Source: Raillietiella orientalis
Taxonomy: Eukaryota
DNA length: 64,000 nt
NCBI GenBank assembly: GCA_036172245.1
Contig: JAYWIR010000016.1
Coordinates: forward strand, 1,302,001 to 1,366,000
Direction of reading: 5' to 3'
This document shows, one piece after another, positions 1 through 64,000 of the stretch. Below the pieces are notes generated by a model. It ran no database searches. It was not told the origin of the DNA and worked only from the letters and a program-made list of their open reading frames with translations. The first letter of the stretch is position 1; each line of letters begins with the position of its first letter. Both the position numbers and the translations under genes were made by a program.

Positions 1-2239
1 TTTGCGGGGACCTTGGAGAAAACCGTGCACGTGACGCGGTCGCGTACACAGATGACCGACAGGACCATTCATTTTTCAGACAGTAAACTATTATTTGGGA
101 TTTCAAGAGTTTTTTGTGTAGATCAGCAACTGCATGAAAAGAGAAACGGTTCGGGTTAAGTGGAATTGGGATTGTGATGTCACTGGCAAAGATAAAAAAG
201 GGCAGATCAAGGAAGATGAAAACGGGGCAGAAGTGACAGCTTCCGATCTACCCCGGGACCTTTTTAATCCTCGGATAGTTTTCGAGTCGCCCTGAGGAAG
301 CCTGTGGAAAGTCTTCTGCTGAAGAGAATCCGCGCTGCCAGAAGCTGCAGAGAGATGCGAATTCGAAGCAAAAGTTTCGGTAGACCCAACTTTCACAATT
401 AGACATTGAGCTCGCCGTGTGCAAAACTGAAATCTTCGGGTCCGAATCTGTCCTTATGAACCAGATTTTGGCGAGTAGTGAACTGCATGTGTAAAAAACC
501 TTAAGTGAAGGTCGAAACAATCCGGTGAAGATATGTGAAAAAAAAAAAAAAAAAAAGTTTTATCTTTAATCTCTTCGATTTCCTCCAGCTGCTCGTAATG
601 GACTTGAGGTTAGCTTACGACGTTTCCATTTCGTTTTTGATGGATGGTGCAAGTTGACCGATGGCCAGTAAACGCAGTCGGCCGCGATCAAAGGATTGCG
701 TCGTGCAGGGTTTCTCTCCTGTCGGAATATTGCACTTAAACTCAACTCTCGTCGACGCAAACAGAACGTCAGTATGAGCGTATGCGGATTTGTTTCGTAC
801 ACGCTTCCCGATTGCATTAAGGATGCAGTCGAGCGAGATTCGTGTGTCCGATGGCATTCGTGACTTGCCATAAAGTCCGATGGTCGCCTCCGTGCTGTGA
901 TTGTACGCTGATTTGCTTGCAACGCCCTGGACGTTCGAAAATTTAGAAAATTTGTGGCCAACTGGCGTGATTTTTTTTTTGTTTTGTTTTGTTCGGCGTT
1001 GGTGTATCCCTTTTGTGCTTTCTCTGCATCGTGTGCTGCAGATGCGTTCCGCACATGCCTTCTCCAATCTCGCGGCTCCCATTAGCACTTGCATTTATTC
1101 ACCAGCGTAATATGGCACGCACACCCACCCTTGTTTGGACAGTGGCTGTAAACACACTGGCCACGGGCGAAAAATGGCCTCGATGCTTCTTCGTTCGGAG
1201 CGCTTGTTTACGAGCGGAGCCATGTGCGTATTGATTTCTGGAGACGAAGGATCATCGCGTAGGATGCAAAAGAGCAGCAGAAGTGAGTATTCTCATCCCA
1301 ATTCGTTTTCGCTTGGGTTCGACTCGTTTCGCGAGCGCACGAAACGCGGGGTTTTCCGGGAAGGTCTCCTCCTGTCCTCTGCGTTCCCTCGTCGGCGAAG
1401 AGTCATGTAGTTTGGGGCTTCCGCCGTGGAAAAGAGGGTTTCCGGCGCCAGCCTCTGGCGTCCTTTCCGGGAGCGAAGTTTACCTCGGCCGTGCCTCTGG
1501 AACGAGGCACTCTGATTGCAGTTGCCTTAACCACGTCGTCGCCGTTCTGGTCCGTGATGTTGTTTGTTCTGCGTCCGTTCGCCGTCGATGGTACGAGCAG
1601 CAGAAGCGAGACTCTGCAAGGGCGCTGCAAGGATTCTTCATAACGAGTGTCCCGTCTGTCTGGTCTTGTCACGTTTGATCATTGATCCGCGGCTTGGTTC
1701 GGTCTGGCTTCACTCATGCCCGGTGAGAGTGCAAAAGAAAATTCCTGGATCCGTTTCCCGGAAGCTGCAGTCCCTGTTCCGATTCCGTTTCCCATGATGG
1801 AATGCAGCGGTGCACCCCTGAGCTTCTTCGGTGTTCTCGGTCGCTCGTGCCGATCGCTTGGGACCGCTGGTTCGTGTGCTGGTTTGCAGCCTCTCGTGTT
1901 ATCTCTGCATCTCTCGTGTTCCTTGTGCATTTCTTTTCCTGTTGGCTCTTAGGTTTTCGTGTGTTTGGTCTTTTTCTTTTAATTTCAGCATTTCCGAAAG
2001 TGACTTTTTTTTTCCCCTTTTTTTTTGGGGGGGATCTTTGTTCTGCTCTCTCCAGCACAGTACACGGGAAGCAATGCTTGTCAGCCGGGTCGAGTATTTT
2101 CATACTCTTACAGACAGCGATCCAGACGCAGTTTCCAATGTTGTGCTTTCGTTTACTTTGCAATTGGTTTGACAGCTGGTTGTGCCGGGGCATTTGTTTA
2201 TAAATAAATAAATAAACATGCAGGAGTCGGTGGCGTGTG

Positions 2240-2630
2240 GGAAGAGATCACAATCTGTGACAGTGTGTCCTCTGCGATGCTTCTCGGGGTGCCGACGAGC
2301 TTCTCGCAGCAGCCCAGGTGGGAGAATCTATCCCGAGGGACCGAGTGGCGAAAAGGTGGGGGCTCCCCTCTTCGTTGCTGTAGGTCCCGGCCGGCCTCGC
2401 ACCCTGCTGCGACGACGACGCGTACGCAGCATAGTCGCTGCGATCGCATCTGCGGGGTGGCATGGCAACTGGTTGCCGTGCGCTTTCAAAAAAAGCACCT
2501 GCCCGGGGAGCCCATCATCTCTGGCCCGGTCCGGCTCCCTTCCGGCATCCCAGTAGCCATTCCTGTGCGATCTGGAAAGCTGTTGACATATTGGAATCAC
2601 GCTGTCCGTTTTTAACAACATCTCCGTCAC
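2240..2630 (-). pseudogene. Degenerate non-LTR retrotransposon RT N-terminal fragment
   Basis: Minus-strand frames give DDGLPGQVLFLK (cf. PGPDG.P..LK), ATKRG (cf. IPK.G) and RFSHLGCCEKLV (cf. RPISLL...KL) in the expected order, broken by frameshifts. Confidence 0.35.
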
Positions 2631-5227
2631 TTCGAGTACTCCTTGGTTCTCCCGTGGAGAGACGATCGCCCGTCCAGCCTTTCGTGTTTTCTAAGGTCAC
2701 GCGTTTATCATCCGTGGCGTTCTTTATTGTTTCAGGGATTGGCCGCATTCACCCTTTGCGTTATCGGTGCTCTTAAGAGATAGCTGTTATTTATTCACTA
2801 TTATTTTTTTCTTTTACCTAATGACTCAATTCTTTGCTTTGAATCATTTCAGCCGTATTCTTGGCTTGCCAAGAATCTGAAACGTAGTCCATGGGCTTAA
2901 TAGTAGTTAATATATCCTTGCCTCATCAAAGTCAGCCGTAAGCATTCGGCCTCTTGAGATACAAATTGAACACGGATTCTTCTGTGTGGCTAAGCGCGTT
3001 CCTTGCGTTAGGCATTCGCTATTTGGGAACGCCTTCTCCGCGAAGCCTGGAAGGGTCTCGGAAGAAATCGTTCCCCATCCGGCTGGGATGCGTTCGTGAG
3101 ACGAATGGAAAGGAAGATGGGAAGCAAAAACACAAAAAGTTTGTTCGCGAATCTCGAGATCGCGTATCTGTCAACTCATCAGCAACCGACGAAGCACTCA
3201 GAAATAGATTTCGAGTGAAACATCGAAAGAGGTGCGGCGGGGTGGGTAAAACCTGCTATTCCTAGAAACCAAAGCGAGAATTCTAAAATCAGTCCTTTTT
3301 TTTTTTTTTTTTTTTTTTTTTCCCCTTCGTCGTTGTTGTTTTTTGTTTTTGCTGTGTATCCCGATACGGAATTCCCTCTCTGATTGGGATCCAAAAAGCA
3401 ATCACTGATTAGAGAAGCAGCCGCGTTCTCTTTCCGTGATTACACGTTTACGCAGGGAGGTACCCTCACTCCGGCTGGTGAAGGTTCACCGGCCGGGATG
3501 AAAAGAATCAACTTGAGCACACGGGAGTGCAGTTCCGGATCGCCTTGTCGACGGAGAATCCTCCCGAAAGGGAAATTCTGTGGGTAGTGGGAAATGGGCA
3601 GGCTTGCGGGGGCGCCCGGCCCTTCTTTGTGCCCTGCATGCTTTGGTGAGATAGGGAAGCAGCAGGAAAGTAGCGAGAAGTGATGGTTTCCCTCGAAACT
3701 CCTGTCTGCTTTGCTCGGTAGCATTTGCGATGATTCAGTCCACGGTTCGGGAGCAGGCGTGGGAGGTGCCGTGAGTGGGCGTCACCTGGGGATCGCGGCG
3801 ATGTTGCCCGAATTCGTTGGCGGGGTGTAGGTACGCCCAAATCACGCCCGGCTGCTTTACTCGTGCGATGCAAACCTGGAAACATCCTCTGAAGAAAAAA
3901 AAAAAAAAAAAAAATGGCTGAAGAGGAGATGTGTGAGTGCGACGAAACTGCGCAGGATCCGCCACCAGGTGGGGGAGTAGCCCCGACGGGAGGGAGGCAG
4001 GCGGGCGCTCGTTTCGGAGCACCTCCCACAGGCGACAGGCTGAAGAGGCGTAGAGCAGAACCAGAGAGTTCTTGTGTTGGACGGGATAACCATGGATGCC
4101 CCTCTCCCGTATGTCCGGAACAGGTAGAAGGACTCGACGCGATCACAGCAAGTCAGCTGTTTTACACGACAGCCGTGTAATTGAGGCGGAAGGTGGATCG
4201 CTGCGGAGGTACGGCGTCTGCCTTTTCTCCAGACTCGGAGTGTGGGTTCGTTTGGAACGGCGGGAGTCCCAGATCCGTGAAGAAGGGCCGTTGCCGCGCA
4301 GAGTTCTCGAATCGGAGCCCTCCCGGCACCAGGGTACCCCCCACGTTTTGGAGCGAGCCGCGAGAAAGCTTCGGAAGCTGGCGTTCCCACCACGGACGGA
4401 TCCGGAAATCGGGGTCCCTGATTATCGTGTTGACACGACACGATGACAGCGAAAGTTTTCCTTGCAGGATCCGACTTTATGGCTTGTTTTTGTTTCGATC
4501 GACGATGTTCATGAAGACAGCCACGTGGAGCGTGCTCTCGTTCAGAAGGGATTTGGGGAGAGAGGGGGGGAGGCAGATAATTGGTTCATGTTTCGGGCTT
4601 CCCCTTCCCCTCCCCCCTCCCTTCCCTGTGGGGGCGTCAGGGGGACACTGAATTGGAGGATGCGGTAAGTCAAAGCGGATCTCGTCGTGTAGGAACTTGT
4701 CTGGGCCTGAAAGGCTCGCGCGCAAAGTCTTGATTGATTTCTCTTTTGGAGCTTTTCTGTTTGCCCTCTTCCCCTTTTGAAGTTGCAGCCATTTCACCTT
4801 GAAAGAGCGCTGATGAAAATTCTCTTTTGTGAGTTGAAGCGTTGCGTTGCTTCACCGGGACTCGGCGGTGATGGATCCGTGTGGGGGGTCACGCTTGCTT
4901 TGCCTGTAATTGGGTACAAGGAGAACGGAACTTTGCAGCTACTACGGAGACGAAGAATCTGGATGTAGACAAGCGTTTCTGCTGTGCTCGTGACAACACC
5001 TCTTAAAACTGAATTAGTCTTCGGGAGCAGCGGAGAAGGATTCGAACGATTTATAACGTGCATCTTAAGAAAAAAAAAAAAGGAAAAAGGAAACCTTCCA
5101 AACTGTCTCCAGATTTCAACTCTGCCCACAGTATGATAAAAGACGGAAAGGTGTAAAAATGGTGGAGAGCTCTCTCTCCCTTTCATGCTTTTTTTTTTTC
5201 TTCTTTGTATTCCCTCTTTACTCAACG

Positions 5228-5390
5228 AGTAAATCTGTTCTTATCCAGCTTAATAGCTGATGCACCACCTATCTGGTGGTGGCCAGTGTGTTAGGCTACT
5301 TTTTTGGAAGCGGACGGCATGCTTGTAGGTTGCTCCTCGCCTGTCGTCTGCTGACCTGGCGTCGAAGCACCTCTGGGGTGGGTCTCGTAC
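5228..5390 (+). ncRNA. U2: U2 snRNA-like sequence (variant or pseudogene, 5'-truncated)
   Basis: ATCTGTTCTTATCCAGCTTAATAGCTGAT matches the U2 stem IIa region. Stem IIb is CACCACC-TATCT-GGTGGTG. An Sm-like ACTTTTTTTGGA and TTGCTCC follow. GACCTGGCGTCGAAGCACCTCTGGG resembles U2 stem-loop IV (GACCTGGTATTGCAGTACCTCCAGG). Confidence 0.8.
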
Positions 5391-5444
5391 TTCCCCTCAC
5401 GGGAGGACCACTACACGCAAAGGCAAAGAGTAAGATTACGTCCT

Positions 5445-5604
5445 TCTGCAGCACACAGGCGGGTGTGTGGACAGGAGAAGGAGCAAGCTCCAAGCGCTTC
5501 GTCCACTTGCGAAAAAATAGTCTAATGTACTGGCCACCTGATAGGTGGCGTATCAGATAGTAAGCTGATAAGAACAGATTTTCAATAAAAAAGGCCGAGA
5601 CTAT
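5445..5604 (-). ncRNA. U2: U2 snRNA-like sequence (variant or pseudogene, branch-point-recognition region absent)
   Basis: The reverse complement reads ATAGTCTCGGCCTTTT (U2 5' end), TTATTGAAA, ATCTGTTCTTATCAGCTTACTATCTGATAC (stem IIa), GCCACCT-ATC-AGGTGGC (IIb), ATTTTTTCG (Sm-like), then GTGGAC..GGAGCTTGCTCC..GTCCAC (stem III). Stem IV is partial. Confidence 0.85.
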
Positions 5605-6678
5605 TGCTGTTTCGAAGAGAACCGCAGGGCCTCCCTCACCTTATCTCGGCAGTCTTATGGGGCAGTCCTCCAGATGCGTTCGATATCTCAAGGCCCAAGG
5701 AAAAACGCGAGGGAACCAGACTCCAGTCTTTCGAAAGTACGCATCGCCCGCTGCGTTCGTCTTTTCTTGCCATCGCAAGATCTCAAATCCACTACCAGCT
5801 TCCGTGTGTGTGGATAGTACCGACCAGGAGAAATGATCCATCCAGGTGTTCTGGTTCAGACGCGAAATTCCGGTGGAGGTGAGGAATTCGGATGCGTTAC
5901 CCATTAGAGATATGTATCAATACGCCTGCCGTCTTTTGCCACTGTTTCCTGAAGCAGTTCGGTTCAGGCACACTGGCGGCAGCGGGCAGATCGCTGTCTC
6001 CGGATGATATGCTGCCCTTGGTTTCATCTCGTGGAAAGCTTCCCGATTGCTGGATGCCAACGGAATCAAATTCTGCACTGGCAGCATCAGAAAACCGATA
6101 ATCTCTCTTTTGTTCCGGGCGATTTTTATCCCGCAAGTGTTGGTGACTGTGTGCTTTGAAGCTGCTCGCTCTTCAGCGATTGTGTCGTATGGCATCATTA
6201 GAATTTCATCTCTTGCAGATGACTGTAAGAACATCGCTAGGATTTTGGTGGAACTCCTACGAAGGAACTGCAGCATCTACCGAACCACATCGATCCCTGC
6301 GAGCAAGTTGCAGTAGAAGTTGCGATGCCGATGCTCAAATGCATTCCTTTCGAAGAAGGAAAGAATGCATTTTTCACGTAGGAACCAGAGAATGTGGGAT
6401 AAAAGACATCCGGGACACTTCGCTTCTGCGCCAATTGTGTTTTTATATCGCAAAACGCAGTGATGTGCGTGTGGACATGAATAAACGATTTTTTCAAGTC
6501 AAAAAAAATCTTGAACTGGTAGTTTGCATCATGGTTCATAAAAATGATGGGACAGTCGATATTTGCAAAGGCAGCTTCTTGAACGGATGGACACTTCGAG
6601 ACTTCCGCTTAGGTATCTGATCAGCAGACCGGTAGGGCGGTCGGACAGAAAGTAGCGCTGTAGAAGATGACCGATGTG

Positions 6679-6711
6679 GATGACGTGGCGGTGTGTCACC
6701 GCCACGTCATC
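6679..6711. repeat. Perfect inverted repeat/hairpin (15-bp stem, 3-nt loop)
   Basis: GATGACGTGGCGGTG-TGT-CACCGCCACGTCATC. Confidence 0.9.
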
Positions 6712-9255
6712 TCATTACTGGTCGTCCGCTGCAAAGCTTCGTAAGGTAGCCAAAAGCAAAAGAGAGGCTGCTCTGGATTGTGGTGCAACATGGTTGATTG
6801 GACCTGTGCCATCCGTCTGCGGATTCCACCGCCGCGGAGGTGCACTGCGCCACATTACCTGACGTGTCAGCCCTCTTTCAATTCCAAAACTTTTCAGGAG
6901 CACATCAAAACGCAGTAGGTTGCGGAGGACCCGTGTATTACGCATGAGGCCGCGTTATTGGGAATCGGTGCACCGTGTTGTTTCACCGAAGCAGCCTCTC
7001 AAGTCTTCGGTTGGGATGCCCGTGTACGCCCGTGAACCGTAACACGCAGTGGTGACCGTTTTCTGCGGATGTCTGAAACTGCGGGAGGTTTGCTCGCTCC
7101 AGCTTCCCCGCGTTTTAGCTCCGTGGTGCCATCTGACCGCGTGTGCCCCCTTTGGTGCCTCCACTGTCACCTCAACTCCGAGACTGCGTGAGCTCCTGCA
7201 GAGGTGTGCACAGCACTCAGGAAGCTGCAGGAGACGTCCCCGTTGTCGAGGTGTCGTGTTGTGCTTCAGCTCATGTTTGTTGACTTTCTTGGGATGTTGC
7301 ACGGGGATCCGTTTCCGTAGCAATTCGATCGCAGGCGGCTCTGCCCGGGTTTTTCCTTTTTTGCCCGCAAAAAAAAAAAAAAAGGAAAAGAGGAAGAGAT
7401 GAAGGAAAAAACATTTTACGTGCTGTGAAAAGCGACCGGTTGACAAGAGAGGCATAAAATTCGTCTCGCTGACGGCTCAAACAGCTGGTTCTCTTTATTT
7501 GCGTGTCAGCTGTCAATCTGTCATGCGCGGTGTCCTTGCTTCCGAGTCGGCAAGAGTGTGGATCCATAATACTCAGTAATGCGTATCCGAACGTCAGCTA
7601 GTCACTCTCTTCTCTCGAAAGTTCCAGCCTGCCTATCGCTGCTTATTAGCATGCGTCCTCGCTGGCACGCAACGAACTCTTTTCATGTCGAGACGTTGCC
7701 GGTGCTCAGCAGTCAGCCGTTTCTTCATCTGCAAGCGGCGAAGATCGCTACGGAGCGCTTGCATCATCCCCTTTGTGTTTCGAACGTCCAGGTAGGGCAC
7801 AGGCCCTGCGCCCTGTGCCCATCTTCAGCGCGGAGGAGATCAGGGGCGAGAGCAACAGGAAGAAGAAAAAACGGATTCGACCGTGGCAGCTGAGCTTCGA
7901 AACGGTTCGTCAAAGGAACGGTCTCCATTCCCGTTGCCTGCGCGACCATCACATTGTGTTTATTCGGGGAAACTTTCGGTTAGATTCCGTTTCCGTGAAG
8001 CAAAAAAAGAGAAAAAAAGGGGGGGGGGGAGCCCACGGAAAAAGCGGGAATTGACAGTAGCAATAAAACTTAATAAGGAATTATCCGGAGCTGCTCAGAT
8101 TATTTCCAGAGCTGGCGATAGAACTCCAGCGAAAGAAGTGGATGGAGAACATTTAAGAGTTGGAAACCGGGACCCAGTGTCAACAGAAGATGCTCTGTTT
8201 TCAGAATGTGGTAGGCGTGGTCGGAACAGGACAGTTCCCTTGGTACTCAGACGTAAGATGAAATGACAAGTGGATGTTCCTCCAACTTAGGCCTGTGGAA
8301 ACAGCATGCTGCCTCTTAGCGGGGGAGGAAAAAAATTGGCCTGACCTTAACATGTGGTTCTCCTTTCTTTTCTTCTTGACCCCGGGGATAAGTGGGTCCA
8401 GATTTCGCCGGAGAGATGTCCCGGAAGAAAGAAACTTGCTCCCGTCTTTGTTGACTTTGAACTTTCCGGTCGGATTTCTTATCTTAGCTCTGCATCTGCA
8501 CCGAATGTTCTTCTTAATAGATCAAAAGTGTCTGTCCGTTACATAAAGTGTAATGGATTGTGGCAGGAAGCGTAATATTCGGTGGATTACTAACCGAGCC
8601 TGCTCCGTGATGGCTCAAATATTTCCTCTTCGTGGTTGTATTCTGAGTGTTTTTTTTTTTTTTTTCTCGATCTTGATAGTTCGCTTCGGAGCCCAACTAA
8701 TAACGGATGAATTCAGAATGATACATCAGCATCTCCCTGATGCACTTTCGCAAGCTTCTTTTGCACAGTTGCTTCAAGGATTCAAAGAAAAACAAATTTC
8801 ATGAATCATTTGAATTCTATTATCGTTATTTCACATCCATGATCTTCTTCTAAATCCTCATCCTTTTGCAGAAATTGAATTCAATTTCCAAAAGCTTTCG
8901 TGCTGTTTCCGGTGCCGAACTTGGGGGAGCCGAACGACGTACCTGAGTGATGGCAAGTGCTATGCTGAAGCTTTCCCTTTTCCAGCAGTGGGACACAGGA
9001 TACTTGCGGGGATAATTGTGCATTTGTCTCTATCATCTATGAATAGGTGTTCGATAAGTTGGCAGTCATCGTTCGGAGTACTCGAATAACGCACTCTTTG
9101 TACAATCAGTCATGGACCCATCGGGATTGCGTCCGTTTTTTAATGCTAGCTGATTGTGCATTAAGCGACGGACATTTTAATAATAAATGCCGAGTTGTGT
9201 CACGGCATTTATTATTAAAATAATAACAATAATGAAACTACACTTTTGTGGTAGA

Positions 9256-9293
9256 ATTGCACGTGGTAGCCACTTTGGGCTACCACGTGCAAT
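9256..9293. repeat. Perfect inverted repeat/hairpin (16-bp stem, 6-nt loop)
   Basis: ATTGCACGTGGTAGCC-ACTTTG-GGCTACCACGTGCAAT. Confidence 0.95.
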
Positions 9294-9327
9294 GAATGAA
9301 GCTGCCAAAGACTCGTATGCGGACCGG

Positions 9328-9652
9328 CAGTGGGAGGCTTGGACCTGTGGGCGGAACACACGAAACGTGCCCTGCCGTGCTCCCCGAGGTGTTTCAGTGG
9401 GAGGCTTGGACCTGTGGGCGGAACACACGAAACGTGCCCTGCCGTGCTCCCCGAGGTGTTTCAGTGGGAGGCTTCGACCTGTGGGCGGAACACACGAAAC
9501 GTGCCCTGCCCGTGCCCCCCCGATGTGTTTCAGTGGGAGGCTTCGACCTGTGGGCGGAACACACGAAACGTGCCCTGCCCGTGCCCCCCCGATGTGTTTC
9601 AGTGGGAGGCTTGGACCTGTGGGCGGAACACACGAAACGTGCCCTGCCCGTG
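9328..9652. repeat. Minisatellite, ~4.8 copies of a 67-69-bp unit
   Basis: The unit CAGTGGGAGGCTTGGACCTGTGGGCGGAACACACGAAACGTGCCCTGCCGTGCTCCCCGAGGTGTTT starts at 9328, 9395, 9462, 9531 and 9600. Units are near-identical with no unique spacers. Confidence 0.97.
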
Positions 9653-12600
9653 GCGCATCCGTGGCTGCACCGCCATTGCGCAGCTGTTCTTCCATCACCT
9701 TCTTTCCCCTTCTTGGCACTCATTTACGGATCCTTTCACAAAAATCTTCCTCCGTTCAGTTTGGGAACACGGGAAATACTTCAGCGATGTTTCTTCGTAT
9801 TGAAATTTTAAAATGGCACATGAACTCGGCATGCACACAGTCTGACGCAGCTCTAAAGTAATACGATTGAAAAATGATACTGTTACCTTGGCTCCAAGCG
9901 ACTCCGGAACGTTTCCCGTGATGTTCATTCTGTGAAACGCTATATAACGCTGGTGCGAAAAGGTGTGGCAGGAACCATTACCATATGTTATTAAGGATGT
10001 GACGATGAGACAAATGCATATTTGGAAAAAATAAAGTGAAGCAAATTCCGTACTAGCACCGTCACCCGCGAAGGCTGTCAAAAGTGAGTTCCGGCTGAGT
10101 GTTGGACTGATTTTGATTTGTAGATTGGTGGATTCGGTGGAGAGTCTATCGGAAAGGAAACGAACAGAGAAAGCGTTCTTTCCAGCAGCAGTGGCGAAGG
10201 CGGCTTGAATGAGAGTGGACAGAAGCAGCATTCCTTGGCGTTCAGGCCAGCGGCCATACAAAACTGCGGAAAAGACATGGCGGAAGTTGATCGGGAGAAA
10301 ACAGGAATAGTTGTTACACAGTAACGGATGGTACAAAGAAGAAGAAGAAGAAGAAAACTAGCGCAATATTGTACTCGTCCAGCGTAGCATTTGGCTTGTT
10401 TTCCTGAGAGTCCGAGCACATTGAGAGGGCATTTAACGCAGTCTTGCAGCTTGGCTGGTCCTCGCGAGTCGAAAGCCCGGCGGGCCCGCAGCATTCGTCG
10501 GAAGAAAGTTCACTCTATCCTGGGGTTCTCGCGAGCAACCTCCAAGTGGTGGACCCCGAGACTTCCCAGAACTGCTGTCTGGACCCTGCTGCCAAAAATC
10601 TGAAGGGTGCGAGCGTGTTCCACACTTTCAAATCCAAGGTAGCCGACCGGACTCCACGTAGCCTGGAACTGGGACACGTGCAAGAAAAGCACGGTGCGCT
10701 ATTCGCTCCCTTTTGTACGCCGTCGAAATGAAGTTGTACGTTGTACGTTGGCCGCTTGGCGGGTACACACACACGAAGAAGAAAGAGATGCCGAGTACGG
10801 GGCATCGATAGCCGCATGGGAACTTCAGGGAACCCCAGACCAGAACTTGATTTATCGATCCCTGTGAACAAAGTGTGGATCGCATTCTGGATAATTAATT
10901 TGCACAGTGTGCCGCTACACGGGTCATAGATGGAAGCCACAACCGGACACGAATTAAGTGTTTCCGTTTTCGGAACACCATCGCCTCCGAAAAACTCCCG
11001 TGAGCAGCGCCTCACACAAAGATGCCCTTGTTGTTGTACGGAACCGTTTCTACCGCAGAAAGTCGGAAACAATTCCACAGGAAGCACTCCCACGTTTTAC
11101 TTCCGGTTTGTTCCTGAAGCTGTCCGTGATTTGTTGAACTTGCTCGGGTTCCCCCCCCCCCCCTATCCCTAAAGAACGAAATAAATCAGAAATGGAAATT
11201 TCACTCCTCAGATATCCGTTTGTTCTTTTCGCAGTTGCTTGAACATCCCTCAAACACTGCTGGAGACGAAGAGAAAACGTCGAAAGCATTTCTCCAGATC
11301 AAAAGTTTCATGAAAATAATGGTGCCCGTCGATCCTTGCAATTTCTGGATTCGGGAATCACAGATCGGGAATTTCCGAACGATCTCTCTGGATGGAAGTG
11401 GAATTGGTCGCTCCAGAATATTAGCTTTCGAAATTTTGCTGTTGTCGGCAATCCTTGTCCTTAAACAAGATCCTTGAAACTTCTGTAAACAATCTTATAA
11501 TTTTGCTGCTGTTGGCAACCAAGCAACCGAACATGAAAATGTGTGACATCTTAAAAAGGGTTCCCGCTGAAAAGCAAGACAGAAGCAAGCATGGTCATTG
11601 TCTTTAGGAAGCTTACGTCATCACCGTTTGATGGATGCAGAAAGGTCAGCTCATCAGCAGTTGCTTCGAGGATGTTCCAGTGCTTCTCTGAACACGGAGC
11701 CTTGCGAGGCACAGCTTGCGCTCCTGCAGCCAGCGAGTTCGGCTCCGAGAAGTCTCTTCGAAGACGGAGGCTGTGAGGGACTGTGCACGTCGACAGGAGG
11801 GAACCAGAAGTATCCAGCACTTGGGGTCCAGCGAGACATCCAAAAGATAACGGGAAATTCCACACAAATTGCGCATCCTTACGCGTCAGGAATGCCTCAG
11901 TGCCCACGGAGACACTAGATCACCACCGATCACTTCATCAAATGGGACGCAATGCATTTCCAGCTACCACCATCAACAGGCTCAAATCTGAGAAACGAAG
12001 GGTTAAAAAGCGCGGAAGAACAACCGCTCTTGAGGTTGCTGCACTTGCATTCCTGCTTGTGCTGCACCGCTTTCAGGAACCGGAGTTGGCGTTCCCTTCG
12101 AAAGCAGCTGCCTTTCCATCTTGCTGCTGCAGAATACCGAGTGCTTGGGTTTGCGTCTGGCATCCCTGCTGCTACCTCGTGAAGTCCTTAGCATGAGAAG
12201 AAGCGTTTTCTTCTCACGGCATTAGGGAGCCGCGGAGGGCGGCTTGCATGCTTGCCTGCAGGATTAAAAAGGCCCGGGGTCACTTCTTCCCAGAACTGAC
12301 AAAGGATGATAACCGGCAAATGGATAACGTGCTCCGCAAACAGTGTGGAGACGTGGGGAAGCGGATCGAAGCTCGATCCCGAATCCTCCGGGATCCACAT
12401 CGTTCATTGTGCAACACCAAGCAGCCAAGCGTCCCGGTCCGGCCCCTCCTCGAGCGGCGACTCGGTGATTTGGTTCCTTCCACGCAGGAAGTGGAGGGAT
12501 CTTCTTCGAGATCCGTACGCAGCTTCCGCCATCAGTGGATCTCGCGGCTCCACTTTCCATGTCGCTCTGCCCTTCGGTTAGTCCGCACTCTTCCTGCTTG

Positions 12601-13382
12601 CTTTCTTTATCTTCACGGGATGATCGTTCTGCGGAGGAGAGGCGTTGTCAGCTACTCGCTGCCTGCCAGGAAGAGTCGTCTATCACCAGCGACCCGCTCA
12701 TCCCTTTTTCTCTCTCTCAGATTTTCCCTTCAGAAGAAATCCCTGAATTGTAATTCCCCTGCGGCGAATTCTAATGGTCGGAAAAGGAAGTCTGCACTTT
12801 GTGGATTCCGGCCTCGGGTGACTCTTCCAAGGTCGTCTGTGTGTCACGTCGTCGTCGGTCTTCCCCGCTTCCTACCTGTTTCACGTTTTAATTGATTTTA
12901 CATAGTTGGTTGGACCTTCTGCTGCTTGAAGATCTCGAATCCGGGCATCCTCGTACCGGATGCTTTCAGGTGAAGATTTCAGGTCGGATGGAGCATGCGC
13001 CGTACCAAATGCCCTTCCTACTGGCTCCGTCCAAAGACAAGGAGCAGCCTTTTACATGCAGCGGCCTCTCCTCGAAGTCCTCTCGGAATGCCTTGCCGAA
13101 AGCGTCTCTGGGAACCGGTGGAGTTCCCGAGGCCCGATGTCCCGATTTTGACGGCGGCGCCGATGACTCTCGCCTGGGGCAAAGCAGTCTCCACTGAGGA
13201 ACTCGGCGACGGCTGGACAGAGGCGAGGGGGAAGGGTGAAAAGAAGATGACTGCTCATCCGCCTCCACCCATTCAGGTAAGGAAGCGTAGGAACCCAGGC
13301 GCGGAAGCGAAGATCCTCTCCAGGGTCCCCGCAGCCGCTAAGTGCGCCGTCGCTGTCACACGCAAGCCGCGACCAAGTCGCG

Positions 13383-14172
13383 GCCGCATGGCTGCAGCTT
13401 CCGCACTTGGCCGTACCAGACGTCGCGGGTTCGAATCCTGCTCGGGAAGGATCGGCGCCGAGAACGGGGGGTGCGTCGTGGGTTTGGAACACCCATCCCC
13501 CGCGCAGGATGACACTGGTTGGTCTATTCGGGTGCGGCACTGGTGGAAGCAGCCGAAAACAGGATGTCCCCGTTGACCGGCTAGGATTGGGAGTTGATCT
13601 TCCGGGTCCTTCCAGAACATCAACGAGTAGCTCCTCTCCGGTTGTGAAAACGGGACCACCCTCTCCTCTAGGGGAGGAGGGGGGCATCCTCCATCTCATA
13701 CCACGAAGCTGTGAATTGATACAGACGGTCAAGAAGCACGCTGGTCCCATGGGGGCCGACCCTTCAGGAAAAATTCCTCAGCGTCCCTTCGGGGTTCTCT
13801 TCAGAAAAGCAAAACCAGGGAGTGTTTCCCTTGCAGGTTTCCTCCGGAGAAGAAATTCCAGGAGCAGATCCCTTCAAGGAGTTCCCTCGGGAGAGAACAA
13901 GGAAGCGAGGCTCCTTCGGAGGTTTCCTTCAGAGACAACCGGGACGGGAAGTGCTCTTCGGGACTCCTTCCCCAAAGTCAGAGAGGAACGGACTCCGGAG
14001 CCCTTCTTGGATTCATGGGGTGGTCCCCCTCCCGAGGTCACTCCCTATTACTTGAAGAGCGGCATGCGTCCTCTCGGGTGGCGTGGGCAGTGCCAAACAG
14101 CTTCGTGAGCCCCACTCCCTAAGGAGGCGAACGGCCCTTCGGCAATTCCTGAGAACCAAAGAAAAAAAAAAG
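13383..14172 (+). mobile_element. tRNA-headed SINE-like repeat, near full-length copy 1
   Basis: The head is GCCGCATGGCTG...GGTTCGAATCC (B box, 13428-13438). The body aligns by eye with the copies at 17432/24188, 36335-37013, 37140-37375 and 60950-61475. An A-rich tail lies at ~14157-14172. Confidence 0.75.
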
Positions 14173-17100
14173 GAAAACTCCGGAAAAAAATAATCTGGAA
14201 GGAGGGGAGCAGAACCCAAAAGGACCTCCACGTCTGCTGTTGTCAACAGAAGCTCCGGTGGCAGCAGCAACCTCCGGAAACTCGGTGGTCCCAAGTGCTT
14301 GCAGCGATTCTGCGGGAGGACGAGATTGCCCGCGGAGCGGACCTCGTCGGCCGGCAGGCTGGTTGCGCAGCATCCGCCCTCCGGCTCTCAGGACTCGGTC
14401 GTGCCCATCGTTGGTTCTAATAAGCGCCCCGGGAAAAACCGGGTTCGCACAGAACGCCCGGACAGAGCCTCCGGTCCCGCAAATACCCAAGCATCTCTGA
14501 GGACGTGAATCCCGTGTGCAAGATTCGTGTATGCAGACTGCGCCGCACAGAGCGTTCTGGTGTATCTCAAGCAGGCGTTTCGTGGATTCCAGGATCGGGG
14601 ATTCCAGACTTTCAAGCTTGGATTCTCGCGAAAAGCACACACACACGCACGCACGCAAACACACATAAATAAAAAAAAGAGAGGTCTCTTGGATGTGAGC
14701 TTCGTCGCCGCATCGTTTTCGCATGCATCCCACACTGCATCCGAACCCGATGGAAACCGTGTGCAAAGAGCCGGCTGCCGACGTCATCGAGCCCGGATCA
14801 GTATTCCTCTTGCAGCTTTACTTTGGGCATTAGGCGTTGTTCAAGCTGGAACGGTGCGCGTCCTTCCGGTGTTTTGGGAACGTGTATTTGGAACTCCGAA
14901 TGTGTGCATAAATCCTCTTGCGGCCCCATTACCGCGGATGGGTTCTTTTATCCATGTTTATTCGATTCGGTCAACAGGGACGTCCGACGGATTCTTCTGA
15001 AAAACAGTTGGGGGGAGGGAAAAAAAAACTTTCCTAATTTTCATCCCTCCAGCTCCAGCGCCAACTTCATCCCTGTAAGCGCGAAAAGTCGCCTCTCGGA
15101 GCGGATGTGCATCCTCGGGGAAAAAAATATTTTCACGAGGCGTTCCCCCGGACGCTATGCGAAGTGCCTGCACCGGTCTCCAATTAATCGAAAAGGCGGT
15201 TTGTAGGGAGGGAGGGGAGGGGGGGGGGGGTTCGTTTCGTCAGCTTTTATCCTTTGGAGTTCGTGTTCTCCAGGATATTCGCGAAGCGTTCGGATCCCGA
15301 AGTCCAGAGATCACGAAGGACGGGCGTTATTCCCCAGAGCCCAACGTGCTTTTTCAGGAACATCCAGAGGATGGTAGGCGTGTTCGTAGTCGTACTCGTA
15401 GTAGTAAGGCAGCATCGTTAACATCGCAATGGTGACGTTGCCACGTGAGCGGTGGAGTGAACAGCAGCAATAACTGTGACACAGCAACAGGAAGCGGCAG
15501 CGTAGAAGTGAATCTTCCCCCCTAGAACGATGGCGGGACGAGCCGTCCTTCGTTTACGTGGACAGCCGGCAACGGCGCGGAGTGGAAGGTGGACAGAGAC
15601 GATGATATCCACTGCTGCTGCTGCAAACTGGAGGCTCAAAGAGTGGTGGGTCTTCCCGTTGCCATTCATCGGCTCCGATCACACTCCGGTTCAGGTTCTA
15701 CCCGGTGCAACAACGCCCCGCCCTGCGTCCCCCGCCTGATTGGTCGATACGCGGTGGGGGAGTCGTAACACGGGAGGCATTCGGATCGGGCTGGGTGACT
15801 CAGCGTTCTGGCCGTTTCAAGAGCCTACCCTGTTCCGAACGGGCTCGAGGGCACTTAGGCCCTGAGCAGCTGCCGAGCAGGCCGTGGCTGCTTACCTGTC
15901 CTTGAAGCGGAGCCACTGAATTCCGCGCGTTGCTGCGGCATCCAGGCGCCCGCCTGCTTGACCGGCTCCGAGGTGGGCTTTGCGGTTCGACTGGGAACCG
16001 CTCGACGGCTCCCTCGAATACCCCACGAACTTCCCTCGGAGAGCAGCACTGCCCGTACCTCCCCCTCCGGAGCTCGGTTAGCTCTTTCTTCGGCTTCGAC
16101 CTTCGCGGGCGGTGGCGCTGCTCCGCTTCTCGGGAGCGCGCCACGATCTTCGCGCGAAGCGGCGCTCATGCAAGATGGGGGCAGCAGTTGCCCCGGAAGT
16201 TCGTGGTTCCTCGCCCCTTGCTCCCTTCACCGCAACTTCGAGCGAGGGGACGTGTCTTCCTCCTCCTTCGACCTGCCGACGTTGGAGGGCAGCGCGATCG
16301 ATTGCGTCGACAAGGGCCACAAAGGCTGCAGACAAGGGCTGCAGACATAGCAAGAAGAAACGACCTTGAGCTGCTGAGAGAACCGGTAAATTCGATCGAG
16401 GGGTAGCACCTCGACCGTTGTCATACCAGCTCCGTCGTGGCTTGCCACGAGCCCCAACCGCGGTTCGGGAGAAGATGAGACACGAGACAGGCACCGAGAT
16501 CGCGAAGACTGCAGTCTTTCGTTATCCGCTCCTCGGAAGAAATGCATCCACGTAAGATGAATGGCCGTGACTCCGCACCTCCTTCCCTATTTTATTTTTC
16601 ATCTGTCTCATGATGTCAGCAGGTCTGAGCTCTTGCCACGTGTGTTTGGATCGTACTGTGAGACACACTTGGACTTGGATGGTAACCATGGCAGCGGGCG
16701 CAAACGGAATCGGAGCGAAGGCATGGAAAAGAGAACCAGCCGAGAGGCAGGATCTCGGAATGAGAACGGAGGGGGCGGAGAGGAGGGGGGGGGTGCTTGG
16801 CAAGGGTCCCCCTTCTTTCGGGGAGTCTCGTGCCTTGGTGTTTCGCCTTTACCCGTCTCGAACCCTTCTCGGCGCCGCGCGGGGAGCTGCTGCGTCACCT
16901 CTCTGGACCCGTTCCCTGATCGCCGGCGGGCTGTCCGAGCTGATGTCGCAGGAGGCAAGTGCTACTTGTCGACGCCGCACGACGGGCAGGGGGAGTCGGA
17001 AAGGGCGCCGTCCTTCCCAGAACGAACTTTGGAAAGGCAGGCTCCAAGGTCGCCGGAGGCTCTTCCCCACCCGTCCCCCTACTCTTTCTAACGGTAGTCT

Positions 17101-17241
17101 TTTCGGTGCCGTCTGCGAGCCTCCTCAGCGAGGAGCTCACGCGGCACCAGCGGGTCAACACCTCGCCGCCGCTGCTTACCCGGTGTTTGCTTGGCTCTGG
17201 AATGCAGCAAACAAGGAGCTCCTTTCTCTCTCCCTCCCTCC

Positions 17242-17244
<3 letters not shown>

Positions 17245-17285
<41 letters not shown>
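17245..17285. repeat. (CT)n microsatellite
   Basis: About 20 uninterrupted CT units. Confidence 0.95.
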
Positions 17286-17287
<2 letters not shown>

Positions 17288-17431
17288 GTTCGCCTCCTCA
17301 GATTTTCCAGGAGCCGCCTGCAGCCGGGAGAGACCTTTGCGTCGGGAATCTTCGATGGGGCACCGACCGTCCCGAAACGACGAAGGCGGTCCCGTCGTCG
17401 ACGACCACGCGCACCAAGAGCCTCGGCGACC

Positions 17432-17576
17432 GCCGCATGGCGGCGCCAGGCGTCGCGGTTCGAATCCCACCCGGGGAAGGGGCGACGCCGAGAACGGGGG
17501 GTGCATCGTCGCCGGTTTCGAGCCTTCCCTGCAGGATGGCGCTTGTTGACCTTAGAGGCTCCCGGTGCGGCACTGG
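17432..17576 (+). mobile_element. tRNA-headed SINE-like repeat copy 2, 5' half (interrupted by LINE)
   Basis: GCCGCATGGC...GGTTCGAATCC (17457-17467)...GCCGAGAACGGGGGGTGCATCGT...GGTGCGGCACTGG. Homology stops at 17576 and resumes at 24188. Confidence 0.75.
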
Positions 17577-17829
17577 CTGACACCCGGTCACGCCGGAGCA
17601 TTTATTTCTAAACCTACATGTCTGTGGCAGGACGTTTGGTCTTGCCACGTTACTTATGAATACGAAAAGGAACCTGCCGGGATCTGGCAGGCAGACCAGC
17701 AGGCTGCGCCTCGGCAGCACGAATGAAGGGAATACAAACAAAAAGAAAAAAACCAAACCAAAAAAAACTTCAGTCAAAAAGGATGAAAGAAAGGGATGGG
17801 GGGTTGGGGAAAGGATCACTGTGTGTTGG

Positions 17830-19320
17830 GGGGGCTCCCGCTGCATCCTTCTAAGGATGCCGGTAAGTTCCTGTTTTATGGTTCCCAGATGAGGCCATCT
17901 TGACGCTGTCCTCATCTAGAGGACAGCAAAATGAATGGCGTCCCTGTCATTCTGCCCTCTGGCGTTGTTCCATGCGGCCACGATCTCGCGTAGGCAGCCC
18001 CGTGCTGCTAGGGATGAGGCCGGCGAGAGGGCGTTGCTCAGGAAGAGGCTCTTTAAAACGTTTCTGGTGTTGCTGCTGGGGATTCCAAGGGCCGTGGCCA
18101 AGCGTCCTCAAAGGGGCCGGAGGACAACACAGTCTACCAGGAGATACGGGAAGACTCCTGCTCCCCGCACCGTGCACAGTTTGGGTTCACACACCCCGTG
18201 TCCACAGATGCCGGCGGGCGTTGCACAGGATGCCCCAATGCAGTATCATCAACGCCGACTCCTGCCATTTTAAAGGGAGAGTGCGGGTGTTCATGAGCAC
18301 CGGGGGCCACTGCAGGTCTTCCCCCGGAATACCCAGTAGCATGCCCCAGCGCAAAAGCCCACGAGTCCGAGCACTCGGAGTCGCAGCGTCAGTGAGCTGG
18401 CTCGTCGTCCACTCGCCCAGTCCTCTTTTTCCGGAGATCTCTACAGTGATCTCCCATTTGGCCGTAAGGCTGCTGTCCAGATACTCCCTAAGGGAGGGCA
18501 CCCTAGCGGCGAGGGAGGTTCTGTTTGCCCATGCACTCTTCGCGGGATCTTCCAGGATCTCCCGGAGCGTGCAGTTGTTGTTGAGCGCGTACAGGGAACG
18601 TCGCCCCTGTTCCGCGCTTGGCTCCTGGATACGCGCCCACGTGCGAACGATTTCCTGCAATCGGGCACTACCGTTCGCGAGGCGGCACGAGATCCATCCG
18701 TTGTTCGTGTCCAGCGTGGCCATCTGCCGAAGGTGCAGTCCACAGTGGATGAGGCTGAGTGGAGGGCACTCAAGGAAGGACGTGAGCCCCACGCTGTCGG
18801 TGGCTTGCTGGAAGAGAAGACGTGCAGGTTGGCACCAGGTGGTGCTCCAGAGGTTTGCCGCGAGGGCAAGTGTTCGAAACTGGAGCTGCAGTTCCATTCG
18901 TTCCAGCATCAGGAAGAGATCTAGACCGCCGTCCGGCGTGGAGCCCACAAGTCCTTAAGGGGGACTCGGTGTCTCCATTTGCCCCAGAGGGCGATACAGA
19001 GGAGGTCCATTGTCCGCGTCCTAATGCTGCATGGAGGGGAGCAAACAAAAAGTAGGGGGCGGAGGAGGAAGACCACGAAGGCGTTCCGCACCGCGGCCCA
19101 TTCCGGCATCTGCCTCGTTGGGACGGGCCGAACGCCTGCAGTGCTTTTTGAAGACGGCCGGAACAGGCTTCTGAGGGGCAAAAGTCCCCCAGCGGAACGC
19201 CCATGTACTTTAACTACTGGCCCGTGGGGATTCTCATTCAGATCCAGTCCGGCCAACCTGCCCACGCCGCACCAACGGGAACCACGGACGACTTCGCCTT
19301 GTTCACACAAGGTTCAATGG
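17830..19320 (-). pseudogene. LINE ORF2 C-terminal region (RT thumb + pre-zf-RVT domain)
   Basis: ORF 18187-18948 reads DGGLDL...GLLRWGMLLG...LPLKWQESALMILHWGILCN and is homologous to 21104-21470, 21475-22016 and 62110-62880. Segment 18946-19310 is a thumb-domain copy. Confidence 0.75.
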
Positions 19321-19393
19321 CTCTCCCTGCCGTATGCAGAGTCGCTTGTGCGCTCCACGTCAGGATGCCTAGGCCGCCATCCCGACGCGGAGC

Positions 19394-20760
19394 TCACAAG
19401 TCCTTCAAGCGGACCCGGGCCCTCCCGTTGCCCCAAAGGGCGATACGGAGGAGGTACTTCGTCCGCTTTTTTATCCTCTCTGTGGGGGGGCAAACAAAAG
19501 GCAGGGAACTGAGGAGAGGAGCCGCGAACGTGTTCCAAACCGCGGCCCGTTCAGGCAGGAAAAACCTGCCGCCTGGGAACGGGCCGATCGCCGTCTCTAC
19601 TTTTTGGAGGCAGCTGGACCACGCTTCCGCAGGGGAATAGTCCCTCAACGGTACACCAAGGTACTTGAAGTACCTCACCGTGGGGATCCCCAAACGGACC
19701 CAGTCCTGCTGCCCTGCCCACGCCGCACCAACGGGCATCACGGACGACTTCGCCCTGTTCACCGTAAGTCCAGTTCCCCGATTCAGCAGGTCGAAGAACT
19801 CTTCGACCGCCGAAGCCGGGGTGGACATAGGGAGCAGCAGCAGAAGGTCGTCCGCGTACGCTGAAACCGCAGGCGTACCGGCGCAGTCGTGCGGCAGGTG
19901 CGTCAGAGTTTCCCTGTACGCCCTCAGTACCAACTCGAAGTCGGTACTGAAGAGCAAGGGGCTCAGGCTGTATCCCACGCCGCACCGGCACGCCGTGCAC
20001 GGTCTGCCCGCTGAAAGAAACGTTGATGAGCGCGGCGCGCCAGCTGGAGCGCAGATAGGCCACTAATGAGGCCGGGAAGCCCAAGCGTTCCAGAAGCTCC
20101 AGCAGGAGATTCTGGTCGACGCAGTCGAATGCGACCGCAAGGCCTCCCTCCCCCACCCGACCATCTGACCCTTTGCCGGCGCACGCACCGGAATTCCGGT
20201 TGCTCAATAAGCCCCTTTCTTGTTGGAGCTCTAGCCAGGTGGAAGCGTGGAACAGGTTCGCCTCCATGCTTCGCCCGGGAACAACATATGTCTGTTCCGG
20301 GCTGATGAAGGCGTTTGCAACCCGTCCCAGCCTCTCGTCTCAAACCTTTGCTAGCAACTTGGCGTCCGCATTCACTATTTTGATGGGACGCCAGTTGTTT
20401 ATGCGTTGTAGATCTCTCCTCCTTTGGGAGGAGCCGTACCCTTGCTAAACGAAACGAGGCGGGAACGTCGCCTTTTCTCGTATCAGCAGGGTCAATTTTT
20501 GTATCAGGGGGGTCAGCTCCGCCGCGAAGTATTGGAAAAACTCCGCAGGCAGGCCGGCTGGGGCCATCCGGTAGCTCTCTGCAGGAAGCGAACAGCATAC
20601 GGGATGACGGCCCTCTCGTTGGCGTCTTCATCTTCGGCTTCACGCCAGGCCGCCACAATCCCGCGGACGCAGCAAAGTGCTGCCAGGACTGCGGCTGTCT
20701 GCAGGGCGTCCCGCACGAAGAGAAGGCGGTAAGCGTCTCTGGAATTGCTGCCGGTATTCC
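19394..20760 (-). pseudogene. LINE reverse transcriptase domain (frameshifted)
   Basis: Motifs RVRLLPK, NWRPI, AFDCVD, LSPLLF, SAYADDL, VNRAKS and FKYLGV are spread across three frames. Confidence 0.9.
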
Positions 20761-20769
20761 AAGGGTCGT

Positions 20770-21103
20770 CCCGAAACGTTCCCGCAGGGGCCGGAGGGCA
20801 GGACAGTCAACTATCAGGTGGAGGAGGGACTCCCGCTACCCGGACCTGACACACTTAGGGTTTACTCTCCCCCTACGTCTCCCCTGCGTCGGACTGTGAT
20901 CCCTTTCCGGCCCCCCAAACAATTTCTTTTTTTTGTGTGTTTCGTTTATTTTTCTTTTTGTTTTCCCCCTATCCCCCTCCGCTGCCGAGGAGAGTCAAGC
21001 CAGTCTGCGAACCGGCTTCCTGGCAGGTCCCATGAACTATTGGCCGTAGCGGGGCCGCAGATGTACGGTGTTCATTAAGAAACGCCCCGGCGTGACAGGG
21101 AAG
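20770..21103 (+). mobile_element. Nested 3'-end fragment (3'UTR) of a related LINE
   Basis: A T-rich tract, CTCCGCTGCCGAGG and the terminal CGCCCCGGCGTGACAGGG are shared with the other LINE 3' ends. Confidence 0.65.
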
Positions 21104-21470
21104 AAACTCCCCCTCGTCCAATGGAAGCGGCGGGCGTTGCAGGGTATGCAACAACAGGAGCACCGACTCTTGCCACTTGAGGGGGAGGATCCTGGAACCA
21201 TTCAGTACCGGGGGCCACTTCAGGTTATCCGTCAGGATGCCGAGCAGCTCGCTCCATCTCAAAAGTCCACGTGGAAGGACACTCGGGGTCGTGGCATCCG
21301 ACAGCTCTCCCATGGTCCAACCGCTCATCTTCTCTCTGCTCGCGATCCGACAGGAGACTTTCCACTTCGGCTTCCGGCCGCTGACGAAGGCCCTCCGTAG
21401 GAAGGGCAGTGCCGTAGCTAAAGGGGTGATCTCCGCCCATGTGCTCCTGGCGGGACATCCAGAATGAACC
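21104..21470 (-). pseudogene. Additional LINE ORF2 C-terminal fragment
   Basis: KPKWKVSC...GWTMGELSDATTPS..RGLLRWSELLG...LPLKWQESVLLLLH is homologous to ORF 18187-18948. Confidence 0.75.
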
Positions 21471-21474
21471 GCAG

Positions 21475-22358
21475 GGTGCAGCGGGCCAAGGGCCTGCTTT
21501 GGTGGAGCGAACATTTAAGTGCGGCCCCGAAGAGATAGTGGTCCCCCCGTTTGTTTGGACAGTCCCGTGTCCCCCTTGAAATGGAAACAAGATGTGCTGC
21601 TGTTTTTACACTGGGGTCTTCATTGTAATCAGCGGCGAAGCATCGTTTCCGGGGAAGCTGCCTCGCCAAAGTGTCCGAGGTACGGAGAGATCGAGTCTTT
21701 TCCGCATCTCTTGCTGGACTGCGATGACCTCCGCGAACTGTGGCGAACGCTGATTTCAGCCATCATGTCACAGGGAGGCACTGCCATGGACGTGCTGCGA
21801 TACTTCTTCAGAAGGAACGGACTTTCGGTAGGCGTGATCATGTGTTGCATTCGCGCCATCGTCAAGGCCCGCTGCGCCCTGGAGTTGTCAGCGCAGCGTA
21901 GGGACGCCCACCTGCTTGCAGCTGAATCCATGGAGAAGGTCGCAGGGTGGTCTCACCTTCCTGACGAGGTGAAGGAGAATATCGCCGGCATACATCGGCG
22001 GTACACAGACGCTTAACAGCGGTGTACTCCGGTGATCCCTGTGACCTCTCGCACACCCATGTCCCAACCCTGTTCGCTCCGTTGAATTTTCGGTGCTAGT
22101 GTTTCTACCCCGATGCCTTCTGTAGAGATCCCAAAGACCCTTGTCCCGTCCCACCACACGTTGTTTTTCTTTCCTTTTTTTTTGTTTGTTTTCCCCGATC
22201 CCACACACCGTTCGGAACGATGTTACACCGGCCTGCTTGCCAAGTGGACACTTCATTTTTGTCCAGTCGTCGGTTGGTAACTTCGTTCCCAACTGGTTTA
22301 TTTTCTGTATACTTAATGTTTACATGGAATAAACGCCCCGGCGTGACCGGGTGAAAAA
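21475..22358 (+). mobile_element. Nested 5'-truncated LINE (zf-RVT C-terminus + 3'UTR), antisense inside the host endonuclease region
   Basis: PLKWKQDVLLFLHWGLHCN...KCPRYGEIESFPHLLLDC is zf-RVT-like, with a stop at 22016. A T-rich UTR and AATAAACGCCCCGGCGTGACCGGGTGAAAAA follow. Confidence 0.8.
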
Positions 22359-22491
22359 TCTCCTGCGCTTGTGCTGCGGAGATGACGTGCATCCCCTGCA
22401 GCATCACAAGGTCGAAGGACCGCAGGGTGTCGGCCACGCCCCACCTCTTGCCGTCGTTGCATAGCCCATTGACATTCCAAAGGTGAGCCAC
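22359..22491 (-). pseudogene. APE-type endonuclease N-terminus of LINE ORF2 (truncated by insertion)
   Basis: LWNVNGL...FDLVMLQGMH matches the WNVNGL...D(L/I)..LQETH motifs. Confidence 0.8.
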
Positions 22492-22519
22492 AGACGACGT
22501 CGAGAGGCGACTCCCGGCA

Positions 22520-24087
22520 TTACTGCTGGGAAAGCGGCGTGTCCACCCCCGCCGCCTGAGCGGGCGGCAGGATTTCGGGTACCTGAGGTACCTGAACGGC
22601 TTCCACCCCCTCCATCTCCTCCGTGGCGGGGCGTGGGACGTTCTCGGGCGACGAGTCCCGAGTGCCCACGCTCATCGCACCGTCGCTGCAGGAGGCAGAC
22701 TCTTCCCCTTCGACAGGAGAGATGTGTCTCCGACGAGTCTTGGACTGGCGTCCAGACTTCCGGCGAGGTGCTTCCGCGGCGGCAGATGCTTTCCCGGATT
22801 CTGCGTCGAAGTCCGAGATCTCGGGCACCTTCGTAGAGGTCGGATGCCGCAAGCCCTTTTTCGGGGCCTGGGAGGGCGGTGGCAGCGCGGCGGTGACCTC
22901 AACCCCTGATCCTTCTAGGGGTAGGTCGTTCCCGACGAACGGCGCAGCCGCGCTCCCCTCCTTGTTTGTTTTTTCCGCTCGGCAGCGTCGAGTTCAGGGG
23001 CGCCGCACTGGTCAATCGCGGGGATGCGGTCAAGGGTCACGCGGCAGCTCCTGGTTTTTTCGCGACGCGGCGGATTTTCGCTGCATGTTGCAATCTGCTT
23101 CTGCTTTTCAGTCTTTTTCAGGCTTTTTTTCTTCGTAACTACCTGCCATCCGTCCTGGCTGTTCCCCTTCAACCTTTTCAGCACTTGCGGCTGAGGTCGA
23201 TACGGCAGCCTCGGCTGGTGACTCGGAGGCAGCGGTTTGTTTGGCGGCTTTCGCGGCCGATTTTTTCATCTTAACCGCGCGCTTTCTCGCATTTCGAGCG
23301 AACGCGACGGGGACGATAATTTGCGGGAACACCGCACTGGTGTACCCCATGGTGTGGCACTGCTGGCACTGCACACTCGGACACCTCTTTTTGAGGTGAC
23401 CTGAAGCGTTGCAGTGCGCGCAATATTTGGGTTTCCCCACGTACCACAAGTCTACCGGTTCCCCAACGATCTGTAGCTTGTGGGGTAACCCACAGCCCTC
23501 GCGCATGGTGATTTGCGCTGCCACAAGGCCCCTCCGAGGTTCGCGGTATTCCACGAAGGGAGAGGGCTTCTTCCACAGCACATGGACCGTGCCATATTTG
23601 GCAAGTTCGTTGCGAACGGCCTCCTTGGTCATCCGCAACGTTATTCCCAGAAGGTGGACCACTATCGAGCGGTCCACCGTGATCGGGAGGAGCCTCCTGC
23701 TGCCCATCGCAACAGGGGACCTCAGTAATCGTTGGGCAAGGTCTGCCTGCTTGCAGACCACCTCAACATACTGGCCCCCGCTCCGGATGGTCATCGCGAG
23801 AAGGTCCTCTTGTTTGATGCCGTGAGCGTACATCGTCCTCGAGAAGGCGGCCATGCTCTCCAGACTGTACAAGTTACCTACCTTGCAGAGGAGTACGGGG
23901 TTGTAGCTCTCCTCAATGTAGGCCTTCTGTTTAGACATGGCTGCCGGCGACAGAGCCACGGCCACGGCGTTCCACCCCTCACTGGCGCAAGGGACGACTC
24001 AGTGGGGGCGGACGCCCCCACCTCCATAATCTCAGAGGGAGATGCGGGCATCTCCCCCTGGCCTTCATTGGTGGTGGTGTCAGGCAT
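22520..24087 (-). pseudogene. LINE ORF1 (gag-like RRM + zinc knuckles), frameshifted
   Basis: ATG at 24087 (MPDTT...). The core ORF 23108-23965 has ELAKYGTV, WYVGKPKYCAHCNASGHLKKRC (CX2CX4HX4C) and a second degenerate knuckle CQQCHTMGY. A low-complexity C-terminal part includes WQVVTKKK. Confidence 0.85.
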
Positions 24088-24187
24088 CGCTGCCTGCGTC
24101 ACCACTGAATCCACCCGAACTACTCACTAGAGAAAAGTAGCACCCGCGGAGCTAACGGGAAACACGTCCTTGCGGGGTCGCGCGGGG

Positions 24188-24710
24188 GCGGCACTGGTGG
24201 AAGCCGGATGCTCCTGTTGACCGTCCGGGATTGCTCCGGGGTCCCTATAGGAATCAAAGAGTGCTGGTTCCCTTCGGAGTTTCCTTTCGGTTATGAAAAG
24301 GGAGCTGCCCTCCCTCCCCTCGTGGATGGACCCGCCGTCTCGTACCACGGAGCTGGTCGACACCCCACTCGGGGATTGCCTCTCCAGAGTGCCAAGAAGC
24401 GCGCTGCTCCCTTCAGGGAAGCGTCCCTCCGATAAATTGGGGAGAGTCCATTCAGGGTTCTCTTCAGAGGAGGAGGAAATAACGAGCGGTTCCCTCCGGG
24501 GGATCCCTCCGGAGAGAATGAGGAAGAGGTGGTTCCCTTCGGGGTTGTCCTCCCAAGAGTGAGAAGAACTGACTCCTTCCTCTGGAGTCTTCCTGGATTC
24601 ATAGAGTGATCCCTCCGGGGGCATCCCCCCGACTTGAAGTGTCGCACGCTGCCTCGGGTGGAGTAGACGGTTCCGAAGAGCCTCGTGAGCCGCCCACAAG
24701 GAGGTAAACC
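24188..24710 (+). mobile_element. tRNA-headed SINE-like repeat copy 2, 3' half
   Basis: GCGGCACTGGTGGAAGC..GGATG..GTTGACCG..CAAGAAGCGCGCTGCTCCC..TGGATTCAT..ACTTGAAG..CTCGGGTGG..CGTGAGCC aligns with 13534-14132. Confidence 0.75.
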
Positions 24711-27700
24711 TCCGGTTACCCATCCGGCGTCTGTCGAGGTCATAGTCGGAGGGGAAGGCCGGTACCCCCTGGCCGGACGGGAATGGCGAGGCGAAGATGG
24801 GCGGCGACATTGTGCGGAAACCAGTGGGAGAAAACACGTGGAAGTGGATGTCGCAACTCTCAGCGTAGCTCCCGATCGCTTCTTCCTTGGAGCTTTTACG
24901 GGCCAGGGATCCCTCTGCTGGCTCGAGGACCAACCCGTCGTCGAGCCTTTTCGACTTGCTCTTACGGAGGTGGGGAGGAGCTCCCGAGTTCTTCCAGAGA
25001 TGGTCCAGGAAGAGCTAAAAGTCTCCTCGCCCCCTTTTCTCGGGTCCACCCGGCGTGCGAGGCGAGGCTTTCCCTGGTGACCATTTTTGCGCACGCCCTC
25101 TTCGAAGCACGACGGACGGAACGAGGTCTTTCGGAACGCCCCGTCTCCGGGCGACGGCGTTCCGGCGGCTTTCGCGGGAGACCGCACGTTCCTGCTGAGG
25201 CACTTCTTCCCTCCCGTCCGGACCCACCTGGGAGTCTCGTTCGGATCAGGAGCGGGCGAGGCCTCCAGGCTGTGACGGGACACGGAAAGTCTCGCTCCCG
25301 AACCAACGGAGGCGCTCCCGGCGTCCGCGGCGAGCCTCCCTGAATCCCAGTCCCTGAGCGCTACAACCCCGTTTGTTCCCTCCGGACAGGCGCTCTCCTC
25401 CCGAATGGAGGCAGGTTCGCCTCCGAGGGAAGGACAGGGATGCTGGGCGGTGCACCTGCGGGAGGGAAGTCGTGGGACGCGCGCGGCAGAGCACCAGGAC
25501 TTCCAGGCAGCCATTTCCTGGCTCTGCCAACTTCGCGGCTGTCTGGTCCACGAGAGGGGGAGGAACCGCTCAGGAGATGGAGACCGGAGATCCCGGGGCC
25601 GCTTGCAGGATGGGCCGAGGGCTCCTCAGAGCGTTCTTGGGTCCCGGAGGACGTCAGCCTGACGGTTCAACGGTGCCGTTCGCAAGGGACCGGCAGCGCC
25701 AGCTGGGCGAAACCTGGAGGAAGCCTCCAGAGTGGGGAGTCGCCCAGGAGACCTGAGGGGTGCGCGCGGGGGGAAGGGCCTTAATCGACGATTCTGAAAA
25801 CTCGAAGCGGCGCGCGCCTTCTGCCGTTTCCCTTTCCTTCGCTTCCCCCTTCCCGAAATGTCAATATCAAATATAACCTAAGGTCGCGTTTTGCAGAGGG
25901 ATGTAACAGGTCTTTCGTGCCGCCTCGAGCTCTTTGGTCAGCTCGAAAGGAGCAGCAAGATCGCGGGCGGGAGTCATCAACGGCCTGCAAGCCCTTCTTT
26001 GTTCCCGAGAGCACAGAGGATCCCTGAGGACGCGCGAGGTCCAGACAGCACTCTCGCGTGGAATGGACTCTTACCAGAGGGACTTCGAACTTTGCCCGGC
26101 GTCTCAATATTCCCTATGCTCTCCGAGCACCCGCCAGGACATCTCCGGTGGCTATTGGAGGAATATGGAAATGCCGACCGCCCCGGGTCACCTCCGGAAC
26201 GCTGCCTCCCTAGACAGGCGGCGAGATCCTCTTCGATTTTTTTTTAAAATCGTCCGTTCAGAGGTCAGTGCATGACACTCGACCATTTCGGTGTCAGTCT
26301 GCAACACGGCCCACTAGCAAAGATCTGGAATCATCATCCGTGTGGGAGGAAGTCGATTCGTCAGCTTCGACGTTCCCATGACATCGGAACGAGTGACCCC
26401 TCTGGTTCGCAGTCCACCTTCCATTGATGGCTCAATTCTCAGTCACTCTCAGGGATGTTCCAGAAGTTTCGGAGCCGGAGGGGAAAGACGAATCCCCACG
26501 TTTGTTCCCGAGGGAGGCTAGGACGCTCACCCGAAGGGAAGATCATCTTGAGTGGCAGAAAACATCGAGGAGGCGGAACGGGACGTGCCGGACTCCCACG
26601 GCACGGGATCCAGGAACGGGCGGCGCCTCTCCCGGGAACGCGAAACTGGGGCGTAGCGAAGCCGGTGCCGTGGGAGGGGATTTCTCCGCTCCGTCTGGAC
26701 CAGCCTGCCGACGCGCGCGCGAAGTGGGCGGAAAGCACACGGGAACTTTGCCCGGCGCGAATCCATGGCGACGACGCAGATCGTCGTGGCTCTCGGGACG
26801 GCGTGACTGAATGTCTTCCTCCCCACTGGCTCTCCAGCACCAATGGGGAGGGTTGTCATGGGAAGCGCGAGCCGTTCGCTCTCCTGTCCGCTCCCTTCCA
26901 GTCACCCGGGGCGGGACTTGTGGGAGAAAGGGGATGAGGAGGAAGGAAGTAGGATCACCCCTGAGGCATTCCTCTTGGAAAAGGAGGTTCCTTTCCGCCT
27001 TTCGTGAGGAGAGACCAGAATAGGTCCTGGGCGTCTCCGGCAGCGTTTCCTTGTCCCGCGGGCTACCAGGGCGGCTGAGCTCTGCCACGGCGCCCGCAAA
27101 CAGGAACGCTAGCGGGAGCAGGTAGCCGAGAAAAGGAGGAAAGCCGGAGGACCTCTCTGCGATCTGTCGGGAGTGGGGAGGAACACCTTGGTCTCTTCGC
27201 CGCAGGAGGGAGAAGAAGTTGGGAATGCGCCGCCACCGCCAGGGAAGTTCAAAGGTGGAACCGCCGGACGAGGGGTTGCCAGGAGACCCACAAGGTTGTC
27301 CAGCTCCTTCCACATTCGGGTGCTTTCCCGGAGGGAGCAACCTTGATCTCCGCGAGCCAAACGACCAAAGGGCGGTTGTTGCCCTCGATAGTCGGGCCCC
27401 TTTCAGACCGTGAATGGTGGGGCAGCGCGAGGAGGACCACTAGACGGCACCCAGGGCAACGGCTGCTCATCCTCGTCCCGTGAGGAGCGACCTGCGCACG
27501 ATCCGAAGGGAGAGGGGAAACCACCCCCGATGTTTCTCTGGGGGAAAGGAGGGAGGACGCTGGGGTTGGAAGGGACGTGGCAGACGGATGGGCTTCGGGA
27601 AGGTCTGCCTCGTCTTCATGGATTCACTCCTCCGTCGATGAGGAAACGGCAGAGGGACGACCGCACGAGTCTCCGGCCGTTGCCGCGTGCAGCGGGTGCG

Positions 27701-29699
27701 GCTCCATCCCCCGCCGGGACGCGGGCGGTTCTCGAGGGGAAAAAAAAAACCTGTCGTTTCCCCCAGAAAGGCTCGAAGGGACCTCCCGTTCAATCGGAGT
27801 GGGAGGAGGAGCGAATCCCGGACCCGGACTAAGCGAAACTCCTGGATCTTCTCCGAGGATGGCTTCGGCGGATGTTGGCTAAGTGGAGTGCGGGGCAGCG
27901 ATGCTCCTCTAGACCTCCCCGCCTGGAGTCTGCTCGGCACACAGAAGGGAATCTTTTTCAGCAGACTATTCTCAGAGCCGGATGTGAAAGGCTTCCCCTT
28001 TCTTCCGTTGCTACCCGCGACTCCATGGAGACGGAGCAGGAAACTGAAAGTTTTTTTTTTTCGCTCTTCTTCTTCGTTCTCTCCTCCCGCGTCGCCCCTT
28101 CCCTCCTGGCGCAGACGCAGTGGATGCCCGCGGAGACCGCCCCCGCAGGAAACCTCATCTCAGCCGTTGATCTAAGGCAGCCCTTCCCCTCCCCTGCGGA
28201 TCCTCAAAGGCGGACCGTCGGCGATCGAGAGACGTTCGAGCGAGAGATGTGGATGGCTCCTGGCGCAAAGGGGCGCAGGGTACCGTACTCCCATGGATGG
28301 CGCGCTTCCTGAAGGAGCGCCAATCCAAAGGCGATTCCTTTTTTTTTTTTTTTTTTTCATTTTTTTTCTGCAGAAGATGGAGGGAAGGGAGGGAATGGAT
28401 GCAACGGAGGGGATGGGCGGCGGCAGTGGTGGCTGCTGCTCAAGGAGTCCCGCACGGCCCCTCAGCGCCTCCGAATGCTCTCCTGAGACTTCCTGGCATC
28501 GACCACCACCGGCATCTTTCCTCCACCGTGGGAGGTGCTCGCGGACACGCGGGGGTCCTCCGCCACCACGCCGCGCCCCGCTTCGGCCGTCGCCAGGAAA
28601 CCCGGCGCGAGACTGCCGCCGGGTTTTTTTGGCGACAGACGATGCCTCGTAGGGGATGGCACTGTCAGCGCATACCGACTGCTTGCGGACGGCGGCCGCG
28701 GCATTGGGAGTACGGTGGCGGTAGCATTCGGCAGGAGGAGGGCCGGTTGCTCTCCATGAGGTCAGTGTCTCGGAGGTTCTCTTGGGCGCCGTGCCCAAGA
28801 GCCGCCCCCGCCTCCGAGCACGGGACGCGCGGCTTGCAACGGAAGCGCGTCGGGAATCTCCTCCTCTGGGAACCGCGAATGCTCTCGTCGGGAGTGTCGC
28901 GGCACGGAGCTTCGCACCCGTGACTCGCTGGAGACGGAAGGCGCCCGGGAGAGGCTGCCGCAGCAGAGCCACGCTCCGGAGGTGTTCTTTCGTTGTTGTT
29001 TTCCCTGAGGGGGAGGGTGGGGAAGAGAACCTTCCATCCCTGCAACAAGCAGGCGAATGGAAAGACGCATCGTCTGCTCCCATTTCGGCGTTTCGCCGGT
29101 TTCAGGATCCGTTGCGTGCGACAGCCACGGTCCCGGATCGAGACGCGATGCGACGCCAGAGGCCCTTTTGGGGCAGAAAATTGGGCCGTCGGAGTCCGCG
29201 TCCGAAGCTGCTCGCTCCCTTCTCCCTCCTCCCTTGTGAGTCATTCGCGGAGATAAGACCTCCGGAAATGACGTCATCCCTCCTCCTTCGACTCAGCCGA
29301 TTCTCAGGTGTCACGCCGCCGCAGTGCATCCCTCCCGCGGGGAAGGAGAAAGGGAGTGGGAGGACCGGGTCCAGATCGATTCGGAATTTTCGGATCTCCG
29401 GAGGGCTCCTAGAATCGTCGCGCAGCTCCCTACCGCGACCTCCGCGACCCCGCGTTGCCGATCTGCTTGCTGAGCCCACCTCTCCGCTCTCCACGTCCGA
29501 CAGGCTCCAAAAGGCCCATCGCTTCCCCTAAAGTCCAGCGTAAAAGAGAAGGGAGGTTCTGCCCTCGCCCACCCCCTCTCCAACTTTTTCCCTCCCTCCC
29601 CCTTCTGTCCCCCTCTTTCCGTAGAAACCTGTGAAGGATTCCTCCCCTCATCCCGTAGGCTGCGATGTCAGACGCGCGGCATCGCTTCGTCCCCCTCCG

Positions 29700-30330
29700 C
29701 ATGCGCCCTCACCGTTCCCTTGGGAGACGTCCGGTGTCCCCTCCGGGGAGTTGCCCAGGTGAGATTGCAGATCCGAGGAGCTTCCAGCATGGAGAAGGTC
29801 GCCTTCAGCAAGACATGTCCTTGAAGACGACTCGGTTTACAGCACACAGGCAGAGGGACCAAGTCGCTTCTTCCCAGGTATCCTCGGAGACTGGTCGCTC
29901 CGCTGACGCGCCAATCGACGCGACCGGATTTCCGAGAAAGGGGAGGGCGCATCCGCAGAAAAATGACCTTCCCGTGGTGGTGCTGTTCCGGTGCAGAGCA
30001 CAAAAGGGACAAAGATGCGCTGCAGAGGCGCACTGAGAGCCGACCGACGGACAGAAGATAGCCGCGGGAGAAGCCGCCGCGCTTCGTCACAGTGAGGGAG
30101 GGTCCTCCTGGCTCCGGAGGACAAGGGGAGGGAGACTGGACGAGGCGGGAGAGAAACACCTCTTTGACGGTGAACTGACACGTCGACGCCGAGCTCCTGC
30201 GGGTTTCGCCAATGGTCGCCGTTTCGAAACAGGATGTCGGGCTCCGCCACCGAGCCGAGCCTGTGACAACACGACCGTGCAGCCAGACTGACCGAGTCTC
30301 TCCTCTGCCATTTGGTCTCGGCGGGCCGGC
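29700..30330 (+). pseudogene. Probable DIRS-type tyrosine recombinase relic
   Basis: LRGVAQVR...DMSLKTTRF resembles DIRS YR LLKG..R / LSLKT.F. It has clear nucleotide similarity, in inverted orientation, to 30860-31000. Confidence 0.35.
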
Positions 30331-30549
30331 GGCGCAGTAGTTCCGAACACGCCGCGGCGCCTTCCACGCCCTGACGTCGGGACTGCTCTCACGCACCGAC
30401 GACGGGCGGTTCCAGCCCCTCAGATGGATGTAAAACAGGATGTCATTCTCAGCATTCTGCGAAAAGTTTGCAGCCGCATGAGGGGGGGGGGGGAGGGTGC
30501 AAGAGAGGGATTCGCTGCACGCCCGTCGTTTCCACTAATCCTTGCCTAC

Positions 30550-33300
30550 TTCCGCACAACGGTGACCTGTCCGGCGGAAGATGGGGGAGGAGACATTCTG
30601 TAGTGAGGCGGGGGTTCACTGCCCCTCGCCGAACTCGCATCCGGGCGGCTGACGCTGACGCGCGTCTTCGCCTCTGCGTCGGGCCTCCTCGGTTGCACTC
30701 CGATGTCTCTGTGCAAGGCCAGTGGCTTGCTGCCCTTCCGGTGTCGCGACCGGGGATGAATCCGCTCTTGGTCGTAGCGGGAGGGTTGGTAGGAAGTGTA
30801 CAAGCTGGTTGCATCCTTGGCGCGTCAGCAGGGAACCTGGTCTCCGAGGGTACCGGGAAAGAAGCGAGTGGCGTCTTGGTCTCGCTGCCGGTGCTGTGAA
30901 ACGGGTCGTTTTCAAGGACATGGTTTTACCTAAGGCGACCTTTGCTACGATGGAAGCTTCTGGAATTTGCAGTCTCACCTTGGCAACTTCCTGGAGGAGG
31001 TGCATCCAGTGGACATCCCGTCCGTGTTAAATGCTGGATGATACCACTGCCTTCCTTAATTTTGTCTCCGTCACCTTGTGCTGAAGACTGCGGTCTCCTG
31101 ACTCCGTTGACCTCGCAAACAAGACTGGCTGGAGAGGGGCTCCTGGACTTGCCAGATCCTGCAGCCGCTTCTGCAGAAAATCATGGATCGGTGAGATCCC
31201 AGGATATCCAGAGGCTACGCCGCTCGCTGGCATTACACTGGGATCACTGGTCGTGACGGAGGAAAAACACCCTCCCGACACCGCAGTCTCGAGTGGGGGA
31301 CGAGACAGGGAGGACAGCCGGCTCCCCCTGGTCATTGGCCATCGATACCCTCCGACATAGCCATTGTAAAACACAAGCTTGGATAAATCTTGCACGCGTC
31401 TTCTTGCACGCTGCCGGTGTGCTTTCGAACGGGCGACACGCCTCCAATATCGTGGCACAGCTCATCACTGATAGAGCACAAACACCTCTACTGTTGAGGC
31501 AGAGATCACAAAGATTGATGTGCACATCCACTAGGGTTGATGATTTCACTGACCAGAGGTATGGCCAGCGGCTTGAATTACAATCTACCAAGAAGGTATT
31601 TTCTCTTCGCTTCCTCCTTCAGCTTGATTTTGAGTGGTTCCCCTGTTACGGGAGATGACTCAACCGATGCTTCCAATACGCGCGACCGAAATCCAAGGAA
31701 GAAAAAATTCTTCCTAGAGGACTGGATCGCCAGCACTGCTTCGTACGGTTCCTCGAAAAACGAACTGGGAAAGGGACCAGAAATGTCAGTTCTCCGGTTG
31801 AGGGCATGAGCCGACTGACCCTAAAACGGCGTGTCCTTTCCGGGGGCTGATGCAAATGAGATTCTTAACCAAGTACCCACATTGTTCGAACCATTGCGGA
31901 CCATTCGGTGGTATTTGTGGCTTCATGGAACAAGGTCGAGTGCTTTTGAAGCTCTCGACCTTGCTCATCTCCGTTTATGCGACCAGAGACTTCCAGCTTC
32001 AGTTCCTCCAACTCATCTAAATCGTCCAAGTCCCTCCTCGACCTGTTTCGGCGCGTATACGTTCTTTGAAAGAATGTGAAAGGACGCGCAAGCAATGGCG
32101 GCTCATTGGAGAGTTGGAGAGCCGAAAAGATGAATCACCAGCCCCCTCATGCATGATGCACGCATCGTGTCCGGTTCTTGGTCCAAGGTGAAACTCCTGA
32201 AAAGTGGATCGGTTGTGTCAGTCGGAACCTGGGCGCGCTCTCCATTAGCCCGGAAAACGTTCCGCTTGCCCGCGTTCTGAGGTTCCGTTCTGGAGGAGAA
32301 GAAGCGCGTCCGATGCGAGCATCCGTTGCCAAAGTGTCGGGGTCTGCGGAGATGGGCATCCAATGCACCCGGGACATATCCTGGAAGCATCAGCAATTCT
32401 ATCACCCGCAATGAAACGACTCCCGAAGACCACAGCCTCGTCAGTGACCAAGGTGTGCAAGGAAGATTGATGTGGGAATGGTGGAAACACCCCCTACCCC
32501 TATTACTTGTTCGTATTTCCCCTTCAGAAACAAGCCGTGAGCAACGAAGGTCCCCTACCACAGGGAATTTGATGGAAGAAGGGATATTCTCACGGGAAGG
32601 CATAAGGGGGCTTGGGTTTTCGTTCCACTCGCACTCACGGATCGACGCAGCACTTTCTGAAGAGGGAAGACACGGAGATCAGTGAGACACAGCAACTCTC
32701 CAATGACGGCTCGCTCGCAGGTGCTCGCGACCGGAGTCATGGTTACGGCAGATGAGCAGTCGTGTGCTGGCGAAGGACGCAGAACGTGAAAGTTGGTGTC
32801 ACGGAGTGGCTTCCAACTGTCAGGGTATCTGGGACAGTGATCTCTTTCGGTGACCAGCTTCCACGGAGATCGAGGCTCCAAATAAGCAACTCATCTTGAC
32901 ATTTAGGAAGCGGAGGAGGACATGCTCCGCCGGTGCAATCTCTTTCAAGACGCCACCAGCAGTCTGCAGCGCGGAAAGGCCAAGCGGAAAACACCGTTCC
33001 GTCCGCTTTATGGGTCACTTGCAAGCCCTCGTTCACGAACCAGGCAAACAGGCATCGTGGATACCTTGACAGCGGCTGAACGACCTTCCCCGATTTGCCT
33101 TCCGACCAATGAAGATGAAGATCTCTCCCGACTTTATCTTTCTGAACCATCTCCTGCTTCATTGTCCTCTGACCACTTCGATGTCGTCCTTGGCGTGACG
33201 AGGAGTCTTTATCGCTACAGGTCAAGTGAGATCTCCTCACAAGGGTGGATCCTCTCCTCACAAGAAGGTGGATCCGCCCCTGCTGCTTGTGTAAACTACT
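30550..33300 (-). mobile_element. Probable degenerate DIRS1-like retrotransposon (RNase H - methyltransferase - YR order)
   Basis: Minus-strand remnants appear in DIRS order: WWRLERDCTGGACPPPLP...GSWSPKE (RH start), NRGRG, FIAGDRIADASR (cf. HIPG..N..AD.LSR), RFFSSRTEP (MT-like), then LLQEVAKVR...MSLKTTRF (YR-like). The region is heavily frameshifted. Confidence 0.45.
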
Positions 33301-36300
33301 CTCTTTGTAAAAAAAAAAAAAAAAAAAAAAAAATGCTCAACTTTTTGCTTGAGGCTGAGGTGAGGAGGAAGGGAAGAATCTAATAAAAGGGGAATTCCTT
33401 CCTCCTCCTTCTTTTCCTTCTTCTTCCTCCTCCTCTTCCAGGTTTTAAAAGGCACTCCTGGGGGAAGGCGAATCCGGTTACAGAAGATGATGATGCTACC
33501 TGGATTCTAGCTTAACTCGTCCTGCTATCCTCCTTGAAATCCTCCTGACATTCCGGAATTTCAGGGGATCGCGCTCGAGTGGTCGCTTCAGATACGTCCA
33601 TAGTAGCCTGCTGGTAGGAGCTGAAGGTGCAGGTGACTGGTCGCATCTCTGGTCAATCCAGCGGTGGAAGAGCCACAAAAAACGCGCGCTTCGTCTGCAG
33701 GTTGCCATGCTCCTTGGTTGCCGTGGACAGCTCTGGGCCTCGCCTTCGACTGCCAGGTGCACTCATGCCGATGTGCCTGCGGCTTCCAGGGAACCGCGTG
33801 CCTCTTCCGACTCGGGGAAGGAGGAGGTTCTTTGGGCGGAACCCGAATTCAAGGAGCTAGTCAAAGAAAGCCATCGGATCCTGCGTGAAAGGACGGAGAG
33901 CCATGCGACCTTGGACGCTGGAGGGGTGTTCCAAGCCGCCGCTCCCCCGTTGCAAACCATCGCCTCTCCGGATCTGGATCCTGTCACCCGCGACTGCTGG
34001 GGCTGCTGAAGATGCCTCCGCGGTGGTAGCGGTCTCGGGTGGGGGCGCAACGCTTCGCGAGACTGCAATGCACACTCAACGGCGAGCAGAGAGGTCCGAT
34101 CCGAGTATCCTGACTTGCCGACGTGGGTAGAGCATTTTCGGCAGATTCGTCGCTTTGCGACCGACACCCTCCCGATCCTTGCTCTCCTCCCCTCCCTTCT
34201 TTTACCCCCGGACCTCCTCCGCGGCGCTGCCCTCTCTCCGTCACCTTCGCAGTTCCACCCGACCGCAACCCGACGGACTCGTGAGCGAAGGAGAGCGACG
34301 TGCTCGCTTACCGTTCCGGCCAGGGAGATCGTGACGACAGACCCCCCGACCTTCCGCCTCCATCTCTCTCGGAACAGAGCGGGGTGCTCCTTCTTCTGTT
34401 CGGTCTGTTTCGCGCGCGCGTGCCGAGATGCGCTCGCGCGCGCCTGCGGAAGCAGCAGTTGGAATAGCAGACAGCAACAGTTCAAGTGGCCCTCGCGTTT
34501 CTGTTGTGCACTCTCGCCTTCCCCCCTTGTCCCCCGATTTATCTTCCACCGCGCCTCCAAGCCGCCGCCACTCTTTGAGCGAGCTGCTGCCTGAAGAACG
34601 CCATCCGGCGGCAGCTTCAAGGTGATGCTCACCTCGCTGCGCCCTCTTTGCGAGTGACCGGCAGCGGGCATCCATTCATCCGAGCAGAGGTGGATCGCGC
34701 TACCAGCTGTCGAGGAAGAGCCAAATCTGAAAGGGATTCCTGAAGATAAGGCCCCAGCCCCCAGCTCCCTCGCGAGGGGCTGATTAGCTCGAAACTCGTT
34801 CGTCTACCCTAACGACGGAGGCAACCGGTTCGCTTCCCTCCGCTTATCGCGCCTACTGATCTCAGTCCGCGCAGAAATCCGAACCGAGGAATTTCCCTGC
34901 CCGGACGTCCCGGCAGCAAGTTCCAAACAAAGACACGCGGAGATCTGGATCCTCGGAGGGAGATAAACCGAAGGATGCTGCCGGCCAGACTCACTCGGAG
35001 AGGACAGGGTGCTCCAAACGAGGCCACGCAGCGCGGCAGGCGCTCTGTGAAAGCTGCGCGGAGATACGGTCTCTGCTTGAGTCCTCGTGGGTCCGACTCC
35101 TCGGGGGTGGAGTGTGCCGTTCCCTCTCTGCATTTCGAGACCTCGGCAAGGCCATCCACACCTTCCTGATGAGCGTGGTCTGTGGGCTCCAGGAGGAGGT
35201 GGTCCCGTGACGGCGGGCAGCAGCCTCCAGCATCCTCTTCTGGAGCACGCCGCAGCAGCAGAGGTGAACCTGACTGTCCGGCCTCCCCACTAGAACACCG
35301 ACCCTCTTCGCCCCATTCCTGGTTATGGTCGCCCCGCTGGTCTTCTTTCTCCACCACGCCGTGGCTCGGGGATCCGCAGCATCCCGGCTTTGAAGATGGC
35401 GGAGAGCGCCGACAGTCGGTCGACTCGAAGCCGAAGTCCTCCTTCCTTCCTCCGCAGGAGGAGGAGGAGAGAGGGGAACCTCCCGCATACGCCCCTGAAA
35501 TGCGCCGCAGCAGGGGTGGACACGACTGCTCGACCACCTCAGAAGAACGCCGACCCTCTTCGAGACACCCTCCGGTAGTGGCCAACTTCCTCCACCTTTC
35601 GCCCGACATTGGCGATGTCCAAGCTGGAAGAGCGCAGCCGTTGCCCCTGTGCGGCTGCAGCAGTCAGACCAGTGACGGCATTCCAGTTCTTCCTTCCCCT
35701 CTCGACGCAGACCTTTTGGAATCAGAACCGCCACAGGGAGCTGACCTCCATCCATCCCCTCATCATCATCCCTTCCCTTCGTTCATCAACCAACTGACTG
35801 GCCTGTCCCTCCATCTTCCTCCTTCCCAGTCGCGTTCCCGGCGGGATGGAAAAAATCCTTTAAGGTTCAGCTCTGCCTCAGCTCAGCTTTTTTTTTTTTT
35901 TCGGGTTTTGTTTGTCTGGATTCGCCAAGTGATGAAGAATCGCCGCGCTCCTGTCGGTGCACGCTGTTCTTTGACGCTGTTCCACGCCACCCGAGAGTGC
36001 GCCACCTCTTCAAGGTAGGGGGTATCTCAGAAGGGGACCACCTCATGAATGCAAGGAGGCATCGGAGGAAGAAGTCCGTTCTTCTTACGCTCGAGTGGGA
36101 ACCCCGAAGGGAAAGTCCCTCCTCCTTATTCTCTCCAGGGATTATAAACGATAAATATAATGTTCACCGTATATTATCATATCGTTAATGATGAGTTGCT
36201 TACATATATCAATAAGTATACCAGTACGCAGAGTACTATGTAGTATAAAGATTATAAAAAAGAAACACACAAATTGCATCTATATAATAACATGTACCTG

Positions 36301-36334
36301 GATTTGTGGATTCATATCTAGATAACCGCTGACG

Positions 36335-37013
36335 GATCCCTGGAGGGGGTCGCTCCTCATTTCTTCTCGGAAGGGCACCCGCAAGGGACCCTCTCCCTGT
36401 TTACTCTTCCTGTGAAGAGAACCAGGGAGGGGGCGCTGCTGCATCCCCCGTCGCGGGGAAAGCGGCAGCTCCATCTCCCGGAAGAACTTTCCGCTGACCT
36501 CGGCCTTCACTTCCGGCCGACCGACCTTTGGCCTCTTCGATTTTCATTCCTTGGAAGTGCCTTCCCTTCGCGGTGCTCCGGGCCGAGGACAACTCCCAAG
36601 GGACGCTCCCCAATTTTCTCTGAAGGGCTCTCTCCGAAGGGAGCAGCGCGCTTCTTGCACTCTGGAGTCATCATCAATCCACCAGCTCTGTGATACAAGA
36701 TGGAGGGTCCTCCCCGAGGGAGAAGGGGGACAGCTCCATTTTCACAACCGGAAGGGAACTTCGAAGGGAACCGGCTCCTTGATTCCTGGAAGGACTTTCA
36801 ATCCCAGCTACTCAGCGGGGGCATCCATGGGTTTCTGGCTGCTGCCACCAGTGCCGCACCCGAATAGGCTGACCAACGTCATCCCGCAGGAAGGAGGGGC
36901 TTGAAAACTACGACGCAACCCCCGTTCTCGGCGTCGACGACCCTTCCCCGGGCGGGATTCGAACCCACGACGCTTGATGGTGCCAGGCGTGGAGGCCGCA
37001 GCAGCCACGAGGC
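36335..37013 (-). mobile_element. tRNA-headed SINE-like repeat copy 3
   Basis: The B-box reverse complement GGATTCGAACC is at 36955-36965. The body contains TATTCGGGTGCGGCACTGGTGGCAGCAGCC, CCGGTTGTGAAAA and CAAGAAGCGCGCTGCTCCC. Confidence 0.8.
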
Positions 37014-37139
37014 TGTCAACGCAGGCCAAGAGCAAGGACGCGGGGGGCATTCCCGCGTCTTCGCGTAGGGAAACGCAACAGGTGAAGAACAAGGTCCGCT
37101 CCCCCCTCTCCTATTCTCCGGCGAAGACGCAGATCGGAC

Positions 37140-37375
37140 TGAGAGAACTCCCTCCGAAGGGAACGTGTACTCTGCGATGTCCTGGAAGCACCCCGGAGGA
37201 CCAACTTTCGATCCCGGACAGTCAACGGGGACAACCGGCTTCAACCAGCGTCCTCAAGAAGTTAGAACTCGAAATCGACGATGCACCCCGCGTTCCCGGG
37301 GACCATTCCCCGGGCGGGGTTCGAACCAGCGATACCTGGTGCACTACGCACGGAGACCGCGGCAGCCACGCAAGG
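37140..37375 (-). mobile_element. tRNA-headed SINE-like repeat copy 4 (partial, tandem with copy 3)
   Basis: The reverse complement reads GCGTGGCTGCC...GGTTCGAACCCCGCCCGGGGAA...GGGGTGCATCGTC...GTCCCCGTTGAC. Confidence 0.7.
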
Positions 37376-40300
37376 TTTCCGCCACCCCGAGAGTCCCACC
37401 ACCTAGATCCGACCAGCTGCTGCTTGATCCCTCCCCACTGCATCCCCTCCTCTCCTTTATTTTCATTCTCTCGATTCCCACAGATGACCCCGGGGCACGC
37501 CCTGAGGGAGCGAGTGGCAGTCATTCGGCCCTCGTCGGACGCCACGTGCTGGGACGCGCGCGCGCGTGCGCTCACGCCTTCGGATCTGAGGTGTAGCGCC
37601 AGGAGACTTTCGCTGCACGCAGTCTCAGGGGAGCACAGACGCAACGGTCAGCTGACCTTGACAGGAGACAGCAGAACGGATTTCTGACGAGAGCACCCAC
37701 TCGTGCGGTCGTCAAGGGCTTCCGCGGCCACTCCCCGCTTCCGAGTGTCCCTTCGCAGAGACGAAGCCGTGAGACGATGCCTTTTCTTTTTCTTTTTCCT
37801 GCGCAATGAAACAGAGAGGTCGAAAGGTCATCGCTGAGATGCGGAGGAAACGAGGAGAATTCCGGGAGCGAATCGCGCACGCTCCGTTCCGATCCGCGCT
37901 CATCTCCCGGCGCAGAGGATTCTGCGCTGATTCCGATCGGCTGCTGCAGTTGCGGCGGCGGATACCCGGACCGACGGACCGGAGCGCAGCATTCCTCGCG
38001 GTGCGCAGGGGGGCCAACCGTCCTCAAGCGCAGGAGATTCCTGAAGGCGCCGTTGCTCTTCAGTGCGCGTCCGCGACGACCGGGATGGGGGGGCGGCATA
38101 TTTCGGCGCGCGACCGGAAGCTATCACCTTTCGTGTGAGGCCGGACACCCCGGTGTCGACACCCAGGACGGGGTGCGCGCGGTCTCCTCGCATCTCCCGG
38201 GAAGAGGGAAGGGAGTGAGGAAAGGGACTTCGCCGGGCTGGTTTCCCGACCTGGGCGCCTTCCAGGAAAGCGCAAGGTGAAAAATAGGGCGCGTGACGAC
38301 AGACACCATGGAGTATCCTACGAGGTTTGCTGCAAAAATAGGCGGTCCCATTTCGGCGGGAAGGGGAGCTGTCGAAGGATCCTGCCCTCCTCCCCCCTTC
38401 CTCCTCGAGAGCGTGTGAGACAGTGGAACCGCCTGGAAGCCCCTCAAAAGGGTCGCTTTCGTCCCGCGGTGGGGTTGGAGGAGAGGAGCCGTAGGTACGG
38501 ACGCGTGCTAGGCACCAGTGAAGCGAAGTTGCCATGGGCGACTGCGCAGGCAGGGAAGCTCTTGGAGCTGGGACGGGTTGGAGGGGCACTCGTCCGAGGG
38601 ACGCATCCCCCGCGCGGAAACCATGGACACCGGGAGCGGGCAAGGAACTTTGCCGCCACGCTGAGGCGGCATCCGGGACTGGGGAGGAGGAAAGGAGGAA
38701 CCGCGCAGACTCAGGACGTACCAAAAGCACCGTGTCCCGGGGCGGGGACGAGACGTGGAGATCCGCGCCCGACCAGAAGGGTGGATGACCACCACCAAGC
38801 AGACATCCTCCCTTGACGTCTTCCTCCACGTGGACGTCCCTCAGAAAGGCACTGGTCCCTTCTCAGAAAGAGGTGCGGCGTGCGCACCCCGGGGGGCGTT
38901 CCCGCGCACGGGCGGGGAGCGCCTGTCCACCCCACAGGGGCCGACGATCGACGAATCCTCCTGAGATGAGCGAACCCTCGGCTAGGGACGATGGGCAACG
39001 AGGGCGTACGCGGTCGGGCAGGGATGACTCCCTGGAATGAAGGGCTCCGCGCCCGCCCCTTCCCCTCCCATTCTCGCCTTCGGCATTCGAACGAGAGGAC
39101 AGGAGGAGGGAGGCGTCCTCCCCCGGACCGGTCCTCGTGGAGTCTCTCGCGGTCGACTCCGACCGGAAGTTCCACGTGGGAACGATCATCCCGGCTTTTT
39201 TGGTCCCGGGATCGGAGCGACTGAACTTCCCTCTGATCTCTTTTTATTGCAAACAGGGCGAGGGGGGGGAGGAGGGACTCCTCCCCTTTTGCAGGTCCCG
39301 TCCTTCCCCTCGGGATCGGGGACGCAGCGCCAGGGCCGGTCCGTCCGTCCAGAGCCTCGCCCGCCTCCGGAGGAAACCGCGAAAGAGGGAGGGGAGCGCT
39401 CCTGCGGGACTCATGACGGGAAGGAAGGGCACGGAAGGAGCGGGGAGAGCCCTCGAACGAGGGGGAGCTCGCGTTCTTCCCCTCCCTTCTTTCCTTCAGC
39501 TTCCCGTGGCAGTCCGTCGTGGAGCTGCCCTCGCCAAAGACTCGCCCGCCCATGGGGTGGAGCCCCACAACCCAGTCGGGCGCCATGGGAGTCCCCACTT
39601 CCACGTGGAAGGGATGGGGGGAATAAGGGATAATGACGAAGTGGTTCTCAGATGCAGAAAGGGGAGGGCACAGGTACGACCGAAGGTCCCACGGCCTCTT
39701 CTCAACTCCGAAAGAGGGGTAGCGGGAGGGGAGGAGGCTTGGAATTTCGGAGGGAGTAGCGGGGATCGGGATCGGAAGAGGGAAGCGGAGGGGGTTCTTG
39801 CTGGAGCCGGCTCCGTCGTGGCAAGGCGAGCGCCGTCATCGACCCTTCTCCTTCCCCACCCGGCTTCAGAGGGAGGGAGAAGGGGATGAGAGGAAGGGAG
39901 AGAGATACCCATGCCTTCCGGATTCTTGGAGACAGAGGGAGTCCCCGGTTTGGCGGAGAACGAGACCGTCCCGGAAGGGATGAGTGGAGGATGGGGGCGA
40001 TTCCCCCTCGCCCCCCTTCCTTCCAATATGCATCCGCCCGAGGTGGCCGAACGATTCCGCGGGAGAGCAGGAAGCTGGCGCTCAGCTTGAGAAGACCGAA
40101 AGAGCGCGCGGATGGGGCAGGATGGGAGACGTAGAAGGGGAAGGTCTTCTATATTCCCTCCGACGGGCGCTCGCGAGTTGATCTGGCGAGGAGGAAGGCG
40201 GGCGGCCCTCTCCTCTCCTTCTCTTCCATCCTTCCCTCTCATTCACCCATTCCAGTTATGGGAACACCTCCCTAGGAGCCGAGCGGGGTCCTAACTGTTC

Positions 40301-41629
40301 CCAGCTTTCTCTGTCGCCATGGTTCCCGCGTCCCTTTTGGCATTAGATCCTCCTTCTCCTTCCTTATCGTCTTTTCCGGAAGGGAAAGCAGTGCGCCGCT
40401 TATCAGCCCTTCTTCCCACGAATTTCCCGGCCACGAGCCCGTTCCCCTCCCTTCCTCGCACGTCGCCAGGGAGCCGTGGAGTTCTCGGCGGAACGCGTGG
40501 CGGCGACGCTCCAATGGACGGCGCGAATGGCCGATCGATCACCACTCCGTTGCGGGAGATGCAGCAGCCCCACTTCCCTGGGGGGAACTTTCTGCCGACC
40601 TCGACCTCCGCCTCTGGCCGACCGACCCTTAGGGCCTCCTCGGTCTCTATCCCTTGGAGGCGCCTTCCCGGAAATTCCCCCGCGGTGCTCCGGGACGGAG
40701 ACAGCTCCTCCTGGCTTCGATGAAGACAGGAGTCCGCGCTCCCTCTGGGTTAAGGGAGGGGGTGGGGGATGAGCCATCGGGACCGCTAGAACAGAAGGCT
40801 TCTGGGGGGGAAGCCTTCGAGGGCGACCTCTGAGGCCGCGAAGGATGACGAGAACGCGTGGCAGAGCGTCCCCCCCCCCATTCCTTGCGTCACCGAAATT
40901 CTTCCCGAAGAGAGCAGGTGCTCCTTTTGTCCTCCAGCCAGAGGGAGAGGGACGAGCTGTTTGGGATCGGCCAGCCGCCCTTGAGGCCCGGCACGTCCTG
41001 AGAAAGGGCGTTCCCCCTCCTGCTCCGAGAGGCCAGCCAACCCGTGCGGGCATCCCTCTTCCTCCTCCTTCTCCTCCTCCTTTCCCCTACGAGACTTCAA
41101 GTGAACTCCTTCTGCTCCCTCCGCCGCGAAAGCCGCATTTCCCGGAGAAGGTCCACTGGCACGTCCCGAAAACGCGTCGGCTTTCCCGATCGCCAGGGCA
41201 ACTCCGAGGTCAGCGAGTGACCTCTGAATCCGGGACGGTCTTCCAGGAGGAAAACGATCTTTCGCCATCCTAGTTCGTCAAGAGCTCTTGCCTTGGGGCC
41301 GACGACTGCCAACCCCCCTCCTTCCCCCAGCTGGCGGCGCAACATCCTTGGCCAAGAGACGCGTCCCCAGAGCAGAAACCATGGATACCGGGAGCGCTCA
41401 AGGGACCTTGCTGCCGGCTGAGGCTGCATCCAGGACTGGTGGAGAGGAAAGAGGAGCCGAGCGCGCGCTTTAGAAGACCCTGAGACGTCCTGAGCTCTTC
41501 TTCTTCCCGGACCTCCTTCCTCCTACCCCGGAGGTTCTTCTTCTCGTCGCCAAGCAGCCGAGGACCGCGGGAGAGCGCCGGGACAGCAGCGGAGATACGA
41601 ACGGAGGAGACGGCCGTCCCAATGCTGCG

Positions 41630-44570
41630 TGCGTGGGGGGAATCGGAGACGCGAGTTCTTGTGCGGCTTCGACCCTGGTTGCGCTGCTGACCTCCCTGGA
41701 CGAAGAAGCTGCGCAGCATCTCCTCCACGCTCTTCTCCCCCTGAGCGTCGATCTTCGAAAGCGCGTGCCTCCTGCTTCCCAGAGGCAATGGACCCCCCCC
41801 CCGCAAGAAGCAGAGAGAAATTCGCTCCTAGGCGTGTTGGACAACGGTCATGGACTTTCTGGATGCGGTTCACCCATAAATTCCTGTCGCAGCAGGGCCT
41901 GTCGCAGGTCGGCAATCCGGCAGGAACGCCGGTCACACGCTCTTCGGGTCTCCAGGGTGACGGATGGCATGGTTCCAGGTCACCAGCACAGAACAGTGAG
42001 CTCCCAAAGGGAGTGTATGCCGAGGCCCACCATTCTCCTCACCCACCTCCTTCTGAAACGCCATCGCTGCAAGCGTCCTGTGATCTGGGGGCACCGACTG
42101 GCGACCACCACGACCGCGAAACCAGCCTTCCCTGGATCACCGCGGAGCGCGTCGTACCGCCAACCACCCTCGGCTGCCACTTCCAGAGAAGCTCCCGCTT
42201 GTTCTCGAATGTGAACTTGACGTTGGCCACGGCTATCCGGGCTGAGCATGAGGAAACAGCATCTGACCTCGATGGAGCGATCACTTCAAGGACCGCCTCG
42301 ATTTGGGGCACGCGAAGCCGAGCGAAGGTCCCGCGACACCGGTGGTTACCTCACTGCACTAATTCCCCGATCCGGGAGTCATCCTCCCGACGTAAGCCCT
42401 AGGCGGTTGGCAACGGCCGTGCAGAGTGAGTGAGGACAGCCACCACCTCGTTGCGAGCGCCTCCTCTCTCGAGCCATCGGCTCGAACAGCTCATCCCAGC
42501 TGAAGAGGCGGGATGGCAAAGGGGATCCGAGGTCGGCTGCACCCTTCTCTACGAAACCTCAGCTAGCTCTCCCGCAGAAGCTTCCTCAAAAACGCGGCAG
42601 TCTTCCATGACCGTCCATAATCCCTATTTGGGCAGGCACAAAAGGGATCGATGGATCTGCAGTCTCTTCCAGCATCGACCTCAGGTCTCCGGAGCACCAG
42701 CGTCCGCCGCAGGCCACCTGCTGCAGCTCGTTGCTCCCCCAAGGGATAGAGGTTCCAGCTGCCTACCGGAGGGGTGAAAGTTCTTCTGTTCCCCGTTCCA
42801 ACAGCGACTGAGCTCCCTGATTGACGAGTCAGCCAGCTGACTCGGCGACTCCAAGCATTCTGGAACAGAGACTGTTCCGGTGGGAGGTGCTCTTTGAACC
42901 CCTCCCCCATAAAAGCTGAGTTGCCACATCTTGCACGGGGCTGTCCGAGCACAGGACCACACCAATGGGACATCCTGTTCAGCGAGTGCCGACATGTCGA
43001 GAGGCATCCCTGCGACCTGCGACCTGGTGCGGGTCCCTCGAGTCGTCCCAGCCACACCTGCCGCCGGACTTCGATGCCTCCTCCCCCGGATGGACACTCT
43101 CAGCCTGAGAACACTCCTTTCCCTTGCTGGTCAGTGGAATGTTCCTCCTGGATGGACTGTCCCATCTGATAGTCATCCTACGCCGAGTTCAGAGGGCCTC
43201 CACATGGGATGAGCCACTTAAAACCGACCCTCCTCAAAGTCTACGGTGAAACGTAGCCGGATCGGTTTTAAGTGACTCACCTGTAGGGGTCTAAGGACGG
43301 TCTAAGCATATGGGAATCCAGAGTAAGAGAAGGCTCGAAGAAGTGTCGGATGCGAGGGTGAGTGAGGAAAACACCATCAACCTCAGCCTCATGTAGGGTC
43401 AGCTGGTTAAAACCGATCTGCCTGCAGCCAAGCCCAGCTCCTCCCCGGAGCCAGGCACGAGGAGAGGGCCGGTTTCGAGTGGCTCACCCCGGAGCACGCT
43501 GGCAGCTGTAAGAAGGGCAGCAGAACGGGGAGCATGGAAGTAGGTCTGCTTTGTCAGAGGAGGTCAGGAAAGGATTCCATGGCCCTCACACACATTACAC
43601 CGATGTCATTCTATTTACTGCCCTTCCCCTCTGCCTCTTCAACCCCACCTAGGGGACCCATAATTGTGCTGCGGGCAGTAACCCTCTTGTCTCTGGGAAG
43701 CGAGTCCCACTAGCATGCATATTTATATATGTATGTGTGCGTGCTGTGTGTGTGTTCGGTTTCTACTTATGTATAAGTGCGTAACCCTGCGTTACCAGGT
43801 AATAGAAACGTTCTCTCTGCAGTTCCGCTTTTCATCAACCCTTCCCGCGTGGCGGAATGCACCCGGAGTCGCTGTCGAGTTGTGCGATCCTCTCTGTCCC
43901 ATGATGGAGAAGAAGGAGGCAGCTTCCTTTTTGCTGGCTACAGCCGCGGGAAGCCGCCTGCCACACGAAAGAGCTCATCACGTCCAAGAACTGCATCCGG
44001 AGATGCAGGGGCCGCCGCTCCGGAAGCCCCCTGCATCTCCAGAAGGCAAGCGATGGTCCTGCGGGTGTCGGCAACTCAGCACAATACTTCGTGCGGGGCT
44101 GCGCACCGAGCGCCGGAGATGCCTCCCTTCCTTCAAGATGAAGGTCGCTACGCGCCGCCTCGTCACTCAGCTGACGATGCGACGCTGGTGGTGCGTAGGC
44201 AGATCTGAGGCGGTCTGTCGTCTGGGAAGGTGCGAAGGACGACGCTGCCCCGGAAACGCAGCCCTGAGGATCCGCGCTCGTTCCGCTTCGCATTCGGACC
44301 CATCCCGAGCTTTTGCAGAGGTCTGTTCACCCTCTCCCCCCCTCCTTCTGGCCGTCCAATCCGAAGGCAGCCTTCCAAGGTCGCTTCCGTTTCCGGCGAC
44401 GGCGAAGAGCTCGCGCACTGGATTTCGTGGAAAGCAGTATCGGGCAGTTTGCGGCTTCCGGGCGGATGCACGCGGGAACACCACGGGAGGAACTCTCCCA
44501 CTGCCAGAACATCAGACGTGTATGAACACTGACATCGCCGACGGTGGTACCATAGCTGATCGGCAGTGAT
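41630..44570 (+). mobile_element. Possible highly decayed LINE ORF2 relic
   Basis: Weak motifs only: IWGTRSRAKVPR (cf. LWG..RARV), RRLVTQLTMRRWW...CRLGRCE (zf-RVT-like) and LAHWISWKA, followed by a CT-rich tract. Confidence 0.25.
43210..43486. repeat. Four copies of a ~21-bp motif in alternating orientation (two hairpin units)
   Basis: TGAGCCACTTAAAACCGACCC (43210,+), GGATCGGTTTTAAGTGACTCA (43259,-), TCAGCTGGTTAAAACCGATC (43399,+), GGGCCGGTTTCGAGTGGCTCA (43466,-). Confidence 0.7.
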
Positions 44571-47500
44571 CCTCTTCCTCCCTTCCTTTTCCTCTTCTCT
44601 TTCTCCTTCCATCTCTCTTCCTCCTTCTCCTCCGTTCCTCTTCCTCCTCCACCTTCTTCATCCCTTCCTTCTGATCCTCCCCACGTGAAACCCGCAGTGC
44701 TCCTGACTTGTGCTGCCTGCGCACGCGCCTCTCTCAGTCACCGCAAATCCTTGACGATTGGTCCGACGTCGCATGATCTTAGTTGATCATGCATAGTTGT
44801 TATGAAGTAGTTGTCAGACAGGGACCATGAAGTTGTCATCTTCCCGTTTATGGTCCACGGGCGCTCCCGTCACGGAAAGCGATCGGAGCGGCATCGGGGC
44901 GATGGAAACCGGACACTGAAAGGCAGGGAGGGTTGTCACGGCCCTCACGGGATTCCTCGGGGGGGGGGGGGGGAGTGAGTACCAGCTCACCGACTCCTGC
45001 TCAGCGCGAGCACCTCTGCTTTCCCTCACGAGTGCTTGGGTGGGTCCCCTGAGCGAGCAGCGCTGCACCTCATCTTTCTCTCTGCTCCGGCGAAATCACT
45101 GAAACAGCTGTTCGTGCCTTCCTCCCCCCCCTCACTTCCCACCAGCGCTACCAAGGGTTCGGTGGCCGATCCCTTGGTGGCGCCCAAAGGTGGAAGTGGG
45201 ATGGAAGCTGTACGGGGCTAAGATTGGACCGTGAGGAGTTCCCGTTAACCTGCTACCCCGCTGCGGGAGTAAAATTGGAGGGGGGGAGGGAATCAGATCC
45301 CGCGATTTCAGATCGTAGGGAACCGAAAGACTAAACCAGGAGCGATCTCAGCGCAAAACAAGGAAAAAAACGCCCGAGGCGCGGTGGTCCTCAGCTTTGT
45401 CTCCGTCATCAGCAGCGACCCGTGAGCATTTCCCTTCTCCTCTCCCCCAGGAACACGAGCCGCATCCCAGAAACCGGATCTTTCGGAGGAGGGGGCAAGG
45501 CGTTCCCGTTTATCCCGTGCCAGTGCTCCCATGAAGGTTGTCGCTATTTATAGGCACGAACCGATCCCGTTTCTGCATCTCACGGTGGTGCAGGCGGTCA
45601 CACGTGATCAGGACGGTGTTTTTTTTCCCGGCGGGGAAGGGGCGGAAAAGCAGGGGTGCCTCCCTGGTAGCCGCCTGCTGAGCGTTGGGAGGGTCTTCCG
45701 AGGCGTTGCTCCTCCCCGAAGGCAGCGGTCGCGCCCCTCTGCGTTGAAGTGGGAAAGGTGGAAGGGAAGGGGAGAAGGAGGTCGTCCGGGAAGACGTGGA
45801 ATTTGCGCGAAATCGAGAGGAGAAAGAGCACGGACGAGGACCTCGGACCTCCCGAAGAAGGAGTCCACCTGGCCCCTTCCTGCGGCTTGGTCGCCGAAGT
45901 TTCGCGACGAAGACCTCTTCTCCTCCGGGAGCTTCCCGAGACGGTCCATGCTGCGCAGGGAGTGAGAGAAGGAAAGCGAGGGGAACGGAAAGGAGCAGGG
46001 CAGGACCTCGGGACTTCGGTTGGATCGCAGCTCCCTCGCCCGGGATGGCATCTTCCCCCCGCCTTTCTCCCTCCTCCACGCCATCTGTGAGGCGAGACGC
46101 GGACGCTGCCGCGCCACTCGACGGCGGAAGGCCAGGAGGCACCGTCGGGGAAGGTGGGCAGGGGTTGAAGGAGAGTGGAGGGGTGATAGCAGGACCTGCA
46201 ACAGCAACAGGCGAGCTCCCGCCTCCAGCACCAGCACGCAGCCGCCCTTCCTCGTTTGCGCGCCGGGGAGCGAACTCCGAGCATGAGGAGACAGGGGGAA
46301 GGCAGCGAGCGCGCTAGGAGCCGAGCGCAGGGAGAAGAACCGACCGGGTCCTCCGAACGCGAAGAGGCACCCTCCTGTATCCCCTTCCCCCCCTTAGGGG
46401 GTCAGAATCTGTTCCCAAATCGTCTTCCGCGAGGGTGGCCCCCTCGCGGCGGTGTTCGAGGGTTGCGGCAGGGCCGGTAGGAGTGGAGAGTGGGTAGTTG
46501 CAAGGCTCCTTCCGACCGTGGTCGCGAAGAAGTCGAGGAACCGTCTGGACTTCTCTCGCCGGAGGAAGAGGAGGGGGAGAGACGGTAGCCACGATGACTC
46601 CCCCGCCTCCTTCGCTTCCGCCGCCTTTTGTCCTCTTCCTCACTCCCCCTCCCTATCTACCAGGCTTGGGAAAACCCAGGAGGCGCGAGCGGGATGGAGA
46701 CAGGCATGTCCGAGGCCACCCGAGAGCTCCGCCGTGTGCGCGTCTCTGGAGCCGCCTTGGAGAACGCCCGCACTATCGGGGGCCGCGGCAGCGGCGTCCT
46801 GATTTGCCCCCGTCCGCTCCGGGGGCGGGGAGGGGGGAAGCGTGCAGGGAAAGGACGGCGAGGACCACGCAGCCACCCACGGAACTCACTGGGTGCAGAG
46901 GTGCAGGAGGCCTTCCCTACTTCCCATTCCGCCTGCGAGTCGGAGGTGGCCAGAGACCTCCTCGCTCCCTCCTCTTCCCGTGGCCCGAGCGTTCGGGAGC
47001 CCTCTGCGCGATCTGGAGGAGGAGGAGCGTCCCGGAAAGACCACCACGATCGCCTCTGTCAAAAGGGATATTTCAAGAAGAGGGGGAGGAGGAGGAAGGG
47101 AGGAAAATGAGTGGTTTTGCTCCTGAGCGCCGCGGACCGCGGAGATGGTTAACGCCTCGTACGCGCGTAGGCGTGGGTGCTTCGCCGCCGACGGGAGCGA
47201 CTTGGCGAAAAAACTCAGGGTGTGCCGTCACTCCCGGTCGTCGCCTCTGGCGCCGGTTCTTTTCCGATGAAGAAAAAAAAAATCAGTTCCGGAGGCGCCT
47301 GTCCGTCTCCCTGGTTTCCTATCGACCCTGCCCTACGCGTAGTGTGTGCGTGGCACTCGCGTCTTCCTCCCACTACGGGGAAATGGGGAGCAACACACAC
47401 ACACAAACGTTGCTCACGGGCAGTATCGCCGCCGCTGAACGAAAGGGAGGCGCGATCATTGCTGGTTGAAACACACACAAGTCCAAGATGAGGCGTTGCC

Positions 47501-48149
47501 TTGGAAACGTAGCTATCGTCTGGGTTTGGGAGCCACCACCACCTTTTCGGAGCCGTCGAGCGGCTGGTGGCAGTTCGACGATGGCGGCAATCCGGCGAAG
47601 GAGAAAGGAGAAGGGACTCTCCACCTTGTGCTGCCCACAGCCCCAGGGAGCACGAGGGCCTCGCCGACTGCCCCCCGTGCTCCTCGAGGCAGAGGACGGA
47701 CAGGCGTGGGCTGATAGAGGGAGCGGCGGGGACGCAACGTGTCCGCCGCTGGCGCGCAGGACGACGAGGAGAATCACAAGGAAGGGGTGAGGGGGTGAGG
47801 GGGGAGGTGGAAGGAAGGAAGGACTCGGGCAAATCGATCCGGCTTGATCCCACGCTCTCTCTGCCCCTTTCCGCTTTCCTGCAAGGAACAGGGAGGCGGC
47901 TGCTAGATCAGGAAAGAGGCGGAGAGGAGGAGGCAGCAAGCGGGGGGAAGCGCTCCTCCCCTCACCCTCCCCCACTCTCTCTCCTCCACGTCTGTCTGGA
48001 GTACCACGCGGGTTCGGCGCTGCGCACAGCCCGCGGTGTCGTTGCCCTCGTCGCTTCCCCGGCCGTGCATCCCGAGGGTAGAAAGAGCGAGATGACTTTT
48101 TTGCTGCTGGGTTCCCTGGGATCGATTTCCCCCCCCCCCTCCCCCCTCT

Positions 48150-49026
48150 TGGTTCCAGACGAGTATGGAGGGCGGGCGGGGAAAAGGGGAGAGTGGCGGA
48201 GCAAGGGGAGCGCAGAAGGGCTGGGAAAGGAAGGTATGACGGGAAGGGGGGGGGGGGGGGGGGAGAAACGGGACTTGTTCCTTCCGGATGGAGGGGGGGG
48301 GAGGAAGACGAGGAGGGTCGGAGGTCTCCTCGTGTGCGTGGGACGGAGGGCGGTCGGTGCGCCGGCGCGCGCACGTGCATGCAGACGTCCGGCCGCGTCA
48401 CGCGTCGCGCGCGGTGGAAGGCCGACGGCGGGCGAGGCGTCCGCACGTCGCGCCGCCACCGCCTCCGCCGCGCGCGCACTCCTCGTCCGCGAGGCGGCGG
48501 CGGCGGCGCTTCGCGCGACCTTTGCCTGCCCGTCGTCAGCTGCTCGCCCGCTCGCTCGCGTACCACGTGGGTGCGTGCGGCGGCGGCGGCGGCGACGACG
48601 GCGGCTGGCTGCTCGGCAGGGAAATACTGCGGGCGCCCTCCGCCGCCGTGGACCAGTCGCGCTCCCGTGCGTGCGCAGCGCGGTAGGAGGTGCTTCCTGC
48701 GTCCCGCGCACTACCGTCGCAGCTGAAGCCGCCGCCGCCCGTGCTCACGACCCCTCAGCCGCGGCGCATCGGAGAGTCCAACCTCTCCTCCCGCCCTCCC
48801 CCCGTCCCCGTCGGCGAACTCCAACGCTCCGGGAGCCCCCGAGCCCCCCTTCGACCTGCTCTCCCTCTCGTCCTCCCGTGCGGACCGCATCCCCAGCCCA
48901 GGCGGCAGCAGCAGCAGCGACCGCGATGTCGGAAGAGCCCACTTGTGCGCTCTTCGCAAGCTGTGCCGTGACAACCGTCGCATCTCCCGGACGACGCGGG
49001 TGGAACCGCGCAAGAAGGCTCCCGGC
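48150..49026 (+). promoter_or_regulatory. CpG/GC-rich promoter and 5'UTR region of the PLK gene
   Basis: Very high CpG density, CGG/GCC runs and a long G run (48246-48263) lie immediately upstream of exon 1. The TSS cannot be determined. Confidence 0.5.

Positions 49027-49030
<4 letters not shown>
48926..49030 (+). promoter_or_regulatory. Upstream ORF (34 aa) whose TGA overlaps the PLK ATG (ATGA)
   Basis: gcgATGtcg at 48926 reads MSEEPT...RRLPA*. Its stop (49028-49030) overlaps the ATG at 49027-49029. Confidence 0.55.
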
Positions 49031-59588
<10,558 letters not shown>

Positions 59589-60949
59589 GGACGAGGGAGG
59601 AGGATCCTGGGGTGGTCGGGAGCTGATCCTCCTGTTTCTCCCTCCTCCAGGAATCTCCTGGAGCAGGAAGAGGTCGACCGTTGACTGGGAACCGGAAATT
59701 CTGGCGATTGCCTGCTCTGGACGCCAGAGGCAGATACGAGAGAGAGTACGCCCATGCGATAGCATGCACTCCTCCCTTCCTCCCCTGGCCTCGACCCCCG
59801 ACCCGTTATTTTTCCCCTCCCCCTCCTCTAGTCAGCAGTAGCAGCACCCATCCCACCCCAACCGCCATCTTTTCGGTGCCCGAAGAGCCTGGCCCTTTCC
59901 CCTGACCCGACCCTTGGCGCAGCTTCCCCGTCGACTGGAAACGTCGACTCTCCGCCACCGCCCTCATTTTTTTTTCCCATCTCTCTTCGAGCATGCCCGA
60001 AGGCGGCACGTCGCCACAATAAAAAAGGGGGAATGAAGGAAGAGGAAAAGGAGGTCATTCGGAGCGGGCGAAGTGGAGGGTCAGGGGAGAACAGTGGAGA
60101 TCGCGGAGAGAAAAGAGCGGTCCACCTTTTTCCTTCGCTCGGAAACAGAGGGGATCAGCGGGCGACCGGTCATTCGCTGCCCCTGAGGAAAGATCGGGGA
60201 AGAGGAGGAGTGCGACAGTCGGCGGTGGCGATCTCCAGGCAGATTCGAAAAGGAAAGATGAGGCTTCCTCCCCTCCACCCCCTTTTCTCCCTTTCCCCCT
60301 CCGTCCCGTCGGCCGCAGATGCTGAGCACTGCCCTTACTCCGTCCCCTTGCACCCTCCTCCTCCTCGATCCCCGAGGCAGATGTCAGAGGAGTCGCAGGC
60401 GTGGTCGGTCGACAGGGAGAGGCGCTGAACTGCTCCCGCACGTAGGAGGGAAGCGGACGAGTGATCTCGTGCCCCTCTCCCCCTTCCTTCACCCTTGGTT
60501 GTGGATGAGACTCTTTTTAGGCGCCCCGGCGATGGCACTGTGTAATCCGAGGTGCGACCGCGGGTTTCGCCGAAGGGCGGCGCCGTTCTCGTGATCGCCG
60601 TCTTCCTCCCTCCCGTGGTGATGGCCGGAAGGCTCCTTAGGTGCATTTTCCCCAACCCCTCCTTCCCAGCTGCACACCGGGGGACGAAGCCTGCGACACA
60701 CCCAGCCTCATCGGACACCCCGACCTCCAAGGCGGGAGCAAGTCAGAAGGGAGCACACCCTGGAGGAGGGTGCCACCTGCCCGGTGGAAGCCTCGAGTGT
60801 GCGCGTGGACGCCTGTGAGGCGCTTGCACGAGAGGCTGCACGTCTAGGGACGATGTGGATCCTGGAAGAGGGCGGACGAGGCGGCCAGCTCGAGGCGAGG
60901 GCTGCTTCCGTTCCGCGGACCTCCGCCTCACTCCCTTACGCTCCCGCGG

Positions 60950-61475
60950 GGGAGTAAGTGCGTGTTCACTCTTTCAGTTAGGGGGCACCCCGGGTATCAC
61001 CCCATGAATCCAGGAAGGGCTTCGGAAAGAGAAACCCCGAGGAGAGCCGCTCCTTGTTTCTTCCTGTGAAAGGAACCTCGAAGGAACGTTTCCAGATTTC
61101 TGTGGAGGGCGCTCCCCGAAGGAAGCAGCACACTTCTTGAACACTGCGGTGAGTTCACCAGCTCCATGGTACTCGGGGGAGGATCCCCGAGGGGGGAAGG
61201 ACTGCTCGATTTTCACAACCGGGGGAACCACGAAGAGAACCGGCCCTTTGAGATCCCGGAGGGTCAATTTTCTAATGCTGGCCGATCAATGGGTGCAGCA
61301 GGTTTTAACTAGCTTGCACCAGTGCCTCGCCCAAATACGGGCTAGCCAGAGTCATCTTGCGGGGGGAACTCGAAACCCACGATGCACCCCTGAAGTTCGC
61401 GGCGCTGAACCTCCACGTGGGGATTCGAACCCACGACGGCTCGGTGCCATGCGATGGAGGCCTCAGCCACGCGGC
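60950..61475 (-). mobile_element. tRNA-headed SINE-like repeat copy 5
   Basis: The reverse complement reads GCCGCGTGGCTGAGG...GGTTCGAATCC (61421-61431)...GGCACTGGTG...CCGGTTGTGAAAA...CAAGAAGTGTGCTGC...CCTTCCTGGATTCATGGGGTG. Confidence 0.75.
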
Positions 61476-62109
61476 CTCTGAGACGCGGGCGCGACCTCGA
61501 TCGACCCGCTCTTATTCGATCCTCAGCCTCCTTGGAGCAAAGGCCTCGTGGCGCCTGTTCCTCCCTGGGTCACCATCGATTGAGACTCGCGCAAGGATGC
61601 TGCACCGCAGCCAAGACGCTATGAGATATGGAGTCGGTTGCTCGGCACATCCGGCAAGGCACCTCCCGACCGAACCGACGGCAGCATCGCTTGCAATGAG
61701 GGGTAGCTAGCCGGAGGACAAGTGAGTGGCATCCAGTCCTCCGATGCGCGGGACTGAGCGAGCCCTGCAGGGCGAGCGTGGGGGTGGCCCAACACGCTCA
61801 GAGGAAGAGGGTCTGGAGGCACAAAAGGTCTCAGGAATCCCTTGGGTCCTCTCGCGACGTGGGAGGTGACCGCCTCCCTTGCTGCCGGCACCTCGTACGC
61901 CACCGAGCTTGGAGCGCCGAGGCAGCTGCGCCGCCACGCGAGCTGTCTCGGTGCCGCGCAAGATGGCTCCTTGCACCATGAGAGGGTAGAGGGTATCCGT
62001 CCGAGTTTGGCAAAACGCCCCGCGAGGGTGTTTATGCCCCTCTTCTGAACAGCGGCGCGGCGGGAAGACCGGCGTCAGGGAGGCGCGACTTACACGGGTG
62101 GGACAGGCG

Positions 62110-63080
62110 CTCCGATCACGCACGGGCTCTGCAGGACGTCATCGTGCAGTCCACCACGTGTGCGTGGGAGCAAAGAACCTCCCTAGCCACGACACTGACC
62201 TCTCTCACGGAGCACCTGGGCAGTAACCAGCCGGCCAAATGGGAGGTCCGATGTAAGATCGGTGCAAGAGCGAAGGAATTAGGTGGTTGGACCACGGACC
62301 AGCTCACGGACGCTGCGGCCCCAAGTGCCCCATCGAAAGGACTATTGCGCTGGGGTGAACTTCTGGGAATCCTACAAGAAGACCTTGAGTGGCTCCCAGC
62401 GCTGAAGCACAACCGGGCCCTCCCCTTGAAGTGACACGAATCAGCACTTTTGCTGCTGCATTGGGACCTCCCGTGCTACGCCCGCCGGTCTCACTTGAAC
62501 CGGGGGCTCTGGACCCCAACTGCTGCAAGTGCAGGCAACGGAAATCCTCCCGCATGTGCTTGTACACTGTGTTGCCCTCCGGCCCCTGTGGTTGCGTTAC
62601 GCAACGGCCCTTGGTGCACTAACAGACAATCCCAGATACGTGATGATGCGCCTCTTCGTGCGCGCGATGTCCTTTCGCCTGTCGCTTCTCTAGAAGCTGT
62701 TTGCTACCTACACGGGATTCTGGCAGCGGCCTACGCGAGAGGAGGATGGCGCGATAGGGACTCCATCTTCTCCCTGCACTTCATGAGGACGGCAGCAAGA
62801 TGGCTCCACCTGGGACATACTTGGATGGAACTTGCCGGCATTCTGGAAAGGATGCAGAGGACACCTTCCAGCTCCCGGTGATCCCATCCCTAACCCTCCC
62901 AATTTTTTTGTATACATTTTTTTATTTTATTTTTGCTTGCTCCCTCCCCTCCGCTGTCGAGGCGAATCTCGCCGGCCTGCCTGCCGGTTACTCGAGCATT
63001 TTCTGATAGTGTGGGACCGATGGTCCTACACATGTGTGTTTATTTTTTATGATAAGCGTCCCGGAGTGACTGGGTGATAA
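62110..63080 (+). mobile_element. 5'-truncated Tx1/L1-clade LINE (ORF2 C-terminus + 3'UTR)
   Basis: AWEQRTSLA...AKWEV...GGWTTDQLTDAAAPS..KGLLRWGELLG...LPLK*..LLHW is homologous to 18187-18948. The 3'UTR has CTCCGCTGTCGAGG and the terminal CGTCCCGGAGTGACTGGGTG. Confidence 0.85.
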
Positions 63081-64000
63081 ACCACGCGCGGATGAAGCAA
63101 GTCTCACAAGCATCCATTGAACCGAGGAGGAGCAGCCCCGCGTTGCCGTCCCAGGTTCTTCGGGCGGCGGCAACCAAGGTCGCACGTACCAAGGCCAACC
63201 AAGGTCGGCGCAGTCTTCTCGCTGCAATCCTGAAGATGGCCAAATGACCAGTAAGGCTCAGCGGCTCCAGACTCCTTCCGAACCCGCAGTCTCCGGCTGC
63301 AGCGAGTGCATCACGTGTGGACCACCCGGCCGCATCCCTGCTGTGACATCCAGTTGCATCGATGTAACAATCAGCAGTAATCATTAGTTCTATTATTACC
63401 ATTTTCTATTTCGCTCGACATAGGTGGCGCACGCTAGCGTGCAAAGGGATGCACCGGATTGGGTTGTCAAAACATAACAGCCTCGTTGATGACGCCAAGA
63501 GTTCATCTTAAATGCAGTAGGAGCGGTGGCTGTAGTAATAATGATAAATTATTCGTGAACGCTCCCTTTGCGAAGGCGGAACTTCTCCCACACCCATGGG
63601 ACGTGTCGAAAAGGAGCTGACTGGCACACCGTCCGACGGCTCCACTCCAGTGAAACCGTCCATGGCAACGCTCGATCCGTCCCGCGAAACAGGAGGTGCC
63701 GTGGCGCGTGCGCCGTGGCAACCGCACGCCGTTTCGTCTCGTTACGGAGGTTCGCAAGAGCAGTCGCTCCGTAACCCCCCGGCAAGCTCCCGTGACCGGA
63801 GCTGTCCGTCGACGAGGGAAGCTGCCGCAGCTCGGCTCCCGTCCGAAGTGCCGAGCTGGCAGAGCGGAAAGCTTTCGTAAGAGAAGGGAAACGGGGCTTG
63901 GATCGAGACTCGCTTCGGTACGGGAGAAGCTTTTCCACCCCTTCCCTCCTCCCCGATGGCGGCATGGGATCCCATGGGCAGAGGAGCGCCTTTGGCCGTC

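Follow-up and report, generated by a model that had tools for sequence, protein, structure and literature searches.

Two facing U2 fragments in the window

The window, a 64,000-nt stretch of the 210-Mb assembly (C16:1,302,001-1,366,000), contains two U2-derived copies that converge on one another (Table 1). The Rfam U2 model matches the minus-strand copy at 5604-5431 with 65.2 bits, above the gathering score of 46, and the plus-strand copy at 5210-5392 with 38 bits (E = 2.8e-5), below the gathering score. These matches bear out what had been concluded from the letters of this DNA (hereafter the sequence-only reading), namely that two convergent U2 copies lie here and that contiguous U2 homology starts at one shared point in both. 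That point is U2 nt 39, the first position of the U2 body in either copy, and the Rfam alignment agrees with the same reading that the branch-point-recognition region is missing from both copies; the missing part comprises nt 19-38, which also includes the U6-pairing region.

The extents of the two copies differ. The plus copy reaches approximately nt 190 at the end point given earlier, with about 50 nt of the 3′ flank of a U2 gene behind it, the alignment of this piece to the U2-gene 3′ flank having a local score of 53.5 compared to a best shuffled score of 40. The minus copy had been drawn to 5445, although its U2 likeness ends at approximately nt 146, as the 50 nt that follow show no match to U2 147-190. 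Because the U2 likeness of the minus copy stops there, the copies are separated by about 80 nt instead of the approximately 55 bp proposed earlier, the larger part of this gap being U2-gene 3′ flank. The distance from junction to junction is 345 nt.

The two copies also differ upstream of nt 39. The plus copy is preceded by a purine-rich motif, a T-rich tract, and an A-rich end that touches nt 39. The minus copy is composed of U2 nt 7-18, a 10-nt T/A-rich piece, and U2 nt 39-146, in this order. Its 12-nt head, which the sequence-only reading had already recognized as the U2 5′ end, is exact and beyond chance: 12-mers of U2 1-38 were found at 3 of 507,560 background positions with the window included, and at the other 31 junctions no more than 7 nt were common to U2 1-38 within 40 nt upstream. 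The 10-nt piece is too short for proof, but probably represents the outermost part of a Utopia-type 3′ tail.

Table 1. Features of the inverted U2 pair (window positions; U2 positions as nt; identities are to the U2 gene copy).
Feature	Positions	Strand	Evidence and remarks
Decayed Utopia-type element 3′ end (UTR)	5156..5233	+	Profile score 12.0; 5′ limit approximate
U2 fragment, nt 39 (at 5234) to ~190	5234..5390	+	96/108 identical over nt 39-146; 5 inserted bases
Old U2-gene 3′ flank	5391..5443	+	Alignments; flank type of L021, L013, and L006
Spacer, not significantly U2-like	5444..5469		398/1000 shuffles score as high against U2 147-190
Inverted U2 fragment, nt 39 (at 5578) to ~146 (at 5470), decayed	5470..5578	-	97/108 identical
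10-nt T/A-rich piece, putative Utopia-type extreme 3′ tail	5579..5588	-	Resembles the ends of L011, L017, and L030
U2 5′ head, exact nt 7-18 (5600-5589), degenerate nt 1-4	5589..5604	-	No U2 promoter upstream

The element adjoining the U2 junction

Two retrotransposons, Utopia and Keno, are reported to insert in U2 genes between nt 38 and 39 (PMC4640811). Utopia, an RLE non-LTR retrotransposon of the NeSL clade (Kojima and Jurka, 2015; PMC4640811), has the same 3′ junction as the copies described here, and the U2 genes disrupted by it are likewise described as copies that lack the first 38 nt, adjoin element 3′ UTRs, and outnumber the intact genes. Keno, a member of the Tx1 clade, has an identical U2 3′ junction but is described with an apurinic-type endonuclease (PMC4640811; PMC4494074), whereas the ORF remnants found at the junctions in this genome are RLE-type.

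Utopia-like protein remnants were found upstream of the junction, on the same strand, at 9 of the 19 loci for which 10 kb was fetched and at 21 of the 45 loci for which 1 kb was fetched. The remnants that adjoin junctions bear CCHC and PD-(D/E)xK-type motifs, have RLE-type C-termini, and find their best PDB matches among R2 proteins. At the sister loci L004, L149, and L156, the adjoining ORF contains an RLE domain with a CCHC knuckle. An element in place within a U2 gene is preserved on C389, where the promoter and U2 1-38 (with a short duplication) are followed by a 1.4-kb truncated element, U2 39-190, and the flank. This insert also carries CCHC and PD-(D/E)xK-type motifs, and its best PDB match is the R2 endonuclease region (E = 0.005). 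Moreover, reverse transcriptases (RTs) encoded in the U2 cluster on C30 match Pfam RVT_1 and have R2 as their best structures in the PDB. The RLE domain and R2-like RT at the sister loci are features shared with Utopia as described (PMC4640811). Homologues of the cluster RTs come from spiders, turtles, and nematodes and include RNase H-bearing oomycete proteins, which is also the spread reported for Utopia (PMC4640811). The putative assignment to Utopia rests on the target site, the domain type, and this host spread.

No ORF remnant was detected by tblastn upstream of either window copy, nor were Utopia ORF remnants found near the pair within the window, and the element family of the window copies is consequently read solely from a short 3′-end profile. 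This profile, constructed from 30 element 3′ ends, was applied to 45 held-out junction loci; their median score was 10.4, and 36 of them exceeded the 99th percentile of random pieces. The score of the 80 nt upstream of the plus copy was reached by 1 of 1000 random window pieces. Upstream of the minus copy the score was 2.7, which was reached by 38 of 1000 random pieces, the 10-nt tail being weak by itself. Simple pairwise alignments of the sequences upstream gave weak results, with 12 of 300 controls scoring as high for the plus copy and 278 of 300 for the minus copy.

Truncated U2 copies across the genome

An intact U2 gene was not found in the assembly, and for this reason the two halves of the disrupted gene on C389 served as the U2 reference. 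The U2 consensus of the sequence-only reading has one A fewer before the branch-point motif than the U2 of this genome, and owing to this extra A a junction pattern built on that consensus had zero matches in the genome; after correction it matched inexactly at 5 places, none of them a full U2.

Fragments that begin at nt 39 are common in this genome. Of the 47 candidates scored, 46 fit the U2 model; they are spread over many contigs, and an 18-nt junction motif had 107 genome matches compared to 5 for a control. All 30 Rfam loci that were fetched have a U2 body starting at nt 39 without adjoining U2 1-38, and the upstream side of their junctions is mostly an AATAAA-like end. The U2 tails end variably, from nt 54 to nt 190 among 45 loci. 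The sequence-only reading had named a single copy among the signs of two ordinary dead pseudogenes; the window copies, however, belong to this genome-wide class, and their inverted arrangement recurs. Its suggestion that they are footprints of U2-targeting retroelements is supported by the nt-39 junctions, the element 3′ ends, and the RLE remnants at sister loci.

Matches to the U2 head number 494 in the genome, and part of them look like tailless U2 retropseudogenes. The samples are partial, comprising 75 junction-type loci and 18 of the 494 heads, of which 17 were counted (L086 was left out); the flanks of two of the head loci, L082 and L083, are identical. The exact head-gap-body pattern was found at 3 places (2 for the control), and the form of the minus copy was seen in the window only. 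A multi-copy family of one internally deleted U2 structure, as in SINEU-type SINEs, was not found.

Proposed dispersal from the U2 cluster

Matches to the U2 promoter are confined to 4 places on C30, C389, and C482, which are also the only contigs where elements were seen inside a U2 gene; with no promoter match upstream, the window copies do not appear to lie inside one. At 18 dispersed loci, the 9.4-9.7 kb upstream contained no match to the promoter or the U2 head. The best scores there were 27 for the promoter and 24 for the head, compared to 141-192 and 66-76 in the cluster, and one promoter score was 1 point above its shuffle maximum. The elements at dispersed loci are 5′-truncated at varied points.

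Complete cassettes consisting of a U2 head, an element tail, and U2 from nt 39 onward were present at 6 of 38 junction loci that had been fetched regardless of heads (L145, L149, L155, L156, L161, and L178). These cassettes are promoter-less and lie in unrelated DNA, their element tails measure approximately 55-815 nt, and two of them (L149 and L156) encode an endonuclease domain. A seventh cassette, L142, had been chosen for a known nearby head. Flanking repeats exceeded the null in two of the six cassettes tested (L145 and L178, with scores of 12 and 18; null maximum of 11 among 42 pairs). Target-site duplications above the null were found neither at the 30 Rfam loci nor at the window copies, where the flanking-repeat score of the minus copy was 5, within the null range of 4-11; this result speaks against the retrocopy reading that follows.

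Both window copies are likely non-functional by-products of Utopia-type (RLE) non-LTR retrotransposons, made by retrocopying of read-through RNA. Elements residing within U2 genes would be transcribed together with their host gene, so that the template RNA would bear U2 nt 1-38 at its 5′ end and U2 nt 39 onward plus flank at its 3′ end. Away from the U2 cluster, such a chimeric RNA may occasionally serve as a template for reverse transcription, yielding copies that differ in their 5′ truncation and in their 3′ ends. The plus copy would then be a 5′-truncated retrocopy retaining the element 3′ end, U2 39-190, and about 50 nt of flank. The minus copy would be a near-minimal cassette (U2 head, 10-nt element tail, and U2 39-146) lying antisense just behind the plus-copy flank, and it looks like the shortest of the cassettes that join a U2 head, a Utopia tail, and a U2 tail, although a template jump onto U2 snRNA would produce the same head. 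Beyond this locus, Utopia in this genome probably exports U2-promoter chimeric RNAs routinely as non-autonomous retrocopies.

An alternative history, which we regard as unlikely, begins with two genuine U2 genes or orphons lying tail to tail and brought here by DNA-level duplication, each of which was hit by Utopia in place and later lost its 5′ part and promoter by deletion. The variable ends and missing promoters of the dispersed loci could also arise by deletion after in-place insertion, and Utopia insertions in Phytophthora are reported to lose the U2 5′ fragment (PMC4640811). One U2-plus-flank type bears different element 3′ ends, and the real cluster on C30 has U2 promoters in both orientations. 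However, none of the 18 dispersed loci has a promoter match, and these include young copies with 96-98% identity to the gene copy. The minus copy, moreover, has a U2 head without an adjacent promoter, and heads elsewhere in the genome lie in unrelated DNA and begin exactly at the transcription start (nt 1) or close to it.

The copies described here resemble several known systems in part. The passages on Utopia in PMC4640811 describe fragments within U2 arrays and off-target copies with short U2-like sites only, and report that some Utopia families are only weakly target-specific. In this genome, unlike in that description, U2 tails (nt 39 to 54-190), in many cases with flank, and sometimes heads are found at dispersed promoter-less sites, some of which have inverted second arms. 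A further counterpart is R1, an element with an apurinic-type endonuclease. Drosophila R1 copies outside the rDNA also carry 28S sequence from either side of the target, 7-28 nt from upstream and at most 14 nt from downstream, which was taken to mean that the template RNA included these flanks (PMC2718515). R1, however, targets 28S rDNA, and the downstream sequence it carries is at most 14 nt (PMC2718515), whereas the dispersed loci here carry from 16 to >250 nt of downstream U2-gene sequence.

SINEU-3 of crocodilians is described as a retroposed, internally deleted U2 in which the 5′ head is joined to a middle segment, like the minus copy (PMC4494074). That family is multi-copy, has a poly(A) tail, and was probably moved by Tx1 elements, whereas the form of the minus copy occurs once and carries an element-like tail where its two U2 parts meet. 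Tailless U2 retropseudogenes, which are 5′-complete, 3′-truncated, and flanked by target duplications, resemble part of the 494 heads; they are known from therian L1 and, as described, are without the U2 3′ part or an element tail (PMC5322556).

The inverted arrangement

An inverted second arm is present at 8 of the 30 Rfam loci, where most of these arms run back to approximately nt 39, and at 4 of 45 further loci. The overall count of 12 out of 75 is selection-biased, as the Rfam set favors long copies; since 3 of the 4 further loci had been chosen by a match to the family spacer, a less biased rate is 1 in 40. Inverted pairing is thus a minority state. Inverted arms elsewhere in the genome start at the same place as in the window, just behind the U2 flank, and they have at least two origins. 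One arm family, recognized by shared derived changes, comprises L007, L008, L009, L014, L017, L127, L129, L131, and part of L024, and another comprises L021 and L160.

The junction-to-junction distance in the first family is 343-364 nt, a range that includes the window pair. However, the inverted arm in the window is without most of the derived changes of this family, and the window flank is of the type found at L021, L013, and L006; the minus copy was accordingly rejected as a member of the arm family of L007, L009, and L014. The two window arms are similarly diverged from the gene (Table 1) and have one derived change in common. Given this similar age and the single shared change, neither arm is a fold-back copy of the other, and an intramolecular fold-back origin of the pair was discarded. 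The arms may have been united already in the source gene and have travelled as one, or the second may have been added later. For L024, such an origin is possible, as its arms share a substitution and an element family.

In this genome, the U2-gene 3′ flank may have repeatedly taken up antisense arms composed of element plus U2, and read-through RNA of an invaded gene would then fold into a long hairpin. It is very doubtful that this hairpin is a functional built-in trap that makes small RNAs against invaded U2 genes; if it were, the window pair would represent an exported and now fossil trap. It is highly improbable that the pair or its source in the cluster has been kept because a read-through hairpin yields small RNAs that silence Utopia-invaded U2 genes. 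The 346-nt unit does fold at -177.5 kcal/mol, compared to -110.7 ± 5.9 for shuffles, and the 8 Rfam loci with inverted arms have more than one origin. On the other hand, the window arms are identical at only 88 of 109 positions, their longest stretch of exact identity being 12 nt; these values, together with the single shared derived change, indicate that the arms are not being homogenized. No promoter was found, and a Pfam search of 30 ORFs yielded no gene except a kinase piece 51 kb away. An editing-like A-to-G bias in paired arms was not significant either (P = 0.055 in inverted arms, which are not independent, and P = 0.77 in forward arms).

The sequence-only reading had also suggested a U2-armed foldback element. 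A DNA transposon of the foldback or MITE-like kind, with terminal inverted repeats derived from U2, would fit the similar spacing of the window pair and the first arm family, but this origin is almost certainly wrong: both outer flanks of the window pair are single-copy, the arms are flanked by retroelement 3′ ends and have a single derived change in common, shared termini and duplications were not found, most of the changes derived in the family are missing from the window arm, and in many members of the family the second arm is truncated.

Decay of the window copies

As far as their sequences tell, both window copies are dead fossils and not new working RNAs. A structure test was performed over U2 nt 39-146, where pairing involves 50 of the 108 positions. 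Of the 12 substitutions in the plus copy, 6 fall at paired sites, and 5 of its 25 pairs are broken; the minus copy has 10 substitutions, 3 of them at paired sites, and 2 broken pairs, with 2 of the 7 pairs of stem IIc broken. None of the broken pairs is compensated in either copy. Both patterns fit a neutral simulation (P = 0.24-0.93), and among 29 other copies the rate of change is 0.086 per paired site and 0.095 per unpaired site. The changes are therefore random relative to the stems, which is the result that the sequence-only reading had itself named as speaking against functional variants.

Stem IIb pairs in both copies, as that reading had stated, although compensatory change is not the cause. 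Relative to the gene copy, the minus copy has a single substitution in this stem (T78A), which is present in 1 of 31 copies, and the plus copy differs by G68A and by an extra TGG, a 3-nt insertion attributable to slippage. Nor did the sequence upstream of either copy match a promoter: for the minus copy, 378-437 of 500 random pieces matched the four promoters equally well, and for the plus copy the score was 19, below the shuffle maximum of 25. The window copies thus lack nt 19-38, a promoter match, and signs of stems kept by selection, all of which belong to a functional U2 gene.

There is next to no likelihood that the copies are expressed, Sm-bound U2 variants without a splicing function, as had been suggested. 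The Sm-like U tracts are retained, as noted earlier, stems IIa and IIb can still form, and the minus copy has the U2 5′ head, but the missing promoter match, the uncompensated and neutral-like broken pairs, and the single occurrence of the head-joined form in the genome speak against such variants.

Implications for U2-specific retrotransposons

The element type and the nt-39 junction are already known. In the literature, which was covered partially through titles and the beginnings of abstracts, no paper was found that describes dispersed copies of Utopia with long tails of U2 sequence, or U2 fragments in inverted pairs. The locus seems to be a fossil that illustrates pervasive off-target behavior of Utopia in this genome. 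As a class, such loci suggest a leak route by which a strictly site-specific retrotransposon may leave its low-copy target, namely the copying of read-through RNA with long stretches of the host gene. This route would account for the approximately 100 headless and 500 tailless U2 pieces and for the absence of an assembled intact U2 gene.

The persistence of several Utopia families in few U2 genes has been raised as an open question (PMC4640811). If the inverted arm did yield small RNAs, this would bear on that persistence. For genome annotation, the Rfam U2 matches in this genome should be treated with caution, as they are element scars. The flanks carried by the dispersed copies, in turn, keep older versions of the U2-gene 3′ region.

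U2 genes and promoters in the assembly

No intact U2 gene was found assembled in GCA_036172245.1 when the R. orientalis assembly was searched. The U2 promoter occurs at four places in it, with a disrupted U2 behind every one, and the working U2 genes are probably located in an unassembled array.

Inverted arms and the U2 3' flank

In the U2 3' flank, about 45 nt beyond the U2 end, a short look-alike of the upstream half of the target of the retrotransposon Utopia was recognized by eye (loci L002, L004, and L005; window 5423-5437). Homology among the young copies stops at this look-alike, and the inverted arms, which are the second U2 copies of paired loci, begin immediately behind it. The look-alike may be a secondary insertion site.

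At the paired locus L024 (contig C30, 1,093,287-1,093,635), the two arms agree in one substitution, at U2 nt 42, and in their element 3' end, yet the inverted arm is distally of the old arm family, a group of inverted arms with common derived changes. This combination suggests conversion or overwriting between the arms of this locus. In the plus copy of the window (5234-5330; U2 nt 39-128), A to G changes account for 5 of 10 substitutions versus 64 of 422 in unpaired loci, in a post hoc comparison, and no such excess was seen across the other paired loci.

U2 heads dispersed in the genome

A genome-wide search with a 23-nt motif from the U2 5' end gave 494 matches in the assembly versus 0 for the control. 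Among the 17 usable head loci (from L031-L040 and L080-L087), the match to U2 stops at nt 33-38, and flanking repeats of at least 7 nt were present in 4, compared with 6 of 306 null pairs. In this, the loci resemble tailless retropseudogenes. Two further heads, L117 and L118 (contig C17, 3,038,445 and 3,042,715), face each other across 4.2 kb with identical flanks and constitute an inverted duplication.

Two loci combine a U2 head with element sequence. L115 (minus strand of contig C57, near 797,860) connects U2 nt 1-38 to the 5' portion of a Utopia-like element through a junction identical to that of contig C482, and the locus has neither a promoter nor the element 3' end. In L155 (contig C64, near 185,660), an inverted U2 head, consisting of the reverse complement of about nt 2-34 followed by a short forward piece, lies ahead of a short element tail and resembles a 5' inversion by twin priming.

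A different reverse transcriptase and other window features

Adjoining the U2 cluster on contig C30 (2.73-2.74 Mb; L110) is a different RT in tandem copies, 970 aa long and just 22-27% identical to the Utopia-like RTs; the window contains a decayed relative.

Further features of the window
Feature	Position	Strand	Basis
Tandem repeat, five copies of a 67-69 bp unit	9315-9655		
Dispersed repeat with tRNA-like T-loop motif	13391-13479, 17438-17524, 36898-37002		By eye
Decayed relative of the L110 RT	19301-20561	Minus	
Short protein-kinase exon match	56699-57835		Pfam

ARAGORN identified no tRNA in the window, and the dispersed repeat is probably a SINE. The protein-kinase match was the sole Pfam match among 30 ORFs searched out of 250 in the window.
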